Shown: positions 1 through 64,000 of the stretch, piece by piece | How the letters are laid out: the number at the start of each line of letters is the position of its first letter | How positions within the stretch are numbered: the stretch's first letter is position 1 | Assembly (NCBI GenBank): GCA_965248535.1 | Contig: CBDFJR010000002.1 | Location: 1,664,001 to 1,728,000, forward strand | Origin: Phormidesmis sp. | Lineage (GTDB): Bacteria > Cyanobacteriota > Cyanobacteriia > Leptolyngbyales > Leptolyngbyaceae | Length of the DNA stretch: 64,000 nucleotides | Reading direction: 5' to 3' | Program-made: the position numbers and the translations under genes | Notes under the pieces: model-generated | Told to the model about the DNA's origin: nothing | Seen by the model: the letters and a program-made list of their open reading frames with translations, nothing else | Databases searched by the model: none

Positions 1-490
1 TAAGGGCGTGCCCGGACGGATGGAACAAGTCCAACTCCATTCCCGGCAAGACATCAGCGTGATCGTAGACTATGCTCACACGCCTGATAGTCTAGAAAAT
101 ATGCTCAAGGCAGCTAGACCGTTTATTGCGGGGCAGATGATTTGTGTGTTTGGGTGTGGCGGCGATCGCGATCGCACCAAGCGGCCGCTTATGGGCAAGA
201 TTGCGGCAACGCTGGCCGATCAAGCGATCGTCACTTCTGACAATCCCCGTACCGAAGACCCAGCGAGAATTTTAGCAGATGTCGCTGCCGGAATTCCGGC
301 TGACGTAACGGCGATCGTGATCAGCGATCGGGCAACCGCAATCCGCACTGCCATTTTGCAAGCCAAGCCTGGAGACGGCGTGCTGATTGCAGGCAAAGGA
401 CACGAGGATTATCAGATTTTGGGCACTGAGAAGATTCATTTTGACGATCGAGAACAAGCCAGAGCCGCCCTGATAGAACGACTTAAGTGA
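1..490 (+). CDS. murE: UDP-N-acetylmuramoyl-L-alanyl-D-glutamate--2,6-diaminopimelate ligase, C-terminal part (gene starts before window)
   Basis: Motifs [25 protein letters not shown] (DAP specificity), AGKGHE. Confidence 0.95.
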
Positions 491-521
491 TCTTTAACTC
501 CTGTAGTTTTCTGGTTTATTC

Positions 522-1298
522 ATGACTTATTGCCTCGGAATTTTAACGAGTGATGGCTTGGTGATGGCGGCTGACTCGCGCACCAATGCCGGGGTTGACT
601 ACGTTTCGACTCATCAAAAACTGTTTGACTTTTCGCTGCCGGGCGATCGCGTGATTTTGCTTTGCACATCGGGAAATTTGGCGGTGACGCAATCGATTTT
701 GACGCTGTTGCGACGAGATATCAAACTTCAGGAGCCGATCAATCTGCACACGTTGCCCAGCTTCTATGAGATTGCTCAATATATTGGCGACAAGACGCGG
801 CAGATTCAAGAACGAGACCGATCGTGGCTCGAAAAAGATCACATCGACTTTAAATGCACGTTTTTGCTAGGCGGACAGATTCAAGGCGAAGACCCAGAAC
901 TGTATATGCTCTATAGCCAGGGCAACTGCATTCAAGCGTCTAAGGAGACGACGTTTTTGCAGATTGGCGAGGCTAAATATGGCAAACCGATTCTCGATCG
1001 CGTCCTCAATTTCGACACGTCACTAGAAGCGGCGGCAAAATGTGCGCTGCTGTCGATCGATTCCACCATGAAGTCAAATATTTCCGTCGGGCCGCCGATT
1101 AATCTAGTCATGTATGAAGCGGATAGCTTTAAAATTCGCTATGAGTTGCGCCTCGATCGCGGGGCCCCTTATCTGGCTCAGATTCGCAAGTTTTGGGAGG
1201 GCTATCTCAATGAAGCCTTTGAGCGGATGCCCAACATCGATTGGGATCAGGCTCTAAAAGACGATTTGCTTAAAAACTCTCCTCAAGAGAGACCCTGA
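522..1298 (+). CDS. Proteasome-type protease (Anbu, Ntn-hydrolase)
   Basis: N-terminal MTYC with catalytic Thr, DSRTNAGVD, QIGEAKYGKPILDR, STMKSNISVGPP; next to transglutaminase/alpha-E/ATP-grasp genes. Confidence 0.92.
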   Translation: MTYCLGILTSDGLVMAADSRTNAGVDYVSTHQKLFDFSLPGDRVILLCTSGNLAVTQSILTLLRRDIKLQEPINLHTLPSFYEIAQYIGDKTRQIQERDRSWLEKDHIDFKCTFLLGGQIQGEDPELYMLYSQGNCIQASKETTFLQIGEAKYGKPILDRVLNFDTSLEAAAKCALLSIDSTMKSNISVGPPINLVMYEADSFKIRYELRLDRGAPYLAQIRKFWEGYLNEAFERMPNIDWDQALKDDLLKNSPQERP

Positions 1299-2152
1299 AT
1301 CTGAATCTGATAGTCGATCGTAGACTGCACGGCTCCGACTCGGTTAAAGCTGCCAGAGACCGGAGCCGCATAGTGAGACACCGCACTAGCCACGAGCGCA
1401 ATGTGGCGATCGCTAACCGCTAACCCGTGAGTGGGGTCATAGCCTCGCCAGCCTGCCCCCGGCAAATAAACCTCAGCCCAAGCGTGCAGGTCACGATTGT
1501 CTCGGTTTAAATCGCCTTCTTGATAGCCACTGACAAATCTGGCCGCCAGCCCGATCGAGCGACAGACTTCGATAAACAGCACCGTTAAATCTCGACACGA
1601 TCCCAATTTTTCTGACCAGGTGATGCCCGGTGAGAGCGGCTTTCCGGTTTCGCGCACGAGATATTTACAGCTTTCATAGATGCGTTGGTTAAGCGTGCCT
1701 AAAAAGCTCACCGTGTCGCCCGCCACTTCATGACTAATTTCTTGGGCGAGTTGCAGCGCGATCGGGTCAACCGAGGTGGCATAGTTAGCATTTTGTCCGC
1801 TTAGATAGGGCTGAAGCTGCATCAATAGCGAACTGGGATAGTCGATCGCCAGTCGCGCCGCCCAAGGCTCCATCAAATAGTTAAACGGATTCGATTCGTG
1901 AGTCTCAACCTGAGACTGAGCCTGAATGTGCAGTTGCTCGGTTTTTTGGGGCGCAAACCACAGCTTAATCAACGCATTGCCATCTAGGTCAACAAGCTCC
2001 GATCGTGAGATTGGCTCCGGCTTGACTTGCAGCGAGAACAATTTGAGGGTCTGCCAACCATTCGATCGCGGCCGCAACCGCACCAGATGGGGCTGCAACG
2101 TCACAGGCTGACTGTATTGGTAAGTAGTGGTGTGAGAAATCTGATAAAGCAT
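1283..2152 (-). CDS. Transglutaminase-like protein
   Basis: YxIxHxTxYxY N-terminus; GSCRD, ARFVSGY, HAWAEVY, GYDPT triad motifs. Confidence 0.92.
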   Translation of the reverse strand: MLYQISHTTTYQYSQPVTLQPHLVRLRPRSNGWQTLKLFSLQVKPEPISRSELVDLDGNALIKLWFAPQKTEQLHIQAQSQVETHESNPFNYLMEPWAARLAIDYPSSLLMQLQPYLSGQNANYATSVDPIALQLAQEISHEVAGDTVSFLGTLNQRIYESCKYLVRETGKPLSPGITWSEKLGSCRDLTVLFIEVCRSIGLAARFVSGYQEGDLNRDNRDLHAWAEVYLPGAGWRGYDPTHGLAVSDRHIALVASAVSHYAAPVSGSFNRVGAVQSTIDYQIQIQGLS

Positions 2153-2188
2153 TGGGCAGTTTTGAGTTTTAACAAACGACTGGGCTGC

Positions 2189-2289
2189 GGTTAGAAGCTC
2201 TCGCCTCCTGCCCCTTAAAAAGGAGCTTCAAAGTCCCCCTTTTTAAGGGGGATTTAGGGGGATCTCCAAATTGGCAAGAGCTTCTAACC
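2189..2289. repeat. ~100-bp MITE-like intergenic element
   Basis: 17-bp inverted repeats GGTTAGAAGCTCTCGCC (2189-2205) / GGCAAGAGCTTCTAACC (2273-2289), 1 mismatch, around the palindromic core CCCCCTTTTTAAGGGGGATTTAGGGGGATC typical of cyanobacterial dispersed repeats. Confidence 0.65.
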
Positions 2290-2304
2290 ACGCCCTAAAA
2301 AACG

Positions 2305-3261
2305 TTAATGATTCATGGGTTCTAAAGCAAAAAATGTCTCAAAAATATTCTTGCCAACTTCGTTCATTCGACGCTGTAACCCATCCAGAAACTCGTGCAG
2401 CCCAACTAGAACAATCTCATCGATCGTCAGATAATCTAAGTCAGCGCGCAACCGTCCCAGCGTCCGCTCGGCCGGGTTGCTCCAGGTGCCTGCCGGAGTG
2501 CCCGTGATTTCGTGCAGCGATCGCTCGGCCCGCTGAATGCAAAACCGAATCGATCGGGGAAATTCGCGCTCCAACACTAGAAACTGGGCAACCGACATCG
2601 GCGTGATCCGGTGTAGTCCCTGTTTGCGATACATCTCATAGGCACTAGCAGACCTCAGCAACGCCATCCACTGCAAATCGTCAAGCGTGGTGCCAACATC
2701 TTTAACCGATGGCAGCAAAATAAAATATTTCACGTCGAGAATCCGCGTGGTTTTGTCGGCTCGTTCTAAGAGCTTGCCGATTTGCGCGAAATGCCATCCT
2801 TCATTGTGAGTCATAGTCGCGTTGGTGATGCCTGCAAACATATGGCTCGCGAGTTTTACCTCGCTAAAAAAGTCGGGCAATTTAGCGGGTGAATCTATTT
2901 GAGCCGCTTCTTTGACCATGAAATAAAAGGCGTTGACCTGCTGCCACATTTCTGACGAGATGATTTCTCGCACCGATCGGGCATTTTCTCGCGCCGAGTT
3001 GAGACACGACAAAATCGAATTGGAATAATTGCTGTCAAAGGTGAGAAACCGGATCACATTTTCAGCCGTTGCCTCGCCATAGCGCTCTTTAAATAGCGGC
3101 AAATCGCCCGTAGTGAGGACGAGCGGCTCCCATTGTTGAGTCACCCCGATCGGAGAATCCAACAGCAGATTCAAATTGACATCAATAAATCGAGCAATAT
3201 TTTCTGCCCGCTCAATATAGCGGTTTAGCCAGTAAATCGAATCAGCAACACGACTCAGCAT
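2305..3261 (-). CDS. Alpha-E domain protein (DUF403)
   Basis: MLSRVADSIYWLNRYIERAEN, ARENARSVRE, ERAD, FPRS motifs. Confidence 0.93.
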   Translation of the reverse strand: MLSRVADSIYWLNRYIERAENIARFIDVNLNLLLDSPIGVTQQWEPLVLTTGDLPLFKERYGEATAENVIRFLTFDSNYSNSILSCLNSARENARSVREIISSEMWQQVNAFYFMVKEAAQIDSPAKLPDFFSEVKLASHMFAGITNATMTHNEGWHFAQIGKLLERADKTTRILDVKYFILLPSVKDVGTTLDDLQWMALLRSASAYEMYRKQGLHRITPMSVAQFLVLEREFPRSIRFCIQRAERSLHEITGTPAGTWSNPAERTLGRLRADLDYLTIDEIVLVGLHEFLDGLQRRMNEVGKNIFETFFALEPMNH

Positions 3262-3270
3262 AGAGAATTT

Positions 3271-4761
3271 TTATGATTGACCAACAACCCACGTATCTTT
3301 GCTGCCGCCCCCTTGGGAGGAGTTGACCACCAGAGAGCCTTTTTTAAGCGCCACACGAGTCAACCCACCCGGATTCACGTAAATATCTTTGCCGTAGAGC
3401 ACGTAGGGGCGCAGGTCTACATGACAGCCCTCAAACTGGTCGCCAATCAGCGACGGCACGCGAGACAGTGAAAGTGTCGGTTGCGCGATGTAGTTGCGGG
3501 GGTGCGCTTTGATCTTGTCGGCAAACTCGTCTCGCTCTGCCTGAGTGGAATGTGGGCCGATCAACATCCCATAGCCGCCCGACTCGTTGGCGCATTTAAC
3601 CACCAGCGTCTCTAAGTTGGCTAAGACGTGACTCTGCTGCTGCGGCTCCCAGCAAAGATAGGTCGGCACATTGGCTAGAATTGGCTCTTCGCCTAAATAG
3701 TAGCGAATCATCGCCGGGACGAACGCATAAATCACTTTGTCGTCGGCGACCCCGGTTCCTAGAGCGTTAGCCAGCCCGACTCTGCCAGCGCGATAGACTT
3801 CCATCAACCCCGGAACGCCCAAGAGAGAATCAGACCGAAACGCTAGCGGATCGATAAAGTCGTCGTCAATGCGGCGGTAGACCACATCAACTCGCTTGAG
3901 GCCCTTTGTCGTTCGCATTTGCAGATAGCCATCTGAGACGACGAGATCGCGTCCTTCGACGAGTTCGACCCCCATTTGCTGGGCGAGAAACGATTGCTCA
4001 AAATAAGCCGAGTTGTAGATGCCCGGAGTCAGCAGCACCACGGTCGGGTCAGGCAAATGGTGCGGAGCCAGATTCAGCAAGGTTTCCAGCAGGTGACTGG
4101 GATATTCTTCGACAGGCTGAATTTTCATGCGCTCAAAAACGAGCGGCAGCGTGCTTTTCATCACCCGGCGACTTTCTAGCACATAAGAGACTCCTGACGG
4201 GCAGCGCAGATTGTCTTCTAGCACATACCATTCACCGGAGCGATCGCGCACCAAGTCCGTCCCGGTGATGTGGCACCAGATGCCTTCGGGCGGCTTAATG
4301 CCCACACATTGCTTAAAAAAACCCGTTGCCGAATAGATCAACTCTGCCGGGATCACGCCATCACGAAGGATTTTTTGCTCATCGTAAATGTCAGCCAAAA
4401 ATTGATTGAGAGCAGAGATGCGCTGTTTGAGACCTTTTTCTAGCTTTGCCCACTCGTTTGCTGAGACAATGCGAGGAATAATGTCAAACGGAAAAATGCG
4501 CTCGGTGCCTTGGGTGTCGCCGTAGACGTTAAAGGTGACCCCCATCTTAAACAACGCGATTTGAGCCGACTGCTGCCGTCGCTGCAACTCTTCCATGGAC
4601 AGGGAATTGATCCGATCTACAAGCGGAATCGCGTCTGGTCGAGGCTGCCCTTGCTCAATAAACAGTTCATCATAAAAGTCTCCGGGTTCATAATCATGAA
4701 AATTCACAGCCGTCTGCCCATTGAGGTTGACCATTGACTTCTTATCAATAGAGTTGACCAC
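3271..4761 (-). CDS. Circularly permuted type 2 ATP-grasp protein (true start may be ATG 4734 or GTG 4707)
   Basis: [50 protein letters not shown]. Confidence 0.93.
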
Positions 4762-4772
4762 GACTTCAAACT

Positions 4773-4786
4773 GTAACTGTAACTAC
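4773..4786 (-). promoter_or_regulatory. Putative NtcA box upstream of the ATP-grasp operon
   Basis: GTA-ACTGTAAC-TAC = GTA-N8-TAC; TATTGA lies 22 nt downstream on the minus strand (imperfect TAN3T). Confidence 0.45.
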
Positions 4787-4904
4787 TTAATCTTGTTTTC
4801 ACAGCAGTGAACAATGTGAAGAAATATAGCGATCGGGGCATTCATCGAGTCATTCGTCGCAGGCCATTGATAGAACAAAAGACAGAGGATGCAGGATCTG
4901 AACT

Positions 4905-5414
4905 ATGGCTTATCAGTGTGATTTAGGAACCGGGCAGCGGCTTTATCTCGAAAACCGAGGCACCCAGACGATCGTTAGGCTAACCAGTGGCAGCGCTCGA
5001 CAGCAGCAGAGTCAGCAGAGCAACTTTGAAACTGGAGAGTGGCAAACCTTGCCCAAAGTCTTTCGCACGGGCACGGGAATCATTTTGCAAATCGAGTCTG
5101 CCCAAAAGCAATCGTTTCTCAGTTTGCAAGCACAACGCATTGGCACCTTAAGCAGTTTGCCTGACATGACGGGTGCAGAGGTGCTGTCGCTCCAGTCTAC
5201 TGAGGCGATCGCGTCGTCGTTTAAGCCGATGGAGCCAATGCAGCCAATGCAGCCAATGCAACCAATGCAGCCGATGCAGATGACAATGGGCACAATGCAC
5301 ATGCAGATGAGCAGTCCCCAGAGCGCCCAGCGCTTTTGTTCTCAGTGTGGAGAATCGGTGAGAGAGAGCGATCGCTTCTGCTCTCACTGCGGCACCCAAT
5401 TATCAACTAGTTAA
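4905..5414 (+). CDS. Zinc-ribbon domain protein with (PMQ)n Met-rich linker
   Basis: C-terminal FCSQCG...RFCSHCG; 9-bp tandem repeats at ~5226-5280. Confidence 0.8.
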   Translation: MAYQCDLGTGQRLYLENRGTQTIVRLTSGSARQQQSQQSNFETGEWQTLPKVFRTGTGIILQIESAQKQSFLSLQAQRIGTLSSLPDMTGAEVLSLQSTEAIASSFKPMEPMQPMQPMQPMQPMQMTMGTMHMQMSSPQSAQRFCSQCGESVRESDRFCSHCGTQLSTS

Positions 5415-5526
5415 CCTATTGCCGAGGTGACGAGCTGTTAAATAGTGGATGTAATTCTCTTTTTAGATGCGGTCGCCAAACGGCCAAAACCAACGATCGT
5501 GAACCTTCTGTGATTTTAGCTGCTGC

Positions 5527-5600
5527 GCATAACGTTCCCGATCACCGGACACAGACAAACGATAACTTAAATTCGTTCCGGTGCAGCGGGGTTGTTCGGC
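5527..5600 (-). other. attC-like recombination site of the GNAT cassette (74 bp)
   Basis: Minus strand GCCGAAC-aacccc-GCTGCACCGGA...TCCGGTGATC-gggaac-GTTATGC: R'', L''/L' pairing with an extrahelical base, and R'; 21 bp after the GNAT stop. Confidence 0.82.
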
Positions 5601-5621
5601 GGCTGTTGATTGGCTGGAGGT

Positions 5622-6137
5622 TCACTTTGTTTTAGCCTGTAAGAGCAGTTTCATCAGATGCTCATCATAAAATTGACCTTGATTAGAAAAAGCTTCATGT
5701 TCTGTCCCGTAAATGCAGAACCCCAGCGATTTGTAAAGTTGGATGGCAGCGTCTTGGACTGTGACGACCGTGAGATGTATCCTACGCAAGCTAGTATCTC
5801 GTTGAGCACGCACGAGGACTTCGGTTGCCAGTGCTCGTGCGAGACCACGCCGCCGAAAGTCAGGTCTAACATAGAGTCCAGCAATAAAACCACGATGCTT
5901 TTCATTCGCTTCTTCAAAACGTGAAAAGCGGATGGTGCCGACAAGAATTTCAGCCGAAAAAGCTCCAAGAATATATGTATCTTCAGATTCTTGGAGACGT
6001 AAAGCCATTGCTTCGAGTGCGAGCTTTTCTTCCTTTTCGGCTAGGGTGCCGAATGCAGGTGGTTGCTCACGCAATGCAGCCAAACGGAGTACTCGATATT
6101 CTTTTACGTCTGCGGGTGCAAGTGTTCGTATTGTCAT
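5622..6137 (-). CDS. GNAT family N-acetyltransferase (gene cassette)
   Basis: LYVRPDFRRRGLA acetyl-CoA motif, AIQLYKSLGF; bounded by core site GTTCGGC (6189-6183) and attC. Confidence 0.9.
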   Translation of the reverse strand: MTIRTLAPADVKEYRVLRLAALREQPPAFGTLAEKEEKLALEAMALRLQESEDTYILGAFSAEILVGTIRFSRFEEANEKHRGFIAGLYVRPDFRRRGLARALATEVLVRAQRDTSLRRIHLTVVTVQDAAIQLYKSLGFCIYGTEHEAFSNQGQFYDEHLMKLLLQAKTK

Positions 6138-6182
6138 ACCCTGCCCTAAATTATATCAAACATGACAATACTGTGCGTAGCA

Positions 6183-6285
6183 GCCGAACTATTGGATATA
6201 CGGAAACTTTCCGTATATCTCCCTAATTTGAGCAGATACCCCGAAGCTTTCCGTATATAGCCCCTCACTTTTCATCAGATATCTT
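6183..6285 (-). other. attI-like site 1: core GTTCGGC plus repeated palindromic boxes
   Basis: Core exactly complements R'' GCCGAAC of the downstream attC; perfect IR GATATACGGAAA-C-TTTCCGTATATC (6195-6219) and a degenerate copy 40 bp away (6235-6258). Confidence 0.55.
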
Positions 6286-6348
6286 AGAGCAACGATCGCC
6301 CCCTCTCTTCCCAAAACCCGATCGCTTCCTTCTCTTCAAAATTCAGCC

Positions 6349-6377
6349 TTCCAAAAAACAAAAAACTCTTGTACAAT
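6349..6377 (+). promoter_or_regulatory. Putative sigma70-type promoter of unit copy 1
   Basis: TTCCAA-N17-TACAAT, identical spacing in copy 3 (63232-63204). Confidence 0.6.
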
Positions 6378-6384
6378 ACACCGC

Positions 6385-6611
6385 AGTGATGGAGTTGTGC
6401 CCCGAAGTCTGATGTGGCTATCAGACTCCGAGGACTTCCATCCCTAGTTACTACCGATAACTCAGGAGGCGTTCATGATTGTACACCGTCAGCTTTGCTA
6501 TGGGATCTTGAAAGGCTGGAATCAAGATCCTGCATACAGTTTTCCCCTCAACCGAATTTCTGAGCTATCAGAGTTTTTGTCCTCTTTGAATTAATCGAGA
6601 GGACAAAAAAC
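6385..6611 (+). promoter_or_regulatory. Conserved structured RNA leader (four hairpins), copy 1
   Basis: Stems AGTCTGAT/ATCAGACT, AGTTA/TAACT, GGATCTTGA/TCAAGATCC, TTTTTGTCCTCT/AGAGGACAAAAA conserved across three copies; loops of the first two vary. Confidence 0.65.
6475..6594 (+). CDS. Unannotated 39-aa leader ORF (MIVHRQLCYGILKGWNQDPAYSFPLNRISELSEFLSSLN)
   Basis: AGGAGG 5 nt before ATG; same start, length and stop in all three copies. Confidence 0.55.
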   Translation: MIVHRQLCYGILKGWNQDPAYSFPLNRISELSEFLSSLN

Positions 6612-6983
6612 ATGGCAGTTAGGACGATCGTGCCTAGCTCGATTTCGTTCACCATTGAGTTACGTTGCTCAATCGAAAAGCGTTATCGGGTGAGTGTGAC
6701 TTTGGATTTGCAAGAGCGTTATCTCTTTGTGTCGTCTGGCATTGTTTCGGATGTTAGCGACTGCATTGAAGAGTTCGTGTCTCAACTGAGTGAAATTTCA
6801 TCCAATCAACTAGCATTGCTGAAATGGGATGGCACGAGTGATTTGACGACCGAGTATCAGATTGTTCGAGTGTTGCCCGGTTATCAAGTAGAACGATCGC
6901 TTGTGAAGTTCAACATTGTTCTGGGCGATGGTTCATTAATTCAAGTAGAGGAATTGCACAACAAAACGACGATTCAACTGTGA
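6612..6983 (+). CDS. Conserved hypothetical 123-aa protein, copy 1
   Basis: Three intact paralogs (115/123 identical to copy 2 and 107/123 to copy 3 by manual alignment), many synonymous changes, GAGGA RBS. Confidence 0.85.
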   Translation: MAVRTIVPSSISFTIELRCSIEKRYRVSVTLDLQERYLFVSSGIVSDVSDCIEEFVSQLSEISSNQLALLKWDGTSDLTTEYQIVRVLPGYQVERSLVKFNIVLGDGSLIQVEELHNKTTIQL

Positions 6984-7342
6984 TTAGGGTTGGGGAGCCG
7001 TCGATTATCTTTTGGGAATCTGTGCAGCCAGCGATCGGGCAACTTCTCGGTCTAGGTCTAATTCAAACTCTGATATTCCCCATTTTGGCGGCTCTCTAAC
7101 TCTGTAAATCTTTAGGGAATAAAGCGATCGTGTCTCCTTTAGGGCGCTAGATAATTCACCCTCTGTTGCGAAATGCCCGCAAATGGCACAAATTTTTAGG
7201 AATCAGAACACTAAGACTCATTCAGGTTGAGTCTGCTGGTGTTAAATGCCCTTGCCAAGGGTGGCTTGACCGATATCTCAATAATTCGACCCTCAGATGG
7301 ATGGTAGCTTGTGCTCTCAACGTCCATGACCATAACGGTTAG

Positions 7343-8071
7343 TCGCCTCAAGGGGTAGCGTTTCCTCTGTTTTGGCATCTATTAGACAAGCGGGGTAACT
7401 CGAACACGCAAGAGCGCTTTGATCAGTGGGTCGAGTTTTTGTGCGTCTTTGCACCCGAAGACATCGCTTTTTTGACCGCAGACCGAGAGTTTATTGGCAC
7501 CCAATGGTTTGCCTTGCTAATGGCAGAGCCTGTGACTCGCTTTCGCATCCGTATTCGCGAGTCGGAGTTCCTGTTTGATGGGCAGCAATCGCTTAAAACC
7601 ACGATTGTGTTTCAAGATTTGCAGCCTCATCAATCCAAGGTGCTGTCACGCAAACGACGGCTTTGGGGGCATTGGCTTTACTTGGCAGGATTACGACTCG
7701 AAGACGGGTCGTTGCTGGTGGTTGCCACGAACCATGAACCCTCCACTGCCATTGCTGACTATGCTCTGCGTTGGGGCATCGAAACCTTGTTTGGCTGCTT
7801 GAAAACTCGTGGCTTTTGCTTGGAGGCAACCCACCTTAAAGACCAGGAACGGCTCAAGAAGCTCATCGCTCTCTTAACCTTGGCATTTTGCTGGGCGCAT
7901 CGGGTTGGCGAATGGGTGGTGGAACGTCAGCCCATTCAAATCAAAAAGCATGGACGCAACGCCAGGAGCATCTTTCGTACCGGGTTAGATCACCTCCGCC
8001 AGATTTTACTCAACCTCGATACTCGTCAAGCGCAGTTTGTCCAAGTTCTAAAACTTTTGTCCTGTACTTAG
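7343..8071 (+). pseudogene. 5'-truncated IS4-family transposase remnant
   Basis: ADREFIG and YALRWGIETLFGCLK (YREK signature); ends ...LLSCT*; frame opens only after a stop at 7340. Confidence 0.85.
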
Positions 8072-8108
8072 AACCTGGATACGGTCGGCTCCAATGCGAT
8101 CGTTAGCT
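8072..8108 (-). other. Half attC site (R'' and L''), truncated at the IS4 end
   Basis: Minus strand CCAGCTAAC-gatcgcATTGGAGCCGAC; CCAGCTAAC is the exact complement of the cassette start GTTAGCTGG (8941-8933). Confidence 0.65.
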
Positions 8109-8212
8109 GGAGGACGCACTGCTCTCTCCCCAATCCCATCTGACAGGTAACCTCGTGGGCAGTGTCGGAAGGTAGATTGCTGTCTAAGCGTTTTTGAGTA
8201 CCACAAACAACC

Positions 8213-8755
8213 TTATTTTGCGATTTCTAGTTCGACAGATCGGTAGAACTCTTTCACATGTTTAGGCGACTGAAGATGATATACTCGCTTGCTTTCCTTA
8301 GCTTTAGTCACGTATTCTCGATACTTTGGAGTGAGCTTCTTATTGCACAGCCAAACCGTATAATAACTGTTTAGCGTACCCTTCAAGAGCGGACTATTCT
8401 TGGGCCAGTTTTCTGGTGGAACTAGAAAGCCCTTCATGAATCGCTTCGTTACCCACCAATAGTGCTGGAGAACTGGCATATCCAAATAAACTAAGGTGTC
8501 TGCAACCTCCAGTCGTTCCCATACCGTATCCAACGATCCATATCCATCAATTATCCATTGGTCTTGCTGGAGGAGTTGATCATGAGCAGCTTTATAGTCT
8601 TCGTAGGGAACTTCGCTACCGCCAGGTTTATACTTCAGAAGGTCTAAAGCAACCATAGGCAAACCTGTCATTTCTGTTAAACGTTTGCTGAGCGTAGACT
8701 TCCCGCCTCCAGCATTACCAAATACAGCAATTTTATTCACGGTCATCTCCTTCAT
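8213..8755 (-). CDS. P-loop adenylate-kinase-like / topology-modulation (FlaR-like) protein (gene cassette)
   Basis: GNAGGGKST Walker A, WIIDG, ADTLVYLD; lies between two attC-derived sites. Confidence 0.8.
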   Translation of the reverse strand: MKEMTVNKIAVFGNAGGGKSTLSKRLTEMTGLPMVALDLLKYKPGGSEVPYEDYKAAHDQLLQQDQWIIDGYGSLDTVWERLEVADTLVYLDMPVLQHYWWVTKRFMKGFLVPPENWPKNSPLLKGTLNSYYTVWLCNKKLTPKYREYVTKAKESKRVYHLQSPKHVKEFYRSVELEIAK

Positions 8756-8934
8756 GAATGTTGCTTTAAACTACTCTTTAGCAATGAACTTTTACGGTCT
8801 AACTTACGGTACGTTGATAAGCTATTTCAGTGTCTGAAACAGATTCCAAGTGCTGTAACCCTTATGGGTACTTCTGGATCATTGGTGACAATGGCAGGTA
8901 CATACAAGGCTGCGCCTACACGAATGCCTCAGCC

Positions 8935-9017
8935 AGCTAACGTTCCGGTTGAGCGGCAGCAGATTGACCACGACGATAGACGCAAAGACTCTCAACTGCC
9001 CGCTCCAATCGGGTTGT
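8935..9017 (-). other. attC site interrupted by the group II intron (remaining 5 bp at 11016-11020)
   Basis: Removing the intron restores GCATAAC-aacccg-ATTGGAGCGGGCAG...CTGCCGCTCAACC-ggaac-GTTAGCT (88 bp). Confidence 0.8.
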
Positions 9018-11015
9018 GTACGCCCAGCATGGGCGTGAACTAATGGGGTGAAAGTCCCCTGGAGGAGAACCAGCGCCCAAATGATCCCAAAAGATCCGAG
9101 TGGTGATCACTCCTAGCTCAAGGCAAGGGCGTTTCCGTGAGGGAAGGTCTGAAGGAAGCCAGCGGCAAACCGACGAGCCGACGAACAGAAATGTCATAGA
9201 AGGCTGAGACCCCTGGGTGAGGAGCGCACAACACAACGAAACCTCTGGTTCAAGGGGCACAGTAAATGACACGGTTGCGGCGGGACAGTTCACGGTCTTA
9301 TCTGGGGAGGTCTGTGCGGTTGCGGTCTTAAAGATCATGGGAGTCTGACTGAGGTCTCGCGGGAAACGGCGAGGGAGCCACAGAACCCTAACGTCAAAAG
9401 ACAGCGCCCTGAAGAGTAATCTCAAGGGTTCACCGTACAGAAGTCAGCAGAGTCCATAGTAGTTTCCTTGTGAAACGAAGGGACGAACATGAACGAACTA
9501 AGGAGGAGCGATGAACAACTCAGACCCATCGATGAACCCGGATGGGGGAGATGGGGTTTGGCGTTCGGACAGAGAGCCAGCCTTAGACAACCTGATGGCG
9601 CGAATCTTAGAGCGCGACAATGTTCAAGCAGCCTGGAAACGGGTGCAGTCAAACAAGGGTGCGCCCGGTAGCGACGGGATGACCTTAGAAGACTTTCCTG
9701 CCTACGCCCGCGAACATTGGCAAGAGATTCGCCAGTCCTTACTCGATGGCAGCTACCAACCACGTCCTGTACGCCGGGTAGTGATTCCCAAGCCGAGAGG
9801 CAAGGGAGAGCGGAAATTGGGGGTTCCTTGTGTCATAGACCGAGTGATCCAGCGACAAGCCATCTTACAAGTGCTCACGCCAAGGGAAGCGGAAATTGGG
9901 GGTTCCTTGTGTCATAGACCGAGTGATCCAAGCCATCTTTGCTCACGCCAATCTTTGACCCAAGCTTTTCTGAGTCAAGCTATGGCAGCCGACCCCAGCG
10001 TTCGGCTCATGGAGCAATCCAACAGGTGAAAACGATTGTAAAAGCTGGATATCGTGTTGTGGTCGATTTGGATCTGGAGAAATTCTTTGATACCGTCAAC
10101 CATGATGTTTTGATGTCTCGTGTTTCCCGGAAAGTCACTGATAAAGTGCTTTTGGGGTTAATCGGTCGTTACCTGCGAGCCGGAGTGTTGGTCGGGAACA
10201 CCGTTGAACCGACCGACTGGGGAACCCCGCAAGGGTCTCCCCTTTCACCCCTGTTGTCGAATATCCTTTTAGATGATTTAGACAAAGAGCTAGAAGCGCG
10301 AGGACATCGGTTTGTTCGTTACGTGGACGACCTGGTTATTCTGGTCAAAAGCAGACGAGCAGGGCGACGGGTGATGGCGAAAATCAGCCGTTATTTGACC
10401 CAAACCCTCAGGCTCAGAGTCAATCGGGAAAAGAGTCGAGTGGTCAAGATTGAGGATTTGAATTACTTGGGATTTACGTTCCGAGGGATTCGCATTTTCG
10501 TCTGCCAGCAAGCTCTGCAAGACTTCCAGCATCGATTGCGCGGGTTAACCTCGCGCAGTTGGGGAGTCTCAATGTCAGAGCGTTTCGTGCGCTTGAACCG
10601 ATACTTACGGGGGTGGATGAACTACTTCGGCATTTCTCAGCACTACACCCCAATCGCAGAGCTAGATGGTTGGCTCAGGCGACGCATTCGCATGTGTTAC
10701 TGGAAACAGTGGCGCAGACCGAGAACGCGCATTGCTAACTTGCTCAAGTTGGGAACCAGTAAGCGTCATGCGATTTTGACCGGCATTAGTCGCAAAGGCT
10801 TTTGGCGTTTGTCAAAGACTCTCGCAACGCAAACGGGAATGACGAATGAGTGGTTAGAACAACAGGGATTGTTATCGATTCGCCAACTCTGGATGAAAGT
10901 ACAGGGTTACGCTTAAGTGATCAGCGTTGTTTGCGCGTCTTCATGAACCGCCCATTGCGGACCCGCATGATGGGTGGTGTGGGAGGGGAGAGTTAAATGC
11001 TCTCCTCGACCCGAT
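9018..11015 (+). mobile_element. Group IIC (attC-targeting) intron
   Basis: 5' GTACGCCCAGCATGGGCG; domain V ACCGCCCATTGCGGACCCGCATGATGGGTGGT (10947-10978, CGC triad); domain VI ending CCCGAT; inserted at TTGT/TA in the attC bottom strand, opposite to cassette genes. Confidence 0.9.
9511..10916 (+). pseudogene. ltrA: Group II intron reverse transcriptase/maturase, split by an internal ~79-bp duplication
   Basis: NKGAPGSDG, RKLGVP, DLEKFFD, GTPQGSPLSPLL, YVDD, domain X GWMNYF; no endonuclease domain; two ORFs 9511-10029 and 9939-10916. Confidence 0.9.
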
Positions 11016-11291
11016 TATGCGTTGCTCGACACAACCGATCGCGCCCCAACTTCGCCAGACCGCACATCTCAAAAGACGAAGAACTCGGCATTCGCGGACG
11101 GATTTAAATCCTATGCGACCCGTCACCTCCCACTCTCAACGAAGTATCTTTGCTAAAGTCAACACCGATAAGTCGGCGCGATCGTTATAAACCACCTTAA
11201 CTTTCGCACTCACCAACCCGTTCTCAATATCGTTGATACTTAGATTAACGACAACTCTAAAAAACCGTGTTGACAGCTTGTCGGGCTGGCG

Positions 11292-11450
11292 GTCTAACTA
11301 CTATTTCTGCCGTTTGAACTCCTATCAAACAGGATAAATGCCTCTCTCAGAGAAATTATGCTGTATGCAAACCGGATAACTCCCATTTTTTTAGGAATTA
11401 TCCTGAATTCCCACAGGATAACTCTCCGATTTCGGGTAATTATACGGAAT
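11292..11450 (-). other. attI-like site 2: core GTTAGAC plus 42-bp periodic palindromic boxes
   Basis: GTTRRRY core at 11298-11292; TTATNCNG at 11356/11398/11440 and GGATAA at 11332/11374/11416. Confidence 0.5.
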
Positions 11451-11656
11451 GGCGCTCAGACTTCTCGATTCTAGGGGAGCCGTGAGTAAATTGTCTCGTT
11501 CCGATGAATCAGTCATGGCGCTGAGTCGATCGCATCCCTGCCGTTGCTCGACTGGAACATAAATCAGGGAGAAGTTACGATCGCCCCCCTCTCTTCCCAA
11601 AACCCGATCGCTTCCTTCTCTTCAAAATTCAGCATTCCAAAAAACAAAAAACTCTT

Positions 11657-12916
11657 GGGCACCTCGAAAAATTTGCCAAGAGGAGTCTTAACGTGAGACA
11701 AGTGTGAGATCATAGTTATAGAGCAGTGATGGGGCAATTGCAATGACACAGCCTGGATTTTGGGATTGGGAAACGCGCCAAGATAAGCTGAACCAGAAGC
11801 AAGACTTACTGGTGCGACTCAATGAGATTGTCCCCTGGGAAACTTTTCGCCCCTTGCTCGAACCCATTCATGACAAACCGCGCAAGAGTAATGCTGGACG
11901 CAAGCCGATGGATGTGATTGTGATGTTTAAGCTGCTGGTGTTGCAACAGTTGTACAACATTAGTGATGAAGCCTTGGAGTATCAAGTGAGTGACCGCTTA
12001 TCCTTCATGCAGTTTCTCGATTTTGGGTTAGCAGATGAGGTTCCAGATGTAACAACGGTATGGTTGTTCCGTAAGCAGTTAACAGAGCAAGCATTAATTG
12101 AACCATTGTTTGAGCAATTCGATGAGTATTTGATTCAGCAAGGCTACGCAGCTCAAGGAGGACAAATTGTCGATGCTACATTGATTCCCGTTCCCAAGCA
12201 GCACAACAGCAAGGATGAGAATCAACAGATTAAGCAAGGAGAGATTCCCCCATCGTGGCAAGACAACCCGCATCAACGTTCTCAGAAAGATAGCGATGCT
12301 CGATGGACGAAAAAGGGGGGTAAGAGCTACTTCGGCTACAAAGATCACATCAGCATTGATGCCCAACATGGGTTGATTCGTCAGTATGCTGTGACCGATG
12401 CCTCGGTTCATGATTCTCAAGTTTTGGGTCAACTCCTCGATGACGACAATGAGAGCGACAAGATTTGGGCAGATAGTGCTTACCGCGCTGAAGCAATTGA
12501 GGAAACGTTGAAGTTGATGCAGTTCGATAGTCAGATTCATGAGCGGGGATATCGCAACCGCCCGTTAACGGAAGAACAGAAGCAGTCTAATCGCACTAAG
12601 TCCACCACGCGCGTTAAAGTCGAGCATGTGTTTGGGTGTTGGGTGATGCAGATGGGTGGCAAACTGCTGCGTTCGATTGGCATTCAGCGGGCAACGGCAC
12701 AATTGGGATTGAAGAACTTGACCTACAACTTGTTGCGGTACACCTTCTTGGAAACGAAAGCAGTCGGTTAAGAAGTGGGAGCAGGAGTGATCTTGAATGG
12801 AGCCTGGATGAATCAATATTGCTCAGGTGAATGAGGGAGAAGCGATAGGCTTACATAGCTCTCTTCAGTCTCATTTGAGATCCTGATTCGCTAAAAATCA
12901 ATTAATCGAGGTGCCC
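11657..12916 (+). mobile_element. Complete IS5-family insertion sequence (1260 bp)
   Basis: Terminal IRs GGGCACCTCGAAAAATT / GGGCACCTCGATTAATT (15/17); 4-bp target duplication TCTT confirmed by the empty site in copies 1 and 3. Confidence 0.95.
11743..12771 (+). CDS. IS5-family transposase
   Basis: GRKP, DRLSF..F, PD.TT.W.FR, IVDATLI, ADSAY, R.KVEHVFG. Confidence 0.95.
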   Translation: MTQPGFWDWETRQDKLNQKQDLLVRLNEIVPWETFRPLLEPIHDKPRKSNAGRKPMDVIVMFKLLVLQQLYNISDEALEYQVSDRLSFMQFLDFGLADEVPDVTTVWLFRKQLTEQALIEPLFEQFDEYLIQQGYAAQGGQIVDATLIPVPKQHNSKDENQQIKQGEIPPSWQDNPHQRSQKDSDARWTKKGGKSYFGYKDHISIDAQHGLIRQYAVTDASVHDSQVLGQLLDDDNESDKIWADSAYRAEAIEETLKLMQFDSQIHERGYRNRPLTEEQKQSNRTKSTTRVKVEHVFGCWVMQMGGKLLRSIGIQRATAQLGLKNLTYNLLRYTFLETKAVG

Positions 12917-13026
12917 TCTTGTACAATACACCGCAGTGATGGAGTTGTGCCCCGAAGTCTGATGTACCAGATCAGAACTCCGAGGACTTCCATCCCTAGT
13001 TAGCGTTCATAACTCAGGAGGCGTTC

Positions 13027-13146
13027 ATGATTGTACACCGTCGGCTTTGCTATGGGATCTTGAAAGGCTGGAATCAAGATCCTGCATACAGGTTTTACCC
13101 CAACCCAATGTCTGAGAGATCCGTGTTTTTGTCCTCTTTGAATTAA
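13027..13146 (+). CDS. 39-aa leader ORF, copy 2 (MIVHRRLCYGILKGWNQDPAYRFYPNPMSERSVFLSSLN)
   Basis: AGGAGG RBS; same frame and length as the other copies. Confidence 0.5.
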   Translation: MIVHRRLCYGILKGWNQDPAYRFYPNPMSERSVFLSSLN

Positions 13147-13163
13147 TCGAGAGGACAAAAACT

Positions 13164-13535
13164 ATGGCAGTTAGGACGATCGTTCCTAGCTCGATTTCGT
13201 TCACCATTGAGTTGCGTTGCTCAATCGAAAAGCGTTATCGGGTGAGTGTGGTTTTAGATTTACAAGAGCGTTATCTCTTCATGCCCTCTGGCATTGTCTC
13301 GGATGTTAGCGACAGCATTGAAGAGTTTGTGTCTCAACTGAGTGAAATCTCGTCTAATCAACTAGCATTTCTAAAATGGGATGGCACGAGTGATTTGACA
13401 ACCGAGTATCAGATTGTTCGAGTGTTGCCCGGTTATCAAGTAGAACGATCGCTTGTGAAGTTCAACATTGTTCTGGGGAGTGGTTCATTAATTCAAGTAG
13501 AGGAGGTGCCCAACAAAACCACCATCCAACTCTAG
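13164..13535 (+). CDS. Conserved hypothetical 123-aa protein, copy 2
   Basis: Paralog of 6612-6983 and 62597-62968. Confidence 0.85.
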   Translation: MAVRTIVPSSISFTIELRCSIEKRYRVSVVLDLQERYLFMPSGIVSDVSDSIEEFVSQLSEISSNQLAFLKWDGTSDLTTEYQIVRVLPGYQVERSLVKFNIVLGSGSLIQVEEVPNKTTIQL

Positions 13536-13649
13536 AACAGTTGGGGTTAGGGAGTCGATTGTTCTTTAATGGATCGTGAAACAACCTGTTTGATCAACGC
13601 ACTTGCACCCAAAGCGGGTTCATCACTGGTTCCTTTATGGTCGCCCGGC

Positions 13650-13952
13650 TCCCTAACGGAAGACACGATCGTCAACCATACACACAACAAACTACGGCAT
13701 CGGGCACCTGGAATGCAGGTTTCACCCTTCAGTAAAAGATTTGCGGCTGCCGAAACTGCGGCGACCCAAGAGCGAGAGCGGCAAATTTTGCTGCCCTACC
13801 CAAGAGGATTGGGGAATCTGGTCAATTGGCCGTGCTGCCTCTATGGGACAGGACTGTCGCTGCGGGACTTGCAAGAAGCGTTATATTTTCTGATTAGGTC
13901 ATGTTTTGTCGCGCAGTGCCCTGAATCAAGTCACTCTTGCCGTTCAAAATGA
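13650..13952 (+). pseudogene. Degenerate transposase fragment, probably IS256 family
   Basis: LYGTGLSLRDLQEAL resembles the IS256 YxxGxSxR helix; surrounding sequence appears frameshifted. Confidence 0.45.
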
Positions 13953-14218
13953 AATTGGAACGTTCCCTCAAGAAACCAGTTGCTTGACGGTGTTTTTTCT
14001 AGTGATGGAGCGAGATCATGCTAAATACGACCGCAAATCCACGGCGAAAAATTCATGACACTCACGAAATTCCATCATGAGAATTGCCGATCGCTCGCCC
14101 TTCAGAAAAATCTTGTGTCCATGATCTGAGACAATATTTGGATTAAACCCGGCAGTTTGTGGACTCGATTTCAAGAACGATCGTCTACCTAACCATACCC
14201 ATTTTGGAGGACAACCCA

Positions 14219-14530
14219 ATGACTATTAGTGTAATTGCAGCGATCGCTTACGGCATTCTCTCGATCGTAGGCGGCTTAATTGGCTATGCCCAGGCCAAAA
14301 GCAAAATCTCATTGATTGCAGGGGTAGCTAGCGGCATTTTATTAATGGTGGGTGGCGTGTTGGTTGCTCAAGGTCAAACAGCCGGGTTGATTTTATCGGC
14401 GGTTGTGACGATCGTGCTCATCGTCGCCTTTGGCGTGCGGTTGGCAAAAACGCGCAAATTCATGCCAGCCGGGTTGATGCTCGTGTTGGGAATCCCAGTG
14501 TTGGCTTGTGTGGCGGGTCAACTCCGCTAG
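14219..14530 (+). CDS. TMEM14-family small membrane protein
   Basis: GGLIGY..AKS..SLIAG, TRKFMPAG; GGAGG RBS before ATG 14219. Confidence 0.85.
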   Translation: MTISVIAAIAYGILSIVGGLIGYAQAKSKISLIAGVASGILLMVGGVLVAQGQTAGLILSAVVTIVLIVAFGVRLAKTRKFMPAGLMLVLGIPVLACVAGQLR

Positions 14531-14703
14531 CGATCGCTTATCTTTTGAGGCCGCGTGACTCCAAACAGATCTCGGCGTTTTATCATGGGAGAGACGGGTT
14601 GAGGCGGCTGAGAGATTAGCTCTCCCTGATTAGGTGTGCTGAATTGTGCACAACCCTCAACCCACGCAAATTCTCAACCATCACTCTCAGGAGTCAAGCT
14701 TAG

Positions 14704-15312
14704 ATGAATGTTATGGAGTTTTTTCAACTGAGTGCTGGCAAGTGGTTGTCGCAGCGCACCACACACCATCTGGCCTTCAAACGATCGGAGGGCGGCGAGT
14801 CAGAAATCGCGGTCGAAGCGCTGTCCGTAGACGATCCTAAAATTCTCGAAATTTGCAAACTGCACGACGTTGATCCCGGTTTGGCGATCGGGGGCGCACA
14901 AGTGCAGTGGATGGGCACTATGGCGTGGGATCGCTCCAGTGAAGAAAACCACGAAGGCTCCACCGTTTTTGTGCTGGTGCCCGACACAGACAACCCCCGC
15001 AACGGCAGACTGCTGCGAGAAGTGGGCTATGCCGAAATCGTGCCCGTGATCGGTCGCTATGAAATGGACGATGCAGACGGACTGGTGCTGACTACCGACT
15101 ACGACACGATGAGTTCTAAAGAACACTTCTGGTTTGCCAGCCCCGACGTGAGAATTCGCAGCGGCACGGTCAAACGCTTTGGCGGCTTTAGCACGGCCTC
15201 ATTTTGCACAGAGACGCGCATTCGAGAAGAGGCCCAAAGCGATCCATCAGACCCCCAACCCGTCAAAGAGGTCGCTGATTCGCGAGCCTTCTCCGCTAAC
15301 TTTGGCTGGTAG
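14704..15312 (+). CDS. cpcS: Phycobiliprotein lyase, CpcS/CpeS type
   Basis: FFQLSAGKWLSQRTTHHL, GYAE, WFASP, ASFCTE.R. Confidence 0.9.
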   Translation: MNVMEFFQLSAGKWLSQRTTHHLAFKRSEGGESEIAVEALSVDDPKILEICKLHDVDPGLAIGGAQVQWMGTMAWDRSSEENHEGSTVFVLVPDTDNPRNGRLLREVGYAEIVPVIGRYEMDDADGLVLTTDYDTMSSKEHFWFASPDVRIRSGTVKRFGGFSTASFCTETRIREEAQSDPSDPQPVKEVADSRAFSANFGW

Positions 15313-15391
15313 TCTGCCTGATTTTGATGCTGCGGTTCCCCCGTCGGGCAACTGACCCCTCACCATGGTTAGGCAACAAGCAGGAGGTTTT

Positions 15392-15868
15392 ATGATTGCA
15401 TTGAAGCTTTTGGCGGCGCTGGGCTGCGGGCTAATGGCCGGAGTCTTCTTTGCGTTCTCCACGTTCGTGATGAACGCTCTGGCCCGACTGCCGCCCGCCC
15501 AGGGTATTGCCGCTATGCAGTCTATCAACATCACAGCGATCAATCCCTTGTTCATGGTGGCTCTATTTGGAACGGCTGCGGCTTGCCTCTTTCTGGCAGT
15601 CTCCGTGCTATTAAAGTGGCATCAACCCGGTGCCGCTTACCTGCTTCTGGGCAGTTTGCTTTATCTTGTGGGTACGGTTTTGGTGACGATCGTGTTCAAT
15701 GTGCCGCTCAACGATGGGCTGGCGAAAGTCAAGCCCGACAGTCCTGACAGCGCAACTGTCTGGGTTAGCTATCTCACTAGCTGGACGTTTTGGAACCACA
15801 TTCGGACGGCGGCATCGCTTGCAGCGGCGGCATTGTTCACGGTTTGCGAAGCAAGTTTCCTTCGGTAA
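15392..15868 (+). CDS. DUF1772 / anthrone-oxygenase-family membrane protein
   Basis: GLMAGVFFAFSTFVM, AMQSIN, NVPLN, WNHIRT. Confidence 0.85.
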   Translation: MIALKLLAALGCGLMAGVFFAFSTFVMNALARLPPAQGIAAMQSINITAINPLFMVALFGTAAACLFLAVSVLLKWHQPGAAYLLLGSLLYLVGTVLVTIVFNVPLNDGLAKVKPDSPDSATVWVSYLTSWTFWNHIRTAASLAAAALFTVCEASFLR

Positions 15869-15904
15869 GTGCGCTGGCTCCTGTTGTCTGATAGCTTGAG
15901 CATT

Positions 15905-17370
15905 TTAAGATCGGGGTAGGGCGATCGTAAACGTGCTGCCTTCGCCCAGCTTTGACCTGACATAAACACTTCCATTCATGCCTTCTACCAGCGTTTTGAC
16001 AATGGCTAACCCTAGCCCATAGCCTCCCCCCGACTGCTCCACGGCTCCTCGCAGGGGCAGCGAGCGCGAGACTCATCGACGCGATAAAATCGCTCAAAGA
16101 CGCGAGTTTGATCGTGCAGGGGAATGCCCACCCCCCGATCGTGCACCTGAATTAAAACTTGATGATTAGTTTGCGCTAGCGTCAGGTCAATCGGCTGATC
16201 GGGGTCAGAATATTTAACCGCGTTATCGATCAGGTTGATTAAGATTTGTTTTAAGCGGCTGCGATCGGCAATAGCTGTCAGCGATCGCTCCGCGCTCAGA
16301 ATGATGGGGCGACCGCTAAATTTTTCTGACATTTCTGCAACTTCGACCAGCAGATCGTTGAGCGTCACCGATTCTAAATTAAATTGCACATAGCCACTAT
16401 CTGCCCGTGCCAGATCGAGCAAATCTTGCAGCAGATGAATCGTGCGATCGGCTTCAGATGAGGCCGTTTCTAGCGCTTCTCGCTGATAGTCATTCAGATT
16501 ATTACTCCGGCGCAGCAAGCTTTGTAGATAGCCTGACACCACTGTGAGCGGTGTGCGTAACTCGTGAGAGACATTGCTGACAAATTGCCGCTGTTGCTCC
16601 CATGCGTCTGAGAGCCGAGACAGCATCATATTAAACGTGTTTGCAAGCTCTTTGACCTCGCTCGGCGCATGGCGTAATTGCAGTTTGGCCTCGCCTAAAT
16701 CTTCGGCTGAGATAATGCCTGCCATTTGACTCATCTCTTGCAATGGCTGAAGCGATCGCCGAATTTGCAGCGCGATCGCGATCATCATCACAAGAGTGGC
16801 AATCATACACACCAGCGCCAGGCTTTGAATGGCGGTGATCAACTCGTGTTGATCGGCCGTAATATCTTGCGCCATATAGACTTTGCCCAACAGTGCTCCC
16901 TTCACCGTCACCGACCCTTCATAGAGCACTAGATAGCGATCGCGCGCTCGATAGACCTGGGGCTTGAGGGGCATTTCTGCTAGAGACATCAACTCAGCTT
17001 TGGCAGTGAAGACAGAATTGAGATCGGCTGATTGCGCCAAGAGCTTGCCATCAGGATCTTTGACCCAAATCAGCAGCCCCGGAACCGAGACATTGTTAAT
17101 CGTCTTTTGCAAGCCTGCTTCGACGGGCAACATCTCGCTATAAAGCTGCACATCGCGAGGAAACCGACTCGCAATATACTCTACGTTTTGCGTGTGCGTG
17201 GCAATCAAGATTTGCTGCATTTTCCAACTCGTCCAAATCGCCACGCTGCTCAAGCCCAAAATAGACAGAGCCGTGATCTCGATCGTCAAGCGAAACTGAA
17301 GGGAAGACGGATCGAGGTGTCTATGCCGAAGGTGGCTTATTTTGTCTTGAAGTCGGCGAATCAGTTGCAT
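15905..17370 (-). pseudogene. HAMP-domain sensor histidine kinase, frameshifted near the G2 box (real lesion or assembly error)
   Basis: SHELRTPL, NLIDNAVKY, D.G.GI; stop at 16012, while [19 protein letters not shown]...[11 protein letters not shown] continues in another frame to 15905. Confidence 0.8.
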
Positions 17371-17407
17371 GGAAGAGTAGACATCCCAGGTGAGCCATAC
17401 ACGATCA

Positions 17408-18115
17408 CTATAGTCCTCCAAACCACTCATAGCCTTGGTCTTCCCAATAGCCTTTCATTGGGGTTAAGTCGCTCAACAGGGTAATTTGAGTCACCCACTT
17501 GCTCTGTTTATAGCCCAGTTTGACCGGAGAGGCGAGACGCAGCGGCGCACCGTTCTCGATCGCCAAAGGTGCCCCGTTTTTTTGATAGGCCATCAGGGTT
17601 TGAGGATGCACCGCCGAGGCTAAATCCCAGCTTTCATAATAGCCATCGGCTGACTTAAAATAGACGTAGCGCACCGTTGATTTAGGCTGCGCTAACTGAA
17701 TTAAATCTTGCAATCGCACGCCGCCCCACTGCACGATCGCGGCCCACCCTTCGACACACACATGACGAATCACCATGGACGTGAGGGGCATGGCTTGCAG
17801 GTCAGCCAAACTTAGCTGCATCGGGTGAGCGACTTCGCCCTGAATCTGCAAACGAAACTGAAGCGGATCAATCTGCGGAGTCATATCAAAAGTGTTGATC
17901 AGCAGTTTGTCTGGCTCGATCGCGCTGACCGGAAATTCTGGCATGGGCTTTTGACTCAGCAGCAGAGATTGCAGACCCTGGTTAAGCGGCTCAAAGGTCT
18001 GCCCTACCTGCTCAGAAAACAAGCTGGTTGCACAGCCACCCAGCAGCAAACTCGCTCCAGACAGCCCTGACCACTGCAAAAGTTGCCGACGAGATATCAC
18101 AGATTTAAGAGTCAT
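17408..18115 (-). CDS. MsrP/YedY-like molybdopterin oxidoreductase with Tat/lipoprotein signal
   Basis: SRRQLL, LGGC, HVCVEGW, NGAPLRL, GYKQSKWV, GYWEDQGY. Confidence 0.88.
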   Translation of the reverse strand: MTLKSVISRRQLLQWSGLSGASLLLGGCATSLFSEQVGQTFEPLNQGLQSLLLSQKPMPEFPVSAIEPDKLLINTFDMTPQIDPLQFRLQIQGEVAHPMQLSLADLQAMPLTSMVIRHVCVEGWAAIVQWGGVRLQDLIQLAQPKSTVRYVYFKSADGYYESWDLASAVHPQTLMAYQKNGAPLAIENGAPLRLASPVKLGYKQSKWVTQITLLSDLTPMKGYWEDQGYEWFGGL

Positions 18116-18126
18116 CAGAATCTTCT

Positions 18127-18735
18127 CTAGAGAAACATTGATTTAACGAGGCGAGTGCTGCCAACGGTAAGCGCTAACAAAGAATGCACTACAGTGAATA
18201 GAATAATGATTGGGACGGTGATGAAATGAACTACGCGCAGGGTTTGCCAACTCCCGAACCAGTGCGATAGCCAATAGAACTGAACAGGTTTATACATCGC
18301 TAATCCTGAAATGATTGCTAATAGCAATACGGGAATAATGATCGTGTAAACCAATCGATGTAGCGCGTAGTTCTTACGTTTAGCATTCTGACTGACCTGC
18401 AAAGCTTTGATATCACTAGTGCTAGCAAATCGCTTTTTCCAACGACGAGAGATCAAAACATATAACCCATAAAACAATAGATTTAGCGAATAAAACCACA
18501 TGGCGGCAAAGTGCCAGTTGCGCCCATCTGCTAACCCTCCCCCCAACACCACAAGACTTGGAAAATGCCAACCCTCGCGACCTCCAAACACCGGATTGGC
18601 GTTATAAATTCGCAATCCGCTTGTCAACATCACGAATAGACTGATCAGGTTAACCCAATGAAAGGTTTTGGCCAAAATCGCCTGAGTGGGCATCGGCGGA
18701 GATTTGGGACGTTTAGCAGGCACCGCAGCAGTCAT
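18127..18735 (-). CDS. Membrane cytochrome b partner (Ni-hydrogenase cyt b / YdhU-like)
   Basis: FHW, SGL.IYNA, WHF, LR.VH...VH heme ligands; 4 TM. Confidence 0.82.
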   Translation of the reverse strand: MTAAVPAKRPKSPPMPTQAILAKTFHWVNLISLFVMLTSGLRIYNANPVFGGREGWHFPSLVVLGGGLADGRNWHFAAMWFYSLNLLFYGLYVLISRRWKKRFASTSDIKALQVSQNAKRKNYALHRLVYTIIIPVLLLAIISGLAMYKPVQFYWLSHWFGSWQTLRVVHFITVPIIILFTVVHSLLALTVGSTRLVKSMFL

Positions 18736-18758
18736 CGATCGAAGCTCCTGACTAAGGT

Positions 18759-19454
18759 TTATAACGATGGCGTTGGAAAGAATGGAGCTAGCCAAAGCTG
18801 AAGCTGCACATCCCAGCCGAGCAGAATGGCGATCGCGGTGGCAATCACCAGCACTCCTCCCACTTTTTGCAGCTTCGCACTGTGGCGACGCAGCCCAATT
18901 AATCGCTGGCTCAGGGTTCGTCCTCCATAGGCGATCGCTAAAAGTGGTAAAGCTGCCCCTAGCCCATAGGCGATCAACAGACCAAAAGACCCGGCGATCT
19001 GATGGTTAACCGCCGCTAAAACTAAGATGCCGCCGAGCACGGGCCCCGCGCACGGAGTCCAGAGCAGCCCTAGCTGAGTGCCTAACCAAAACTCTCCCCA
19101 CAGCCCAATGCGAGGCGGCTCTTTAGTCCAGCGGGCGATCGGCAAATAGCCAAAAATGCGATAGCTCCAGGTCGGAAAGATGGCGAGAAGACCGAGTAGC
19201 AGGAGCAGCCCGATCGCTACCAGTCTCAAAAGATTAGCGACTCCGGTCAGCCAGCTTGCTGTCACGCCTAATAGACTTCCGGCGACGGCAAACCCCCCAA
19301 CTAAGCCTGTGACCAGGGCGATCGGGCCATAGCGATGAGATTGCAGCGATCGTCCGATGAGAATGGGCAAAATCGGCAGAACGCAGGGTGACAGAACGGT
19401 GAGTCCGCCTGCTAAAAAAGCCAGACCTGTCGAGAGGGTAGAAGTCATAGTCAA
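18759..19454 (-). CDS. ccdA: CcdA/DsbD-type thiol-disulfide transmembrane protein
   Basis: LSPCVLPILP and WTPCAGPVLG. Confidence 0.88.
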   Translation of the reverse strand: MTMTSTLSTGLAFLAGGLTVLSPCVLPILPILIGRSLQSHRYGPIALVTGLVGGFAVAGSLLGVTASWLTGVANLLRLVAIGLLLLLGLLAIFPTWSYRIFGYLPIARWTKEPPRIGLWGEFWLGTQLGLLWTPCAGPVLGGILVLAAVNHQIAGSFGLLIAYGLGAALPLLAIAYGGRTLSQRLIGLRRHSAKLQKVGGVLVIATAIAILLGWDVQLQLWLAPFFPTPSL

Positions 19455-19513
19455 AGGGAGATGAAGCGGGGATTGACGTGACAGATCCGTGAGCAGGGCG
19501 GGTTGCCCCGACG

Positions 19514-20140
19514 TTAGGCTTTTTCTGCCAAGAGTTGTTGAATCATTTGCTCTGTGGTGTCGTAGGCACCTTCGCCAATGTGGTCATAGCGCATGAGACC
19601 GCGACGATCGGCTAAAAATAGGTGCGGCCAATATTCATTGCTGTAGGCTTTCCAGGTTTTAAACTCGTTGTCGATCGGGACGGGATAGGTAATCTGATGT
19701 TGCTTTAAGGCGTTTTTGACGTTGTTGAGATCGCGCTCATAGGCAAATTCTGGTGTGTGAATGCCGATCACTTTTAGCCCCGATCGGGCATATTGTTGAT
19801 GCCAACGCACAACGGAGGGCAAGGTGCGCTGACAGTTGATGCAGGCAAATGTCCAGAACTGCACGAGCACAACGCTGCCTTTGAGATCAGCGATCGACAC
19901 CGGAGCCGAATTTAACCACTGACTAATTCCCTGAAAGTCTGGAAGGGTTGCTCCAGCCGAGGCTACGCTGCTGTTGTTGGGTTGCTGCGGATCTGAGGGA
20001 GTAGTAGCGGGCCCGATCGTAGTTGTCGAACGGGTCAAGTTTTTAGAAGTGACTCCAAACGCGGTGGCTGCCCCCGCACCAACCACTCCTAACCCTAGAT
20101 AAAGCAATAATTGCCGACGCTGACGCGATCGTTGATCCAT
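19514..20140 (-). CDS. Exported thioredoxin-like protein (DipZ C-terminal type)
   Basis: FWTFACINC, HTPEF, YWP, HIGEG; RR signal. Confidence 0.88.
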   Translation of the reverse strand: MDQRSRQRRQLLLYLGLGVVGAGAATAFGVTSKNLTRSTTTIGPATTPSDPQQPNNSSVASAGATLPDFQGISQWLNSAPVSIADLKGSVVLVQFWTFACINCQRTLPSVVRWHQQYARSGLKVIGIHTPEFAYERDLNNVKNALKQHQITYPVPIDNEFKTWKAYSNEYWPHLFLADRRGLMRYDHIGEGAYDTTEQMIQQLLAEKA

Positions 20141-20361
20141 AACGCTCTCTGGTTAATAAAGGAGCGACGACTGCAATGGACGCTGCCCCAAGAATAATCA
20201 TCTGATCAGAAATCTTGTTTGACTTCTCATTCATTAGACTGCTGTCAGTCTATTCACAAAGTGACTTTTAGAATATTCAATGGATCGTGAATTAAATCAT
20301 ATCGATGACGATTTTAGTCATGTGCAACTATTAGATTTTATTTAATCCACGATCCAATAGA

Positions 20362-20679
20362 CTATGGCTTGGTAGGAGTCTCTTTCTTCATGGCATCGCC
20401 ATCCTTTTTCATTGCGTCGCCTTTCATCGCATCGCCATCTTTTTTCATTGCGTCGCCTTTCATCGCATCACCATCTTTTTTCATGGCATCGCCCTTCATC
20501 GCATCACCTTTCATCGCATCACCTTTCATGGCACCACTAGCTGGAGATGCACTAGCCGCCGGAACACTAGAGGCTGGGCTAGGAGCCGCTTGTTGTTTGA
20601 CTTCAGGAGTGCTTGAACAAGCAGCTAGACTTGCCATCAACGCAAAACTTGCGACTGAACCGATCATTTTCCAATTCAT
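20362..20679 (-). CDS. Methionine-rich repeat lipoprotein (MXKDX-like)
   Basis: Lipobox LAAC; repeated MKGDA/MKKDGDA; tandem DNA repeats at 20385-20530. Confidence 0.8.
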   Translation of the reverse strand: MNWKMIGSVASFALMASLAACSSTPEVKQQAAPSPASSVPAASASPASGAMKGDAMKGDAMKGDAMKKDGDAMKGDAMKKDGDAMKGDAMKKDGDAMKKETPTKP

Positions 20680-20798
20680 GTTTGTTGCCATCCTGTTCAA
20701 AAACTGTGAATGTTTCTCAATGCTCACAGTATGGCGATCGAGTCTGAGGCGGCACTGAACTTAATCTTGAAGGTTGCTGAATTTTTCTACTAAATGTT

Positions 20799-20825
20799 CT
20801 CAGGTCACACTCAGGGTTTTCTCAG
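20799..20825 (-). promoter_or_regulatory. Putative OmpR-family binding site
   Basis: CTCAG at 20799, 20810 and 20821 (11-bp period) upstream of the redox cluster. Confidence 0.5.
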
Positions 20826-20852
20826 AAAAGTCTGCTAGCCAGAATTTTGGGA

Positions 20853-23800
20853 TCATTCCCAGCGATCGAGTTCGGCGACCCAATATTGCACGATCGCGGT
20901 TACCTGGCTGCGCCGAGCTTCAAAGGTGGCCGCGATCCAGATAAACACTAGCCCTAAAACAATGCCCATTGCCCACAACAGCAGCGATTCATTGTTGATA
21001 AAAAACCAAAGCTGACGCACGACTTTGAGCATAAACGTTGCAGTGCCGACATACAAAAACGCCCGAACTTGCAGGGTCAACCCGGCTGTGATTAAGCCGA
21101 GACTAAACCCGATCGTGACCAATCCCTGCACCCAACTGCGATCGGATTGATAGAGAGCCGTGAAACAAAAGAGTCCAACCGCTAAACAACGCAACAGATG
21201 ACGCACTTCACGAGATGAGGGCGATCGCAACGCTGGATCAATCTGCACACCATAGAGAATAGAACCGCTAATGATCGTCATTAACCAGAGTGGATCGGTC
21301 AGGGAATAGTCATGTAGAATTTTGAGAATCGCCCAATCTGCCAGCCCAAGAGCAAGATAGCTGAGACGAATCTGAGCCGTCTCTCTCGCAAACCAGGCAT
21401 AAAAGGCAGCCGAAATTAACAAACTTTGCACCGCAATGTCTGAACTCGTGATCGCCACGATCGTGCCCGGCAATAGCGCCGCCGATCGCTGCCAAGGTTG
21501 ACGTGACCAGCCCCAAGTTTGCCAGGGTAAAGTGTAGAGTCCAAACGCTATTAGAATGGCGATCGCGGCTCCCCATTCTAATAGCGTTGATTCTGGTAGC
21601 GTTTGGTAGAGGGCATATCCGATCGCGGCCGATAGTTCAATCACGCCGAGATAGACCCAAGCAGATTGCGATCGTCCTTGCCAAATGGCATAACTGGCTA
21701 ACAGGGTGGTCACTCCCATCCAGATCAGTCTGAACGGGGGACTGAGAGGAGCGATCAGCGCCGTCAACGCCAACAAGCTGCCGCCGAACCAGTGTAGATG
21801 GGCCCAGTTAGAAAGCTCAGATTGGGTGAGGCGCAAATAAGGGCGCAACCATCGAGCCGTCAGACGATAGAGGAGCGCGATCGCCGTTGCTAATCCTGCC
21901 AGTAGCGTCACGCCATCTCCCCCAGAGCCGCCAGAACTGTGCAGCAGTTGGTAGGTTAAGCCCTCATAAGCGGCGATCGAGGCGATCGTCATGCCTAAAA
22001 TCGTCAACGGTTTGAGATCAGGCTGACGACGACCGGCCCCGATTAACGGCAACGCCGCCGCAAGGCTATAGAGTCCGGTGGTGGGGGTGAAGTGAGAGTG
22101 AGCTAAAAACCCGCCGAGAAGGGCGTAGAATGCCGGAATTCCGTGCAGACTGAGCAGGACAGAATCGGGATGGCGACGTATCCAGTGATCGCCTAAGAGT
22201 TGGGTGACTAATCCCAAAATTAGCGTGACCAGCGCCAAATCGTCCCACGTTCCTCCGCGCAAATTGATCAAACTGAGGGAGAGCAACTCAACGCCCCAAG
22301 CGGCACCGCACAATCCTAAATTAGTCGGTCGCTGCAAGATGCGATAAGCGATCGCACCAGTGGTTAGCCCAGCCGTAAGCGCATAGCGCCAGTCAAGAGG
22401 GCGTAACCAAACCAGTTCGGCGTGAAGAGTAATCAGGGTCAGCACGCTCAGATTAAACAAACTGAGAGCGATCGCCCAGCCGTTTAATGCCCGCGCATAA
22501 AGACGAGCCAGCATGGTTTGCCGACGGCTGACCAGATGACGTAAGAGCCAAAGCCCGATGAGGACGATCGCCAAGAAGGGAAAAACCCATTCTGATGGAA
22601 TTGGGTTCCAAAGTCTCCACACTAGAGCGATCACAAAGCTAATACCAAAGCCAACCGTGATCGCGGCTGCTGTTAACTGCTGGAGTGATTGAGTGTTGAC
22701 GATCATTAAAATCGTAGCGATCGTAAGCGTAATCAGTAAAGGATTAAGCTCTGCGATCGTTAAAATGGGAGCACCTAATAACGCTAATATACTCAGCCAA
22801 CTTGCCCAACCAGAATAGGAAAACTGAGGACGACGAGCCAGTAACGTTAATAGAATGGGAGTCACTAGCCAGACAAGATTTCCCTGGGCGTTGGTAACGC
22901 TAGCGTAATTTAACAGCGTATAGCTTAAAGTAGCCAATCCGATGCCCAAATACCAAGCGCTGAGTTGCCAACCTCGATTGCGAGTCAGCCCGCACAACAC
23001 CCACTCAGCCACCATCGCGACCAACAGCCCGATCGCCCAAGGTCTTTCGGTCAGAGTCGGAAACCCCCAATTAATCCAGGCAAAAACGGCAAGCAGCCCG
23101 GTAATGTGAGTCAGATAGACATACCAAACCGCGGCAGATAATCGCCCCGGTATGAAAACGCCCAAGGTCAGTGCCGAGATGCCTAAATAAATGGCGCGAA
23201 CTAACGGATTAAACGCACCGGGAATTGCCAAAAGAAGCCCTAACCCCAAAGCCATTTTTTCGGCAGCGATCGCCAGATCAGCGTGCTGCGATCGTCGCAA
23301 ATAAGCCGCAAATCCCAAAATTATCAGCACGTAGAGGAAAAATCCCAACCCGGTCATTTCCCAGGCACCCTGCTGGAGATGGGCCCATTCGGCAATCATC
23401 GCCATCACACTCCGACGCACCGCCGGGGGAAAGATCACCCGCAGCAGCGCATAGGTTTGCAGCCCCACCAGCACCAGCGCCACCACCTCTTGCAGTCGCC
23501 AAAATCGCTGCAACCGCTCCGCTAGCAGCCAGAGCACTAACCCACTCACCGCTAAGGCTTGCCACAGTTGGTCGGCGGTGACTGTCACACACCAGCCCAG
23601 AATGAGCAACCCGGCTCCGGCTGGAGTCCACAGGGGTTTTGAGTTGCGGCGATTGATCCAGCAGAGAATCCAGCCGCAGATGCCTAAAGCTAGCCCCAAT
23701 CGACTGACCGGAATTCCTTTGACTAAAACGGCTCTGCCGATTAGCAGCAAGGTCGAAAACGCGATCGCGATCAGTCCCAAATCTAGCGGAAATCGGGTAG

Positions 23801-24593
23801 ACGAATCTTCTTCACGATCGCGGCGGCTGACTTGCAGAATCGCAGTCCCGATCGTGCCCACATAAACCGCGATGAGCGGAATTTCTGGCACAGCCCAGCC
23901 CCAGTGCAGCCAACTCAACCCCCAGGCATTTAGCAACGTGGTGCGCGAACCCGATCGCAACAGCCGAAACGACAGCGCCGAAAGACTCAGGGCAGCGATC
24001 GCGCCCATTCCCCAGCCCAAGCCATTTTGCCACAGCCCAAATCCATCAATCATCCAAAAGTTGACCGGAACGAGCAGCAGCGTCGCAATTTGCAGCATTC
24101 GCCCCGTGAGCCGCAGATTCGATCGCGCCCCTGCCCACAGACCCGCCAGCCCAAACCCCAGCGTGTAGCCCCACAAGATAGAATATTGACCGACGATCGA
24201 GAAGTTTTTCCACTGCGTTGCTGCCAAAACCGCAGACGACACAACCACCATAAACACGCCCAAAAACAGCAGCCAGACCACGCTAATCTCTGCCATCAGC
24301 GACGAGAGCATCTGACCCACCCAAGAGGGTCTAGCGGGAGTTGGGCGCGGCTGAGGAGTAATGGCAACAGCACTGAGAGCAGGTTCAGCAATAAAGTCTT
24401 CTGCATAAGGATCTGAAACTGGAGCAGCCACCCGATCGGGCAGTCGGCAAGTCAGCGATTGTTGCCCTAACTGCATCACCTGTTGATTAGAAAGCAGCCC
24501 CAGTTGCAGCCAAACGTCTAATCCTTCTAGAAACTCGGTTTGATCCGATCGCGGCTGTAGCTCAAGCTGAATCAAACGTCTGGGTTGTTCCAT
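20853..24593 (-). CDS. Large polytopic membrane protein (DUF2157-like)
   Basis: 1246 aa with many hydrophobic segments. Confidence 0.75.
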   Translation of the reverse strand: MEQPRRLIQLELQPRSDQTEFLEGLDVWLQLGLLSNQQVMQLGQQSLTCRLPDRVAAPVSDPYAEDFIAEPALSAVAITPQPRPTPARPSWVGQMLSSLMAEISVVWLLFLGVFMVVVSSAVLAATQWKNFSIVGQYSILWGYTLGFGLAGLWAGARSNLRLTGRMLQIATLLLVPVNFWMIDGFGLWQNGLGWGMGAIAALSLSALSFRLLRSGSRTTLLNAWGLSWLHWGWAVPEIPLIAVYVGTIGTAILQVSRRDREEDSSTRFPLDLGLIAIAFSTLLLIGRAVLVKGIPVSRLGLALGICGWILCWINRRNSKPLWTPAGAGLLILGWCVTVTADQLWQALAVSGLVLWLLAERLQRFWRLQEVVALVLVGLQTYALLRVIFPPAVRRSVMAMIAEWAHLQQGAWEMTGLGFFLYVLIILGFAAYLRRSQHADLAIAAEKMALGLGLLLAIPGAFNPLVRAIYLGISALTLGVFIPGRLSAAVWYVYLTHITGLLAVFAWINWGFPTLTERPWAIGLLVAMVAEWVLCGLTRNRGWQLSAWYLGIGLATLSYTLLNYASVTNAQGNLVWLVTPILLTLLARRPQFSYSGWASWLSILALLGAPILTIAELNPLLITLTIATILMIVNTQSLQQLTAAAITVGFGISFVIALVWRLWNPIPSEWVFPFLAIVLIGLWLLRHLVSRRQTMLARLYARALNGWAIALSLFNLSVLTLITLHAELVWLRPLDWRYALTAGLTTGAIAYRILQRPTNLGLCGAAWGVELLSLSLINLRGGTWDDLALVTLILGLVTQLLGDHWIRRHPDSVLLSLHGIPAFYALLGGFLAHSHFTPTTGLYSLAAALPLIGAGRRQPDLKPLTILGMTIASIAAYEGLTYQLLHSSGGSGGDGVTLLAGLATAIALLYRLTARWLRPYLRLTQSELSNWAHLHWFGGSLLALTALIAPLSPPFRLIWMGVTTLLASYAIWQGRSQSAWVYLGVIELSAAIGYALYQTLPESTLLEWGAAIAILIAFGLYTLPWQTWGWSRQPWQRSAALLPGTIVAITSSDIAVQSLLISAAFYAWFARETAQIRLSYLALGLADWAILKILHDYSLTDPLWLMTIISGSILYGVQIDPALRSPSSREVRHLLRCLAVGLFCFTALYQSDRSWVQGLVTIGFSLGLITAGLTLQVRAFLYVGTATFMLKVVRQLWFFINNESLLLWAMGIVLGLVFIWIAATFEARRSQVTAIVQYWVAELDRWE

Positions 24594-24725
24594 GATTTGC
24601 CATTGCGTTTCAGGTCAATGGGGTGATCATGGCAGAGCTTTGACCAGCGCGCACGGTAACCTGTGTAACTTTGGGCGCTGACTGCGATCGTGGGTCGAGT
24701 CCTATCGCCTACTGGCATCAGCAAT

Positions 24726-24749
24726 GGGCATGGCGTGCTGTGCCCTTAC
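24726..24749. repeat. REP-like palindrome
   Basis: GGGCATGGCGTGCTGTGCCCTTAC, related to 26009 and 50393. Confidence 0.5.
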
Positions 24750-24807
24750 CCAGATTTTGGGCGGTGCCATGGACTGATCAAGCCTCCGCTTTAGCGAATC
24801 TACACCG

Positions 24808-25938
24808 CTAAGGTTTTTCGCCTGAGATGATGTGCACGTCGATGTTTTTGAGAGACTTGAGAAGCTGTTGCGTTAATGAACCGCGCAAAAACACCTTCCA
24901 GCGCGATTGTTGGCTTTCACCAATCACAATCTGCGTGATGCGATAATCGTTAGCCACGTCAGCGATCGCTCTAGCTTTATTGTGACCACTCACTCGCACA
25001 AACCGCCCACCAAATTCCTGACATAATCGCTCACAGGTTTCAATGTGCAGGCTTTCTGATTTATTTAAGAAGCGATCGGGATCATCCACAAATAAACAGT
25101 AAAACGGGGCGTGCATATATCCTGAGATTCTCGCCCCTCGCCGCACTAGCTGAATCGCGTTGGGATAGGTCGAGACACAGACCAGCACGCGCTCATGCAC
25201 ATTGCAGTAGGGGGCTTTGTCGGTTGAATGGTTGTCTCCTTCGATCGCGCCTTCTTCAACTTGGTCTGCTAACTCTCGTAGGGCCAGTTCTCTCAGCGCG
25301 ATTAAATTGCGACGTTGAAAAAAGTTTTGTAGCGATTGATCGATTTTTTCAGGCGCATAGATTTTTCCGTCTCTTAAGCGTTCCTCTAGCGTTTCAGGCG
25401 TGACATCAACGACGACCACTTCAGCCGCTTCATCAAGCAATCGATCGGGCACTCGCTCTCTCACAACAATTCCTGTAATCCTCGCTACGAGGTCGTTTAA
25501 GCTCTCTAGGTGCTGAATGTTGACCGTTGAGAAGACATCAATGCCAGCCGCTAAAATCACTTCGACATCCTGATAGCGCTTTTCGCGCTCAGAGCCAGGA
25601 ACGTTGGTGTGTGCCAGTTCATCGACTAAAACCAGTTGAGGCTGACGGGCAATAATCGCCGGGGTGTCCATTTCGGTCAGCGTCACACCCGACCAGGTGA
25701 TTTTTTGACGAGGCACTTGCTCTAAACCCACCGCTTTAGCGATCGTTTCTTGGCGATTGTGGGTTTCGAGCAGCCCAATCACGATATCGGTGCCCTCTTT
25801 TTTGAGGCGCTCCCCTTCCTCCAGCATTTTGTAGGTTTTGCCCACGCCGGGAGACATCCCAATAAAGACTTTGTGCTTGCCACGGCGAGCGGGACGAATG
25901 TAAGCCCGATCGGGCGAACTATTGGGTGAGTTTTGCAT
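24808..25938 (-). CDS. kdpD: Stand-alone KdpD sensor domain + USP domain (no kinase)
   Basis: PGVGKTY, ETH.R, VDELAHTN, TVNIQHLESLND, LRELALR. Confidence 0.9.
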   Translation of the reverse strand: MQNSPNSSPDRAYIRPARRGKHKVFIGMSPGVGKTYKMLEEGERLKKEGTDIVIGLLETHNRQETIAKAVGLEQVPRQKITWSGVTLTEMDTPAIIARQPQLVLVDELAHTNVPGSEREKRYQDVEVILAAGIDVFSTVNIQHLESLNDLVARITGIVVRERVPDRLLDEAAEVVVVDVTPETLEERLRDGKIYAPEKIDQSLQNFFQRRNLIALRELALRELADQVEEGAIEGDNHSTDKAPYCNVHERVLVCVSTYPNAIQLVRRGARISGYMHAPFYCLFVDDPDRFLNKSESLHIETCERLCQEFGGRFVRVSGHNKARAIADVANDYRITQIVIGESQQSRWKVFLRGSLTQQLLKSLKNIDVHIISGEKP

Positions 25939-26008
25939 GGTTTGTGAACAGAATAAACAGCCGCCACATTTGCCGCATTAATCGCGAAGGAATGTAACCG
26001 AAATTCCC

Positions 26009-26037
26009 GTAGGGGCACGGCACCGCCATGCCCCCTA
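26009..26037. repeat. REP-like palindrome (GTAG-type)
   Basis: GTAGGGGCACGGCACCGCCATGCCCCCTA. Confidence 0.55.
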
Positions 26038-26104
26038 ATCATCGCCCATAACCCCAATCCTCGATCGCCAGTGAGAAAGTTCCTACCCGGCGATCGTCCG
26101 TCGA

Positions 26105-27574
26105 TCAGCCCATCACCCAATTTACCAGCGTTCTCACGCCATAGCCCGTTGCCCCCGCCCCGTTATAGCCGTTTTCTTTGTCTGCCCACACGGGCCCAGC
26201 GACATCCAGATGCGCCCAAGGAGTCTCTTTGACAAACTGCTTGAGAAACATCGCAGCACTGATCGCCCCGCCCGCCCGCGCCCCTGTATTTTTCATGTCA
26301 GCGATGCCCGACTTCATGCTCTCAAAATATTTTTCCTCCATCGGCATCCGCCAAAGTTTTTCACCTGCCTGCTCTGAGGCGTGTTGCAGTTGAGTGGCCA
26401 CCGCATCATCAGGACTCCACAGCCCAGCAATATCGTCGCCCAAGGCAACCACGCAAGCACCCGTTAGCGTGGCCAGATCGACGATCGCTTCTACCCCCAG
26501 CTTTTCAGTAAACACTAGGGCATCCGCTAGCGTTAACCGCCCTTCAGCATCCGTGTTGTTAATTTCAATCGTCTTCCCATTCGAGGCGGTGAGAATATCG
26601 CCGGGGTGAATAGCGCGACCGCTGATCATATTCTCGGCCGCAGCGACGATAAAGTGAATCTCAACATCGGGTTTAATTTGCGCGATCGCTTTAGCTGCGC
26701 CCAAGGTGGCACCCGCCCCGCCCATGTCGGTCTTCATCATCTCAATGCCGCTGCCCGCCCCTTTGATATTTAACCCACCCGAATCAAAGGTGATGCCTTT
26801 GCCGATGATGGCCAGTTTGCGGCGCGGCGTGCCGTCAGGCTTGTAGGTCAAGTGAATGAATTTTGGCGGCAGGTCAGAGGCTTGAGCAACTCCCAAAAAG
26901 GCTCCCATGCCGAGCTTTTCGCAGTCTTCCTTCTCTAGAATTTCGAGGTTCAAACCATAGTCTTGAGCGATCGCTTGAGCCGTTTCTGCTAGGGTGAGCG
27001 GGGTGACATAGTTTGCAGGGGCGGCGACCAGTTCGCGGGCTAAAAAGACCCCAGAGCAAACTTTGCGAGCATGGTCGATGGCGGCATCCTGTCCAGTCAG
27101 CCCGATCAGATCAACCTGTTCGATGCTAGGTTTGTCATCTGACTCTGACTTAAAGCGGGTGTCTTGATAGAGCGCAAGTTCGACCCCTTCAACGATCGCT
27201 TGGGCAGTGGCGGCCGCGTTTTGGTTCCAGATCGGCAAGCTCAGTCCTAGGGTTTTGCAGCGTTCTTTTTTAGCCAGTTTGGCCGCTGCTGCTGCTGACC
27301 GCCTAATCCCATCTAGTTTGAGCACATCTGATTTGCCCAACCCCACCAAGATCAGCTTGCGAATCGAGCTTTGAGGTCCAACGCGCATAGACACACTGCT
27401 GCCAGATTTGCCTTTAAAGTCCATGTCAGCGATCAAGTCCTTCACCGCCCCTGACAGTTTTTCGTCGAGGGCTGTTAGGTCGTCGGTTAGCTCAACCTCG
27501 TTTTCAAATAACCCGATCGCGAGACCATCGCCTGACCAGTTGAGATGCGAAGTATCTGTTGCTTGTAGCTTCAT
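26105..27574 (-). CDS. pepA: Leucyl aminopeptidase (M17)
   Basis: [31 protein letters not shown]. Confidence 0.96.
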
Positions 27575-27849
27575 CTTTTGTTTGCGGTTCAATGATTGAT
27601 TTCCAGTATCGATCAAAAGTGAAAAGGGTGTAGGTCAATTTTGCGAATGGGACTCCCGTTTGGGGACTGTTGGATAAGCTCAACGCCGCGATCGCGCCTC
27701 TTTACGGGTAGCTAAAAGAACTTAGAACCCAGCAGCTAGTGTCTTAAGATACCAAACAGTTGCAGATTTGTTTTTTCTTATCAGCACCTTGTGAATCTTT
27801 GCTATAACTGCTGAGGGTTTGAGAAGATTTCACCCATCCGGGGAGAGAC

Positions 27850-30039
27850 TTGATGTTGAAGCAACGAAAGATTTGGATCGCGCTGGCAGCAGGCACCGGA
27901 CTGTTGGCTTTATTGATTGGCGCTTTTTTGCCGATCGAGAAACTAAGAGATGCTTCTCACCAAGCCACGCAAGGGTTCAACTCTAAGCAGCCTGAAAATG
28001 TGGGATCGCCGAGCACGATCGTCAGCCCTCTAATCGCGCAATCGCCCAAGCAACGCGCCGCAACTCTCAAAGCAACGGCTCAAAATTCCACTGTTTCTCT
28101 AGAGCGCAATCGGGCCCGCTATCTGCTAGCCAGCGATCTGATTGCTCAGGGGCAGGGCGAGAAAGCGATCGAGGCGCTCAAAAATCTTGAAAAAGACTAT
28201 CCGGTGCTGGCGGCGCAGGTTTTGCTCAAACGTGCCCAAGCCTATGAAGTCGCTGGAAAAAAAGCGGAGACCACCGCTACCTGGCAAGAATTGGTTAAGC
28301 AATATCCCCATGATCCGGCCGCTGCCGAGGCTCTGTTTTTCTTAGGAAAATCGAACCCTAGCTATTGGGATCAAGCGATCGAGCAGTTTCCGGCTCACCC
28401 CCGATCGGTAGAAATTGCCCAACTTCGGCTGAAAAAGAACCCCAATCAGTTTTCGCTGCTGATGCTGATGGCCAACAATGCTGTCAACAGCGAAGGCTAC
28501 ACCGGAATTCTCGATAAACTAACCGAAAAATTTGCTCCTCAGCTACAGCCCAAAGATTGGGAAGCGATCGCCTTTGGCTATTGGGAAAATCAGGTTTATG
28601 ACAAAGGGGCGGCGGCCTATGCCCGTGCGCCTCAGACGGCGGTCAACGCTTATCGAGCCGCTCGTGGGCTGCATCTGAGCGGCAAGCCCGGCGGCGAAGA
28701 GCGCTATCGACAAGTCGCCCAAAATTTTCCCAATTCGCCCGAAGCTGGGTTAGCTCTAACTCGACTGGCGGCGTTAGCAGAACAGCCCCAAGCGGCGATC
28801 GCCTATCTCGATCAGGTGATTGAGCATTTTCCCGATCGGTCCCCCGCTGCCCTAGTCGAAAAATCTAAACAACTCGACAAACTCAACAGCAGCAAATTTG
28901 CGGCTCAAGTCAGACAACTCGTGCTGACGCAATATGCCCACACCGATGCGGCCGCAGACATGCGCTGGTTTTATGCTCAAGAACGCGCCCAAGCCGGAGA
29001 TTTTCGACTCGCTAAAGAGTGGGCAGAGCCGATTCTCGACCAAAACCCCAACAGCGAAATCGCCGCCCAAGCCGGGTTTTGGGTCGGCAAATGGAGTGAA
29101 AAACTCGGCAAACCTGACGACGCAAAAGCCATCTATCAAAAGGTGCTATCCCAGCATTCCGACTCTTATTATGCGTGGCGATCGGCGAATCGACTGGGCT
29201 GGAACGTCGGCGACTTTAACAGTGTGCGATCGCTCAACCCCGCCGTTAATAAACCCGCCACTCGCCCCGAACTGGTAGCCGGATCGCCCGTGCTCAAAGA
29301 ACTCTATCAGCTTGGTCAAGACCGCGACGCTTGGACTCAGTGGCAAATCGAGTTTCAAAATCGCATGGCTCCCACCATGGCAGAACAGTTTACCGACGGG
29401 GTGATGCGGTTGGGGATCGGCAACAATCTGGACGGCATTTTTATGGTGTCAAATCTGAGCGATCGTGACAAGCCCGACGAAAAAGAGCAGTACCGATCGT
29501 TAAAGCAACAGTCCGCTTATTGGCAGGCGCTCTACCCGTTTCCCTACCTGCAAGAAATCGAGAACTGGTCAGGGCAACATCAACTTAATCCGCTTTTGGT
29601 GACGGCGTTAATTCGTCAAGAGTCGCGCTTTGAGTCAAAAATCAAATCCTCAGTTGGGGCAACAGGTTTGATGCAGGTGATGCCTGACACCGCAACGTTT
29701 ATCGCCAGCAATATTAAGCTCAAACAGTTCAAATTGGATGATCCCAATGACAATATTCGGTTAGGCACCTGGTATCTCGATCATACTCACTTGGAGTACA
29801 ACAACAATTCGATGCTGGCGGTTGCGAGCTATAACGCTGGCCCTGGTGCGGTTGGGGGTTGGTTAGCCAAGGCAAAAACTCAAGACACCGATGAGTTTGT
29901 TGAGATGATTCCCTACGATGAAACAAAGGGGTATGTGAAGTCAGTTTTTGGCAATTATTGGAACTATCTCCGGCTCTATAACCCTGAGATTTCGCAGCAG
30001 ATTTCTCAAATGACTTCTGAGCACCCCAAAGGGGGTTAA
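27850..30039 (+). CDS. TPR-containing soluble lytic transglycosylase
   Basis: IRQES, GATGLMQ, ASYNAG, ETKGYV. Confidence 0.92.
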   Translation: MMLKQRKIWIALAAGTGLLALLIGAFLPIEKLRDASHQATQGFNSKQPENVGSPSTIVSPLIAQSPKQRAATLKATAQNSTVSLERNRARYLLASDLIAQGQGEKAIEALKNLEKDYPVLAAQVLLKRAQAYEVAGKKAETTATWQELVKQYPHDPAAAEALFFLGKSNPSYWDQAIEQFPAHPRSVEIAQLRLKKNPNQFSLLMLMANNAVNSEGYTGILDKLTEKFAPQLQPKDWEAIAFGYWENQVYDKGAAAYARAPQTAVNAYRAARGLHLSGKPGGEERYRQVAQNFPNSPEAGLALTRLAALAEQPQAAIAYLDQVIEHFPDRSPAALVEKSKQLDKLNSSKFAAQVRQLVLTQYAHTDAAADMRWFYAQERAQAGDFRLAKEWAEPILDQNPNSEIAAQAGFWVGKWSEKLGKPDDAKAIYQKVLSQHSDSYYAWRSANRLGWNVGDFNSVRSLNPAVNKPATRPELVAGSPVLKELYQLGQDRDAWTQWQIEFQNRMAPTMAEQFTDGVMRLGIGNNLDGIFMVSNLSDRDKPDEKEQYRSLKQQSAYWQALYPFPYLQEIENWSGQHQLNPLLVTALIRQESRFESKIKSSVGATGLMQVMPDTATFIASNIKLKQFKLDDPNDNIRLGTWYLDHTHLEYNNNSMLAVASYNAGPGAVGGWLAKAKTQDTDEFVEMIPYDETKGYVKSVFGNYWNYLRLYNPEISQQISQMTSEHPKGG

Positions 30040-30093
30040 CTGAGATGCTGTGTTCATGCCCCTTGCAGCACAGATCGGGTTAACCCCTGGCTC

Positions 30094-30447
30094 TTACCAA
30101 CCCTTTTCAGACTGAGCGAGCACATAAGCCGCCACTGACTGAATTTGGTCATCGGTCAAGCGACCCTTAAACTTGGGCATCGCATTTTTGCCGTTGGTTA
30201 CCTGAGTGACGATCGCTGCGCTGCTGTTCATCGCATATTTAGCCAGGGCCGCTTTTTTAAGCGTTTTGTCAGGGCTGACAACATTTTTGCCGCCGATATG
30301 ACAAGAGGCGCAGTTGGCTGCAAAGACTTTTGCCCCTGTTGCTAGATCTGCATCTGCCAAAGCAGGTTGAGCCATTGTGAAAATCATGGATGCGATCGTA
30401 ATCAAAACCGTTGCAAGCAGTGTTCTCATAGACAGTAGTTTCTTCAT
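30094..30447 (-). CDS. petJ: Cytochrome c6
   Basis: Signal peptide, [15 protein letters not shown]. Confidence 0.93.
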
Positions 30448-30778
30448 AACCGGATCGTTTGTAATGGGACTCTAGAGGATGGTTTTACACAGAGATATCC
30501 TCCAAACTTCCCTAAGGGAAATCGAGAGGATAGGAAACTTGTTGCTGGTCACGCGCTTCTCTAAAGATGCGCTGTGATTCAGTTATGAGTAGTGTGTCTT
30601 GCTTATTTCCTTTCGTCAAAAGACAGGCTGTAAAACTTGCGAAAGGCTCAAAGGTAGGGCGACGTGGGCAAGCGATCGTGAGATTCAGAAGTCATCGTGA
30701 TCAAATTCCTACAGCCCCTCAATGTCAGGTAGTCTGATTCAGGTATTCTAATAAAGTGTCATTTCACTGTTAGGAGAT

Positions 30779-31198
30779 ATGGTTTCTCTACCTCATCACC
30801 GTCCAAAACACCTGTCTCTCGGCCCGCTAGAGTCAGAGATCTTGCACATCGTTTGGGAGCTAGACGGCGCAACGGTGAAAGAGATTCACGATCGCATTCT
30901 TGCTGACCCCGATCGTGAGTTGGCCTACACGTCGGTCACCACGGTTTTAAACCGTCTCACCAAAAAAGGCTGGCTCGTGTGTGACAAACAAGCCCGCAGC
31001 TTTTGGTGGAAACCGCTCGTCTCAAAAGCCGAAGCCACTGCTCTGCAAGCCTATGAGCAACTCAATCAATTTTTAGCCGTCGGCAACCCCGATGTGGTCG
31101 CGGCCTTTGCCGATAGTCTCGATCAAGCCAGCGTCGAACAACTCGAAGCGATCGCTCAACGATTACAAGCCATCCGCAAATCACGGGAGGAACTATGA
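30779..31198 (+). CDS. petR: BlaI/MecI/CopY-family regulator, likely PetR
   Basis: LGPLE.EI, AYTSVTTVLNRL..KG; divergent from petJ and coupled to an M56 peptidase. Confidence 0.8.
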   Translation: MVSLPHHRPKHLSLGPLESEILHIVWELDGATVKEIHDRILADPDRELAYTSVTTVLNRLTKKGWLVCDKQARSFWWKPLVSKAEATALQAYEQLNQFLAVGNPDVVAAFADSLDQASVEQLEAIAQRLQAIRKSREEL

Positions 31199-32040
31199 CG
31201 CATTTAATCCTGCTTTTATCCGCGTTGGCAGTCGCTTGGGGTCTGCGTCAAACTGCCCCGATTCCCACGGGTCGCTGGAGCGATCGCTGGCAAACCACGC
31301 TCGGATGGTTCCTGTTCTCTCCTTTATTGTTGAGCACCACCACCTTTGCCCTCATTTATATGGGGCCCTGTCATCAAATGACGCTCTGGTGGGAAGGCTG
31401 GGGCAGTTATGCGATCGCGATTTCGTTTCTGACGGCCGCGATCGGACTGGGGTTGAGCTTAACGATTTCGGCCCAGCGATCGCTGCATCAAGTTCGCCGC
31501 TACCCCACACTAGAGCTACACGGCAAGACCGCTCGACTGATTGCGATTCCGACTCCCTATGTGGCGCAGATTGGCTTCTGGAAACCAGAGCTAGTCGTTA
31601 GCCAGGGGTTGTTAGATTCTCTCGACTCTGCCCATCTTGAAGTGGTCTTAGTTCACGAACAGGGGCATCTTCACTATCGCGACACCTTCTGGTTTTTTTG
31701 GCTGGGTTGGTTGCGTCGTCTCACCGTCTGGCTGCCCCAAACCGAAGCGCTCTGGCAAGAACTGCTGATCTTGCGAGAACTGAGAGCCGATCGCTGGGCG
31801 GCTCAACAGGTCGATCAGTTACTCCTAGCCGAAGCTCTGCTTTCTGTCGTCAGCGCCCCTCAAATGCAGCCTGAAAACGTCTGCGCTTCGTTTAGCAGCG
31901 CCGTCGTCAGAAACCGTCTCACCGAGCGCATCACCGCGCTTTTAGAACCAGAGTCAGCGTCACATTCCGATTGGCGATCGTGGCTCTGGCTGCTGTTGGG
32001 GTTGTTGCCATTGATTGTGGTTCCCTTTCACATGGTTTGA
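31195..32040 (+). CDS. petP: M56/BlaR-like membrane metallopeptidase, likely PetP
   Basis: HEQGH, ELRAD, TM helices; 4-bp overlap with the regulator. Confidence 0.8.
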   Translation: MTHLILLLSALAVAWGLRQTAPIPTGRWSDRWQTTLGWFLFSPLLLSTTTFALIYMGPCHQMTLWWEGWGSYAIAISFLTAAIGLGLSLTISAQRSLHQVRRYPTLELHGKTARLIAIPTPYVAQIGFWKPELVVSQGLLDSLDSAHLEVVLVHEQGHLHYRDTFWFFWLGWLRRLTVWLPQTEALWQELLILRELRADRWAAQQVDQLLLAEALLSVVSAPQMQPENVCASFSSAVVRNRLTERITALLEPESASHSDWRSWLWLLLGLLPLIVVPFHMV

Positions 32041-32076
32041 GGTGCGATCGCGGGCTGTTTTGGGTGAAGTCAACCT

Positions 32077-33624
32077 CTATCGCCGCAGTGCTACCCAGGT
32101 TGAAGCCAGCTTTTTCACCAATGGCGTTAAACGAGTGCGGCTATACTCGTCGGCTACTTTGCGGATAGCTTCGGCTTGGGTCGGGTAGGGGTGAATTGTG
32201 CTCGCGATCGCTCCAATTCCCAGTTTATTTGTCATGGCTAACGTGATTTCATTAATCATGTCTCCAGCGTGGCGAGCTACGATCGTGGCACCAATCATTT
32301 TGCTGGTTCCTTTTTGAAGATGAATCTTGGCAAATCCTTCAACTTCACCATCTATGATCGCCCGATCGATTTTATTCATCGGCACAGAGAGTGTGTGAAC
32401 GTCGATGCCTTTTTGCTGCGCTTCTTTTAGCGATAACCCCACCGTTGCCACTTCTGGGTCAGTAAACGTGCAGGATGGCATCACAAGGGAACTGAGCTTT
32501 TTGCGTCCCAAGCCAAAAATCGCAAACAGCGCATTTTGAACCAGAATTCGAGCTGCTGCATCGGCTGCGTGGGTATATTTCCACTCCATGCAAACGTCGC
32601 CCACTGCATAGATGTTGGGATGGGTGGTTTGCAGATAATCGTTGACGATCACGCCGTGTTTTTGGTCATAGTCTACGCCGACGGTTTCAAGGTTCAAATT
32701 CTCGACATTGGGCGATCGTCCGACTCCGACCAAAATTTCATCAACGGTAACGGACTGCTCTTTGCCGTCTAATTCGTAGTGAATAATTTTTTCGTTACCC
32801 CGACGCTCGATGCGGCTAATTTTGGATTTTAACAGCAGTTGAATGCCTTCTTGCTCAAAGGTCTTTTGCACGATCGCCGCCGCGTCTTGATCAGCCCGAC
32901 TCAACAGGCGATCGCCCTGCTGCAATAAGGTGACTTCCGATCCCAATCGGCGAAAGGTTTGGGCTAACTCACAGCCAATATAGCCACCGCCAATCACTCC
33001 TAGCCGATGAGGACGTTCGGTGAGTTCAAACACGTTTTCGTTGGTGAGATAGCCTGCCTCGGTTAGCCCGGCGATCGCTAGCTCCGTCGCCCGCGCACCT
33101 GTGGCGATCGCCGCTTTGCGAAATTTGAGTGTCTTGCCCGCAACGCTCACCGTGTCAGCACTGGCAAATTTTGCCTCTCCAAAAAAGACATCTACGCCGT
33201 AGTCTTGCTGAAATTTTCGAGCCGAATCGTTGGGACTGATCTCCGATCGCACCCGCCGCAATCGCTCCATCACGGCAGCAAAATCGACTTTGATGTCGTC
33301 CGAGGTGCCAATGCCATATCGAGCCGCGCTCTGAATATCAGCCACGACTCGCGCCGATCGGATCATCGCTTTTGAGGGCACACAGCCCACGATCGTGCAG
33401 TCGCCCCCCATTAAATGCTTTTCGATCAGAGCCACTTTGGCCCCAAAAACTGAGGCCCCGGCTGCTGTGACTAACCCCGCAGTGCCTGCGCCGATCACCA
33501 CCAAATCATAGCGAGGGGCTGGTTCGGGGTTCACCCAGTTAGGCGGATGGACGTTGTTAACCAAGACCTGATTGTAGTGATCCATCGGGGGAACGATGAC
33601 ACGATCGGCGCTAAATTGCGACAT
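32077..33624 (-). CDS. MerA/LpdA-like pyridine nucleotide-disulfide oxidoreductase
   Basis: GAGTAG, GGDCTIVGCVPSK, IHPYPTQAE; no C-terminal Cys pair. Confidence 0.88.
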   Translation of the reverse strand: MSQFSADRVIVPPMDHYNQVLVNNVHPPNWVNPEPAPRYDLVVIGAGTAGLVTAAGASVFGAKVALIEKHLMGGDCTIVGCVPSKAMIRSARVVADIQSAARYGIGTSDDIKVDFAAVMERLRRVRSEISPNDSARKFQQDYGVDVFFGEAKFASADTVSVAGKTLKFRKAAIATGARATELAIAGLTEAGYLTNENVFELTERPHRLGVIGGGYIGCELAQTFRRLGSEVTLLQQGDRLLSRADQDAAAIVQKTFEQEGIQLLLKSKISRIERRGNEKIIHYELDGKEQSVTVDEILVGVGRSPNVENLNLETVGVDYDQKHGVIVNDYLQTTHPNIYAVGDVCMEWKYTHAADAAARILVQNALFAIFGLGRKKLSSLVMPSCTFTDPEVATVGLSLKEAQQKGIDVHTLSVPMNKIDRAIIDGEVEGFAKIHLQKGTSKMIGATIVARHAGDMINEITLAMTNKLGIGAIASTIHPYPTQAEAIRKVADEYSRTRLTPLVKKLASTWVALRR

Positions 33625-33717
33625 AGAAATTTTTCTTTATAACTTCTCTCATTCTAAAGATAGAGCTTAAAAACTTCTCTAACTAACGGGGTAGATAAAA
33701 CTATGGGTCGAATGTGC

Positions 33718-33748
33718 TTGACTTAGAGCGCACTCTAACCGCTAAGGT
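33718..33748 (+). promoter_or_regulatory. MerR-type promoter/operator
   Basis: TTGACT-N19-TAAGGT with dyad TTAGAGCG/CACTCTAA (33723-33738) in the spacer. Confidence 0.85.
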
Positions 33749-33755
33749 GATGGGC

Positions 33756-34181
33756 ATGGATGCAGAACTCACAATTCAACAGGTTTCTGAACGCACAGGG
33801 CTGAGTGTCTACACGCTGCGCTACTACGAGCGGAACGGACTTTTGGAGCCAATCAATCGGGCTGCTAATGGCCATCGTCGCTATTCGCCTACCGACATCA
33901 AGCGCATCGAATTTTTAACGAAATTGAGAATGACCGGGATGCCGATTCGACAAATGCAGCAATATGCGCTTTCTCTGCGACAAAATCCCGATGCGTTTAA
34001 TGAGCGCAGAGAGATTTTAGAAACCCATGAACGTGAAGTTCGGCAACGCATTCGAGAATTTAATCAAAATCTGGAGATGATTCAGTGGAAGATTCAAAAC
34101 TATCGAGAAATAGAATCCCGCCACTCAAAAAATAGAACCCTTGACGATCAATTTTCAATCAGTTCTCAACTCCAAAATTAA
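33756..34181 (+). CDS. MerR-family transcriptional regulator
   Basis: TLRYYE..GLL, NGHRRY, GMPI. Confidence 0.92.
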
Positions 34182-34186
34182 TCACA

Positions 34187-35170
34187 ATGAAAACACGAAA
34201 ACTTGGCTCAGAACTCACTGTGTCAGAACTTGGTCTCGGCTGCATGGGAATGTCAGAGTTCTACGGCAGCACCGATGAAACCGAATCGATCGCCACCATT
34301 CATCGCGCTCTAGAGTTGGGCGTTGACTTTCTCGACACGGCTGATATGTATGGCATGGGGGCAAACGAGCAACTGGTGGGTAAGGCGCTTAAAGGACAGC
34401 GCGATCGCGTCATTCTCGCTACTAAATTTGGCATTCAGCGCGGCGAAGATCCCGCTTCTCGCGGTGTTAATGGCAAACCTGAGTATGTGCGTCAAGCCTG
34501 CGATGCGTCGCTCAAGCGCTTAAACGTTGACTACATTGATTTGTATTATCAGCATCGCGTTGACCCAAACGTAGCGATCGAAGACACGATCGGGGCAATG
34601 GCTGAACTCGTTCATCAAGGCAAAGTGCGCTATTTAGGGCTTTCGGAAGCGGCGGCCGCTACCATTCGGCGCGCCCATGCCGTTCACCCGATCGCGGCTC
34701 TTCAGTCAGAATATTCGCTCTGGACTCGTGACCCCGAAGATGAAATTCTCCCCACAATTCGCGAATTAGGAATCGGGTTTGTGCCCTATAGCCCAATGGG
34801 GCGGGGCTTTCTGTCGGGACAGATCACCAGCCCCGATGATTTTGCTGCCGATGATTATCGTCAACATTTGCCGCGATTTCAGGGCGAAAACTTCTATAAA
34901 AATCTGGAATTGGTCGATCGCGTCAAAGAAATCGCGGCTCAAAAAAACGCCACCCCCGGACAGTTGGCGCTAGCGTGGCTTTTGGCTCAAGGAGAGGATA
35001 TTGCTCCCATTCCCGGCACAAAACGCCGCACCTATTTAGAAGAAAATGTGGCCGCCGTCGAGATCAAACTGACCTCAGAAGACCTCGATCGCTTAGATGC
35101 GATCGCGCCTAAAAACGGGACGGCGGGCGATCGCTATCCGCAATCCTCAATGGCCGCCCTCGATCGTTAA
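34187..35170 (+). CDS. Aldo/keto reductase
   Basis: [29 protein letters not shown]. Confidence 0.95.
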
Positions 35171-35180
35171 TCGAGTGACC

Positions 35181-35215
35181 CAGATCCCCGATTTCTCGCA
35201 GAAATCGGAGATCTG
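35181..35215. repeat. Palindromic intergenic repeat between convergent genes, possible terminator
   Basis: CAGATCCCCGATTTCT-cgc-AGAAATCGGAGATCTG; related copy at 47561. Confidence 0.6.
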
Positions 35216-35227
35216 AAGTCAGGGATC

Positions 35228-37135
35228 TTAGCTTTCGCTCTTTTCTAATAACGCAGATTGCAGCGTGCTCAACAACTCTTTGACCATAAAAGGCTTTGCC
35301 AAAAAACGCTGCACTCCTGCACTTTCGGCATCGGCAATCATGCCTTTAGAAGACAGCCCGCTCATCGCCACCACTTCCACATCAGGATTGATGCGCTGCA
35401 ACGTGCGAATCGTGCTTGGCCCATCCATCAGCGGCATCATCAGATCGATTAACACTAGCTGAATGTGGTCTTGATGTTTTGAGTAAGTCTCGATCGCGTC
35501 GATGCCGTTGCAGGCCGTCAACACCTGATAGTTATAGTCTTCGAGCGTGATGCGAGTGCTTTCTCGCACGGGGGCCTCGTCATCAACAACCAAAATCAAA
35601 TCGCCGTCGCCCCGGTGCAGTTCTGAGTGCTCGATCGGGGCCGGTTCTCTAATCATCACCGCAGGCAAAAAGACTTTAAACTCAGTCCCTTTGCTGAGTT
35701 GACTCGAAACCGTGATAAAGCCACCATGACTTTTGATGATGCCGACCACCGTCGAAAGCCCCAGCCCGGTGCCGCCGCCCAGTTCTTTAGTGGTGAAAAA
35801 TGGCTCAAAGATGCGATCGAGAATCTCAGCGGCGATTCCCAGCCCGGTGTCAGTCACTGACAGCACACAATAGGGCCCAATTTGAGCCTCTAAATTGGTG
35901 CGCTGATCAACCTCTGTCAGTCGTTGATTGGTGGCAGAAATCGTGAGAATGCCGCCTGCGGGCATGGCATCACGGGCATTGACACACAGATTCATCAACA
36001 CTTGGTGCAGTTGAGTGCTGTCACCAACCACCGTCCACAAATCGTTAGAAACTTCGACCTCGACGGCAATCGATCGCGGCAATGTCTCCCGCAAAATTTT
36101 CTCAATCTCACCGATTAAGTGTCGTGTTTGCAAAATGACGTGTTTGCCTTCAACGCCCCGCGTAAATGACAGCACCTGTTTGACTAAATCTGCCCCTCGT
36201 CGAGCGTTGGTTTCTAAAAGCTGAAGCAATAGCTGGCTGCGATCGTCGAGGTTTTTTAACTTTAACGGCAGCAGTTGAGCGGCGGCTAAAATCGGAGTCA
36301 AAATATTATTTAAATCGTGAGCAATGCCGCTGGCTAAGGTGCCAATGCTCTCTAGGCGTTGAGCGCGAAAAAATTGCGCTTCTAACAGCTTTTTTTCAGT
36401 GATGTTAGTGTCTACGGTCAAAATCGATTTGGGTTGCCCTGCTTCATCTCGCACCAGAGTCCAGCGACTTTCGACCGTGACGACTTGATCGGATTTGGTG
36501 ATGTTCTGCAATTCACCGAGCCATTCGCCTTGGGTGAGCACCTCGGTGAGGGCGGCTCGCAGTTGGGGAGAGGGCTTTCGATAGAGCAGTTGGTCGGCGT
36601 TTTTGCCGATCGCCTCCTCTGCCTTCCAGCCAAATAGCCGCTCTGCGCCTTTGTTCCAATACACGATGCGGTGGTTGAGATCTCTGACTAAGATGGCATC
36701 GGTGGCGATGTCTAGCAGGGCCGCTTGTTGCCGAATTTTTTGTTCGGCTCGTTGACGCTCGATCGCATAGCGCATAGAGCGCACCAACAGGTCGCCCGTC
36801 ACCTCTCCTTTGACTAAATAATCTTGGGCACCCGCTTGCATTGCCCGCAGCGTCATGATTTCGTCGTCTAACCCCGTTAAAACCACAACCGGAATTGCAG
36901 GCACGCGACTGTGAATCGTCACGAGGGTTTCTAAGCCCATGCTATCGGGCAAGGTGAGATCTAGAAGAATAATGTCAAACTTGGTTTTGCCTAGATTGTG
37001 CAGGGCAGTGTCTAAGCGATCGCACTGCGTCACCTGAAAAGGGGTCGTCGGAACGTCTTTGAGAAACTCTAGCAACAGCCGCACGTCAGCCGGGCTGTCT
37101 TCGACTAACAAAACGTTTATCGAGTGCTCGGCCAT
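35228..37135 (-). CDS. Hybrid histidine kinase REC-PAS-HisKA-HATPase-REC
   Basis: Two receiver domains, GIAHDLNN, NARDAM, PFFTTK, GTGLGL. Confidence 0.93.
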   Translation of the reverse strand: MAEHSINVLLVEDSPADVRLLLEFLKDVPTTPFQVTQCDRLDTALHNLGKTKFDIILLDLTLPDSMGLETLVTIHSRVPAIPVVVLTGLDDEIMTLRAMQAGAQDYLVKGEVTGDLLVRSMRYAIERQRAEQKIRQQAALLDIATDAILVRDLNHRIVYWNKGAERLFGWKAEEAIGKNADQLLYRKPSPQLRAALTEVLTQGEWLGELQNITKSDQVVTVESRWTLVRDEAGQPKSILTVDTNITEKKLLEAQFFRAQRLESIGTLASGIAHDLNNILTPILAAAQLLPLKLKNLDDRSQLLLQLLETNARRGADLVKQVLSFTRGVEGKHVILQTRHLIGEIEKILRETLPRSIAVEVEVSNDLWTVVGDSTQLHQVLMNLCVNARDAMPAGGILTISATNQRLTEVDQRTNLEAQIGPYCVLSVTDTGLGIAAEILDRIFEPFFTTKELGGGTGLGLSTVVGIIKSHGGFITVSSQLSKGTEFKVFLPAVMIREPAPIEHSELHRGDGDLILVVDDEAPVRESTRITLEDYNYQVLTACNGIDAIETYSKHQDHIQLVLIDLMMPLMDGPSTIRTLQRINPDVEVVAMSGLSSKGMIADAESAGVQRFLAKPFMVKELLSTLQSALLEKSES

Positions 37136-37143
37136 AGCGATGA

Positions 37144-37575
37144 TTACTCCGGCGGCAGTTTAACGATCGTGAACCAAAAGTCTTCGATCGATTTGACGAT
37201 CTTAATAAACTGATCAAAGTCAACAGGCTTAGAAATGTAGCAGTTTGCACAGAGGTTATAGGCTTTGATGATATCCTCCTCGGCTTGAGACGTGGTTAAA
37301 ATCACAACCGGAATGCGCCTTAACGCTTGGTCAGCTTTGATCTCAGCCAGCACTTCACGCCCGTCTTTTTTGGGTAAATTAAGATCTAACAAAATTAAAT
37401 CTGGGTGGGGAGATCTGGCATAAGCGGCCTGCTTACGCAGAAATGCCATCGCTTCTACGCCATCATCGACAACGCTGAGATTAATGTGCATTTTACCATC
37501 TTCGAGCGCAATCCGAGTCAGTTGAGCATCACCTGGATTATCTTCAACCAACAAAACTTGAATCGGTAAACTCAT
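37144..37575 (-). CDS. Single-domain response regulator (Rcp1-like)
   Basis: LVEDNPGD, LLDLNLP, KPVD, FWF. Confidence 0.93.
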   Translation of the reverse strand: MSLPIQVLLVEDNPGDAQLTRIALEDGKMHINLSVVDDGVEAMAFLRKQAAYARSPHPDLILLDLNLPKKDGREVLAEIKADQALRRIPVVILTTSQAEEDIIKAYNLCANCYISKPVDFDQFIKIVKSIEDFWFTIVKLPPE

Positions 37576-39716
37576 CGGCTTGGGCTACTTCTAGACAACG
37601 TAAAATAGAATGTGGTTCTTTGCCCTGGCTGCGACTCAAACCAAATGCGTCCTCCATGTCGCTCGACAATTTTTTTACACAGAGCTAATCCGATTCCGGT
37701 GCCGGGATATTTGCTGCGTGAATGCAGTCTCTGAAAGATTGCAAAGATGCGATCGTGATATTGAGACTCAATGCCAATGCCGCGATCGCTTACATAAAAT
37801 GTCGTTTCGGTGTCGTTATGGCTTAACACTCCGATGTGAATGTGCGGGGCTTCTGATCGCCGAAATTTAAGCGCGTTTCCAATCAGGTTTTGAAAAAGCT
37901 GAGTTAATTGGGTGGCATCGGCCGTGACGTTGGGGAGCAGATCATGGGTGATCACCGCCTCATTTTCTTGAATGGCGAGTTGCAGATTGGCGATCGCCCG
38001 CTTCAAGGCCATATCGCTGTCTACATTAGTGAACGGCTGCCCGCGAGTGCTGACCCGTGAGAAGATCAACAAATCTCGAATCAAGATTTGCATCCGCTCT
38101 GCCCCTTCGATCGCATAGTTAATAAACTCGTCTGCGCTGGCATCAAGCTGAAGTTTATAGCGTCGCTCTAAGAGTTGCAAATAGCTAATCACCATTCGCA
38201 GCGGTTCTTGCAAATCGTGAGACGCAACGTAGGCAAATTGTTCTAACTCAGAATTCGATCGGGTTAGTTCTTGGCGTTGATAAGTTTCTTGCTCTAGCAG
38301 TTGTGATTGTGTGATCGCGATGCCGATCTGGTTGGCGAGTTGCTGTAATAATTCTGTTTCAAAATCGCTCCACTGTCGTGGGTGATTGCATTGGTGAGCA
38401 ATCAGCAATCCCCAAAGATTTTCTCGGCAATGGATCGGGACGACGAGATTTGCTTTGACTTCAAACGTCTGCAAAAACCGACGATGACACGCCTGAATGT
38501 GAGCAGATTGGATATCGGCGATCGCGCTGACTCGGCCCGATCGATATTTCTCTCGATAGTCTTGATGAAAACAGTGATCAATAATCTCTTTTCCCTGCGA
38601 GACTGTGTAGGGCGGCAGCACGGCTTCTTGCACTACCTGCCCCGCTCCATCTGCATGAAGTTGAAAGATCAGGACGCGATCGGCGCTCAATAGTTTTTGA
38701 ATCTCTCGAACTGTGATCTGCAAAATCTCATCTAGCTGCAACGATTGGCGAATTTTGAGCGTGATTTCGGTGAATAATTGATGGCTCAAATTTTGAAGCT
38801 GAAGCTCGGACTCAGCCCGCTTGCGATCGCTGATGTCAATACAAGATCCGATGTAGCCTAAAAAACGTCCCCCCGACGTAAACCGCGGCACGCCCGTATC
38901 CAAGATCCAGCGATAGTTACCATCGTGTCGCCGCAGTCGATATTCCATGCAGAACGATCGCTGGGACTCAAACGCTGATTGATAGACGGCTAAACAAGCG
39001 GCCAAATCTTCAGGGTGAACGCCCTCGGCCCAGCCGTTGCCCATTTCTTGCTCTGGGGTGCGCCCCGTAAAGTCGAGCCAGAATTGGTTAAAAAAAGTGC
39101 ATCCCGCATCGGTTCCAGAAGTCCAGAGCAGCACGGGGGCGCTGTCTGCCATGGTGCGAAACCGTTCTTCGCTTTCTCGCAAGGACTCTTCGACTTTCTT
39201 TTGCTTGACGCTCACCTGAGCTAAAACCCTGAGATTGCGCCTCAACTCTAGTTGAGTGATCACCTGCTGACCCAGCGCTTCTAGTGATTGAATCTGGTCG
39301 ATCGTGAGGTGTCGGGGCACGAGATCAATGACACACAGCGTCCCGATCGCGTCTCCGGTCGGCGTGATCAGCGGCACCCCGGCATAAAAGCGCACATAGG
39401 GTGCCGCCTGAACAACGAGATTGTTTGCCCACCGCTCATCGGCTTGGGCATCTGGCACAATCAGGGTTTCTCGCTGCTTGAGGCAATCTAGACAGAGGCC
39501 AATCTCTAGCGGCAGTTCTGTAATATCTATGCCAATCTTGGCTTTAAACCACTGGCGATCGTCAGAAATTAAATTGATCAGCGCGATCGGGGTTTGACAA
39601 ATCTGAGCCGCTAACATCGCCAAATCATCAAACGATTGCTCAGAGTCACTGTCAAGAATCTGATATTGCTGCAAGGCGATGAGCCGGGATTGCTCGGCGA
39701 TCGAGGCGAGTTCCAT
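37572..39716 (-). CDS. GAF-PAS-GAF histidine kinase with DXCF cyanobacteriochrome domain
   Basis: Second GAF has DHCF and ACH bilin-binding motifs; ASHDLQEPLR H-box. Confidence 0.88.
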   Translation of the reverse strand: MELASIAEQSRLIALQQYQILDSDSEQSFDDLAMLAAQICQTPIALINLISDDRQWFKAKIGIDITELPLEIGLCLDCLKQRETLIVPDAQADERWANNLVVQAAPYVRFYAGVPLITPTGDAIGTLCVIDLVPRHLTIDQIQSLEALGQQVITQLELRRNLRVLAQVSVKQKKVEESLRESEERFRTMADSAPVLLWTSGTDAGCTFFNQFWLDFTGRTPEQEMGNGWAEGVHPEDLAACLAVYQSAFESQRSFCMEYRLRRHDGNYRWILDTGVPRFTSGGRFLGYIGSCIDISDRKRAESELQLQNLSHQLFTEITLKIRQSLQLDEILQITVREIQKLLSADRVLIFQLHADGAGQVVQEAVLPPYTVSQGKEIIDHCFHQDYREKYRSGRVSAIADIQSAHIQACHRRFLQTFEVKANLVVPIHCRENLWGLLIAHQCNHPRQWSDFETELLQQLANQIGIAITQSQLLEQETYQRQELTRSNSELEQFAYVASHDLQEPLRMVISYLQLLERRYKLQLDASADEFINYAIEGAERMQILIRDLLIFSRVSTRGQPFTNVDSDMALKRAIANLQLAIQENEAVITHDLLPNVTADATQLTQLFQNLIGNALKFRRSEAPHIHIGVLSHNDTETTFYVSDRGIGIESQYHDRIFAIFQRLHSRSKYPGTGIGLALCKKIVERHGGRIWFESQPGQRTTFYFTLSRSSPSR

Positions 39717-39986
39717 GAGGGTGGCTCCGGGTCGCTCAGAGATTTATGTTATTGAGGCATTTTTAGTTTAATGTTCTCTTGCAAAGGTTGGACTTTTATG
39801 ACGCAAAACTCAACTTTTGTGAAAAAACTCTCATATTTCTTGGCCAATCTTGCTCCAAATCTTAACCACTTCAGGAATCTACACGGACTCGATCGAGCCA
39901 AAATCCTTGATCGAATACAATAGGAGTTGGCAAAGAGTCCCTTAGCTCAGGGGTCTAACCTCTGTTTTCATTTGAGATTGACGTGA

Positions 39987-40322
39987 ATGGCTGATTCCAG
40001 TTCAGAAATTACTCCGCAAATTTTAAAAGCGATCGACGTTTTAGAAGGGCTAGAAGACCTGCTTGATTTAGCCTCTAATGACGAAATCGAAGCAATCTTA
40101 CAAGAAGCGTGGATTAAAGTCACCGATACGTTTCCAGAAGATTTTAAAGATGCGACCGCCGAAGATGCCAGTGCAGAAGGGTTGCGGCGCTACATTCGAG
40201 TTAAAGCTTTTTTCTCTAATCCGACCGAAAAATCGATTAGTCGCTTAGATCTAGAGCTTTATTATCGCAACCACGTTCTGTCGATCGATGAAGACTCACC
40301 CGATTTCTTTTTGCCTGATTAA
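39987..40322 (+). CDS. Hypothetical acidic protein
   Basis: 111-aa ORF directly upstream of and co-oriented with the next gene. Confidence 0.6.
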   Translation: MADSSSEITPQILKAIDVLEGLEDLLDLASNDEIEAILQEAWIKVTDTFPEDFKDATAEDASAEGLRRYIRVKAFFSNPTEKSISRLDLELYYRNHVLSIDEDSPDFFLPD

Positions 40323-40327
40323 CGCTA

Positions 40328-41431
40328 ATGATCAACCGCATCAACCGCAAAGGGCTATTTGGACTGATTGCGATCGGGGCGATCGTGCTGTTAACGATTT
40401 TTGCGGCTCCTAGCCATAACCGTCAGCAGGTAAGCGGGTCTACATTTAGCCATGCGCCCGATGGCTATGGCGCTTGGTATGCCTACATGGAGCGGCAGGG
40501 CGCTTCTATTCAGCGCTTGCAAAAACCCTGGACAGACGGGCTAACCCGTTCATCTCCCGCGACGTTTTTGCGGATCGATGCTGATGGTCAAAGCGGGGCT
40601 GGCTCAATGGCGCTGGGGTCTGAGCAAGAACGCTGGCTTCGCAATGGCAACACGCTGATTGTTTTGGGTGCGCCAGCCCTGTCTACCGATCGCCCCTTTA
40701 CGACCATGCAGACTAGCGATCGGGGCTTGGTCAAAGTCGAGACGACTCGCCGATGGCAACTCAATGGACAAAAGCAGCTTTTAGGCGATCAAGGGGGCGC
40801 GATCGTGTGGCAAACCCCTGTTGGCAAAGGCCGCATCATCTTCGCCAGCACTCCCTATCTGGCCGCCAACGCCTACCAAGACGAGCCAGGAAACTTTGCA
40901 TTTTTGGCTCAACTAGTCCGGCAAAACGGCGGCTCTATCTGGGTTGACGAATATATTCATGGCTATAAAGAAGCGGCGATCGTCGCCCGCGAAGGAAAGG
41001 GCAGTTGGGTGGGCTATCTGAGCAAAACGCCACTGCTGCCGATTTTGGTGCAGTTGGGAGTGGTGTTGCTGGTGTTGATCTGGGCAGCTAATCGTCGCTT
41101 TGGGTCACCGCTGCCGTTGACAAGCGTTAAACCCGATAACAGCGAGGCTTATATTCAGGCATTGGCGGGCGTTTTGCACAAAGCGGGTCGCAGTGAGTTT
41201 GTGCTGGATGGAGTCGGCAAACACGAGCAGCTACAGATTCAAAAAGCGCTGGGTCTGGGTTCGACTCTGCTGGAAGTAGAAGCGATCGTTGAAGCCTGGA
41301 CTCAGCAAACAGGTCGCCCAGCCGCCGAGTTAGAACAGGTTTTGCAGGCTCGAAGCGGCCAACGCCTCAGCGAGCTAGACCTGCTCACCTGGGTTAAAAA
41401 TATCCAACTCGTGCGGCAAAAGCTGCCCTAA
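40328..41431 (+). CDS. DUF4350-like membrane-anchored protein
   Basis: N-terminal TM, ST...PDGY, DEYIHG, W...RRFG. Confidence 0.75.
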   Translation: MINRINRKGLFGLIAIGAIVLLTIFAAPSHNRQQVSGSTFSHAPDGYGAWYAYMERQGASIQRLQKPWTDGLTRSSPATFLRIDADGQSGAGSMALGSEQERWLRNGNTLIVLGAPALSTDRPFTTMQTSDRGLVKVETTRRWQLNGQKQLLGDQGGAIVWQTPVGKGRIIFASTPYLAANAYQDEPGNFAFLAQLVRQNGGSIWVDEYIHGYKEAAIVAREGKGSWVGYLSKTPLLPILVQLGVVLLVLIWAANRRFGSPLPLTSVKPDNSEAYIQALAGVLHKAGRSEFVLDGVGKHEQLQIQKALGLGSTLLEVEAIVEAWTQQTGRPAAELEQVLQARSGQRLSELDLLTWVKNIQLVRQKLP

Positions 41432-41459
41432 CGATCGGGGATTAAATAATTTGCATAAC

Positions 41460-41490
41460 AAAAGCCTTCTGACTGACGGGATCAAAAGGC
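41460..41490 (-). terminator. Likely intrinsic terminator of rpsD
   Basis: Minus strand GCCTTTTGA-N9-TCAGAAGGC followed by TTTTGTT. Confidence 0.55.
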
Positions 41491-41542
41491 CTTGCAAAAT
41501 ATTTCGAGTGCCGCGTAAATCTCGATCGTAGCTCTAGCGAGA

Positions 41543-42151
41543 TTAAGCCTGACGGGAGTAGTACTCAACCACCAGCAGTTCATTGATTTGAATCGCGATC
41601 CATTCGCGCTCAATCACACTATTCACTTTGCCTGTGAGCTTGTTTTTATCAAACTCTAAGTGACTCGGTAGGTTTGCCAAACCAGGATACTGCAAGTTTT
41701 GCTCAACTAACTTGCGAGAAGCCTCTTTGTCTTTGACCGCAACCACATCACCAGGGCGACACTGATAGCTGGCAATATCGACGACGCGACCGTTAACGGT
41801 GACGTGCCCATGATTGACTAGCTGACGCGCACCCGGAATGGTCGGAGCCATGCCCATGCGAAACACCGTGTTATCTAGACGCATTTCGAGCAGTTGCAGC
41901 AACACTTGCCCGGTAGAGCCAGAGGCCCGACGAGCTTTTCTGACATAGCGCAGCAACTGACGCTCGTTAACGCCATAGTTAAAGCGGAGCTTTTGTTTTT
42001 CTTCTAAACGAACGGCGTATTCAGAGCGCTTTTTGCGTTCTTGCCCGTGTTGACCGGGGGGATATGCCCGCCTGGGTGACTTGCGGGTTAGACCGGGTAG
42101 GTCTCCTAAACGCCGCACAATTCTTAAGCGCGGACCTCGATATCGCGACAT
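41543..42151 (-). CDS. rpsD: 30S ribosomal protein S4
   Basis: MSRYRGP, PGQHG, EKQK, LEMRLDN, VEYYSR. Confidence 0.98.
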
Positions 42152-42250
42152 TCTGACTTCCTCGTCTCGAAAATTTAGACAGCTTATCTAGTATAGAGGG
42201 TGAAGCTGTTAACTTCAAACTAAGATGATCTTTTTGAGGGCGATCGTCCT

Positions 42251-42496
42251 ATGAAACTGCTGCTGATCGGACTGGTTCGTGGCTATCGAGTCTTTATTTC
42301 GCCCTGGCTTTTGCCGTCGTGTCGGTTTCAGCCCACTTGTTCACAGTATGCGATCGTAGCCCTCGATCGTCACGGAGCTTTAAAAGGCAGTTGGCTGGCA
42401 ACGTGCCGCATCTGTCGCTGCCATCCGTTTAATGCAGGAGGTTACGATCCGGTGCCTGATCTCAAAACATCTGACAGGTCTGAGAAGCCGGAATAA
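42251..42496 (+). CDS. yidD: Membrane protein insertion efficiency factor
   Basis: [22 protein letters not shown]. Confidence 0.93.
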
Positions 42497-42524
42497 ATGA
42501 CGCGAGAAATGTCGTCTGAGAATG

Positions 42525-43142
42525 CTATTCGCGGATGTCTGCCTGTTTGCGTTCGCTGTGGCGATCGGTTAAATGATCAACGTGATCGCGCAGCAAAACC
42601 GTGAATTTATAGAGTTCTTCCATCACATCGACGACGCGATCGCGGTAGGCAGAGTCTTTCATCGTGCCATCGTCGTTAAATTCTTGATAGGCTTTGGCAA
42701 CCGAAGACTGATTGGGAATTGTAAACATTCGCATCCAACGCCCCAAAATTCGCAGGGTGTTGACTGCATTAAAAGACTGTGACCCGCCACTGACTTGCAT
42801 CACGGCTAAGGTTCTGCCTTGAGTGGGTCGAACGGCCCCGATCGTCAGCGGAATCCAATCAATCTGATTCTTAAAAATCCCAGAAATGTTGCCGTGCATC
42901 TCAGGGCTTGACCAAACCTGACCTTCTGACCATTGACTCAACTCGCGTAGCTCTTGCACTTTGGGGTGAGTGTCGGGCACACTGCCATAAATTGGTAGCT
43001 CAAGCGGGTCAAAAAACCGCACCTCTGCCCCAAACTCTTGCAAGATTCGAGCCGCTTCTTCGGCTAATAGGCGACTATAGGAGCGATCGCGCAACGAGCC
43101 ATACAAAAACAAAATTCTAGGCGGATGATCGGCAGTCGTCAT
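42525..43142 (-). CDS. arsH: Arsenical resistance protein ArsH
   Basis: [33 protein letters not shown]. Confidence 0.95.
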
Positions 43143-43194
43143 AGTTCGGCGTTTAGATTTCTAAAACTCAAGTAAGCATCAGGTCGGGCTGCGC

Positions 43195-43590
43195 TTAAGC
43201 ACTGAGCGTATCGATCAGTTTGATAACCCGTTCTCTAACTTCATCTCGCACTCTTGGAAAGATTTCCAATTGTTCTGCGGGGTCGTCAAGCTGCCAATCT
43301 TCAAACACGCCCCGCGTCACCCACTCAGGCGGCAAATTTACGCCACAGCCACAGAGAGAAATCACGGCATCGAAATCTTCTGGTTTGAACTCACTCAAGG
43401 CATTTGAGGTTTGATGGCTAATGTCAATGCCCACATCGTTCATTGTCGCGATCGCTTCCGGTCTGACCTGACTCGCCTCTAATCCTGAACTCGTCACCTC
43501 AATCGTTCCGGCTCCTAAGTGCTTGGCGAAACCCTCTGCCATCTGAGAACGGGCAGAGTTCTTTTTACAAACGAACATTACGCGCTTCAT
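43195..43590 (-). CDS. arsC: Arsenate reductase (cyanobacterial LMW-PTP type)
   Basis: CKKNSARSQMAE, SLCGCG, DDP. Confidence 0.92.
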   Translation of the reverse strand: MKRVMFVCKKNSARSQMAEGFAKHLGAGTIEVTSSGLEASQVRPEAIATMNDVGIDISHQTSNALSEFKPEDFDAVISLCGCGVNLPPEWVTRGVFEDWQLDDPAEQLEIFPRVRDEVRERVIKLIDTLSA

Positions 43591-43616
43591 GATTAACTTT
43601 CTCCTAAATTTTAGAA

Positions 43617-44690
43617 CTATAGCCCTGTTGATTGAGCGTCTCTGAAGTAACGCCGTTCAAACCAGAACGCTAAGTTGACGAGTGCAATTAAAGCAGGCAC
43701 TTCTACTAACGGCCCGACCACTGCCGCAAACGCAGCCCCGGAGTTGATGCCAAACACCGCAACGGCAACGGCGATCGCTAACTCAAAGTTATTCCCGGCA
43801 GCAGTAAATGCAACGCTGGCAGATTTAGCATAATCAGCTTTTATCCGCCATGCCAGATAAAAGCTAACCAAGAACATGATTGCGAAGTAGATCATTAGGG
43901 GAATGGCAATTCGCACAACATCCATCGGAATCTGAACAATCTTTTCTCCTTGCAGACTGAACATAACGACGATCGTGAACAACAGCGCAATTAAGGTAAT
44001 CGGGCTAATTTTAGGAATGAATTCTTCGTGATACCAGCGTTTGCCCTTGGCTCTGACCAAGAAAAATCGAGTGAAATATCCGGCTAAGAAAGGAATGCCC
44101 AGATAGATGAACACGCTCTTAGCAATCTCGGCAATGCTCACGTTGACCACACTGGACTGCAAGCCAAACATCGGCGGCAACACCGTCAGAAAAAACCAGG
44201 CAAACGGGCTGTAGAAAATTACCTGAAAGATGCTGTTAAAGGCAACTAATCCAGCCGTGTATTCGGTGTTGCCCCGCGCCAAATCGCTCCACACCACAAC
44301 CATGGCGATGCAGCGGGCTAGCCCAATCAAAATCAGACCCACCATATATTCGGGATAGCTTCTGAGAAAGGTGATTGCCAGCCCAAACATCAAAACTGGG
44401 CCAATCACCCAATTGAGCAGCAGCGATAATCCGAGAATCTTGCGGTTGCGAAAGACATCGCCTAACTCTTCATATCGGACTTTGGCGAGGGGTGGATACA
44501 TCATCAGAATCAGCCCGATCGCGATCGGGATATTAGTCGTCCCCACCTGAAACTGATGCACAAATTGCTCAATGCTGGGAATGTAGTAGCCCAAGGCGAC
44601 CCCGATCGCCATTGCCAAAAAAATCCACAGCGTCAGGAAGCGATCGAGAAAGGAAAGCTGTTTGACCTTAACAACTGCTGTTGTCGCCAT
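43617..44690 (-). CDS. acr3: ACR3-family arsenite efflux pump
   Basis: [28 protein letters not shown]. Confidence 0.95.
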
Positions 44691-44743
44691 AAAATGCCGC
44701 CAAATAAAACACGAGGCGCAAAAACGCGAACCTCTTCTAATGA

Positions 44744-44767
44744 ATATATCAACTTTTATTGATATAT
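44744..44767. promoter_or_regulatory. ArsR operator
   Basis: ATATATCAA-CTTTTA-TTGATATAT, matching the ATCAA-N6-TTGAT cyanobacterial ArsR box, upstream of acr3. Confidence 0.8.
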
Positions 44768-44831
44768 GATCACTGATTAATGCGAGCCTTTAGAAATTAA
44801 GTTGAATTACTTTGCATTCAGAAAAGATGAG

Positions 44832-45158
44832 CTAGTCATCACGGCAAATGCGAGCCGGGGCAATCTGACTAAACCGTCGATAGTCTGCCAGATATTGCTC
44901 GATCGCGATAAACTGAGGCAAATTGAGACGGTAATAGATCCAGCGCCCTTCTTGACGAGTCTTAACCAATTGAGCTTCTTTGAGAGTTTTGAGGTGAAAC
45001 GACAGTTTTGATTGCGGCACGTCTAGCACCTCGCACAATTCGCAGACGCAAAGCTCCTGATCTCGCAAAAGCTCTAGAACTTGAATGCGAAGCGGATCAG
45101 AGAGGGCATGAAATCCCAAAACAACTAAAGTTGGTGTTTTTATAGTCTGCTTCATCAA
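44832..45158 (-). CDS. arsR: ArsR/SmtB repressor
   Basis: ELCVCEL, QSKLSFHL, GRWIYY. Confidence 0.93.
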   Translation of the reverse strand: MMKQTIKTPTLVVLGFHALSDPLRIQVLELLRDQELCVCELCEVLDVPQSKLSFHLKTLKEAQLVKTRQEGRWIYYRLNLPQFIAIEQYLADYRRFSQIAPARICRDD

Positions 45159-45231
45159 CTTTACTGAAAGAACGTCCTAGTTTTAAATCATTCAATTTGC
45201 TGCGATCGTCCCTTTAAGGATGACCACCGAC

Positions 45232-46437
45232 TTAACAACAGCTATCGGTGCTGCACGATGACTTCGACTCACTTTTAAGGGTGACCCGATAGTCTAAACC
45301 CTTGGTATCACGCGGGTCGCGGACGGCATCCCCAGAGCAGTTGAACGCCTGAGCAGACTCTAAAGCAATCTCGTTGTGAGGCAACACCGGAATTAAATCA
45401 CCGTGATAGGGGCTGCTGGCATCGGTGTAGAGGTGAAAGGTTTTGTCGCAGACTGCCATGCGTTCGCCGCGATAGAGCGTGTGCCCGTCATCGTCTTGCA
45501 CTGCCCGCCACGGCCCTTTATAGATGACGGCTTGATGGCGCTCCCAGCAGTCGCCCTGCTTGCCTTTAAAAGCGCGGACAGTCAGCGATCGGAACTCAAC
45601 CCCATCGATCACCTGCCAGGGTTCTGCCTGTCTGCTCAAGATCTCGATGCCGTGAAACCCAGCCCGCTCAAACATTTCGAGAAATCCGTCTTCTCTAAAG
45701 GCACCTGCAATGCAGCCGCTCCACAGATCGGGGTCGTTGAGAATCACGGGAGTGGGGTTTTCATCGCAGACAATATCAGAAATCACCGCCCGTCCGCCTC
45801 GCTTGAGCACCCGAAAGATTTCATCAAAAAGCTGCGCTTTGTCTTGAGGACGCACCAAATTTAACACACAGTTAGAAATCACCACATCGACGCTATCAGA
45901 CTCAATTAAGGGCTGTTCTTGCCGGAGGCGATCGCACTCGGTTTCAAAGCTAGCGAGTTGCGCGATCGCGGCGATCGGGTTCTGAGTTAACCAAGCCTGA
46001 ACCTGATCCAGATTCAACGCCAGATCTTGAATCTTGGCTTTGACAAACTCGACATTGTGATAGCCAAATTTATCGCCCATTTCAGTCAGATATTTGCGCG
46101 ACAGATTGAGCATTTCATCATTGAAGTCAACCCCAATAATTCGCCCGGCTTGGCCCACTTTTTGCGCGAGAATGTAGCAGTTTTTTCCAGCACCTGATCC
46201 CAGATCGACGACCGTTTCGCCCAGGCCCACATAGCGAGTTGGGTCGCCACAGCCATAGTCTTTTTCAATGATTTCTGATGGCAAAGCCTCTAGATAGCGG
46301 CTGTCATAACCATCAGTGGGACAACAGAGTTCGGCTTGGGGCTGTTGGGCCCCGGCTCCATAGCGTTTTAAGACTGCCTGTTCAATATCGTAGGTGACAG
46401 GGTTTGGAGTCAGCGAGTCAGTTGCAAGGTCAGTCAT
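45232..46437 (-). CDS. arsM: ArsM-like arsenite S-adenosylmethyltransferase
   Basis: CC, YGCGDP, VDLGSGAG, SNCV, SGCIAGA; in ars cluster. Confidence 0.75.
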   Translation of the reverse strand: MTDLATDSLTPNPVTYDIEQAVLKRYGAGAQQPQAELCCPTDGYDSRYLEALPSEIIEKDYGCGDPTRYVGLGETVVDLGSGAGKNCYILAQKVGQAGRIIGVDFNDEMLNLSRKYLTEMGDKFGYHNVEFVKAKIQDLALNLDQVQAWLTQNPIAAIAQLASFETECDRLRQEQPLIESDSVDVVISNCVLNLVRPQDKAQLFDEIFRVLKRGGRAVISDIVCDENPTPVILNDPDLWSGCIAGAFREDGFLEMFERAGFHGIEILSRQAEPWQVIDGVEFRSLTVRAFKGKQGDCWERHQAVIYKGPWRAVQDDDGHTLYRGERMAVCDKTFHLYTDASSPYHGDLIPVLPHNEIALESAQAFNCSGDAVRDPRDTKGLDYRVTLKSESKSSCSTDSCC

Positions 46438-46600
46438 GGTTGTGTTGGAGGGATCTCTTGGATTTAGTCTAAGCGCTTCTAGGTTGGCAAAGTTGAGCCG
46501 TTTCTGAAGAAAGTCTGAAACTCAGCCCTCGGTGAGGGTTATTCTCTCAATCAATTACCTAGGATGCTGGTCTGAGCTTGCATTATTGGGAGAGATTTAG

Positions 46601-47551
46601 ATGGAATATCGGCACTTAGGAAAACAGGGCGTTCGCGTTTCGGAAGTTTGTTTGGGGTCGTGGCTCACCTATGGCGCAGCAAAAGATGCCGCGATCGCCC
46701 GTGACTGCATTGAGAAAGCCTATGATTTGGGCGTTAATTTCTTTGACACCGCCAACGTTTACGCACGAGGAGCCGCCGAAAAAGTGGTCGGAAGTGTTTT
46801 GGGGCAATATCCCCGTGAGTCTTATGTGTTGGCGACAAAAGTTTATTTTCCAATGGGGCCAGGAGCCAACGATCGGGGTTTGTCGCGCAAACACATTATC
46901 GAACAGTGCAATGCCAGCCTTAAGCGTCTGAATGTGGACTACATCGATCTCTATCAGGCGCATCGCTACGATGCTAGTGTGCCGTTGTCTGAGACGCTAA
47001 TGGCGTTTGATCATCTGGTGCAGCAGGGCAAGATTCTCTACTATGGCGTGTCAGAGTGGAGTGCAGGACAACTTGCTCATGCGGCAGACTTGACCCGATT
47101 GGCGGGGCTGGCGGCGATCGCCTCTAATCAACCTCAATACAGCCTGATCAAACGAGATATTGAATCGGAAATCATGCCGCTCTGTCAGCGTGAAGGCATT
47201 GGCGTGATCAACTTTTCGCCTCTGGCTCAAGGCATTCTCACGGGCAAATATAAGCCCGGTGAGGCGCTACCTGAAGGATCTCGCGCCAGCGACCCCAAAC
47301 AAAACTCGTTTATGAATAAGGGAGAATTGGATCAAGATTTGCTCACGAGAGTTCAAAAATTGGTGCCTTTGGCAGAGCAAGAAGGCTTAACATTGAGTCA
47401 ACTAGCGCTAGCTTGGTGTCTGCGAAATGAGGCTCTGAGTAGTGTGATTATTGGAGCGACAAAAGCGGCGCAGGTAGAAGACAACGTAAAAGCATCGGGT
47501 CGGAAGCTGTCGTCAGAGACATTGAGCGCGATCGAGACTCTCTTCGGTTAA
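46601..47551 (+). CDS. Aldo/keto reductase (Kv-beta-like)
   Basis: LGSWLTYG, DTANVY, GLSRKHI, SPLAQG. Confidence 0.92.
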   Translation: MEYRHLGKQGVRVSEVCLGSWLTYGAAKDAAIARDCIEKAYDLGVNFFDTANVYARGAAEKVVGSVLGQYPRESYVLATKVYFPMGPGANDRGLSRKHIIEQCNASLKRLNVDYIDLYQAHRYDASVPLSETLMAFDHLVQQGKILYYGVSEWSAGQLAHAADLTRLAGLAAIASNQPQYSLIKRDIESEIMPLCQREGIGVINFSPLAQGILTGKYKPGEALPEGSRASDPKQNSFMNKGELDQDLLTRVQKLVPLAEQEGLTLSQLALAWCLRNEALSSVIIGATKAAQVEDNVKASGRKLSSETLSAIETLFG

Positions 47552-47560
47552 GTCTCAGCC

Positions 47561-47594
47561 AGACCTTCGACTTTTTTAGAGAAGTCGGAGGTCT
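47561..47594. repeat. Palindromic intergenic repeat
   Basis: AGACCTTCGACTTTT...AGAAGTCGGAGGTCT, same family as 35181. Confidence 0.55.
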
Positions 47595-48115
47595 AGTCTA
47601 AATCAGGGGTTCTCGATTGATTAAAAATAGTTTTTGACTGTTATTTGATATTAACGATTTTGTATCTAAATCTATCTATTCATCACTGTGGTTTTGACCA
47701 ATAACGGCGAGAAAGGTAACAAAAAATAATTGGAATAATCGCAGCTTCAATCACTGAAACCCTTATCTAGAGTGATTTTTGCTGTAGTTAAAGATTTACT
47801 TATAGATTCTATTGGATAATTCTTTGGTTATCCATAGAAATTTGCTTTACTTTCAAACACTTGAACAGTAGTCTTAGTTTTAAGCGTTCAGTTAGTTAAA
47901 TGACAAGCAATAAACTGATTGGCAATGTCAATGCTAATCATTGCTTTAATTCAATGAAGGTTAAACTCATTGATTAATTTGAACGATCATTCTTAACTCT
48001 AATTTTTGACTCAATTCTTGACGAGATTTATCTCGTGAAAATTGCTGTCTACCTTTTTCTGCCCGGTAGCATTTGCTTGCCGGGAACCCGATCGCTTTAT
48101 CAAAAGGAGAGAATC

Positions 48116-49468
48116 ATGACGGAGTTTTCAGCCTGGTCTCGGCGCAGGTTTCTATTAGCGACTGGTGCAACGGCAGCAACTTCTATTCTTCTCAAAGGCT
48201 GTTTAGGAAATCCTCCTGACACGGTGACGAGTGCGCCCTCTGCGCAAGGTGCTAAACCTGTTGTGAGTGTGAAAGCGGGCGAAGAACCCGAAGTGACCAC
48301 GGCAAAATTGGGCTATCTCCCGATCGTAGAATCGGCTCCGTTGATCATCGCTAAAGAGAAGGGCTTTTTCGCGAAATATGGCATGGTCGATCTGAAGATC
48401 GACAAGCAGGCAAACTGGGGCGCTGCCAGAGATAATGTCAAAATTGGCTCGGCTGGGGGCGGCGTTGATGGTGGACAGTGGCAGATGCCCATGCCCTATC
48501 TGATTTCAGAAGGGTTGATCACCGACAATCTAAAAGTCCCCATGTATATTCTCGCGCAGCTAAACACGCAGGGAAATGGGATCGCGATCGCGAACAAACA
48601 CATGGGCAAAGGCATCGGATTAAAACTTAACGAACAAGTTGCCTTTTTTAACAACCTCAAGTCGGGCGGCACTCGATTTAAAGCGGCTTACACGTTTCCG
48701 AGATCAAATCAAGATTTCTGGATTCGCTATTGGCTGGCCGCAGGCGGAATCGACCCAGACGCAGAGGTGGAATTGCTCACGGTGCCCACTGCACAAACGG
48801 TTGCAGACATGAAGCGCGGCGCGATGGATGCTTTTAGCACCGGAGATCCGTGGCCTAATCGCATTGTGGCAGACAAGATCGGATTCGTTTCTGCCTTGAC
48901 CGCAGAAATCTGGAAGGCACACCCCGAAGAATATTTGGGAATGCGAAAGGATTGGGTTGATAAACACCCAAAAGCAACCCGAGCGATTATCAAAGGAGTC
49001 ATAGAAGCTCAACAGTGGTGTGACAACTTTGATAATCGTGCCGAGCTTGCCAAGATTCTGTCAAAGCGAGAATATTTTAACGTGCCAGAGACCGTTTTGT
49101 TAGAGCCGTTAATGGGTAAATATAATCTGGGTGAACGCACGCTCGATGATAAGTCAATGGCAGTTCTCTATTGGAAAGACAGCAAGGGCAGTGTGTCTTA
49201 CCCCTATAAGAGTCACGATCTCTGGTTCCTGACCGAAAGCGTGCGCTGGGGCTTTTTGCCCAAAGAGACGTTAGCCAACGCCCAAACGATGATTGATCAA
49301 GTCAACCGCGAAGATATTTGGAAACAGGCTGCTCAAGAAATGGGCATTGCGGCGGCAGATATTCCCACTAGCACGTCTCGCGGTGTTGAAGAATTTTTTG
49401 ATGGCATCAAGTTTGATCCGGCCAATCCTCAAGCTTATTTAGACAGTTTGAAGATCAAAAAAGCGTAG
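48116..49468 (+). CDS. cmpA: Bicarbonate ABC transporter substrate-binding lipoprotein
   Basis: [14 protein letters not shown] and [10 protein letters not shown] (CmpA-type rather than NrtA GAHIL); AAGGAG RBS. Confidence 0.85.
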
Positions 49469-49540
49469 AACTCCGGCTAAACCCTGCCCGTTGACGAACC
49501 CATTTCCTCATTCACCGAACCCGAATTTAGGAGCCATTCC

Positions 49541-50386
49541 ATGACCCTCGCTCAAAAACGCAACCCAACCGCTTCTGTCCGCAAACCCGTCAACTCAAAG
49601 CTGATGCAGCGAGTGGATGATATCGTTTCCCCACTGATTGCGCTGATTATTTTGCTGGCGATTTGGCAACTCTTGGCCTCGATTCCAGGATTGACGACTC
49701 TTCCGACTCCGGTGCGAGTTGTGCAAGAGACTTGGATGCCGCTGATTGCTTATCCTTTCTACGATCGGGGCGGCACCGACAAAGGACTTTTTTGGCAAGT
49801 CATGGCGAGTTTGCAGCGAGTGGCGATCGGCTATTCTATCGCGGCAGTGGTCGGTATTGGTTTAGGCATTCTCGTCGGCATGAATCAACGGGTTTCTAAA
49901 TCTCTCGACCCGATCTTTCAAATTTTGCGAACGGTTCCACCGTTGGCTTGGGTGCCGATCGCGCTGGCAGCGTTGCAGCAAAACCAACCTGCTGCTTTAT
50001 TTGTGATCTTCATCACTGCGATTTGGCCCATTCTGATTAACACGGCTGTTGGCGTTCGACAGATCCCCAGTGATTACAATAACGTTGCAAAAGTGTTGCA
50101 GCTTCCTAAATCAGAGTATTTCTTTAAGATTCTCTTTCCGGCTGCGTTGCCCTATATTTTTACAGGATTGCGGATCTCGATCGGGCTAGCTTGGTTGGCG
50201 ATTATCGCGGCTGAAATTGTCATGTCTGGCATCGTCGGCATTGGCTTTTTTATCTGGAATGCTTACCAAAATAGCCAAGTCAGCGAAATTATTTTGGCAC
50301 TGGTTTATATCGGGTTGGTGGGCTGGCTGCTCGACAAAATGATGGAGCGCATTCAAACGCTAATTTTGCCTAGTAGCCAACGTTAA
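49541..50386 (+). CDS. cmpB: Bicarbonate ABC transporter permease
   Basis: DKGLFWQ, AEIVMSGIVGIGFFIW. Confidence 0.83.
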   Translation: MTLAQKRNPTASVRKPVNSKLMQRVDDIVSPLIALIILLAIWQLLASIPGLTTLPTPVRVVQETWMPLIAYPFYDRGGTDKGLFWQVMASLQRVAIGYSIAAVVGIGLGILVGMNQRVSKSLDPIFQILRTVPPLAWVPIALAALQQNQPAALFVIFITAIWPILINTAVGVRQIPSDYNNVAKVLQLPKSEYFFKILFPAALPYIFTGLRISIGLAWLAIIAAEIVMSGIVGIGFFIWNAYQNSQVSEIILALVYIGLVGWLLDKMMERIQTLILPSSQR

Positions 50387-50392
50387 ATGGTT

Positions 50393-50419
50393 GTGGGGGC
50401 ACGGCATGCGTGCCCCCAC
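50393..50419. repeat. REP-like palindrome inside the cmp operon
   Basis: GTGGGGGCACG-GCATG-CGTGCCCCCAC, perfect 11-bp stem. Confidence 0.65.
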
Positions 50420-50478
50420 GTGTGCCGTGCTTCTCGTGAATTTGTCACACTCACAAATCTAATCGATATAACCTTGCC

Positions 50479-52481
50479 ATGACTCATTTTGTTGCGGTTG
50501 AAAACGTTGAAAAAGTGTTTCCCCTCACGAATGGCGATACCTACATCGCGCTTAAAGGGATTGACTTGACGATTAAAAAAGGCGAATTTGTTTCGCTCAT
50601 TGGTCACTCTGGCTGCGGCAAATCCACGTTGCTCAACATGATTGCGGGGCTAGACCTGCCCACCGATGGCGTGGTGATGCTAGAAGACGAAGAAGTGCTC
50701 AAGCCAGGGCCCGATCGTATGGTCGTGTTCCAAAACTATTCGCTGCTGCCGTGGATGAGCGTTCGGCAAAATATCGAGCTTGCCGTTAAAAACGTGTTGG
50801 GACATTTACCTGCTGCCGAACGCAGTGAGATTGTCGAACATCACATCGATATGGTAGGGCTGCGTCACGCGGCCGATAAACCCCCTGACCAGCTATCAGG
50901 TGGCATGAAACAGCGCGTCGCGATCGCTCGTGCCTTTGCCATCAAACCCAAGCTCTTGCTGCTTGACGAACCGTTTGGCGCATTGGATGCTCTGACTCGC
51001 GGCAACCTGCAAGAAAAGCTGATGGAAATCTGCGAAGAAAATCATGTCACTACGGTGATGGTGACGCACGATGTTGACGAGGCGATTTTGCTGTCCGATC
51101 GGGTGGTCATGCTCACCAACGGCCCCGAATCTAAAATCGGTCAGATCTTGGACGTTGAGATTCCGCGACCTCGCAAGCGCATGGAGGTGATTAGTCACCC
51201 CAACTACTACAGCTATCGCAGTGAGATTATTTACTTTCTCAATCAGCAAAAGCAAATCAAAAAACTGCGTGCCAGAAAGACGGCCGCTGTGGCACGTCAC
51301 GGCTTAGAGAAAATCAATCTAGAGATTGGCTTTGTGCCGCTAGTAGCGTGTGCGCCGTTAGCGATCGCCAAAGAAAAAGGATTCTTTGCTCACCACGGCT
51401 TAGACGAAGTGCATCTAGTGCGTGAATCAAGCTGGCGCGGCATTCAAGACGGCATCGCGGGTGGATATCTGGATGCGGCTCAGATGCCATCAGGGATGCC
51501 CGTTTGGATGACCGTCGGCGGTATGGAGGGCAAATCGATCCCGATCGTCAGTGCCTCACCCTTACCCGCAATGGGAATGCGATCACTTTAGATAAACGCT
51601 TTTATGATCAGGGCGTGCACACGCTGAATGATCTGAAGCGAATGCTGTTAGAAACGGCGGACAAACAGCATATCTTCGGTGTGGTGCATCCTGCGTCAAT
51701 GCATAATTTATTGCTGCGCTATTGGCTGGCAGCAGGCGGAATTGACCCCGATCGCGATCTCTCGATTACGACATTGCCCCCCGCTCAAATGGTCGCGAAC
51801 CTGAAAGCAGCCAGCATCGACGGCTATTGTGTTGGCGAACCGTGGAATATTCGGGCGGCGGTTGAGGGAATTGGCTACACGATCGCTACTGATTTAGAGA
51901 TTTGGAATGGTCATCCCGGCAAGGTTTTAGGCGTGCGAGAAGACTGGGCTAACGCCTATCCCAACACTCATGTAGCTCTGGTGAAAGCGCTATTAGAAGC
52001 CTGTCGCTATTGCACTGACGAAGCCAATCACGAAGAGATTCGCGAGATTCTGTCACGCGGCGACTATCTAAGCTGCGAGTTAGATTTCATTCAACTTGGT
52101 GACCCAAACAATCGAGTTTGCGATCTGCGTCCGTCGCCTAAAGAGTATGCTCACCACCAGTTTTATGGGCAAGGAGTCAACCGTCCGAGCCGCACCGAGC
52201 ATTTGTGGATGATGACGCAGATGGCGCGCTGGGGCGAGATTCCGTTTCCTCGCAACTGGGTCGAGATTTTAGAACGGGTCAGCAAAGTTAGTGTGTTTAG
52301 CATGGCTGCACGAGAGCTAGGGCTGTCTGATCTCACCTACAGTCGCGGCGCGATTCAACTTTTTGATGGGGTTAACTTTAGTGCCGATGACCCGATCGAC
52401 TATCTGAATAATCTCAAAATCAAACACGATATCTACATGGCAGAAGTTGCTCTTGACAAACCTCTCGCACGAACAGCTTAA
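50479..52481 (+). CDS. cmpC: ABC ATPase fused to an NrtA-like domain, with a 1-bp frameshift at ~51555
   Basis: [16 protein letters not shown]; ORFs 50479-51591 and 51504-52481 join as [14 protein letters not shown] if one C is added in GCCTC. Confidence 0.85.
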
Positions 52482-52526
52482 TTCTTTTTCTCATCTCTGC
52501 AAACGCCAATCGCAACCTAAACTCTA

Positions 52527-53369
52527 ATGATTACTGCAACACAAGATACACAAGCCTCTGATTCACAGAAGAATCAGACTCCGTTTCTGGTCGTCGATCG
52601 CGTCTCCAAAGTCTACCCAACCAAAGACGGCGACGGTTACACTGTTCTCAAAGATGTCAACCTCACCGTCAATCAGGGTGAATTTATTTGCCTGATTGGT
52701 CACTCTGGCTGCGGCAAATCAACGCTGCTGAATATGGTTAGTGGATTTTCTCACCCGACCGATGGAGAAGTGCGACTGCAAGGTAAACCGATCGTCAAAC
52801 CCGGGCCCGATCGCATGGTGGTGTTTCAAGGATATGCCCTGCTGCCTTGGCTGAGTGTGTTTGAGAATGTCTATTTGGGTGTGAATTCAGTCTATCCCCA
52901 AAAGTCTAAAGCCGAGAAAACGCGCATCGTTAAAGAGCATCTGGCGATGGTCGGTCTAGCAGACTCAATGGAGAAAAAGCCTCCCCAGATTTCCGGCGGC
53001 ATGAAACAGCGAGTCGCGATCGCTCGGGCCTTAGCCATTCGCCCCGAAGTGCTGATCTTAGACGAACCGTTTGGCGCATTGGATGCGATCACCAAAGAAG
53101 AACTGCAAGAAGAACTGCTTAAAATCTGGAATGATCATCGCTGCACGGTGCTGATGATTACTCACGATATTGACGAAGCGTTATTTCTCGCCGATCGCTT
53201 AGTGATGATGACCAACGGCCCGGCGGCTGCCATTGGCGAGGTGTTGGATATTCCGTTTCGTCGCCCTCGCGATCGGGCCCGCATCATGGAAGCCCCCGAA
53301 TACTATCAGTTGCGGAACTACGCGCTAGATTTCCTCTATAACCGTTTTGCCCACGACGACACCGAATAA
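52527..53369 (+). CDS. cmpD: Bicarbonate ABC transporter ATP-binding subunit
   Basis: [24 protein letters not shown]; fourth gene of operon. Confidence 0.85.
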   Translation: MITATQDTQASDSQKNQTPFLVVDRVSKVYPTKDGDGYTVLKDVNLTVNQGEFICLIGHSGCGKSTLLNMVSGFSHPTDGEVRLQGKPIVKPGPDRMVVFQGYALLPWLSVFENVYLGVNSVYPQKSKAEKTRIVKEHLAMVGLADSMEKKPPQISGGMKQRVAIARALAIRPEVLILDEPFGALDAITKEELQEELLKIWNDHRCTVLMITHDIDEALFLADRLVMMTNGPAAAIGEVLDIPFRRPRDRARIMEAPEYYQLRNYALDFLYNRFAHDDTE

Positions 53370-53474
53370 GTCGTCTTACGCAGTGAGTGGGTTCGTGATG
53401 GCGTTGCTAATTGGGTCAGTTAGCAACGCTTTTCTGATTGTTAAAGACAATAACTTTTATCTTATTTTGCATTC

Positions 53475-54341
53475 CTATTCTTGTTCTAGCATCTCTTTAG
53501 CTACTGATAGTTGCTGCTGGTGCTCTTCGTTTAAAACGGGATATTTTAGATCTAGAGAAGCCAGCTTACTGCAAATGATATCTGCCACTATCATGCGTGT
53601 AAACCATTTGTGATCGGCTGGGACAATATGCCAAGGTGCCCATTGGGTGCTGGTGTGATTAAAAACCTTTTCATAAGCGTTCATATAGTCATTCCAGAAA
53701 GCACGCTCTTTTGAGTCGTCGGCAGAAAATTTCCAATTCTTTTCGGGCTGGTTAATTCGTTCTAGAAAGCGTTTTTTCTGCTCTGCTTTAGAGACATTTA
53801 AGAAGAACTTCAAAATAACTACGCCATTGTTGACTAAATATTTTTCAAAGTTGTTAATCGCTTCAAAGCGACGTTTCCAAATATCTTTCTTGAGCGTTGC
53901 TTCTGGCAACTGCTGTTTGGCTAAAACTTCTGGATGCACCCGTGCAATTAACACTTCTTCATAATAAGAGCGATTAAAAATGCCAATGCGACCGCGTTCG
54001 GGCAGGGCGCGAGACGATCGCCACAAATAGTCGTGATCCAGTTCTTCGTCTGAAGGGGCTTTAAAGCTAAACACCTGGCAGCCTTGCGGATTGATGCCCG
54101 ACATCACATGCTTAATTGTGCTGTCTTTTCCGGCAGCATCCATCGCCTGAAAAATAATTAACAACGCATAGCTACTGCTGGCATAGAGCACGTCTTGATA
54201 GGCGGCTAGCCGTTTAATATCACGCTGTAATTTGCTGGCAGTGTCTTCGTCTTTTTGATAGTTGCCAAGATAGCCACTGTCATAGTCGTTGCTCAACGAA
54301 ATTTTTGACTTGGGCGGAACGATGAATGGGTCGTGGTTCAT
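53475..54341 (-). CDS. ppk2: Polyphosphate kinase 2 family protein
   Basis: QAMDAAGKD, FNRSYYE, KNWKFS, PADHKW. Confidence 0.93.
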   Translation of the reverse strand: MNHDPFIVPPKSKISLSNDYDSGYLGNYQKDEDTASKLQRDIKRLAAYQDVLYASSSYALLIIFQAMDAAGKDSTIKHVMSGINPQGCQVFSFKAPSDEELDHDYLWRSSRALPERGRIGIFNRSYYEEVLIARVHPEVLAKQQLPEATLKKDIWKRRFEAINNFEKYLVNNGVVILKFFLNVSKAEQKKRFLERINQPEKNWKFSADDSKERAFWNDYMNAYEKVFNHTSTQWAPWHIVPADHKWFTRMIVADIICSKLASLDLKYPVLNEEHQQQLSVAKEMLEQE

Positions 54342-54480
54342 ATCTCGACCAATATCCTTTATGGAATCCTACGGCCCTCGATCGTCTACGCTTATCTACT
54401 AGAGTGCAATAACCCTGAGAGAGGTTGTTTGCTTTTTACGGGGGTCGATGCGTCTTGATGCGCCTGCCAACTTTGTGCTT

Positions 54481-55269
54481 TTAAGTTAGGCGATCGGGGT
54501 CTACTCCCAGTCTTCGCAACTCAGCCGCTAGCAACTCGGCTCGCTGGTGCTCTTGGTCTGCTCGCTGGCGCTCTTGGTCGGCTCGCTGCTGTTCTTGGTC
54601 GGCTCGCTGGCGCTCTTGGTCTGCCTGTTCTGCACTCCAAAGCAGCAAATTGCCAGACGCATCCCACCAGCGCAGCCAGTTTGCGGTTTGTCGGAGACGC
54701 TCCCCCGACCAAATTCCTAAAAATAGATTTAACTCAGGAATCCACACCCGCTTCTGCTCGTTGGCTTCTTGCATGATGTAGCGCTTATCCCGCAGGCACC
54801 GCACTTCTAAACTGGGTTCGTAAGGGTCGTAGGTGACATAGGTGGGCACTTGCAAAACTTGCTCATAGAAATAAAGCTTGCCATAGGGAGGAGTCGATCG
54901 CACTGACAGCTCGCCTCCCTCTTCTTGAGAGAGAAACTCCATCGCGATCGCAACTGGGGCACCGTCTAGATTAGGCGTGTAGCTGCGTCGAATCGTGCCC
55001 TCTGCTATGGGATGCACTTGGGGCACATAAAACCAGTCTGGGGCTTTGACCACCGTTTTTTTGTTGACCGTGGCCACCAACCCAAAGTTTGAGCCAATCA
55101 GCATTTCTGGCTGAATACACTCATTTGCTCCTAGGGCATCGGTTAGGGCGGCGGCGAGGGGCGGCTGTTGAATATTTTCCACGGGGTCATCTGTTAACGC
55201 AAAATCAACGGGCAGCGCTTCCCAGGTGACGATCGGGTCTTTTTTGGCAGATGGAGTTTGCAAAACCAT
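54481..55269 (-). CDS. Uma2-family endonuclease-like protein with heptad-repeat tail
   Basis: PDW, EFLS, K..FYE, WLRWWD; 21-bp tandem repeats (QERQRAD) at ~54537-54625. Confidence 0.85.
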   Translation of the reverse strand: MVLQTPSAKKDPIVTWEALPVDFALTDDPVENIQQPPLAAALTDALGANECIQPEMLIGSNFGLVATVNKKTVVKAPDWFYVPQVHPIAEGTIRRSYTPNLDGAPVAIAMEFLSQEEGGELSVRSTPPYGKLYFYEQVLQVPTYVTYDPYEPSLEVRCLRDKRYIMQEANEQKRVWIPELNLFLGIWSGERLRQTANWLRWWDASGNLLLWSAEQADQERQRADQEQQRADQERQRADQEHQRAELLAAELRRLGVDPDRLT

Positions 55270-55296
55270 AATCTAAGATCCCTCGGCTGATCGGTC

Positions 55297-55665
55297 TTAT
55301 AGAGAGTCTCGATGAGCCGAAATCTCGTCTACCCGAATCTCAGTAAACGGCTCATCTTCGGTGAACGACCCAATCAAAACTCTAGTGCTGGTAGAAAAAT
55401 GCAGCAGCGCGGTCGAAATCGCCACAATGTGGTTGATCACTCGCTGGCTCATGGCTTGATTTGCTCCATTAATTACCAGGGTTGGAGCCGTCGAAATTGT
55501 GGTGAAATACCATTCACAGTTGGTCAGCAGTGCTTGAGTCACGCCGTCACAAGATTCATAAAAATATCGACTGAGGGCTTCTTCAAGTTGGCGACTCAAG
55601 CTGCTATCTGTTTCTTCTAGCTTCAGCGGCGGCAAATCATCAGACGGAAGTGAAGGGTGATTCAT
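55297..55665 (-). CDS. Hypothetical protein
   Basis: 122-aa ORF co-oriented with the Uma2 gene. Confidence 0.6.
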   Translation of the reverse strand: MNHPSLPSDDLPPLKLEETDSSLSRQLEEALSRYFYESCDGVTQALLTNCEWYFTTISTAPTLVINGANQAMSQRVINHIVAISTALLHFSTSTRVLIGSFTEDEPFTEIRVDEISAHRDSL

Positions 55666-56022
55666 AAGGGAAGGGTAGATACAACAGTGATCTCTATCAG
55701 GCTTAAGAGAAGGGAGCAGAGGGATCAGACTTGTCTACAGCAGGGCGAGATTGATTTCCAGAAAGTCACGAGTTTTATTGTTATCATACGCAGCAATTCT
55801 GTGATGGACAAGTCTTGGCTAACGGTCTTATGTATTCGTCGCTACGTTTTGAACCTTTAGCAAGTTATATTTCTGTTTGATAATTTTTATAATCAGTGCA
55901 GAGATTGCCTAAGAGAGCATTAAAAATGTTCGTTTGGGTCATTCTAGTGTTGTGATGTTTAAGTTTTAGTATTGACAGCAACGTTTGTTTAAGTCAGGCA
56001 ACGATTAATAAAGGAATCTTTT

Positions 56023-56823
56023 ATGTGTCAATTATTAGGAATGAATTGCAATGTTCCTACTGATATTTGCTTTTCGTTTGAAGGATTTTCGGCGCGAGGC
56101 GGCAAAACTGATGAGCATCGCGACGGCTGGGGAATTGCGTTTTTTGAAGGCTTGGGGTGCCGAACTTTTTTAGATGTCAAACCGTCGATCGTGTCTCCGA
56201 TCGCTGAGGTAGTTCGTCGCTATCCCATTCACTCGACTCACGTCATTGCCCACATCCGCAAGGCTACCCAAGGCGAAATCTCGCTCGAAAATTGCCATCC
56301 GTTTCAGCGAGAGCTTTGGGGGCGCTATTGGGTGTTTGCTCACAACGGCAATCTTCCCGACTTTGATCCCCACCCTGGTGAGGTTTATCAAGCTGTGGGT
56401 CAAACCGACAGCGAACGGGCTTTTTGCCTGATTTTGAATACGCTCCGAGAGGCGTTTCCTGATGGCAAACCCTCCCTAGAGCGATTGTATCCGGTGTTGA
56501 AAACGATCACCCACACGATCGCGGATCAAGGCGTTTTTAATTATTTACTTTCAGACGGAGATTATTTTTTTGCTCATTGCTCAACTAAGCTTTGCTACAT
56601 CGTTCGGCAGGCTCCCTTTGCGGCGGCACACTTGATCGATCAAGATGTCACCGTCGATTTTCAAGAGTTGACTCAGCCCAGCGATCGGGTCGTCGTCATT
56701 GCCACTACGCCCCTCACCGACAACGAAACCTGGTTCCCCATTCCGTCAGGAGAGTTATTCGTGTTTCTTGATGGTGCGAGGGTCGTGACTGACGATGCCA
56801 ATCTTTTAGGGATCTTGGAATAA
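56023..56823 (+). CDS. Class II glutamine amidotransferase (YafJ-like)
   Basis: MCQLLGM, HRDGWG, HIRKAT, NCHPF, HNG, TDSE. Confidence 0.92.
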
Positions 56824-57741
56824 AGCCGTGCTCAAATATCGCTCACCAAAGCTTGGTTGAATCATCACAATCAGCTTGCCTGCATTTTCAGGACGCTGGG
56901 CCACTTGAATCGCGGCAGCTAGATTGGCCCCCGTAGAAATGCCTGACAATAGACCCTCTTCTCTCGCCAATCGACGACCATAGACGATCGATTCTTCATC
57001 CGTCACTTGAATAATTTCATCCACCAGATCTAGGCGCATGATATTGGGCACAAACCCGGCCCCGATGCCCTGAATTTTGTGAGCGCCCGGCTGCCCCCCA
57101 GATAACACAGGACTGTTTTTTGGCTCGACGGCGATCGCTTTAAACTCAGGCTTGCGCGACTTGATCACCTCTGCAATGCCCGTAATGGTGCCGCCTGTGC
57201 CCACGGCCGCCACCAAAAAATCAACTTGCCCATCGGTGTCTGTCCAGATTTCTTCGGCGGTGGTTTCGCGATGGACTTTGGGGTTTGCCGGGTTTTTAAA
57301 CTGTTGCAGCATAAAAGCGTTGGGAGTGCTGGCGGCAATTTCTTCGGCACGAGCGATCGCGCCTTTCATGCCTTGGGTGCCCGGCGTTAATTCTAACTGG
57401 GCCCCGTAGCCTTTGAGCATGGCGCGGCGCTCTGTGCTCATAGTGTCTGGCATGGTCAGCAGCAGTCGATAGCCTTTGGCGGCAGCCACCATTGCGAGGG
57501 CGATCCCGGTGTTGCCAGAGGTGGGTTCGACTAAGAGCGTTTTGCCGGGGTGAATCCAACCTGTGGTTTCAGCGTGTTGAATCATGCTGATGCCAATGCG
57601 ATCTTTCACCGATGACGCGGGATTCATGCCTTCGAGTTTGACAACAATTCTGGCAACACATCCCTCGGCTTGAGGAATTCGATTTAGCTGCACGAGCGGC
57701 GTGTGCCCGATGAGTTGAGTAATATCGTGAGCAATTCTCAT
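56806..57741 (-). CDS. cysK: Cysteine synthase A
   Basis: [38 protein letters not shown]. Confidence 0.96.
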
Positions 57742-58102
57742 AAAAGTATTGATGGTATGCGTGGGAGTGGATGCACGATCGAGCACACAGGGATTAGTTC
57801 AACCAATTAATATAGCGTTGGATGGTGTGCTGAGTAAATCTCACTTTTAGCAGATGCTCACGCCTATTATCTAATTTGTCGGAAATGCCCCGCTATAGCG
57901 TTACTCAGCTTGGCGGCAGGATGGAAGGCAGGGCCGCGATGAACTGACCCCTTGAACGATAGATTTTCTATCTTTCCAAATCTGGAAAGGTCGTTGCACG
58001 ATCGGGAATCGATAACTCGATAGATTCCTCTACACTAAAGTCATTCCTGATGAGGCTGTGAGGTTAAGCAGTGGCGGTTGTTGTGTTGGAGCGGTAATCA
58101 AT

Positions 58103-58774
58103 ATGAGTCAAGGCACAACCCATTTAACAAAGCAGACGTTTTTAGTTGTAGATGATCATGAGGCAATTTTGGAGGGCACAGTTCCGGCCCTTCAGCGAGC
58201 CTATCCCACCACTGAGGTGCTGACCGCGCCAGATATTCAGATGGCTCAACTTCAGATGGGGTCGCGTCTGCCTGTGCTGATTGTGTTGGACTTGAGCCTA
58301 CCCGAAAAGCCTCATGCACCCGCCAGTTCTGAAGTTGGGCTACACTTTCTCAAGACCTTGATCGAAGGACAGTCTGCGCCCAATATTTTGGTGCTGAGTA
58401 CCAACGTTCAGCCGCTTGTGCAGCTAAAGCCCATGATTAATGCCTATGAAGGAGGCTTTGCCGCGATGGATAAATCGCTTCCGATTCGAGAGATGTTGAG
58501 GTTAGTAGATTTTGCGCTGCGAGGCTCAATCTATCTACCGCCACAGCTACGATCGCGCACAGAGTTTGATCCCAAATGGTTAGAAGTGTTGACCTTAAAG
58601 TTTCAAGAAGGTTTGACCGATAAAGCGATCGCGCAACGAATGCAGGTCAGCGATCGCACAATTCGGAACTATTGGATTCGGCTGCAAGATGCTCTCGGTG
58701 TTTATGATGAATCAGGGAAAGAACTCAGAATCCAGATTGAGCTTGCCGCCAGAAAAATCGGATTGATTTATTAG
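58103..58774 (+). CDS. Response regulator with LuxR-like HTH
   Basis: VVDDHE, LDLSLP, IAQRMQVSDRTIRNY. Confidence 0.88.
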   Translation: MSQGTTHLTKQTFLVVDDHEAILEGTVPALQRAYPTTEVLTAPDIQMAQLQMGSRLPVLIVLDLSLPEKPHAPASSEVGLHFLKTLIEGQSAPNILVLSTNVQPLVQLKPMINAYEGGFAAMDKSLPIREMLRLVDFALRGSIYLPPQLRSRTEFDPKWLEVLTLKFQEGLTDKAIAQRMQVSDRTIRNYWIRLQDALGVYDESGKELRIQIELAARKIGLIY

Positions 58775-58781
58775 CAACACT

Positions 58782-60713
58782 TTGAACCAGCAATATTGGA
58801 GGCGACTGAACCAGCAAGCAAAGATTTGGCGATCGGGAGCATTGCCCGGATTTGTGGTGATTGCCTGCGTGGTGATTGCCCGTCTGACTGGCTCTCTACA
58901 GGTTTTAGAGTGGATGGCCTTTGATCAAGTGCTGCGATCGCGCCCGGTTGAGTCGGTAGAATCGCAAATTGTGATCGTCGGGATTAATGAGAACGACATC
59001 AAAACGATTGGCAAATATCCCATTCCCGATCGAGAGTTAGCAGCCCTACTGCAAAGGCTGCAAAGCTATCACCCAAGAGCGATCGGGTTAGATATCTTTC
59101 GCGATGTGACAACCGGATCAAGTCGGGCAGAACTAGCCGAAGTCTTCAGCAACAGTTCCAATCTAGTCGGCATTGAAATGGCGTTAAGTCCAAATATTGC
59201 ACTGACGGTAAAACCGCCGCCAGAGTTGCCGCCTGAGCGGATTGGTCTTGCAGATGTTGTCATTGACCCAGATGGTAAATTGCGGCGCAGTTTGTTAGCA
59301 AGCAAAGTCGATGATAAAACAAAGTATTCACTTTCATTGTTGTTGGCAGCGATGTATCTGCGATTAGCGCAAAGCACAACTCCGAAGGAACCGCAAGGAA
59401 TCGCCCTTCAGCAGGGAAGTCGCGCCAGTGATCCGATTCAGTTTGGGTCGGTGGTGTTGCCTCGGTTTCACAAGAACACGGGAAGCTATGTCAACGCGAA
59501 AGCAGGGGGAAATCAAGTCTTACTAAATTTTCGCAGTCATTCGCAACCGTTTACGATCGTCTCGTTGACCGACGTTTTAACCCATCAAGTGCAGCCAAGT
59601 TTGATCCGCGATCGCATTGTTCTGATTGGCATGACGGCTGCCAGCGTCAATGATACCTTTATGACATCTGCAACAAAAGGCACATTGTTATCGAACGATT
59701 TAAATGACTCAGAACAATATCAATTTCTCTATGGAGTCGAGTATCAAGCCCATGCAACTAGTCAACTGATCAATGCGGTTCTCAATCATAGACCTCTGAT
59801 CCGCACTTGGCTAGAAGGTTGGGAATATGTTTGGATTCTAACTTGGGGATTGTTTGGCATTGCGTTGGGATTGATGCTGCAATCTCCCTGGAAAACACTT
59901 TTAAGTCTTGCGGTTAGCAGTAGCTGCCTGATATTAGTGTGCAATGGCTTGATGATTTTGGGCTGGTGGATTCCGCTTGTTCCTGCCTTGCTGACCTTGG
60001 GTGCGGCTGGGTTGACGACTTCACTCTTTGATCGTGACTCTAGAGTTTTATTAGAGCAGCGTAGTCTAACGTTAAAATGCACCTATGACGCGGTTCACAA
60101 TGGGCCCTTGCAAACACTTGCAGCTATTCTGAGAAGTCTGGATGAAACGCCGTTGCGATCGCAGTTGGAATCGCTAAATCAGGAGTTGCGATCGGTTTAT
60201 GAATCGATGAAACAAGAGTTACTGTTCGGTGAAAATCGCTATATTTATACCCCGATTCCTGAACTGTTGTATCAAATCTATGAAGATACCTTGCAGCGAA
60301 ATCTGCCAGGGTTCTCCTCGATCAAGACTTATGTTCCCCCTGATTTCAACTCGCTTAAAGACTGCTCTTTGACTCCAGAACAAAAACAAGGACTGTGTAT
60401 CTTTCTGCAAGAAGCCCTTTGTAATGTGGGTAAACACGCGATCGCGGCCAGTCGTCTGGATGTTGTCTGTACTCACCAACATGATGAATGGAGCTTACAA
60501 ATTCTCGATAACGGTGTTCAGGTCAAATCTAGCCAGTCTCGTAGTGGACGAGGGACTGATCAGGCGAGAGAATTGGCGCGATCGCTGGGTGGAAAGTTTG
60601 ATCGGCGATCGCGGTCACCGCAAGGAGTTGCGTGTGAAGTGACGTGGCGAGATTCTAAACCGTGGCGGCAACGCCTTTTTCACCTATTTGGGTACTGGTC
60701 AGCGTCTCCTTAA
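58782..60713 (+). CDS. CHASE2 sensor with C-terminal histidine-kinase-like domain
   Basis: IGLDIFRD, DPDG..RR, GVEYQA, 3 TM, HNGPLQ, EALCNV.KHA. Confidence 0.85.
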   Translation: MNQQYWRRLNQQAKIWRSGALPGFVVIACVVIARLTGSLQVLEWMAFDQVLRSRPVESVESQIVIVGINENDIKTIGKYPIPDRELAALLQRLQSYHPRAIGLDIFRDVTTGSSRAELAEVFSNSSNLVGIEMALSPNIALTVKPPPELPPERIGLADVVIDPDGKLRRSLLASKVDDKTKYSLSLLLAAMYLRLAQSTTPKEPQGIALQQGSRASDPIQFGSVVLPRFHKNTGSYVNAKAGGNQVLLNFRSHSQPFTIVSLTDVLTHQVQPSLIRDRIVLIGMTAASVNDTFMTSATKGTLLSNDLNDSEQYQFLYGVEYQAHATSQLINAVLNHRPLIRTWLEGWEYVWILTWGLFGIALGLMLQSPWKTLLSLAVSSSCLILVCNGLMILGWWIPLVPALLTLGAAGLTTSLFDRDSRVLLEQRSLTLKCTYDAVHNGPLQTLAAILRSLDETPLRSQLESLNQELRSVYESMKQELLFGENRYIYTPIPELLYQIYEDTLQRNLPGFSSIKTYVPPDFNSLKDCSLTPEQKQGLCIFLQEALCNVGKHAIAASRLDVVCTHQHDEWSLQILDNGVQVKSSQSRSGRGTDQARELARSLGGKFDRRSRSPQGVACEVTWRDSKPWRQRLFHLFGYWSASP

Positions 60714-60751
60714 CGCGGTTTAATGGAGTATTCCTCTATTTGCCCACAGCC

Positions 60752-61513
60752 ATGAATCATTTAACGATTAGCGCTAGGCGCAACTCTAAAGGAGCCGCAG
60801 CTTGCCAAAAACAGACAGCAACTAGACTAATATCAGGCATCTTGTTGGCAATGTCGCTGATGCCAATTGCAGCATTAGCAGACGATGATAAAGCGCCTCC
60901 TAGTGGCAGATCTGCTGGAGGTAGGGGCTGTGGAACCACCACACAAATTGCTCAATCTAATGTGCCTAGTTTGATCTTACTTTCTCCTCAAGAATCTTCT
61001 AAACAAGCGGTTTCGACTCGCCCCACTTTTGCCTGGTTTGTGCGCGATGCTGCCCCGGTATTAATGGAATTTAGACTTTATGCACAGGACGCAAACAACC
61101 GCTATCAATTGGTTAAAGAGGTTAAAGACGATCAGTTCAAAACATCTCCTGGCATTATGGTGTTGTCACTGGCTCAAACGACTCCTGAGCTTGCGATCGG
61201 GCGATATCGCTGGCAGGTGGTGTTGATCTGCGATCGCAGCCATCCCTCTGGCAATCTCTTTGCTGAATCTGAGCTAGAAGTGGTTCCATTGCCTGCTGAT
61301 TTGAAGACTCGGTTAGAAAAGACCCACGATCGCGCCTCTCAAGCATCGCTCTATGCTCAAGCAGATTTCTGGTATGACGCGCTGGGAACTGCGATCGGTT
61401 CATCTAATACTGGGCTGAAAGATCCACAATTGTCTCTTCTCAACAAAATGATGCTGAACAACACGGAGCAGCAGTTATTACAAAATAGTGCGATTCATCC
61501 GATACAACGGTAG
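60752..61513 (+). CDS. DUF928 family protein
   Basis: GGRGC, RPTFAWFV, YRWQV, WYDAL. Confidence 0.8.
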   Translation: MNHLTISARRNSKGAAACQKQTATRLISGILLAMSLMPIAALADDDKAPPSGRSAGGRGCGTTTQIAQSNVPSLILLSPQESSKQAVSTRPTFAWFVRDAAPVLMEFRLYAQDANNRYQLVKEVKDDQFKTSPGIMVLSLAQTTPELAIGRYRWQVVLICDRSHPSGNLFAESELEVVPLPADLKTRLEKTHDRASQASLYAQADFWYDALGTAIGSSNTGLKDPQLSLLNKMMLNNTEQQLLQNSAIHPIQR

Positions 61514-61617
61514 TGTCATACCAATTTCAAAAATGACTGCAATGCCCATGATTCAACAACCGCTCGAACTAAGAATGTGAGCCACTCCTAAGCTCTAACA
61601 ATCTTGCCATCATTGCA

Positions 61618-61962
61618 CTACCCCGCTGGTTCTTCGGGTAATAGTGGTGCGATTATTGCCAATAATCTAGGAATATTATCTTGAGTTACGTCCCAGACAA
61701 CATCAAAGTCAATTCGATCGTATTGATGGATGATGATGTCTCGCATTCCGGCGATATCTTTCCAGGGAATTTCAGGATGTTGGTTTCGATAGTGACTAGA
61801 TAATCGTTTTGTTGCCTCTCCCATAATTTCAATCTGATATAAGATTGCAGAATGGCGCATCACGTCTGTTTCAAGCTCAGATCGGTTTAGACCTTGAGTA
61901 AAAGTCAGAACACGCTGCCCCGCAAGAAAAATGTCCATTACAGATGCCTTATCTCTGGACAT
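61618..61962 (-). CDS. HEPN/DUF86 toxin (HepT-like)
   Basis: GEA.K, IPW..IAGMRDIIIHQY (RX4HXY). Confidence 0.9.
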   Translation of the reverse strand: MSRDKASVMDIFLAGQRVLTFTQGLNRSELETDVMRHSAILYQIEIMGEATKRLSSHYRNQHPEIPWKDIAGMRDIIIHQYDRIDFDVVWDVTQDNIPRLLAIIAPLLPEEPAG

Positions 61963-62305
61963 AGATTAACCTCGCCGTCCCTAGAATTTCTTTTCGGCGA
62001 ATCCAGTTTTCGCTCTGCCCGATCGATTTTTTTGTGAGCAAGTCTACGCTTCGCATAAACAACGCTGCCAATTCTCGCTTCATTCTGACCAGTTCTAGTA
62101 ATCCACAGACTGCATCAGGATCAACTTGCACCATGACATCGATATCGCTATCGGGGCGAAAATCATCCCGCAGCACAGAGCCAAATAGATAGAATTCCTG
62201 AACGCTCCAACGCTGACAGAATTGAGCAATCTCTGCTTGGGGCAGTTCGATCGCAATTGAGTCAGACAATAACTGAAATCCTGCAACTTCAACTTTTTTC
62301 ATCAC
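61949..62305 (-). CDS. Minimal nucleotidyltransferase antitoxin (MntA-like)
   Basis: FGSVLRDDFRPDSDID (GSX10DXD); overlaps the HEPN gene. Confidence 0.9.
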   Translation of the reverse strand: MMKKVEVAGFQLLSDSIAIELPQAEIAQFCQRWSVQEFYLFGSVLRDDFRPDSDIDVMVQVDPDAVCGLLELVRMKRELAALFMRSVDLLTKKSIGQSENWIRRKEILGTARLIYVQR

Positions 62306-62382
62306 AGTCTTAATGAGGTCAATCAGCGATTCTCAACGTTTCTCAATTTTAACGAACTTGTGGAGTTTTCGACTCACTTACG

Positions 62383-62511
62383 CGATCGCGCCTCTCAATC
62401 ATTCCTCTAGAATCAGACAAATTTTTGGTATGACGCGCTGGGAACTGCGATCGATACAGCACTGAGCAATCGTTATTGCACGACAGTATGATTCATTGTC
62501 TGCAACAATGA
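62383..62511 (+). pseudogene. Degenerate duplicate of the DUF928 gene 3' end
   Basis: 28-bp exact match 62426-62453 vs 61370-61397; tail TEQSLLHDSMIHCLQQ* vs TEQQLLQNSAIHPIQR*. Confidence 0.8.
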
Positions 62512-62596
62512 TGTTATATCTATTGCAACAATGAATACATATAGTTAGGGAGCCTTTCCCAAACGGGAATACTGATGACTCCCTAACCCCAACTTC

Positions 62597-62968
62597 CTAG
62601 AGTTGAATCGTAGTTTTGTTGTGCAACTCCTCCACTTGAATTAAGGAACCCTCACCCAGAACAATGTTGAACTTCATTAAAGAGCGTTCAATTTGATAAC
62701 CGGGCAACACTCGAACAACTTGGTACTCTGTGGTCAAATCACTGGTGCCATCCCATTTGAGAAAGGCCAGTTGATTAGACGCAATCTCACTCAGTTCTGA
62801 GACGAACTCTTCAATGCGATCGCCAACATTCGGAAGAATGCCAGACAGTACAAAAAGATAACGCTCTTGCAAATCTAATCTCACACTGACCCGATAACGT
62901 TTCTCCGTTGAGCATCGCAACTCAACGGTGAACGAAATCGAGCTAGGCACGATCGTCCTAACTGCCAT
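62597..62968 (-). CDS. Conserved hypothetical 123-aa protein, copy 3
   Basis: Paralog of 6612-6983. Confidence 0.85.
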   Translation of the reverse strand: MAVRTIVPSSISFTVELRCSTEKRYRVSVRLDLQERYLFVLSGILPNVGDRIEEFVSELSEIASNQLAFLKWDGTSDLTTEYQVVRVLPGYQIERSLMKFNIVLGEGSLIQVEELHNKTTIQL

Positions 62969-62985
62969 GGTTTTTGTCCTCTCGG

Positions 62986-63105
62986 TTAATTAAAAGAGGA
63001 CAAAAACACGGATCTCTCAGACATTGGGTTGGGGGGAAATCTGTATGCAGGATCTTGATTCCAGCCTTTCAAGATCCCATAGCAAAGCCGACGGTGTACA
63101 ATCAT
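62986..63105 (-). CDS. 39-aa leader ORF, copy 3 (MIVHRRLCYGILKGWNQDPAYRFPPNPMSERSVFLSSFN)
   Basis: AGGAGG RBS; conserved frame and stop. Confidence 0.5.
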   Translation of the reverse strand: MIVHRRLCYGILKGWNQDPAYRFPPNPMSERSVFLSSFN

Positions 63106-63327
63106 GAACGCCTCCTGAGTTACTTGCGCTAACTAGGGATGGAAGTCCTCGGAGTCTGATCTGGTAAATCAGGCTTCGGGGCATAACTCCATCACTGCGG
63201 TGTATTGTACAAGAGTTTTTTGTTTTTTGGAAGGCTGAGTTTTTTGGCAGGAGCGATCGTGGTTTGGTTCCGTCTGCTCTAAGCAAGAAGTTACATCTTA
63301 ATAAATCCACAATCCTAAGAAGGTTAG

Positions 63328-64000
63328 TTAAGCTAGCGATCGCTGGTCAATCTTCGTCTCGTTGCCAGGCACCAATTCAATCGTGCGGTAGCCCAAAGCT
63401 GCTAGCAAATCGGTTTCTGGCAGCTTCACAGGAGCGGGCTTTTCGCCTTTGCCGGGTGTGGGCAACGGGTAAGCAGTAGAGGCAGCCGTCAAAAAACGGA
63501 TATTGCCTTCGGTGTGTTGAATGACTTGATGGATATGTCCACTCAACACCGTCACTGACGAAAAGCGGGACAACAACGACAGCGCCTTAGCTGAATCTCC
63601 GGTTGCCCAACCCCACTTTGGATATAGATCATAAAGGGGGATATGGGTAAACACCACGATCGGGGTCTCTCGTTTTTGGGCAGTCAAATCTTTTTCTAGC
63701 AAGTCTAATTGCGCTTGACCTAGCTCCCCTTTTCCGGTTTCACCAAAATCTAGGACATTTGTGAGGGAGACAAAATGCACTCCGCTCTGATCCCAACGCT
63801 GCAAGCCTTCTTTCACGTCTTTTTGGCTGAACATTTCGGAATAAACTTTGCCACGATCGCCGATCGTGTCATGTTCTCCAGGCAATGTAAACAACGGAAC
63901 TTTCAACTGAGACAAGATTTGTTTTGCCTGATCAAACTCTTCTGGCTTAGACAGATGGCTGATATCTCCAGTGTGAACAACAAAGGCAGGCGGTGTCGGA
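63328..64000 (-). CDS. Calcineurin-like metallophosphoesterase (starts beyond window)
   Basis: HTGDI, PGEHD, HIP, GHIH motifs; frame open to window end. Confidence 0.88.
   Translation of the reverse strand, partial: PTPPAFVVHTGDISHLSKPEEFDQAKQILSQLKVPLFTLPGEHDTIGDRGKVYSEMFSQKDVKEGLQRWDQSGVHFVSLTNVLDFGETGKGELGQAQLDLLEKDLTAQKRETPIVVFTHIPLYDLYPKWGWATGDSAKALSLLSRFSSVTVLSGHIHQVIQHTEGNIRFLTAASTAYPLPTPGKGEKPAPVKLPETDLLAALGYRTIELVPGNETKIDQRSLA

Follow-up and report, generated by a model that had tools for sequence, protein, structure and literature searches.

The 64,000-nucleotide stretch of Phormidesmis sp. DNA analysed here (the window) carries two integron-like platforms in tandem, each beside a divergent unit that encodes a protein of 123 amino acids (123-aa). 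How did an attachment site come to adjoin this unit, and what does the unit do there? The first-pass annotation had reported minus-strand attC sites, GTT cores, periodic arrays and the lack of a tyrosine recombinase gene in the window, and our results upheld each of these observations. Two whole attC sites were recovered with a covariance model trained on 11 attC sites elsewhere in the same genome, which failed on neither: the site of cassette 1, last of array 1 (5527-5600, minus strand; 59.6 bits, E 5.8e-13), and the intron-split site of cassette 3 (8935-9017 plus the final 5 bp at 11016-11020, minus strand, scored as 8935-9023; 54.9 bits, E 9.3e-12). These two were the only matches of the model in the 64 kb window. 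The surviving right half of the cassette 2 attC (about 8083-8108, minus strand) was too short for the model; it resembles whole sites, and its R'' (8102-8108, a position read by eye) is complementary to R' at 8935-8941. The R' and R'' heptamers are complementary in cassettes 1 and 2. By our own covariance model, the cluster comprises two sites 3.4 kb apart and a half site, with no intI nearby, which agrees with the description of a CALIN as an attC cluster without an integron integrase (Cury et al. 2016, PMC4889954).

The cassettes and the insertions within them were examined across the same region. Cassette 1 carries a gene for a GNAT acetyltransferase of 171 aa (5622-6137, minus strand; PF00583, E 2.5e-18), for which no NCBIfam family scored above cut-off. 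The P-loop kinase-like gene of cassette 2 (8213-8755, minus strand) matched NF005994, a FlaR-like 'DNA topology modulation protein' family, with an E of 2.1e-23 and 83 bits, below the cut-off of 215. Cassette 3 (11016-11298, minus strand; about 280 bp) is 83-88% identical to cassettes of two other arrays, and no intact ORF was found in the frames checked. IS remnants (7124-8071, plus strand), which include a DDE transposase fragment (7439-8071, PF01609) and pieces that recur elsewhere in the genome, removed the left half of the cassette 2 attC. A group II intron (9018-11015, plus strand), matched by generic group II models of Rfam (RF02001, RF01998) and Pfam (PF00078, PF08388), splits the attC of cassette 3. 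The target motif of group IIC-attC introns is a TTGT/T junction. The window intron is like those described in lying in the bottom strand of an attC, opposite to the cassettes and at a TTGT/T junction; unlike them, it has a reverse transcriptase that is frameshifted by an internal duplication (repeat D10), and elsewhere in the genome it occurs as 700-bp copies without an ORF. Finally, an IS5-like element (11658-12915, plus strand), flanked by a 6-bp target duplication and 98% identical to a copy at C2:2,106k, separates the -35 hexamer of unit 2 from its -10 hexamer.

Platform 1 (class A; 6183-6290, minus strand) consists of a core at 6189 and two 40-bp repeat units, and platform 2 (class B; 11292-11500, minus strand) of a core at 11298 and an array with a 42-bp period. 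Both are homologous to sites that precede intact intI genes, with the homology beginning at the core, at the cassette join G/TT. Platform 1 is 83-86% identical to a site with four repeat units that precedes the intact intI at C2:1,132.5k; platform 2 is 78% identical to the site before the intact intI of L014 and 82-94% identical to eight other copies in the same genome. A scan of 6100-7150 for a Pc-type promoter gave a single weak match on the minus strand (6159), no better than chance. The intI gene that adjoins attI in a complete integron adjoins neither window platform, and neither the integron-integrase model TIGR02249 nor Pfam PF00589 had a match within the window. What is left on site is a pseudogene stub behind platform 2 (11504-11575, plus strand), which preserves codons 1-24 of a class B intI, is 62.5% identical to residues 1-24 of the IntI of L014 (tblastn, E 1.2e-5) and ends beside a HIP1-core site.

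The first-pass annotation had taken the unit to sit in the place of intI beside attI, and gene order across the genus did not support this. The unit lies directly downstream of intI for 7 of the 8 integrases above the TIGR02249 cut-off (8 genomes) and also in L014, and the order platform-intI-unit was found in each of classes A-F. Judged by this order, the usual place of the unit is directly after intI, across six integron classes, and it adjoins attI here only because intI was deleted from between. Stubs of intI with differing breakpoints stand between platform and unit in the window and in L012, L026, L030, L033 and L055; that of L068 was read by eye. By homology, the window platforms are almost certainly class A and class B copies that lost the intervening intI, with deletions often at HIP1-core sites. 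The proposed satellite attI platforms, lacking a local integrase and tied to the 123-aa module, were found more widely: 12 of the 17 units in this genome stand behind an attI-class array, as do 27 of 40 units fetched from relatives, where the array is just upstream. This tie is not obligatory, because 7/19 platforms in this genome lack a unit and 5/17 units lack a platform. Units are homogenised within the genome irrespective of platform class, since 16 of the 17 own ORFs fall in one clade (plus one foreign row). The first-pass observation that the two arrays differ beside near-identical units, which had spoken against simple duplication, is accounted for by two integron classes and class-blind homogenisation (units 1 and 2 have 93.5% protein identity and platforms of different classes).

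The first-pass annotation had also suggested that such platforms are served in trans. The genome has two intact intI genes, at C2:161k and C2:1,131k, the nearest of them more than 500 kb from the window. Both complete integrons and a satellite at C5:798k share a first cassette of 172 bp (100% identity), and the platform of that satellite matches its parent at only 88%. This sharing suggests service in trans; a 542-bp cassette is 97.8% identical between two class B satellites. From these shared cassettes, it is probable that satellite platforms can still trade cassettes by means of the two intact intI genes elsewhere. Homologous recombination could also have moved the cassettes. No class B intI was found in this genome, and platform 2 would therefore need cross-class recognition.

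The gene of unit 1 (6612-6983, plus strand) encodes a soluble, acidic 123-aa protein (pI 4.8) with no membrane helix and a highest 19-residue hydropathy of 1.06, for which AlphaFold predicts an alpha/beta model (pLDDT 86). It had no significant match in Pfam, NCBIfam, PHROG, PADLOC or PDB. Of 57 genome copies of the ORF, 55 are intact, and it is under purifying selection (dN/dS 0.13). Downstream lies a terminator-like 3' stem-loop (6989-7100, plus strand), with a long loop in this copy; its arms covary across copies, and the sense strand folds better in 44/58. Unit 2 (12916-13657, plus strand) has the same parts: a leader with its own loop pair, a 39-codon ORF, the 123-aa gene (13164-13535) and a 3' stem-loop (13546-13657).

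Upstream of the gene in unit 1, a predicted sense promoter (6349-6377, plus strand; -35 and -10 hexamers with a 17-bp spacer) has hexamers that are retained in 16 of the 17 copies of this genome. It is followed by a leader ORF (6475-6594, plus strand) that is 39 codons long in 17/17 copies and whose peptide sequence is not under selection (omega 0.8-1.1). The leader stop falls in the loop of a hairpin that masks the ribosome-binding site (RBS) of the 123-aa gene (6574-6609, plus strand), and it precedes the Shine-Dalgarno sequence by 7 nt in 73 of 79 loci. All six core pairs of this hairpin are Watson-Crick in 35/35 distinct variants; there is no overall strand preference (-14.7 vs -14.2), and the outer stem holds C-A cells. 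In architecture only, this corresponds to the RBS sequestration and coupling to a leader ORF of the Hok/Mok type.

On the opposite strand, we predict an antisense RNA (6385-6470, minus strand) of two hairpins whose loops (6414-6419 and 6450-6458) are hypervariable; its 5' end would cover the RBS of the leader. The predicted -10 hexamer of its promoter (6478-6483, minus strand) lies within leader codons 2-3 and is present at all loci that yielded the leader; leader codons 1-20 are almost frozen (dS 0.01). This promoter has no clear -35 hexamer and there is no U-tract directly past the last hairpin; a consensus promoter scanner applied to 6100-7150 reported neither the sense nor the antisense promoter. 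The fold of the leader is lower on the antisense (minus) strand in 68/68 distinct leaders, with a mean of -33.7 kcal/mol vs -23.2 kcal/mol on the sense strand and a shuffled difference of -1.3 +/- 3.6. In stem 1, 147/147 non-Watson-Crick cells are G-U on the antisense strand (four positions; 50/68 leaders parsed); these counts derive from related sequences, and variation is confined to two of the four G-U positions. The loop pairs are distinct in all 17 copies of this genome, at least 3 mismatches apart, and loop divergence is 0.58 of sites vs 0.25 at fourfold-degenerate ORF sites, being higher in 63 of 66 pairs. On these sequence features, control of the leader-coupled 123-aa gene by a cis antisense RNA is quite probable, and the companion gene appears to be held silent by an antisense RNA specific to its own copy.

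Altogether, we propose the following course of events. Ancestrally in the genus, the element would have had the order cassettes-attI-intI-unit, and at least six classes of it would each possess a separate integrase and attI array. The unit would make a constitutive mRNA in which the RBS of the 123-aa gene is inside a hairpin that is opened only by translation of the 39-codon leader, and the two-hairpin cis antisense RNA over the leader start would block that translation. With copy-specific loops, cross-silencing should be inefficient, so that no antisense RNA would efficiently silence the mRNA of another copy, and loss of a copy would release its protein. Units would also recombine with each other, which would homogenise the protein and swap platform classes at fixed unit positions. 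We consider a type I toxin-antitoxin lock with one key per locus, and with the 123-aa protein as putative toxin, somewhat more probable than its negation as the purpose of the unit; such a locus-specific lock would be the reason why the unit stays intact after intI loss and why copies accumulate. The whole combination, intI-deleted platforms plus a locus-specific type I toxin-antitoxin lock, is our best overall explanation, and we give it about an even chance. Beyond this we offer, tentatively, a distributed integron, in which one or two integrases serve at least 12 multi-class platforms dispersed around the chromosome, each locked by an RNA-keyed addiction module with a toxin of new fold, and in which the module is also the homology arm for platform swaps and chromosome rearrangement.

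The same loop diversification and strand asymmetry would be predicted if the protein were an entry factor (for example an anti-repressor, an anti-defence protein or an integrase helper) that is produced in a burst on entering a cell without the matching antisense RNA (zygotic induction) and aids establishment. Variable loops would then let a newcomer evade resident silencing, much as incompatibility groups do for plasmids and immunity types for phages, and such a role would suit a soluble non-membrane protein with a fixed place behind six intI classes. There is precedent in the IncFII antisense RNA, which acts on a Rep-coupled leader, and in FinP, whose loops fix specificity (PMC5415839). Like CopA/tap/repA and FinP/traJ as treated in that source, the unit has, by prediction, a two-hairpin cis antisense RNA, leader-coupled translation and specificity-setting loops; unlike those plasmid systems, it has no recognisable Rep or transfer gene. 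However, a helper would act in trans, which leaves the intact ORFs and purifying selection unaccounted for, and no unit copies were found on plasmid records or on plasmid or viral contigs, nor were element ends with target duplications or a fixed crossover. We regard an entry factor as possible and on the whole unlikely.

A less probable reading, which we hold to be quite unlikely, is that of a selfish repeat: the unit would have taken up its place after one intI in the distant past, and platforms would have spread through its 700-bp homology by ectopic recombination and transformation, so that the link to attI is history and not function. It draws on the homogenisation of units within genomes. 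The same reading would accommodate platform-less units (5/17 own, 12/40 fetched) and the finding that one and the same right flank bears different platform classes in different genomes. It would also suit flanks that are contiguous across 4/25 elements vs 32/64 other junctions, a contrast that is not significant against background gaps of at least 1 kb (4/10; p 0.19). Nevertheless, purifying selection and copy-specific loops need a reason, which leads back to addiction or immunity, and the unit is found behind integrases that are as little as 54% identical among themselves.

The leader might instead be a cis sensor, a riboswitch or attenuator on the mRNA with unconstrained loops and no antisense RNA, since on the sense strand, too, the leader is more stably folded than its shuffles (z -3.2), and both its ORF and the RBS hairpin act in cis; yet the stem mismatches pair on the antisense strand only, loop divergence is more than twice that of neutral ORF sites and no Rfam family was found in the leader at gathering score, which makes this very unlikely. 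That the 123-aa protein replaces intI as the partner of attI, as a new recombinase or targeting factor, would fit the 12/17 units behind an attI array and is highly improbable for an acidic protein with no tyrosine-recombinase match, whose gene is also found behind intact intI and next to stubs that mark deletions.

The toxin-antitoxin lock has counterparts among known systems. In hok/mok/sok, an antisense RNA lies over the RBS of a leader ORF, to which the downstream gene is coupled. The unit shares this layout by prediction; it differs in encoding a 123-aa soluble protein instead of a short membrane peptide and in having no Rfam sequence likeness. In the published account of Hok/Sok the antitoxin pairs with the RBS of a leader, and SymE and RalR are named as exceptions to short hydrophobic membrane toxins of type I (PMC12390103), a norm, the short hydrophobic peptide with a membrane helix, from which the 123-aa protein also departs. 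The five ibs-sib copies owe cognate specificity to two recognition domains (PMC2943612). As described for ibs-sib and zor-orz (PMC3919570), chromosomal paralogues are separated here by short variable recognition regions, of which Sib has two; unlike them, the unit has 17 copies vs 2-5, is tied to integrons, and has its variable parts in hairpin loops upstream of the leader ORF. Type I modules beside CRISPR arrays in Clostridioides difficile (PMC5961336) likewise place an antisense-controlled module, here a predicted one, at each of several dispersed acquisition arrays, with the difference that the arrays here hold cassettes and that the modules there have small membrane toxins and convergent transcripts.

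The platforms resemble CALINs, as characterised in PMC4889954, in their short attC arrays, an intI absent locally and intact elsewhere in the replicon, and nearby IS. Loss of intI is listed there as one origin of CALINs, with intI pseudogenes near 15/279. Unlike CALINs, the window platforms retain an entire attI whose periodic array is long; platforms of this kind, in several classes, occupy about a dozen sites, often with an intI stub and with one fixed downstream module. The Xanthomonas ilvD sedentary chromosomal integron, with separate CALINs (10.1101/2025.06.18.660453), is similarly genus-wide with intI often inactivated, and its CALINs are said to be mobilised in trans; that system has one platform at one locus, whereas here at least six intI-attI classes occupy changing loci. 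The origin and continued activity of integrase-less arrays were posed as an open question (PMC4889954), and one genus that shows the parent element, deletion scars and shared cassettes makes it directly testable.

The 68 loop pairs on one RNA scaffold are a natural library in which cognate specificity is easily tested, and they could give many orthogonal antisense switches for cyanobacteria, for which the 2025 account describes only one candidate type I pair (PMC12390103). Should the 123-aa protein prove toxic, cyanobacteria would have a soluble type I toxin whose fold is unmatched, and integron platforms would be stabilised from outside the cassette array. As a separate observation, the copy-specific loops are consistent with cognate-only repression. 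Unit 3 (62544-63300, minus strand; 123-aa gene 62597-62968) had been described as showing neither cassette nor core site: it is indeed without attC, yet about 60 bp of its upstream sequence retain an attI-core-like heptamer near 63290, in a stretch common to one other platform-less copy.

The 123-aa unit normally lies next to intI, on its downstream side. Across the eight genus genomes it lies directly behind seven of the eight intI genes above the cut-off, the exception being the second intI of the source genome. The first-pass annotation had placed the unit beside attI with no intI between them; this describes the two window platforms, but a reading in which the unit takes the place of intI is not supported. 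The source genome holds 17 copies, 16 of them with the whole ORF, at 85-95% identity to window copy 1, and one copy starts where the intI at C2:1,131k ends, on its stop codon. The unit was also found in all seven other genomes of the genus (4-21 matches each), in one of 82 other genomes of the family and in none of 400 genomes sampled across the phylum. The close homologues of the 123-aa protein are named Phormidesmis in their sources. The order platform-intI-unit recurs in each of classes A to F. The integrases share 54-89% pairwise identity, and each comes with a distinct attI array type (classes A to G), the strongest period being 39-42 bp throughout. The arrays of all classes repeat in tandem a unit of about 40-42 bp, equal to four helical turns; a site has one to four such units, each carrying an inverted heptamer pair (e.g. 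window 6195-6263 and 11298-11460). Integron site attI1 has two accessory repeats, and the arrays described here are longer.

The sole copy outside the genus belongs to a complete class B integron (L014, G089:C451) on a contig of 5 kb from a genome that is 85% complete, for which transfer and mis-binning are the alternatives. Four distant homologues of the protein (P0124 and P0136-P0138) share 44-50% identity with it, and scans for their loci returned only close-family members or nothing. The 1877-aa repeat protein P0123 and P0134 were dropped as homologues because they look like chance matches. No unit copy was found in viral contigs or plasmid records.

Both window platforms are intI deletions. 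Platform 1, of class A, retains two repeat units versus four at the complete integron, and platform 2, of class B, has behind it codons 1-24 of a class B intI, at 62.5% identity to the intact L014 gene. By tblastn, the same 24-codon stub was found in six of the eight class B satellites (platforms lacking intI) that have the unit, indicating either one deletion before the copies spread or spread by conversion. Different intI breakpoints were seen at loci L012, L026, L030, L033, L055 and L068. The hexamer GATCGC lies at most 70 nt upstream of the unit promoter in 45 of 70 loci, against a genome-wide rate of one per 209 bp, from which we infer that HIP1-core sites were likely the break points; the 5.0-Mb source genome carries about one HIP1 octamer per kb, a density that marks it as cyanobacterial. 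Twelve of its 17 units have a platform, one of these with intI, and five have none, while seven of its 19 platforms lack the unit. Among 40 loci of relatives, fetched from 83 matches with long contigs preferred, a platform was present in 27 (four with full intI), an intI piece only in one, and neither in 12.

Within the window, the two attC sites recognized in the first-pass annotation were recovered on the minus strand at 5527-5600 (59.6 bits) and 8935-9023 (54.9 bits) by a covariance model for which 11 attC sites from other parts of the source genome were used. The core positions it had assigned, 6189 and 11298, and its statement that the window has no integrase also held, and the search for intI elsewhere yielded two genes in the source genome, both above the TIGR02249 cut-off. 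Array 1 contains a single GNAT cassette; array 2 contains two cassettes, one of 280 bp that lacks an intact ORF and one of P-loop kinase-like type, the attC of the latter being reduced to a half site adjoining IS remnants. The promoter of unit 2 is split by an IS5 with a 6-bp duplication. The attC at 8935-9023 is interrupted by a 1998-bp group II intron (9018-11015), and among the intron copies from the DNA search this is the only one with a reverse transcriptase, which is frameshifted. It fits the known kind of group II intron that targets attC sites, and the arrays fall under the CALIN definition (PMC4889954); both kinds are already known. At attC-type sites of the source genome there are eight group II introns, each about 700 bp long and without an ORF (C2:156.9k, 609.3k, 1,133.9k and 1,136.9k; C5:45.6k, 793.6k, 933.0k and 1,939.4k), seven at 96-100% identity and one at about 84%. 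Other attC sites are solitary, and no platform was detected near them (C2:852.9k, 1,340.9k, 1,521.0k, 1,835.6k, 1,883.2k and 1,958.7k; C5:1,631.2k and 2,161.8k); these are possibly cassettes inserted at secondary sites.

The cassettes shared among platforms bear on whether satellites are used. One 172-bp cassette, at 100% identity, comes first in the two complete integrons (class A and class G) and at C5:798k, a class A satellite; the platform there shares just 88% identity with its parent. Two class B satellites have a 542-bp cassette in common at 97.8% identity. The sharing fits an integrase acting in trans and across classes, a reading limited by the absence of class B intI from the source genome; alternatively, homologous recombination may have moved the cassettes. 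The 172-bp cassette (C2:161065-161240, C2:1132767-1132944 and C5:797639-797810; also at L007, L012 and L031) has no ORF, has a long weak attC, stands in first position at several attI sites and could serve as a plug or as a promoter cassette.

Platforms also differ in class at fixed flanks. One right flank adjoins class B in the source genome and class F or A in relatives, and another adjoins B in the source genome but class D on a contig from a metagenome. At the former site, the unit clusters with the other source-genome copies and not with its positional counterparts, which, together with the class swaps, points to crossovers within units. In the window and at L018, L020 and L024, units and arrays are stacked, a new array beginning immediately after a unit; such stacks could, hypothetically, turn a platform into a composite cassette. 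Excision by IntI at the AAC ending the 3' hairpin was unsupported: of the 29 hairpins scored, only 19 have AAC there, and the triplet changes together with its pairing arm. Source-genome flanks were contiguous over two of 25 elements by script (four of 25 including two loci where a cassette had been mistaken for flank) versus 32 of 64 comparison junctions (p 0.004), a contrast not significant against gaps of at least 1 kb. Two empty sites in the source genome (versus L008 and L038) are too diverged for exact ends, and none was found for the window locus in five relatives, because its flanks are non-adjacent there.

The 123-aa protein had no significant match in Pfam, NCBIfam, PADLOC, PHROGs or PDB sequences, and its homologue P0052 had no usable match in the ESM Atlas. 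Its model is confident and of alpha/beta type, with a long beta-hairpin that hints at a homo-oligomer; the protein is acidic and without a membrane helix. Two models, each of pLDDT 86, were taken into fold searches and gave best Z scores of 4.7 and 4.5 among 48,161 chains, and Foldseek against PDB and BFVD gave no match at E ≤0.001, which says nothing on whether the fold is new or different. A predicted complex with IntI scored 0.00 and weighs neither way.

In 5' to 3' order, the unit has a conserved promoter followed by two hairpins, then a ribosome-binding site with a 39-codon ORF, and then the 123-aa gene with a terminator-like stem behind it, the stop codon of the 39-codon ORF lying inside the loop of a hairpin that masks the ribosome-binding site of the 123-aa gene. 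Purifying selection acts on the protein (dN/dS 0.13, 16 copies) and not on the leader peptide (0.8-1.1), although leader codons 1-20, which contain a minus-strand -10 hexamer, are almost frozen as DNA (dS 0.01). From this anatomy, an antisense RNA is predicted to control the unit via the coupled leader. In all 68 distinct leaders, the minus strand gives the better fold of the two-hairpin region (-33.7 versus -23.2 kcal/mol; shuffled difference -1.3 ± 3.6), and the non-Watson-Crick cells of stem 1 are all G-U on the minus strand and C-A mismatches on the mRNA (four positions, two variable, in the 50 of 68 leaders parsed, the sequences being kin). Against an antisense RNA, its terminator is not clear-cut, the hairpin over the ribosome-binding site has no overall strand preference, and a promoter scanner reported neither a sense nor an antisense promoter. 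RNA contigs from four of ten listed runs span leader, ORF and platform equally; they are unstranded and possibly of DNA origin.

Stems are 96-98% identical among copies and the two loops only 47% and 54%. Loop divergence is 0.58 versus 0.25 at fourfold sites and is the greater in 63 of 66 pairs with equal loop length, and all 17 copies have distinct loop pairs. Since ORFs group according to genome, whatever their platform class (distances of 0.11-0.12 inside a genome and 0.16 between genomes), copies are homogenised while their loops are kept apart. Pairing of loop 1 with loop 2 within one RNA was not above expectation (2.90 versus 2.82 ± 0.08 shuffled).

This anatomy resembles the coupled-leader antisense control described for Hok/Sok (PMC12390103) and the control of IncFII Rep (PMC5415839), and the copy-specific regions resemble those of ibs-sib (PMC2943612) and zor-orz (PMC3919570). 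We rank first a putative type I toxin-antitoxin lock, which would best explain why the ORF is kept in 55 of 57 genome copies. The main rival, that the protein is an entry factor set free by zygotic induction, explains this retention less well, because such a helper could act in trans.

In the literature searched, which covered few subscription journals, we found no description of the unit or of integrons in this genus, nor of dispersed attI platforms of several classes linked to a single module under putative antisense control whose loops differ from copy to copy. The supplementary genome lists of PMC4889954 may include such arrays. A bolder reading, a distributed integron of few integrases and many attI platforms, each locked by an RNA-keyed addiction module, is possible though less likely than not.

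Several further observations were made around the units. Matches in genomes G060 and G062 include many 3' fragments of the 123-aa gene (in L016, for example, at +901 to +1023 relative to the start of the unit), in many cases a few hundred bases past a whole copy; they begin near residue 80 or 96, the latter start being a HIP1-core site. A platform-less unit at C5:1266.5k sits just downstream of what by eye is a putative tRNA-Ala gene. Behind the unit at C5:1399005, locus L128 (C5:1396245-1398500) has a gene pair that by eye resembles the BrnT/BrnA type, cassettes in decay, and a class D platform lacking a unit. Directly downstream of window unit 3, an MNT-HepT toxin-antitoxin pair (61618-62305, minus strand) lies between copies of a 76-bp direct repeat at 61327 and 62383. 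Window ORFs at 4905-5414, 20362-20758 and 54481-55269 carry short tandem repeats, comprising a Met-Gln-Pro repeat preceding a zinc ribbon and 15/36-bp and 21-bp tracts.

Follow-up and report, generated by a model that had tools for sequence, protein, structure and literature searches.

We lean towards the view that a unit of about 700 bases, which occurs three times in a 64,000-nucleotide stretch of Phormidesmis sp. DNA (the window), is a complete small operon and at the same time the conserved right-hand module of an element of approximately 2 kb that encodes an integron-type tyrosine recombinase (IntI). The unit seems to have spread mostly as copies without the recombinase.

The three places of the unit in the window, recorded in the initial annotation, were confirmed by the sequence. 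Their features are as follows.

6292–7018, forward: unit copy 1 with putative promoter, leader, 39-codon ORF, 123-aa ORF and tail; terminal hairpin without its second arm
6349–6377, forward: putative promoter of copy 1 (TTCCAA, 17 nt, TACAAT), proposed from the sequence
6378–6474, forward: structured 5′ leader of copy 1, about 100 nt, with the closing stem GATGGAG / CTTCCATC
6404–6429, forward: leader hairpin 1, variable loop
about 6443–6468, forward: leader hairpin 2, variable loop, 3′ arm overlapping the AGGAGG of the short ORF
6475–6594, forward: 39-codon ORF of copy 1, beginning MIVHRQLCYGILKGWNQDPAY, stop codon TAA at 6592–6594
6574–6609, forward: hairpin TTTTTGTCCTCT...AGAGGACAAAAA of copy 1, whose 3′ arm holds GAGAGGA, the Shine–Dalgarno (SD) sequence of the 123-aa ORF
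6612–6983, forward: 123-aa ORF of copy 1, an orphan acidic protein
11585–11657, forward: 5′ piece of unit copy 2, ending at the −35 region and CTCTTG
11658–12915, forward: IS5-like IS that splits copy 2 between the −35 and −10 boxes, CTCTTG on both flanks, ends GGCACCTCGA / TCGAGGTGCC
11743–12771: transposase of this IS (DDE_Tnp_1 and DUF772)
12916–13560, forward: remainder of copy 2, with −10 box (12922–12927), 39-codon ORF (13027–13146), 123-aa ORF (13164–13535) and only the first arm of the terminal hairpin
62544–63260, reverse: unit copy 3, a short form with complete terminal hairpin
63209–63204, 63105–62986 and 62968–62597, reverse: −10 box, 39-codon ORF and 123-aa ORF of copy 3
62587–62579 to 62552–62544, reverse: terminal hairpin of copy 3, from GTTAGGGAG to CTCCCTAAC

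The annotated interruption of copy 2 is thus due to the IS5-like IS at 11658–12915, and the conserved upstream region, given as about 300 bp, extends over about 275–295 bp before the ATG. The 'G-rich tail' turned out to be the first arm, GTTAGGGAG, of the terminal hairpin GTTAGGGAG...CTCCCTAAC that closes the unit; the second arm, CTCCCTAAC, is found in copy 3 and is missing from copies 1 and 2. The statement that no transposase is present holds for the unit proper, but the element reaches further left than had been recognized: its limit is 11295 in the case of copy 2 and about 6196 in that of copy 1.

The −10 box reads TACAAT, TAGAAT or (once) TAAAAT in all 38 aligned Phormidesmis leaders. 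A generic promoter and terminator scan of positions 6150–7150 called nothing, the putative promoter included. Among 45 copies the stems of the leader are near-invariant while the loops vary freely, and in a distant homologue compensatory changes preserve this architecture; judged by these patterns, the leader is a real RNA under selection. The short ORF could be recognized by an SD–ATG pattern in 42 of the 45 units examined and is 39 codons long in 39 of these 42. Its codons 1–22 are almost invariant at the nucleotide level and the protein sequence of its second half varies freely. In all 17 copies, 17 nt separate it from the 123-aa ORF. The stop codon of the short ORF (TAA, 6592–6594) is located in the loop of the hairpin that buries the SD sequence of the 123-aa ORF, and a G–C to A–U covariation at alignment columns 237/248 (nine sequences) was observed in this hairpin. 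An upstream ORF ending in an SD-sequestering hairpin is the hallmark of leader–ORF coupling, and the position of the stop codon implies that the two ORFs are translationally coupled. From these sequence features we infer both the promoter and the coupling. For the 123-aa protein to be made, the short ORF would have to be translated, which would melt the hairpin, and the ribosome-binding site of the short ORF would itself be gated by leader hairpin 2. The conserved structured leader and the sequestered SD with the stop codon in the hairpin loop agree well with the earlier description of the unit as tightly regulated. At the gathering threshold, Rfam detected only two group II intron domains in the whole window, neither of them in the unit; at E-values up to 1, a chance miRNA match was the only hit between 10800 and 13700.

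The 123-aa protein was present in all eight Phormidesmis genomes searched and in one other cyanobacterial genus. The homologue in genus g82, which belongs to another family, is a single-copy gene among ordinary genes with no adjoining intI, which indicates that the gene is not intrinsically part of an integron. Four g82 leaders contain the same helices as those of Phormidesmis, with six pairs changed on both sides, and a hairpin equivalent to the SD-burying one is retained. In addition, the 5′ end in g82 is paired with sequence around the start of the main ORF (two compensatory pairs), the N-terminus of the short ORF keeps the pattern MI(V/L)..R(Q/R)LC, and a putative promoter sequence (TTGACA, 16 nt, TATACT) is found at the matching place. 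This structural comparison is based on folding within the genus and on reading of the sequences; a joint RNAalifold analysis of both genera gave a poor consensus, MAFFT misaligning the hairpins. The leader of approximately 250 nt with its putatively coupled short ORF is a new conserved RNA control element common to two cyanobacterial families.

Purifying selection acts on the 123-aa ORF in almost all copies. It is intact in all three copies of the window, and the eight and 16 residue differences of copies 2 and 3 from copy 1 that had been reported are exact; they correspond to 29 and 52 nucleotide differences over 369 nt. Among the 17 copies of the genome it is open in 16 (15 of standard length, one with the stop codon lost) and frameshifted in one. 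The suggestion that the gene is selected, for which dN/dS across the copies had been proposed as a check, was borne out by a pairwise dN/dS of about 0.12 at a mean dS of 0.44 (120 pairs). For the branches leading to copies of this genome (G000), dN/dS was 0.16 on terminal and 0.13 on internal branches, calculated from the 35 of 45 units with an intact ORF. The low value on terminal branches argues that selection maintains each of the resident copies, which is unusual for non-autonomous elements, and it would fit a host-beneficial or addictive gene equally well. Furthermore, the copies are old (dS 0.12–1.18), which counts against the reading as an IntI element.

For the protein, which had been called unknown, no family was found in the databases searched. 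Searches of the three 123-aa proteins and the 39-aa peptide against Pfam, NCBIfam and PADLOC yielded sub-threshold noise only. AlphaFold predicted a confident model (pLDDT 87, pTM 0.80) in which three strands are followed by a 30-residue helix and three further strands. With this model no fold match was obtained by Foldseek against the PDB (best E 0.05), by VIA-align against 48,161 chains (best Z 4.5) or in BFVD (best E 0.07), and the ESM Atlas returned no usable match; such an absence of matches to a predicted structure does not prove a new fold. Distant protein matches were also noted (P0123–P0132); no related loci were found for P0123 in genome contigs or for P0124 in metagenome contigs.

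A toxin or defence gene had been proposed as one possible function, and the below-threshold results with PADLOC and Pfam lend this proposal no support either way. A more specific version, in which the basic 39-aa peptide and the acidic 123-aa protein form a toxin–antitoxin-like or abortive-infection pair and addiction keeps the copies intact, appears rather doubtful to us. The unit does consist of two adjacent small genes, as expected of a type II toxin–antitoxin system; both ORFs always occur together with fixed spacing and a coupling hairpin, the resident copies are under purifying selection and the module has its own putative promoter. Sedentary chromosomal integrons commonly contain toxin–antitoxin cassettes that carry a promoter of their own. 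Coupling would guarantee the second product whenever the first is made, and the pair would stabilize the element or the surrounding DNA. On the other hand, no toxin, antitoxin or defence family was matched in Pfam, NCBIfam or PADLOC, the second half of the short ORF is freely variable as a protein, and cross-protection among 17 near-identical copies would weaken addiction. Since the proposal concerns function, it can be reconciled with the explanation as an IntI element, according to which the 123-aa protein would be an element-encoded maintenance or accessory factor.

Further copies had been predicted from the three in the window, and 17 were indeed found in the 5.03-Mb assembly. Nucleotide identity among them is 83–92%, a divergence too large for assembly duplicates. 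Moreover, both junctions of copy 1 were bridged by contigs of two public sequencing runs, and the summed read depth within the unit was approximately 20–60 times that of its flanks. In a tree with 28 copies from six other genomes, the 17 copies of this genome were monophyletic. Their number and their grouping in one clade are in line with the proposed dispersal of the module; gene conversion could be an alternative cause of the monophyly.

The link to the integron integrase comes from the genus as a whole. In nine of its 11 intI loci, the unit comes immediately after intI and has the same orientation. The encoded proteins carry the IntI-specific domain by which integron integrases are recognized: five proteins scored 440–484 bits with TIGR02249 (cut-off 265), namely 464.5 (G003, L052) and 466, 468, 440 and 484 (two each in G000 and G004). 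The window itself contains no intact intI and only a stub of 19 codons (11504–11560). Upstream of copies 1 and 2 the following features were identified.

6196–6290, forward: remnant of an intI-upstream region before copy 1, with ATATACGGAAA/TTTCCGTATAT repeats and the intI 5′ leader; no intI ORF
11016–11294, forward: segment K, which separates module M2 from a group II intron; its start was estimated by eye
11295–11584, forward: module M2 upstream of copy 2, comprising the intI-upstream region and the first 19 intI codons, followed by a deletion
11295–11298, forward: TAAC at the left edge of M2, preceded by GTC
11504–11560, forward: intI stub in M2, from its ATG to the end of the remnant

The presumed end sequences of the M2-form element are ...GGCTCCCTAA and CTACTATTTC.... 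Positions 6232–6282 of the window match the intI-upstream sequence at G000:C2:1132596–1132646 (86%, E 2e-9) and also that at C5:797851–797901. Because nine of 11 intI loci adjoin the unit and intI remnants precede copies 1 and 2, the unit is regarded as the right-hand part of an intI element. A recombination-associated factor, the other function considered in the initial annotation, fits this context; that the unit forms the right part of an intI element had been missed.

M2 aligns over its whole length with the intact intI locus G004:C1009. In this genome the 290-bp M2 block precedes copy 2 and seven other copies, and these eight copies are dispersed. Neither the left edge nor the deletion junction differs among the eight. 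One deletion junction common to eight copies argues that the integrase-less element has multiplied as a block. We considered whether M2 is the degraded upstream region of a resident intI; this was rejected, as M2 has no significant similarity to that region and matches another type of intI locus. Two intI genes were found in this genome, one of them at C2:1131584–1132540, and both have an upstream region of the non-M2 type. Since an intact intI of the M2 type is lacking here, the M2 forms may be fossils. Copy 3 and similar shorter forms are probably further truncated derivatives.

The junctions of these blocks are precise. Together with the three preceding nucleotides, the left-edge TAAC forms a perfect RYYYAAC in four of the eight copies and has one mismatch in the other four. 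Segment K recurs at two further loci, where it adjoins M2 in one case and an intI-upstream region in the other, and at all three junctions ...GGCGG(Y)(M) is directly followed by TAAC. In related genomes, a repeat (X) is joined to the unit ORF exactly between G and TT in six of six cases. The ends of the element share CTAAC(TA) in direct orientation. No inverted repeat joining the two ends of the unit or of the element and no clear target-site duplication of the element were found, so that the element does not have the combination of terminal inverted repeats and target-site duplication that characterizes IS and MITEs.

According to our working model, the full element would comprise a left-end site, intI, the unit and the right-end hairpin, and would move by IntI-type recombination at sites containing GTT/AAC; the integrase-less forms would be non-autonomous derivatives moved in trans. 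An excised circle, an empty site or a polymorphic insertion was not seen. When the flanks of copy 3 and those of the copy at C5:2447589 were compared with five related genomes, no precise empty site was obtained; the downstream flank was conserved and the intergenic DNA was not alignable, the related species being too diverged for a precise empty site to be recovered. A rival explanation is an ordinary lineage-specific family of paralogues that arose by unspecific duplication, whose edges would mark the limits of constraint and whose adjacency to intI would be inherited synteny. The old and diverged copies (dS up to 1.18), the selection still acting on terminal branches, the single-copy homologue among ordinary genes of another family and the failure to find terminal inverted repeats, target duplications or a canonical attC all point in this direction. 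We nevertheless regard this explanation as unlikely. Eight copies with unrelated flanks have in common a 290-bp non-coding block, one intI deletion junction and one left edge, and constraint alone cannot account for the conservation of a dead intI stub. Furthermore, blocks of intI and unit lie in non-homologous flanks in different genomes, and the copies of this genome are monophyletic.

The association with IntI, the GTT/AAC at the edges of the unit and the documented off-target insertion of cassettes by IntI1 could also suggest that the unit is a canonical integron gene cassette, i.e. an ORF with an attC, scattered by off-target insertion. This is very improbable. A cassette ends in a 3′ attC in which the inverse core RYYYAAC precedes the core GTTRRRY; the unit does not end in this way. 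The polarity of its terminal hairpin is reversed, with GTT...AAC outside instead of inside: GTTAGGG comes before CCCTAAC, opposite to the R″...R′ order of an attC. Integron gene cassettes are usually promoterless, but the unit has a putative promoter of its own, in which 17 nt separate a −35-like hexamer from a conserved −10 box, and it lies 3′ of intI and not past the attI-like side. No canonical attC was found at the unit or at M2. A crude scan of 5 Mb for perfectly complementary RYYYAAC...GTTRRRY combined with a stable DNA fold gave three matches at two loci, none of them near intI or the unit, and revealed no attC arrays in the genome. Folding of the left end of M2 was not significant (z −0.2 to −0.9). 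A canonical attC carried by the unit or M2 was rejected on the basis of the genome scan and the fold of the M2 end.

If the integrase drives the spread of the preferred IntI element, nature would here offer an example of a small mobile element that uses IntI as its recombinase. Such an element would lend itself to experiments, with its ends and its recombinase defined and a candidate for an accessory protein at hand. Tentatively, the proposal can be taken further to a self-mobilizing integron integrase, composed of an attI-like left end, intI, a two-ORF module controlled by a leader peptide and a hairpin, which excises and reinserts at minimal GTT/AAC sites, gives rise to 10–20 integrase-less derivatives per genome and depends on the 123-aa protein as an accessory or maintenance factor of a new kind. 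If true, the integron machinery would here exist in a self-mobile form. Integrons are regarded as cassette-capturing platforms and are not known to move themselves. Here, a whole genus has IntI joined to a fixed, elaborately regulated two-gene module, with integrase-deleted blocks at double-digit copy number. Mobility aside, the 123-aa protein is an orphan with a confidently predicted fold under strong selection.

Several known systems resemble parts of this element. As in In0 and sedentary chromosomal integrons, the genus has a bona fide IntI, and a sequence resembling a simple site (on the other strand GTTCAAC, 6 nt, GTTATGC) is located upstream of intI. The In0 class, as far as it is delimited in PMC4889954, consists of intI without attC nearby, and the result of the crude scan, which detected no attC near intI here, would match the class as given there. 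In contrast to these integrons, a fixed promoter-bearing two-ORF module lies behind the 3′ end of intI in nine of 11 loci, the whole block is found at different places in different genomes, and integrase-deleted copies have multiplied. IntI1 is described as inserting cassettes at genomic sites with a GWT consensus only and as cleaving at AAC (bioRxiv 10.1101/2022.09.11.507474). The edges observed here, TAAC after RYY-like triplets and a junction between G and TT, are similar to such attG insertions in that little beyond GWT/AAC seems to be needed. The donor described in that work, however, is the folded attC of a cassette, whereas no canonical attC was seen here. In addition, the piece moved here would include intI or its stub.

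The relation between full and deleted forms is reminiscent of autonomous and non-autonomous pairs of IS and MITE-like elements. The full form carries the recombinase, and the deleted forms have one junction and the same ends and are commoner (eight versus none or one full element in this genome). Unlike those pairs, the element lacks terminal inverted repeats and shows no clear duplication of a target site, its recombinase is a tyrosine recombinase and its derivatives keep a selected protein-coding gene. Finally, in hok/mok mRNA and erm leader peptides, translation of a short leader ORF exposes the ribosome-binding site downstream. An upstream short ORF on a probably heavily folded mRNA is likewise found here, and in g82 the 5′ end is paired with the beginning of the main ORF. 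On the other hand, neither an antisense RNA nor a stalling signal was seen here, and the product is a soluble acidic protein of 123 aa instead of a small membrane toxin or a resistance methylase.

The unit, a module of about 700 bp comprising a putative promoter, a structured leader, a short ORF of 39 codons, a main ORF encoding a 123-aa protein and a tail, is real, selected and elaborately regulated. It belongs to a larger element that is tied to integron integrases (IntI) and has multiplied mainly as an integrase-deleted form; the tie to the integrases is the main new result. The initial annotation had reported three copies in the window, and all three were present as described:

6292-7018, + strand: unit copy 1 (sequence comparison)
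11585-11657 and 12916-13560, + strand: unit copy 2, in two pieces split by an IS5-like IS
11658-12915: IS5-like IS in copy 2, between the -35 and -10 boxes, with CTCTTG on either side
62544-63260, - strand: unit copy 3 (sequence comparison)

Compared with copy 1, the other two 123-aa ORFs show 8 and 16 aa differences, exactly the numbers reported before, and 29 and 52 nucleotide differences over 369 nt. The prediction of more copies genome-wide was borne out by the assembly (G000; 5.03 Mb, 5 contigs), which contains 17 units of 83-92% identity. The 123-aa ORF is of standard length in fifteen of them, has lost its stop codon in another (124 aa) and is frameshifted in the last. Copies of such divergence cannot be assembly duplicates. 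Both junctions of copy 1 were spanned by contigs from two public runs, and the summed depth inside the unit was roughly 20-60 times the flank depth.

Selection on the main ORF, also claimed initially, was evident from pairwise Nei-Gojobori estimates for the 16 open G000 copies (120 pairs; mean dN 0.055, mean dS 0.445), whose ratio was 0.12 and not near 1; pairwise dS spanned 0.12-1.18. Branch-wise ratios were obtained by parsimony counts on a tree of 35 intact ORFs, recognised by pattern among 45 units from 7 genomes with broken copies left out. They were 0.16 for terminal and 0.13 for internal branches in G000, and 0.21 and 0.15, respectively, in the other genomes. The low terminal ratios show that selection is ongoing on resident copies with intact ORFs, beyond the lineages that spawned new copies.

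The 123-aa protein matched no family at threshold in Pfam, NCBIfam or PADLOC, in line with the lack of a recognised motif noted before. Among 426 candidates 418 were homologues, the source names in the 120 matches listed all being 'hypothetical protein' of Phormidesmis, and only 12 cluster representatives among 1.84 billion proteins reached E <= 0.001. The AlphaFold model is confident (pLDDT 87, pTM 0.80) and predicts three strands, a helix (42-71) and three strands; a structural-neighbour search with it gave no convincing match. Among 41 relatives' genomes, the protein is present in G000 and all seven others of the same genus (4-21 matches each) and in none of 33 genomes of 33 other genera. 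A class-wide profile scan of 401 genomes detected it in three (G000, G001 and G119), that is in 2 of 169 genera; in the family of G119 it occurs in 2 of 57 genomes, both genomes of a single distant genus (g82). In the tree of 45 units a single clade holds all 17 G000 copies, which indicates either amplification in this lineage or concerted evolution.

Tight regulation of the unit had been proposed, and a conserved structured leader with a hairpin burying a Shine-Dalgarno sequence (SD) supports this. Conservation peaks from the -10 box (TACAAT, TAGAAT or, once, TAAAAT) through codon 22 of the short ORF, a stretch that varies less than non-synonymous sites in the main ORF do. Across 45 copies the leader stems are nearly unchanged and the loops of two hairpins vary freely; hence time for mutation was ample and the remainder is held by selection. 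RNAalifold plus reading of the sequence gave the following layout:

Closing stem
Hairpin 1
Hairpin 2, its 3' arm overlapping the AGGAGG of the short ORF
Perfect 9-bp hairpin within the short ORF
6574-6609: 12-bp hairpin, with GAGAGGA of the main ORF in the 3' arm and the stop codon of the short ORF in the loop

The short ORF has 39 codons in 17/17 G000 copies and in 39 of the 42 units (out of 45) that match the SD-ATG pattern, the other three having 37, 12 and 40. Its second half shows mostly non-synonymous changes, no stops and no frameshifts; the pattern fits a frame that presumably must be read and a product probably constrained only in part. Distant homologues (L082, L089, L090, L091) settle that the predicted architecture is real. 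Upstream they carry TTGACA, 16 nt and TATACT, the same helices are built from different sequences, the short ORF begins MILRQLC, and the second SD lies under a hairpin with the stop codon in its loop, followed by a 124-aa ORF. Six predicted pairs are changed on both sides in these four leaders with pairing kept; two of the six belong to a long-range helix that joins the 5' end to the region where the main ORF starts. Within Phormidesmis, one pair of the SD-burying hairpin is G-C in 25 sequences and A-U in 9. From these sequence comparisons we infer translational coupling: hairpin 2 would gate access to the first SD, and ribosomes completing the short ORF would unfold the SD-burying hairpin and expose the second SD.

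At a locus of a related genome, a 320-aa ORF ending just ahead of the unit is an integron integrase (TIGR02249, 464 bits versus a cut-off of 265). G000 has two such genes (intI):

C2:1131584-1132540, - strand: first intI, ending 5 nt before a unit with ORF C2:1130920-1131288
C2:161466-162425: second intI, no unit adjoining

Genus-wide there are 11 intI loci (8 full-length, 1 frameshifted, 2 partial), and at nine of them, including two in G004 whose contigs end within the unit, the unit directly follows intI on the same strand. The loci with no adjoining unit are the second G000 gene and one partial gene in G005. Homology between genomes spans intI and the unit and ends at the right end of the unit, the flanks being unrelated. 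Four to five tandem repeats of ~42 bp, including a ATATACGGAAA/TTTCCGTATAT palindrome, lie between an attI-like site and intI (L066 2540-2700 in G000:C2; also L092 and L069) and may be binding sites for the integrase or a regulator. Two of them are retained at window 6196-6260.

A 290-bp module, M2 (window 11295-11584), lies ahead of eight G000 copies, one of which is window copy 2. It aligned end to end to the intact intI locus of another species (G004:C1009). M2 consists of the intI upstream region and first codons (MNQPLRLVDQIRAVARLEH...), the homology ending at GGAACAT. All eight M2 copies share the deletion junction GGAACAT/AAATCAGG and the left edge TAACTA(C/T)TATTTC in eight unrelated contexts; there was therefore one deletion event, and the deleted element of ~1 kb was copied as a block. 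In two more, window copy 1 and C5:798283, the unit is directly preceded by repeats and a 5' leader that belong to the other intI type, the intI ORF being gone; one further copy keeps an intact intI upstream. The remaining six, window copy 3 among them, consist of the unit alone, with the final bases of intI (GCTTGATCGC) retained in at least one. An orthologous locus in three species (L050, L062 and L064; G001:C17, G006:C8 and G003:C13) holds variously decayed units, namely one near-full copy carrying a 148-bp insertion and two 3' remnants that differ in length. Some insertions are thus older than speciation and have been eroding since.

M2 starts on its left side with TAAC. Extended by the three bases that flank it, this edge is GTCTAAC (3 copies), ACCTAAC, GGCTAAC, AGCTAAC, GTGTAAC and GTATAAC, which matches RYYYAAC perfectly in four of the eight and with one mismatch in four; on the opposite strand this motif is the integron core GTTRRRY. 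Both G000 intI upstream regions begin GCGGCATAAC and are 97% identical over 198 bp, compared with only ~67% between the genes. On the opposite strand this start reads GTTCAAC, 6 nt, GTTATGC, and looks like an attI simple site; in two G002 intI loci the equivalent position is occupied by GGCGGCATAAC and TGCGGCTAAC. This TAAC is also where segment K (window about 11016-11294) meets M2, at two loci, and the intI upstream region, at a third. On the right, the unit ends in CTCCCTAAC. Of the 9 copies having both hairpin arms, 6 have a T next (TA in 4, TT in 2). Given these two ends, M2 forms have CTAAC at both boundaries, in the same orientation. Another module of related genomes, repeat X, is fused to the unit ORF precisely between G and TT in 6/6 cases, AAG/TTGTTCG becoming AGA/TTGTTCG.

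Repeat X (L052 2007-2460; also L053, L054, L056, L057 and L063; genomes G001 and G003) is ~450 bp long and contains both a promoter-like TAGAAT and iteron-like repeats of 21 bp. It always precedes the last 130 nt of the unit ORF and the unit tail, and occurs beside full units and alone.

The region from 6 to 13.5 kb is a patchwork of mobile DNA made up of a group II intron, the IS5-like IS and a transposase fragment. The intron (about 8985-11015, + strand, limits read from sequence; Rfam domains D1-D4 at 9131-9296 and 9405-9483) directly adjoins segment K and the M2 edge on their left and has about 8 related copies in the genome. Its RT/maturase frame is split (9511-10029 and 9939-10916) and so probably frameshifted. 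The DDE transposase fragment (7439-8071, + strand; PF01609, profile positions 78-199 only) lies 420 bp downstream of copy 1. Copy 3 is followed directly downstream by overlapping genes at 61618-62305 (- strand) for a HepT-like RNase (PF01934) and a nucleotidyltransferase (PF01909), a pair of a known toxin-antitoxin type. A 76-nt direct repeat (84% identity) occurs at 61327-61402, as the 3' end of a DUF928 gene (60662-61513), and at 62383-62458, as an orphan piece with copy 3 on one side and the toxin-antitoxin pair on the other. Some 37 nt just upstream of copy 3 (63283-63319) are a short repeat with about 30 occurrences in two related genomes and a further one upstream of G000 copy C5:2345284.

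The block-copied deletion derivative suggests that the element is mobile, and adjacency and edges point to a part for IntI in this mobility. According to bioRxiv 10.1101/2022.09.11.507474, IntI cleaves in AAC/GTT and off-target insertion occurs at a GWT-only consensus. The edges agree with this chemistry; because GTT triplets are abundant, the site assignments are leads rather than proof. The most likely role of the 123-aa protein is an addiction-like or accessory one, favoured by the selection that persists on every copy and by how strictly the two ORFs are coupled.

If the unit were an integron gene cassette, it would be expected to end in an attC site. Its 3' end does fold into two hairpins (z -3.4 and -3.9), but the open end of the terminal one reads GTT...AAC, opposite to the order in attC, and the left end of M2 has no significant fold (z -0.2 to -0.9). 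A crude scan of the whole genome for stably folding sequences with complementary R''/R' boxes gave only 3 hits at 2 loci, the sole attC-like palindrome being G000:C2:2107268-2107353 (GTCTAAC...GTTAGAC, 86 nt, -23 kcal/mol on both strands). Relative to intI, the unit is also on the 3' side, not past the attI-like side. These points speak against a cassette. Full-text searches turned up nothing on this module: the matches listed for integrons in cyanobacteria were general surveys, and those for integrons in Phormidesmis were unrelated. In the terms of PMC4889954, the intI loci described here would be In0, that is, intI without cassettes.

Follow-up and report, generated by a model that had tools for sequence, protein, structure and literature searches.

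In a stretch of 64,000 nucleotides from the genome of Phormidesmis sp., called the window below, the gene of an orphan protein of 123 amino acids is preceded by a short leader ORF whose stop codon falls in the loop of a hairpin hiding the ribosome binding site (RBS) of the gene. The arrangement raises the question of how the orphan protein comes to be translated, what controls the leader itself, and why such a unit is kept. The original prediction for this locus held that the protein is made only when the leader is translated. The analysis confirmed that the leader ORF and the RBS hairpin are real and belong to a small multicopy control module, a unit of about 0.7 kb composed of a promoter, a structured 5'UTR, the 39-codon leader and the 123-aa gene. 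The first reading of the coupling was partly supported; it omitted the controller of the leader, which is probably an antisense RNA, and the integron membership of the unit. The features of the window are listed in Table 1.

Table 1. Features of the unit and of its surroundings (positions in the window).
Feature	Position	Strand	Basis or remark
attC of first cassette	5527-5600	-	nhmmer hit, E 2.9e-9, profile built on related loci (the site itself is a seed)
GNAT acetyltransferase, cassette gene read away from the unit	5622-6137	-	Pfam PF00583, E 2.5e-18; between attI-like junction (6188/6189) and attC
attI-like platform remnant	6183-6295	-	G|TT crossover at 6189/6188; intI gene absent at this site
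Probable sense promoter TTCCAA-17-TACAAT, A-tract spacer	6349-6377	+	-10 is TANAAT in 61/66 copies covering it
Predicted cis-antisense RNA, about 90-115 nt	6380-6471	-	covers leader SD and both variable loops; ends predicted; fold and wobble asymmetry
Hairpin 1, long stem-loop, antisense-favoured	6388-6442	-	variable loop 1 at 6414-6419
Hairpin 2, adjoining leader SD	6443-6466		hypervariable loop 2 at 6451-6457; arms invariant
Leader Shine-Dalgarno (SD) AGGAGG	6464-6469	+	sequence; intact in 70/72 copies covering it
39-codon leader ORF	6475-6594	+	ATG 6475, TAA 6592-6594; 5-nt spacer after SD
Probable antisense -10 TACAAT	6478-6483	-	inside leader codons 2-3; intact in 71/73 copies
Hairpin within leader, 10 bp, sense-strand type	6502-6531	+	68 G·U, 0 A·C cells; 99% of cells paired
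Hairpin sequestering main RBS, leader TAA in loop	6574-6609	+	folding, shuffles, conservation
123-aa orphan protein gene	6612-6983	+	pN/pS 0.20, 68 intact copies
3' inverted repeat, loop length variable	6989-7100	+	arms co-vary in many copies (by eye); absent in about 1/5 of copies
Copy 2, attI-like platform and upstream promoter half	11292-11657		severed from the rest by IS at 11743-12771
Copy 2 of unit	12916-13535	+	leader 13027-13146, ORF 13164-13535
Copy 3 of unit	62597-63243	-	leader 63105-62986, ORF 62968-62597; no attC found upstream

As predicted, AGGAGG, five nucleotides and ATG open the 39-codon leader, and its TAA lies in a loop of 12 nt (6586-6597). The stem of this hairpin (6574-6585/6598-6609) has 12 perfect pairs, the main RBS GAGGA (6599-6603) is part of its 3' arm, and the ATG at 6612 begins 2 nt past the stem, in agreement with the 1-2 nt noted earlier. 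The hairpin folds with -16.4 kcal/mol (z -5.0), which was matched by 0 of 200 shuffles, and a perfect 12-bp stem occurred in 0 of 3000 shuffles and in 1 of 3000 random 50-nt windows of the genome. The locus has two elements of leader coupling: the upstream ORF is equipped with an SD and a start codon, and the downstream RBS is sequestered, in the predicted fold, by a structure which ribosomes on the leader would cross. Folding prediction in 63 copies with a ribosome footprint forced at the leader stop raised the unpaired probability of the main RBS from 0.00 to 0.46. The hairpin was also considered as a terminator and rejected, as no U-tract follows it on either strand.

Conservation was analyzed in 75 copies, comprising 17 of this genome and 58 of 64 related loci (six partial matches were dropped). 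The leader start is included in 73 copies, and 64 with the full 5' part were used for column statistics after 11 truncated or interrupted copies had been dropped. They stem from 9 genomes of nearly one genus, are not independent of one another, and include two identical loci. The leader was predicted to have the same length in all copies, which holds for 3/3 copies in the window and 17/17 in the genome, while genus-wide 67 of 73 copies covering the leader start have 39 codons. Among the others, one carries an in-frame deletion of 3 nt, the frameshifted L003 nonetheless terminates in the loop, two stop one codon later, at the loop edge, and have a broken main ORF, and two have a broken leader. 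In all, the leader stop is inside the loop in 71 of the 73 copies. Frame conservation in a wider alignment had been proposed as a check of the coupling; within these copies of nearly one genus, the 71 speak for it, and the exceptions are L047 and L048, the two of 73 copies in which a broken leader precedes an intact main ORF, and in both the sense promoter is decayed or missing. The distance from the leader ATG to the anti-SD is constant in 70/73 copies, and the length of the UTR is variable in 21/66. The leader TAA shows a diversity of 0.06/0/0.06, and six of the nine other loop bases are at 0.27-0.48. The stem, described earlier as perfect over 12-13 bp, is so in the window copy with 12 bp; across the genus just the inner 9 bp are kept, with 562 of 576 cells Watson-Crick, and C·A is found at 6576 in 24 of 64 copies. 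Double-sided, compensatory change in this stem was seen in 2 cells only.

The C-terminal half of the leader peptide had been noted to vary at fixed frame and length, and variation was indeed found, restricted to codons 21-33 (pN/pS 0.73). In codons 2-20, pS and pN are both 0.031 (pN/pS 0.99). This pS of 0.03 compares with 0.41 in the main ORF, and third positions are invariant in 15 of these 19 leader codons against 15 of 122 codons of the main ORF. Near-invariant third positions together with low pS indicate a constraint on the nucleic acid and not on the peptide. The peptide sequence looks irrelevant; frame and stop position are kept. The count of avoided stops by frame (0 seen, 1.3 expected, and also 0 in frame +1) is a test without power. 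The maximum 19-residue hydropathy of the leader is 0.27.

The leader region itself is probably covered by a cis-antisense RNA with copy-specific loops. The segment of this predicted RNA folds with -40.3 kcal/mol as antisense (z -4.5) and with -31.2 as sense. In hairpin 1, cells of the sense strand are A·C in 214 cases and G·U in 9, a count which rests on about five columns, two near-invariant and three common variant pairs; such A·C pairs become G·U on the antisense strand only. Hairpin 1 is more stable as antisense in 64/64 copies, and its asymmetry was reached by 0.18% of shuffles in the 11 copies tested. The hairpin within the leader, downstream of the predicted antisense start, shows the opposite pattern, and its energy asymmetry is within that of shuffles. 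Both copies lacking the minus-strand TACAAT also have a dead or missing sense promoter, a joint loss of which general decay could be an alternative cause. The sense promoter has a weak -35 and went unflagged in the consensus scan, which flagged no antisense promoter and no terminator either, and no terminator hairpin was evident for the antisense RNA.

The loops of the two hairpins diverge strongly on their fixed scaffold. The diversity of loop 2 is 0.47-0.75 per site, about twice the 0.35 of four-fold sites. In within-genome pairs whose ORFs are less than 6% different, loop 2 differs at 0.69 of sites and was identical in 0 of 22. The loop pairs are distinct in all 17 genome copies, and the natural alleles amount to 46 for loop 2 and 31 for loop 1. 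Of the 31 distinct antisense loop-1 sequences, 24 contain YUNR, which is mentioned as a recognition motif in PMC2943612, and shuffled ones gave 14.3; in sense orientation the numbers are 16 and 10.0. Within-genome avoidance of identical loops gave no overall signal, loop 2 being identical in 6/405 pairs within and 37/2010 between genomes and loop 1 in 10/393 within and 54/1885 between, no rarer within. On the sense strand, the RNAalifold consensus pairs 6383-6393 with 6472-6482, all cells being paired, with one-sided G·U/A-U changes. Such pairing of the sense 5' end with the leader start codon would be an off state with or without an antisense RNA. A pseudoknot between the loops and the leader or RBS was not supported, as cognate duplex energies were no better than permuted ones (z -0.5, -0.2) and no complementary covariation was seen. 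Rfam covariance models gave no match in 6200-7200 (best E 4). Contigs from RNA runs of relatives span UTR, leader and ORF in 4/4 runs of 2 studies; they are strandless and possibly DNA, and were not counted as support.

The window holds three copies of the unit and the genome 17, 16 of them with an intact 123-aa ORF; all 17 are on two large contigs. The unit was present in 8/8 searched genomes of the genus with 4-21 matches each and in 1/82 other genomes of the family; a search of 400 further genomes of the phylum did not reveal it. Named genomes with related copies are Phormidesmis or unplaced Leptolyngbyales. Matches to the leader/UTR DNA in 401 genomes of the class were confined to the genus, apart from three short weak hits. 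The single match outside the genus, L083 (G486:C451), likewise stands directly after intI, which encodes the integron integrase, and may reflect transfer or misbinning. Mobile elements and other genes adjoin several copies. A DDE transposase gene (PF01609, PF05598; 11743-12771, plus strand) splits the promoter of copy 2 between the -35/A-tract and the -10, its upstream half lying at 11585-11657, and a DDE transposase fragment (PF01609; 7439-8071, plus strand) is located just 3' of copy 1. A nucleotidyltransferase and HepT-like pair (61618-62302, minus strand) lies directly 3' of copy 3. One copy is positioned immediately 3' of a tRNA-Ala(CGC) gene, without attC upstream (L126:8333-8405; G000 C5 near 1266194). 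Four to five tandem 21-nt repeats occupy window positions 54536-54640.

Upstream of most copies of the unit, the surroundings are those of an integron. The R'' box of the attC at 5527-5600 matches the cassette start at 6183-6189. The platform remnant at 6183-6295 is 83-86% identical to the region upstream of an intact intI (G000 C2:1132543), the identity stopping at G|TT, and it may act as attI. Eight genome copies share such an attI-like upstream platform with identity ending at G|TT. One genome copy lies directly after intI (G000 C2:1131288; TIGR02249, 466 bits against a cut-off of 265), related loci include six with full-length intI in the same position and five with intI fragments, and intI is absent at all three copies of the window. 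Within the genus, 7 of 8 checked intI loci (9 listed) have the unit directly behind intI on the same strand, and the integrases are 55-95% identical. In other genera it was found downstream of intI at 0 of 26 loci, two of which had less than 250 nt examinable, showing that integrons work without the unit.

The attC profile, which was seeded from sites near the unit and is possibly biased to them, found 48 sites in the genome, 47 of them on the two large contigs; 29 of these 47 lie within 10 kb upstream of a unit copy and on the strand opposite to it, none on its own strand, and 18 nonetheless lie elsewhere. Of the 17 unit copies, 12 are at the head of attC sites, a number that did not exceed 5 in 20000 random placements, and in the relatives 29/31 attC hits are upstream and on the opposite strand, at 22 loci. 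The attC sites are therefore on the strand opposite to intI, as in integrons. The possibility that the unit is itself a cassette was rejected, its orientation being opposite to the array and no same-strand attC occurring within 10 kb of any of the 17 copies; the 3' inverted repeat was rejected as an att site for its wrong polarity and lack of a fixed end. GATCG, which we take to be HIP1, is found within 60 nt upstream of the promoter in 43/59 copies against 28% of random windows, and it may mark the site of intI deletion.

Several further arrays and platforms were observed. An identical segment of 166 nt follows the attI-like site at G000 C2:1132772-1132937, C2:161072-161237 and C5:797640-797805; these three platforms include both integrases, and the segment is possibly a gene-less first cassette. 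AttI-like platforms without the unit are present at G000 C2:2140237-2143996, with three attC sites, and at C5:2090616-2090717, a site where relatives carry the unit. A group II intron reverse transcriptase/maturase (PF00078, PF08388; 9511-10916, plus strand) lies inside the array upstream of copy 2, and its ORF is frameshifted at a 52-nt internal repeat (9800/9879). The L038 array has two toxin-antitoxin-like cassettes, judged from sequence, about 2 kb upstream of the unit, and its junction with the chromosome is a G|TT site, which this genome has in an empty state.

The 123-aa protein has a pI of 4.8 and a maximum 19-residue hydropathy of 1.06, without a membrane segment, and its pN/pS over the intact copies indicates strong purifying selection. 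Both AlphaFold2 models (pLDDT 85.8, 88.6) show three strands, a helix of 30 residues and a long beta hairpin. No significant match was found in Pfam, NCBIfam, PHROGs, PADLOC, PDB sequences and ESM Atlas, nor in a search for longer fused forms, and viral, phage and plasmid collections gave no relatives; distant homologues at about 45-50% identity exist, for which no genomic neighbourhood was found. Searches with Foldseek and VIA using both models returned nothing at E<=0.001 (best Z 4.5 and 4.4), a null which neither shows a new fold nor excludes any family. One structural row, to the annealase Sak (Z 3.9, rmsd 3.7, 92 aligned; Z 3.3 with the second model), is within noise. The protein, with its 123 residues and alpha/beta model, is not a small hydrophobic transmembrane peptide of the Hok/Ldr/Ibs type. 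SymE/RalR-type toxins gave no family match at cut-off and no row in the fold searches (best Z 4.5). An antisense-controlled replicon was not recognised either, as the protein had no hit to a Rep family and there was no plasmid match.

Comparison of sites between genomes revealed both sharing and turnover. Some unit sites are common to several genomes; many that carry it in relatives lack it here, a few of them retaining remnants, from which it follows that loss happens. Fifteen of the 16 intact ORFs of the genome form one clade (support 99/96), among them one whose site also occurs in other genomes, and same-site pairs across genomes are often not nearest neighbours. Same-site copies in different genomes carry different loops. 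The pattern suggests that gene conversion has acted on the ORFs and that the loops have stayed diverse.

Taken together, the unit may be read as a two-step translational lock on an orphan protein which is a fixed part of the integron platforms of the genus and acts as a type I-like addiction toxin; this whole reading is tentative, falling just short of an even judgement. Under it, a constitutive-type promoter, visible in the sequence, would yield an mRNA with the main RBS buried in the hairpin. Ribosomes translating the leader would pass through the 5' arm and halt in the loop, opening the hairpin for initiation at 6612, which is very probable. An antisense RNA starting within leader codons 2-3 would contact the mRNA through the two variable loops and cover the leader SD, and judging from the strand asymmetry it probably keeps leader and 123-aa protein off. 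With copy-specific loops, each of the 17 copies would mainly answer its own antisense RNA, and the protein would be made only once that RNA falls. The last step is a finely balanced matter: from the layout, the product could be a soluble toxin and each copy an addiction module, shielding its cassette array and surviving the loss of intI. An addiction toxin fits best with a lock that is specific to each copy and sits on an intact gene retained at 17 sites, often beyond the loss of intI. Against this step stand the acidic, non-hydrophobic protein matching no toxin family and the loss of units that occurs at sites.

The same lock could serve other ends. The integron platform, in the available text of one description (PMC4889954), consists of intI, attI and promoters only, and it is conceivable though doubtful that the unit is its fourth core component, an antisense-gated protein that spreads or locks in the platform, with a genome-wide network of 12 or more attI-headed arrays and two integrases in trans. 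In such a network, ORFs homogenised by gene conversion and loops kept distinct would mean that each copy is separately regulated. That the product is a dose-limited integron accessory factor, following the logic of tap/repA rather than mok/hok, appears unlikely, although it is the leading alternative. Such a factor would aid mobilisation or duplication of the platform, steer IntI recombination or help cassette creation, which would explain how attI platforms spread to many chromosomal sites. The position directly after intI on the same strand at 7/8 checked loci, the 8 copies with a shared attI-like platform ending G|TT, the strong purifying selection with 16/17 ORFs intact and the weak Sak row (Z 3.9) would agree with an accessory factor; yet 0/26 intI loci of other genera have the unit, a trans-acting product needs no 17 separately regulated copies, and the protein is acidic, with a Sak row that lies within noise and drops to Z 3.3 in the second model.

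Other readings dispense with part of the lock. A cis switch in the 5'UTR, whose 5' end would pair with either hairpin 1 or the leader start codon, driven by ligand, temperature or protein and coupling the leader without antisense RNA, is improbable: the RNAalifold sense pairing of 6383-6393 with 6472-6482 and the absence of Rfam families would suit it, but it leaves unexplained the invariant A·C pairs (minus-strand wobbles), the minus-strand TACAAT and the saturated divergence of the loops, and a ligand pocket should be constant between copies. In some IS elements, a hairpin damps translation from read-through transcripts. Here too the hairpin might only damp translation of the 123-aa ORF, the leader being incidental and the upstream conservation due to DNA sites or gene conversion. 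The lack of peptide-level selection (pN/pS 0.99 and 0.73), the powerless stop-avoidance test (0 seen, 1.3 expected), the evident gene conversion and the mere 2 compensatory cells in the RBS stem are in line with this. It is nevertheless very improbable in view of the perfect SD and AUG, the frame fixed across homopolymer runs and the TAA conserved in a variable loop; moreover, the RBS hairpin is about 200 nt 3' of the unit's own promoter, so it is carried by every transcript. It is scarcely plausible that the variable loops are guides or recombination spacers which address insertion sites in the manner of a bridge RNA, with the unit as an autonomous mobile element. Two variable loops of 6-9 nt between fixed inverted arms and the dispersed, polymorphic sites recall such elements, but neither loop matches or pairs with leader, ORF or flanks (all |z| < 1.4), there is neither a sharp common 3' end nor a recombinase fold, and same-site copies in different genomes differ in their loops.

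The locus, with its proposed antisense-gated leader coupling of an orphan protein at integron platforms, is richer than first described. A literature search, with most subscription papers and supplements outside it, found no description of the unit or of a conserved gene downstream of cyanobacterial intI. For cyanobacteria, one candidate type I toxin-antitoxin system has been described (PMC12390103); if the toxin reading is true, the unit would be a second, unrelated candidate, with a soluble product without a recognised fold. The origin and persistence of integrase-less arrays are left open in PMC4889954, and a route is suggested by the arrays described here, most of which keep an attI-like site and the unit where intI once stood. 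According to PMC13108822, TA cassettes guard chromosomal integrons, which is a precedent for the toxin reading. With 46 loop-2 and 31 loop-1 alleles available on one fixed scaffold, the specificity of antisense recognition can be tested directly, and the alleles could be used as orthogonal translational switches for cyanobacteria.

Among known systems, the unit would work like mok/hok, tap/repA and Sib/ibs, and it belongs neither to the membrane-toxin families nor to the plasmid replicons; it is a candidate type I toxin-antitoxin system. With hok/mok/Sok and ldrD/ldrX/RdlD, as described in PMC4147584, it shares a long structured 5'UTR, a leader ORF needed (here probably) for the gene that follows, a cis-antisense RNA (here predicted) that covers the start of the leader, and multiple chromosomal copies. 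Their products are membrane peptides, whereas a soluble alpha/beta protein of 123 aa is predicted here, and the leader of the unit does not overlap the gene and terminates in the loop of the RBS hairpin. In tap/repA/CopA of R1, repY/repZ/Inc RNA of the I-complex and repR/repA of IncI2, an antisense stem-loop blocks a coupled leader peptide, and specificity is set by the antisense loop as is proposed here (accessible parts of PMC8053102 and PMC10724649). One antisense loop-1 variant is UUGGCG, a motif that appears in the title of a ColIb-P9 reference. Unlike these plasmid replicons, the unit is chromosomal and has no Rep match, no plasmid, phage or viral hit and no pseudoknot signal. The Sib/ibs loci of E. 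coli, in the part available of PMC2943612, are paralogous and discriminate cognate partners via two variable antisense domains, which resembles the proposal made here; ibs has 5 copies, no leader ORF and a different product, while the unit has 17-21 copies. SymE/SymR (PMC4147584, in the same portion) is similar to the proposed unit in its soluble product of about 113 aa under cis-antisense translational control, and differs in that SymR lies directly over the symE start without a leader; no sequence or fold match was found between the two. With integrons and CALINs, as described in passages of PMC4889954, the loci share IntI, attC arrays whose reading direction is away from the platform, and integrase-less arrays. 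In contrast to the integrons known from that text, they carry a unit outside the array, 3' of intI and on its strand, which persists when intI is gone.

Follow-up and report, generated by a model that had tools for sequence, protein, structure and literature searches.

Loop-loop kissing sets both specificity and incompatibility in R1-type plasmids. In hok/mok/sok, translation of a leader frame is required for the downstream gene and the antisense RNA is aimed at the leader translation start; the mok frame overlaps hok, whose product is a small membrane toxin. RNA-OUT of IS10, a multicopy dispersed element, is a long imperfect antisense hairpin whose loop begins pairing at the 5' end of the mRNA and which covers the ribosome binding site (RBS), and it acts in trans on all IS10 copies (multicopy inhibition). 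Translation of repA in plasmid R1 is coupled to that of a short leader peptide, tap, and the antisense RNA CopA, complementary to the mRNA leader, inhibits tap translation (PMC12361487, in part). The paralogous Sib/Ibs loci of Escherichia coli are several highly similar cis-encoded sRNA/mRNA pairs in one genome, in which the cognate partner is discriminated by two short recognition domains, both located where the sequences vary most and one being a loop; a YUNR loop, a type reported as an initial site of RNA-RNA recognition, is involved (PMC2943612, in part). The IbsA toxin is 19 aa long (bioRxiv abstract).

The cassette described here is ∼700 nt long and is present in three copies (A, B, and C) in the window, the whole 64,000-nt stretch of Phormidesmis sp. 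DNA that was analyzed, and in 17 copies in the genome. It is organized as a promoter-like site, hairpin 1, hairpin 2 that hides an RBS, a 39-codon small open reading frame (sORF) with hairpin 3 inside it, a fourth hairpin sequestering a second RBS, and an ORF coding for a 123-aa protein. In copy A (plus strand), the promoter-like site read from the sequence (6349 to 6377) consists of TTCCAA (6349-6354) and TACAAT (6372-6377) with a 17-nt spacer, the predicted start is at ∼6383-6385, and sequence comparison suggests a 5' UTR of ∼90 nt holding two hairpins; the leader corresponds to 6385-6536. Folding places hairpin 1 at 6388-6442, with loop 1 at 6414-6419, and it is better formed in minus-strand RNA. 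Hairpin 2 (CCU-AGUUA-N7-UAACU-c-AGG; 6443-6466, plus strand) has loop 2 at 6451-6457, and the first half of the sORF RBS (AGGAGG, 6464-6469) falls within its 3' arm, CCU being paired to the first AGG. The sORF (39 codons and a stop) spans 6475-6594, and hairpin 3 (GGAUCUUGA-N10-UCAAGAUCC; 6503-6530) lies inside it. The sORF stop codon (6592-6594) is in the loop of the fourth, or coupling, hairpin (UUUUUGUCCUCU...AGAGGACAAAAA; 6574-6609), the 3' arm of which carries the RBS (GAGAGGA, 6597-6603) of the 123-aa ORF (6612-6983), a member of an orphan family. The cassette ends in a hairpin at 6989-7100 (GUUGGGGAGCC...GGCUCUCUAAC) that in copy A exceeds the length seen in most of the 17 aligned copies; these features are also on the plus strand.

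Copy B (12916-13535, plus strand) has a -10 at 12922-12927, hairpin 1 at 12938-12994, hairpin 2 at 12995-13018, the sORF at 13027-13146, and the ORF at 13164-13535, and its -35-like region is displaced by an IS insertion (11658-12915). Copy C (62597-63215, minus strand) has the same elements at 63209-63204, 63193-63138, 63137-63114, 63105-62986, and 62968-62597, respectively. Loop 1 reads GTGGCT in copy A, GTACCAG in copy B (12964-12970), and TTACCAG in copy C (63167-63161, minus strand), and loop 2 reads CTACCGA, GCGTTCA (13003-13009), and GCGCAAG (63129-63123, minus strand). The three hairpins, the quoted loops, and the pairing of hairpin 2 into the leader Shine-Dalgarno (SD) sequence are thus all present at the three copies as the initial annotation had described them, in a pattern far beyond chance; the copy number, the position of hairpin 3 inside the sORF, the fourth hairpin, and the strand asymmetry of hairpin 1 were absent from it.

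The 17 genomic copies are dispersed, with mutually unrelated flanks in a flank comparison, and all are on two Mb-sized contigs; a BLAST search of the cassette against the whole genome returns the 17 cassettes, one upstream fragment, and nothing else. Cassette matches are present in all seven other genomes of the genus searched (the named relatives are Phormidesmis), at 4 to 19 per genome within the genus; a search of 17 further genomes of the same family, one per genus, returned none. There is no match to the cassette among 72,556 plasmid records, and none to the cassette or its protein in the phage collections searched. Four further copies are present in a genus of another family, with a protein identity of about 46%, and keep the order of the elements: promoter, hairpin 1, hairpin 2 (7-nt loop), sORF enclosing a hairpin, and coupling hairpin. 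Their stems have sequences unlike those of the first genus, and the loops are distinct in all four copies; hairpin 2 has a 4-bp stem and a 7-nt loop, with CAA/UUG in one copy (L125) and CCAA/UUGG in the other three, just upstream of the RBS.

Of 122 loci fetched, 79 were retrieved by an exact match to hairpin 3 and the other 43 via BLAST, and leaving out eight without the full core gives 86 distinct copies. In these, the region from the -10 box through sORF codon 20 is nearly invariant, save for the two 7-nt loops; the mean pairwise difference per column ranges from 0.38 to 0.76 across the 14 columns of the loops and is ∼0 for most of the remaining leader, in agreement with the earlier claim that substitutions cluster in loops. 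Hairpin 3 (28 nt) had been called invariant, and it is identical in the three window copies (0 matches in 100 shuffles). Its invariance is informative for the 43 BLAST-found loci only, because the remainder were fetched by that very sequence, and among these 43 the stem is changed in one copy (a G.U-compatible A-to-G) and the loop in two. A rate set was assembled by removing 22 of the 122 loci without the full 641-nt span, leaving 76 distinct sequences, and then 1 that was unparsed, 10 with a broken ORF, and 12 with a loop that is not 7 nt, for a total of 53 copies and 1,378 pairs. Pairs differ on average by 0.351 at four-fold sites and by 0.026 in the non-loop leader and the 5' part of the sORF, a divergence ∼13 times lower, which, with helices kept at different sequences in the second genus, bears out the proposal of selection on structure.

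The loops change faster than a neutral-like part of the cassette used for comparison. The benchmark is sORF codons 21 to 33 of the same cassette, chosen for the absence of a codon-position effect, in which the mean difference is 0.26 to 0.32 compared with 0.485 in loop 1 and 0.662 in loop 2, and the Jukes-Cantor distance is 0.32 to 0.41 compared with 0.78 and 1.60. The loops thus evolve ∼2 to 4 times faster than the benchmark, an excess that may be overestimated because recombination may decouple loop from ORF divergence, and an elevated mutation rate in hairpin loops would yield an equal one. They are saturated even between copies at a four-fold distance of <0.1 (n = 4 pairs). Among 83 distinct leaders (alignments A3 and A4), which were chosen by two fixed landmark motifs and are therefore biased towards conserved flanks, there are 35 loop-1 sequences, 58 loop-2 sequences, and 81 combinations; all 17 combinations in this genome are unique. 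The variation is not free of pattern, with YUNR in antisense loop 1 in 59 of 83 copies (shuffled mean 24.0, standard deviation 3.9) and U at position 2 in 58 of 69 copies for loop 1 and 61 of 80 for loop 2; in our reading, loop 2 of the second genus lacks the xUNR bias. Single-strandedness alone is insufficient to explain the variability, because the internal-loop bases of hairpin 1 are also unpaired and yet are conserved in the 86 copies.

Several other accounts of the loops were tried and set aside. A same-strand loop partner, or pairing between loops 1 and 2, is rejected, as own loops match no better than foreign ones in 63 copies (best-match means of 6.13 versus 6.24 and 6.17 versus 6.25, and 2.78 versus 2.73 for loop-loop pairing). 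Coding sequence in the leader is ruled out by loop indels of 1 to 3 nt and the lack of a long frame on either strand. Long flanks are common to only two groups, and cassettes at the same site are often not mutual closest relatives; this and a mosaic pair confound the loop change rate between orthologues, and that approach was dropped. Recombination between copies is evident in the mosaic L018/L109, a pair with identical ORFs and a breakpoint within the sORF, though it is possibly an assembly chimera.

Of 75 copies, 3 were left out for a variant RBS or start codon (ACG in place of ATG in two), and in 68 of the 72 that were parsed the sORF runs open for exactly 39 codons. In codons 1 to 20 it is the third position that is most conserved, the three positions are equally variable in codons 21 to 33, which evolve without amino acid constraint, and the 39-aa product has no long hydrophobic stretch; comparison of the copies shows a reading frame that is kept open and a peptide that is itself unconserved. 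Two pairs of the coupling hairpin change yet stay paired in sense, 6586-6597 (U.G 69, U-A 12, and C-G 4) and 6588-6596 (G-C 66 and A-U 9). With the sORF stop in the loop and the downstream RBS in the 3' arm, the 6574-6609 hairpin has the leader-ORF arrangement of IncFII-type plasmids at the structural level, and the coupling hairpin of the second genus is built alike. The real output of the control region is probably translational coupling to the 123-aa ORF, in which sORF translation would melt the coupling hairpin and switch on the ORF.

Hairpin 1 is better formed in antisense RNA in all 86 copies, with a mean dG of -27.5 compared with -15.9 in sense. Over the same 34 pairs, the share of paired cells is 87.6% for the plus strand and 95.8% for the minus strand, and the covariation scores are 0.033 and 0.094, respectively. 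Six stem positions, four of them polymorphic and two near-fixed, form G.U pairs in the antisense RNA where the sense RNA has A.C or C.A, the sense hairpin being mismatched at up to 6 of 24 pairs, every one of which is a wobble on the minus strand, and C-to-U changes in the sense 3' arm that the sense hairpin could tolerate are never used among the 86 copies. The sole site of reverse polarity is one near-fixed G.U (85 of 86 copies), and there is no polymorphism in the opposite direction. There are ∼6 independent sites in this strand argument, corresponding to roughly P = 0.03 by our own sign argument. Antisense is also better for the whole leader in all four second-genus copies and in one weak model match from a third genus.

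The polarity of hairpin stability switches between hairpins 2 and 3, as hairpin 3 and the coupling hairpin of the second genus favor sense and pair 6586-6597 is sense-compatible, and the switch point coincides with a minus-strand TAnnnT hexamer in both genera. In the second genus, the hairpin 3 site is occupied by a 12- to 16-bp hairpin of different sequence that is more stable in sense in all four copies and has G.U pairs readable only as plus-strand RNA; the coupling region is likewise more stable in sense in all four. However, coupling-hairpin pairs 6576-6607 and 6589-6595 also favor the minus strand, and a short antisense RNA leaves them unexplained. The leader had been presented as a cis-regulatory motif; an RNA motif it is, but the description is incomplete, with hairpin 1 best formed on the opposite strand, hairpin 3 within the sORF, and the output probably being coupling.

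The sense -10 hexamer varies only at positions 3 to 5, with T1, A2, and T6 kept in the 86 copies; the second genus has TATACT in three copies and TACAAT in one at the same place, with a -35 of TTGACA or TTGACG in two copies. On the minus strand, a -10-like TACAAT read from the sequence (6478-6483, the reverse complement of sORF codons 2 and 3) is invariant in the 86 copies, and TAAGAT is there in all four second-genus copies. This hexamer lacks a good -35, and a sigma-70 consensus scan of 6200-7100 reports no promoter-like and no terminator-like sites. A U-rich tract (the complement of 6355-6366) is ∼22 nt beyond hairpin 1 and is thus not a canonical terminator. Four RNA-library runs from two studies include contigs, strandless and possibly DNA, that match the leader and ORFs of relatives with 82 to 99% likeness; one of 157 nt spans 6385-6537, and others begin upstream of the promoter, all without strand or end information.

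The reading favored here, with a probability of about 0.5, is that a cis-encoded antisense RNA over the 5' UTR blocks the sORF and through it the coupled ORF, the loops being what makes kissing specific to each copy. A promoter on the minus strand, placed where the sORF starts, would yield a cis-antisense RNA of roughly 100 to 120 nt (6352-6473, minus strand, ends approximate), suggested by the strand asymmetry and a fold z of -3.84. The RNA would start a few nucleotides downstream of the minus-strand TACAAT, hold the anti-SD CCUCCU, span the RBS and hairpins 2 and 1 as mirror-image hairpins, and run into the U-rich tract. It is predicted to meet the mRNA leader first by loop-loop (kissing) contacts, turning off sORF translation and the downstream ORF with it. 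Recognition beginning at the two 7-nt loops would let these decide which antisense RNA and mRNA pair, and among 4 to 19 near-identical cassettes per genome, selection would hold the loops apart, leaving each copy under its own antisense RNA only. The initial annotation had likened the copy-specific loops to the specificity determinants of antisense-RNA systems, and the analogy gains indirect support from the better pairing of hairpin 1 on the minus strand and from loops that outpace the neutral-like benchmark.

Among the described systems, R1 CopA/CopT-tap-repA (IncFII) has its parallels in the sORF stop of the cassette, which lies in a hairpin that hides the downstream RBS, and in the mirror-image hairpins of the cassette, which are better formed on the antisense strand, although here the antisense RNA is putative. 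Unlike R1, the cassette is chromosomal and dispersed, its downstream protein is a 123-aa orphan and not a replication initiator, and the two have no sequence or Rfam relationship. Like Sib/Ibs, the cassette has two hypervariable loops in an otherwise invariant region, one adjoining a translation start, and the 17 near-identical copies with 17 unique loop combinations appear to fit the pattern of paralogues that differ in variable single-stranded segments. However, the toxin in each Ibs pair is very small, with an sRNA that overlaps its entire ORF, whereas the cassette ORFs code for 39 and 123 aa and are not hydrophobic; there are up to 19 copies versus 5, and the variable parts are exactly 7-nt hairpin loops. 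The leader frame and a proposed antisense RNA at its translation start recall hok/mok/sok, but the cassette frames are separate and hairpin-joined and the product is a soluble-looking 123-aa protein. IS10 is also dispersed, but the cassette loops differ between copies, which would abolish multicopy inhibition, and no transposase family is detected.

Neither the sequence nor the predicted structure of the 123-aa protein resembles that of a known toxin, transposase, or replication protein. It has no match above threshold in Pfam, PHROGs, PADLOC, or NCBIfam; neither cassette ORF matches Pfam, NCBIfam, or PHROGs above threshold, and no transposase is thus found that would mark an insertion sequence. 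There is also no match to a Rep family, as would be expected of a plasmid replication initiator, and at 123 aa with a predicted mixed beta/alpha globular structure (pLDDT 89), the protein differs from type I toxins, which are small (usually <60 aa) and hydrophobic or membrane associated. The fold is without close relatives in the searches made (best Foldseek E value of 0.07, best VIA-align Z of 4.5, and no usable match in the Atlas). All source-named members of the 418 close homologues are hypothetical proteins, and the family comprises only 12 representatives at 50% clustering. Because the protein has no such relative, it offers no ready reason for insulating the copies, which could lie in an addiction module, a mobile element escaping trans-inhibition, or independent regulation. 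A tentative extension, which we regard as possible but doubtful, is that up to about 19 mutually orthogonal antisense-RNA/leader pairs per genome share one invariant scaffold, with diversifying selection and recombination acting on the kissing loops, a chromosomal analogue of the incompatibility groups of plasmids that would benefit a selfish cassette, addictive or mobile, whose 123-aa product has no known family or fold.

Much of the same evidence can be set against a purely cis-acting mRNA leader, in which hairpins 1 and 2 would set mRNA stability or gate the RBS (for example, as a temperature or factor switch), the sORF would couple, and the loops would vary as the sole unconstrained bases, with no antisense RNA. 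Structured RNAs commonly vary most in their terminal loops, hairpin 2 is weak (mean -5.4 kcal/mol) and sequesters part of the RBS, the plus-strand fold of 6384-6625 has a z of -3.54, neither loop has a co-varying partner in the cassette, the two loops are not complementary to each other, and the consensus scan gives no antisense promoter or terminator. Hairpin 2 may have a thermometer-like role, and the leader has no match to known RNA thermometers (ROSE, fourU, and others in Rfam). A leader acting in sense does not account for hairpin 1 mismatches that are all minus-strand wobbles, for the missing C-to-U changes in its 3' arm, for loops that outrun sORF codons 21 to 33, or for position-specific loop biases where other unpaired leader bases are invariant, and this alternative is a serious but rather unlikely one.

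The strand asymmetry also fits hairpins formed in single-stranded minus-strand DNA, which tolerate G.T pairs, or protein-bound inverted repeats of a mobile element, acting as recombination, transposition, or replication signals with the loops as spacers. The dispersal of 17 copies among unrelated flanks, an upstream module that starts after TAAC in eight copies, a terminal hairpin ending in TAAC, and surroundings rich in IS elements and introns are in keeping with this, but the hairpins are internal, between promoter and RBS, and not at the unit ends, hairpin 2 overlaps the RBS in both genera, the G.U pairs of hairpin 3 in the second genus fit plus-strand RNA only, the protein has no transposase, recombinase, or Rep family match, and no empty site or target duplication is definable, as the copy C flanks have no match in five related genomes; a DNA-level role is thus improbable. 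Recognition of the loops by the cassette's own protein, as a copy-specific RNA-binding autoregulator co-evolving with the leader, would make use of two components present in each cassette and of a confidently predicted, unmatched fold. It is very improbable, in that the ORF is under ordinary purifying selection (codon-position diversity of 0.106/0.052/0.289) with no hypervariable patch that could match 58 loop-2 variants, the loops that a copy carries do not follow the relatedness of its ORF, and variants of the two loops occur in reshuffled combinations across copies. Guide or seed RNAs are built on a conserved scaffold bearing short single-stranded stretches that vary, and the cassettes could code for trans-acting small RNAs from either strand, with loops as seeds for different cellular mRNAs and the ORFs incidental; a 7-nt seed lacks specificity in a 5-Mb genome, however, the loops turn over too fast to follow conserved targets, and in two genera the leader is tightly linked to the sORF/ORF architecture, which points to local control, making this the most far-fetched of the alternatives.

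With or without an antisense RNA, the cassette leader is, from these comparisons, a clear new RNA leader family with an unusual signature of third codon positions that are the most conserved and terminal loops that change faster than neutral sites. The suggestion of a new motif held up in the Rfam search, with no family at threshold and nothing below E = 3: Rfam 15 over the whole window matches only two group II intron models (9131-9483), and with permissive filters over 6250-7060 the best hit has E = 3.2 and 18.5 bits compared with a threshold of 41. The literature search on Phormidesmis and antisense RNA gave nothing relevant, and a paper on RNA structures in 202 cyanobacterial genomes, a search anchored on KEGG orthologue groups, has no mention of the element in the portion available. 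A covariance model run over 151 genomes of the class finds this genome, genome G119, a weak pair in G147 (E = 1.3e-4), and a doubtful match in G156 (E = 0.005) that lacks the strand asymmetry. Covariation, which had been proposed as a check, has a divided outcome. There are no compensatory double changes in hairpins 1 to 3 within the genus, because the stems do not vary on both sides, and the joint alignment with the second genus has seven pairs changed on both sides compared with 1.9 and 1.0 expected from shuffles (0 of 500 shuffles reach 7), a result that comes from four sequences of one other genus in an alignment where MAFFT mis-registers some pairs.

If the antisense reading is correct, the cassettes would amount to a library made by nature, in which dozens of orthogonal pairs of 7-nt loops share one fixed scaffold (35 loop-1 and 58 loop-2 variants so far), providing material for kissing-loop specificity studies and orthogonal translational regulators. 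The antisense/leader-peptide/coupling logic of enterobacterial plasmids and toxin-antitoxin loci would also extend to chromosomal multicopy cassettes of cyanobacteria, with a handle on an orphan protein family that is multiplied to 4 to 19 matches per genome in one genus.

The neighborhood of the cassettes in the window is rich in IS elements and introns, and the nearby reverse transcriptase is part of a group II intron. The loops are rejected as targets of a diversity-generating retroelement, as the genome BLAST returns only cassettes and the one upstream fragment, the variable positions have all four bases as well as indels, and the reverse transcriptase is that of the intron. An extra upstream module of ∼330 nt, with no significant fold (z = -1.65) and no RNA family, is present in eight copies and always begins after TAAC; the hairpin at the cassette 3' terminus also ends in TAAC.

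The leader at 6385 to 6536 belongs to a cassette of ∼700 nt (copy A), with two more copies at ∼12916 to 13535 (plus strand; copy B) and 63215 to 62597 (minus strand; copy C), and BLAST and genome searches place 17 copies on two Mb-sized contigs of this genome (5.03 Mb), with 88 to 100% identity across a 255-nt core and mutually unrelated neighboring genes. The three hairpins described in the initial annotation are present exactly as claimed, and a three-way alignment shows no clustering of differences over the first ∼170 nt other than in the loops that it quoted. Copy A is organized with a promoter-like site (TTCCAA, 17 nt, TACAAT; 6349 to 6377), hairpin 1 (6388 to 6442, loop 6414 to 6419), and hairpin 2 (6443 to 6466, loop 6451 to 6457), the 3' arm of which pairs with the first half of AGGAGG (6464 to 6469). 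A 39-codon small open reading frame (sORF; 6475 to 6594) encloses hairpin 3 (6503 to 6530) and is followed by a 12-bp coupling hairpin (6574 to 6609), whose loop carries the sORF stop codon and whose 3' arm carries the GAGAGGA ribosome-binding site of a 123-aa ORF (6612 to 6983), after which comes a terminal hairpin. Fold z scores are −3.54 for the plus strand of 6384 to 6625 and −3.84 for the minus strand of 6345 to 6472.

The pattern seen first in three copies is thus real and much wider, as a DNA search of 41 genomes detects the core here and in all seven other genomes of the genus (4 to 19 matches each), but neither in 17 further genomes of the family, each a different genus, nor in 16 from outside the family. 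An exact copy of the hairpin-3 28-mer is present in 32 metagenome stretches and in 47 from the species-genome collection, the latter all in records with Phormidesmis or Leptolyngbyales-cyanobacterium MAG titles. For the 123-aa protein there are 418 close homologues, of which the source-named ones are all labelled hypothetical, whereas a library reduced by clustering at 50% identity holds just 12 representatives. Its AlphaFold2 model is confident (pLDDT 89, pTM 0.83) and predicts the order beta3-long helix-beta hairpin-beta; with this model Foldseek gives no match below E 0.07 and an exhaustive structural aligner none above Z 4.5. No family in Pfam, NCBIfam, PHROGs, or PADLOC reaches threshold for the protein, and the Atlas offers no usable match.

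The 122 loci collected yield 114 full cores and 86 distinct sequences, among which diversity per column is 0.38 to 0.76 in the 14 loop columns and about zero between the −10 box and sORF codon 20, bar a handful of two-state transitions. The invariance of hairpin 3 is partly by construction, as 79 loci were retrieved through its 28-mer, but it is still near-invariant among the 43 loci found by BLAST. Mean pairwise difference (53 copies, 1378 pairs) is 0.026 in the non-loop leader together with the 5' part of the sORF, 0.485 in loop 1, and 0.662 in loop 2; in the 123-aa ORF it is 0.351 at four-fold sites and 0.106, 0.052, and 0.289 at codon positions 1, 2, and 3. The corresponding positions differ by 0.021, 0.042, and 0.006 in sORF codons 1 to 20, which supports a constraint on nucleic acid and not on protein in the 5' half, and by 0.291, 0.259, and 0.317 in codons 21 to 33, supporting the view that the middle acts as neutral sequence. 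That frame and length persist (39 codons in 68/72 parsed copies) though the middle is neutral-like argues that the sORF is translated.

Relative to the local neutral-like benchmark, the Jukes-Cantor-corrected excess is ∼2-fold for loop 1 and ∼4-fold for loop 2, and the loops are special in that unpaired bases within hairpin 1 are invariant. Judged by these substitution patterns, loop hypervariability fits diversifying selection, although a raised mutability of hairpin loops could also make them change fast, and recombination that decouples loop divergence might produce an apparent rate excess. One pair of loci, L018 and L109, is a mosaic: the two are identical over 559 nt spanning the flank, the 123-aa ORF, and the coupling hairpin and diverge from the sORF upstream, both loops included, reflecting either inter-cassette recombination or chimeric metagenome assembly. 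Loop variants recur in differing combinations among the 83 leaders (81 combinations of 35 loop-1 and 58 loop-2 variants), and no two of the 17 copies in this genome share a combination. A loop partner within the cassette was rejected, as no cassette segment covaries with either loop, and so was pairing of loop 1 with loop 2, as the two lack complementarity. Only an RNA read from the opposite strand of the same copy would offer each loop a constant match, through its complementary loop. In antisense, YUNR is found within loop 1 of 59 of the 83 leaders (shuffled mean 24.0, sd 3.9), U is at loop position 2 in 58/69 loop-1 and 61/80 loop-2 sequences, and a purine is at position 4 in 72/80 loop-2 sequences; YUNR loops are described in PMC2943612 as initial RNA-RNA recognition sites.

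When 401 genomes of the class are searched with a profile of the 123-aa protein, the matches beyond the genus are in a single genome from a different family, G119, and, weakly (E 1.2e-4), in genome G128; 57 genomes of G119's family add a second genome of its genus, and the two hold four copies. All four have the same architecture, with hairpin 1 in each and a near-consensus promoter in two. Hairpin 2 (4 bp, 7-nt loop) has CAA/UUG pairing in one copy (L125) or CCAA/UUGG pairing in the other three directly upstream of the ribosome-binding site; the sORF (30 to 31 codons) begins MILRQLC and contains a 12- to 16-bp hairpin; and the coupling hairpin has the sORF stop in or adjoining its loop, with GGGAGGA located in the 3' arm. 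These stems are unlike those of the window's genus in sequence and vary among the four by compensating changes, and both loops differ across all four copies. In a joint 87-sequence alignment, seven pairs have changes in both partners, a number that none of 500 shuffles reaches (mean 1.9), all from the four outgroup rows and with part of two helices mis-registered by MAFFT. The covariation sought by the initial annotation is therefore present weakly, through one outgroup, with no double changes within the window's genus.

The same 34 pairs, counted on each strand, are paired in 87.6% of cells on the plus strand (covariation score 0.033) and 95.8% on the minus strand (0.094). The strand argument is based on about six sites: four polymorphic positions (6392, 6397, 6407, and 6408) and the near-fixed 6402 and 6405 are A.C/C.A in the mRNA sense and G.U/U.G in antisense. 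The sense 3' arm of hairpin 1 has no C-to-U changes, though the sense hairpin would tolerate them. The folding energy of hairpin 1 is −15.9 kcal/mol for sense versus −27.5 for antisense, which is better in all 86 copies, and that of the whole leader is −24 to −32 versus −38 to −42 in all four outgroup copies. A general mutational bias does not account for this, because hairpin 3 (outgroup sense −21 to −28, antisense −11 to −21; sense favored in 4/4) and the coupling region (sense favored in 4/4 outgroup copies) have the opposite preference; changes at pair 6586-6597 in the window's genus (U.G, U-A, C-G) are also sense-compatible. As a counter-trend that a short antisense RNA would not account for, outer coupling-hairpin pairs 6576-6607 and 6589-6595 favor the minus strand. 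Polarity switches between hairpins 2 and 3, and precisely this interval contains a minus-strand TAnnnT hexamer (TACAAT and invariant in the window's genus, TAAGAT in the outgroup) overlapping sORF codons 2 and 3.

The observed architecture and its conservation, together with loop hypervariability and strand asymmetry, are the basis of a composite model. Translation of the sORF would open the coupling hairpin and permit translation of the 123-aa ORF; from the minus-strand hexamer, a cis-antisense RNA would extend over the ribosome-binding site, hairpin 2, and hairpin 1, bind by loop-loop contacts, and block sORF translation; and the loops would determine the copy on which each antisense RNA acts, hence being kept different. 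We give the composite an even chance (about 0.5). The same logic of antisense RNA, leader peptide, and coupled gene applies in plasmid R1, where CopA inhibits tap leader-peptide translation and repA is coupled to that peptide (PMC12361487), and the two variable loops parallel the Sib/Ibs paralogues, whose cognate specificity lies in two variable recognition domains (PMC2943612). Against the antisense proposal, a consensus scan of both strands from 6200 to 7100 called neither a promoter nor a terminator, the minus-strand hexamer lacks a −35, the U-tract is 22 nt away from the hairpin, and the 123-aa product resembles no toxin, Rep protein, or transposase; the RNA-library data are unstranded contigs only. 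The control region is new and structured, as first proposed, and translational coupling is very probable; the likening of the loops to antisense specificity determinants holds less firmly, a cis-antisense RNA with hypervariable loops as copy-specific recognition sites being probable but not certain. The cassette would work like known antisense and leader-peptide systems, yet is a member of none of these.

A leader covariance model run on 151 genomes of the class recovers all 17 copies of this genome, G119 (E 6e-11), a doubtful match (E 0.005) with no strand asymmetry, and two identical weak matches (E 1.3e-4), one at each end of a third-genus contig of ∼3.4 kb. This element has the hairpin-1 core GCCCC...GAGGACUUCC in common, sits before an unrelated 135-aa ORF, and folds at −37.5 in antisense versus −20.7 in sense. 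The same ∼100 nt at both contig ends (L141 and L144) suggests a small circular replicon, which combines the hairpin-1-like module and its strong antisense-strand bias with a lipoprotein-like N terminus of the 135-aa ORF and a large ORF without a Pfam match.

The surroundings of copy A are a patchwork of mobile-element remains, including a truncated DDE transposase ORF just downstream (7439 to 8071; 210 aa, only the C-terminal part of DDE_Tnp_1). Upstream, a tandem pair of palindromic repeats (core ...TATACGGAAACTTTCCGTATAT...; 6195 to 6260), also found upstream of another cassette, has the top summed depth (83 to 114) of the stretch compared in RNA-library contigs of run X1. A group II intron (9131 to 11260; Rfam D1-D4 models match 9131 to 9296 and 9405 to 9483), with its RT/maturase frame broken into two overlapping ORFs (9511 to 10029 and 9939 to 10916; RVT_1, GIIM), ends directly before the upstream module of copy B. 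This non-coding module of ∼300 to 330 nt (11290 to 11585 in the window) precedes 8 of the 17 cassettes, has two solo fragments elsewhere in the genome, and matches no RNA family, with no significant fold (z −1.65); it always starts right after TAAC, with which the cassette 3' hairpin likewise ends, and may show where a mobile unit really begins and ends. An insertion sequence (11658 to 12915) that encodes a 342-aa DDE transposase (DDE_Tnp_1, DUF772), has inverted ends, and is flanked on either side by the same 6 bases lies between the −35-like and −10 hexamers of copy B, which has thus lost its native upstream promoter half. A tandem repeat at 54536 to 54640 comprises four to five copies of a 21-nt unit with 64 to 93% identity to the reference copy.
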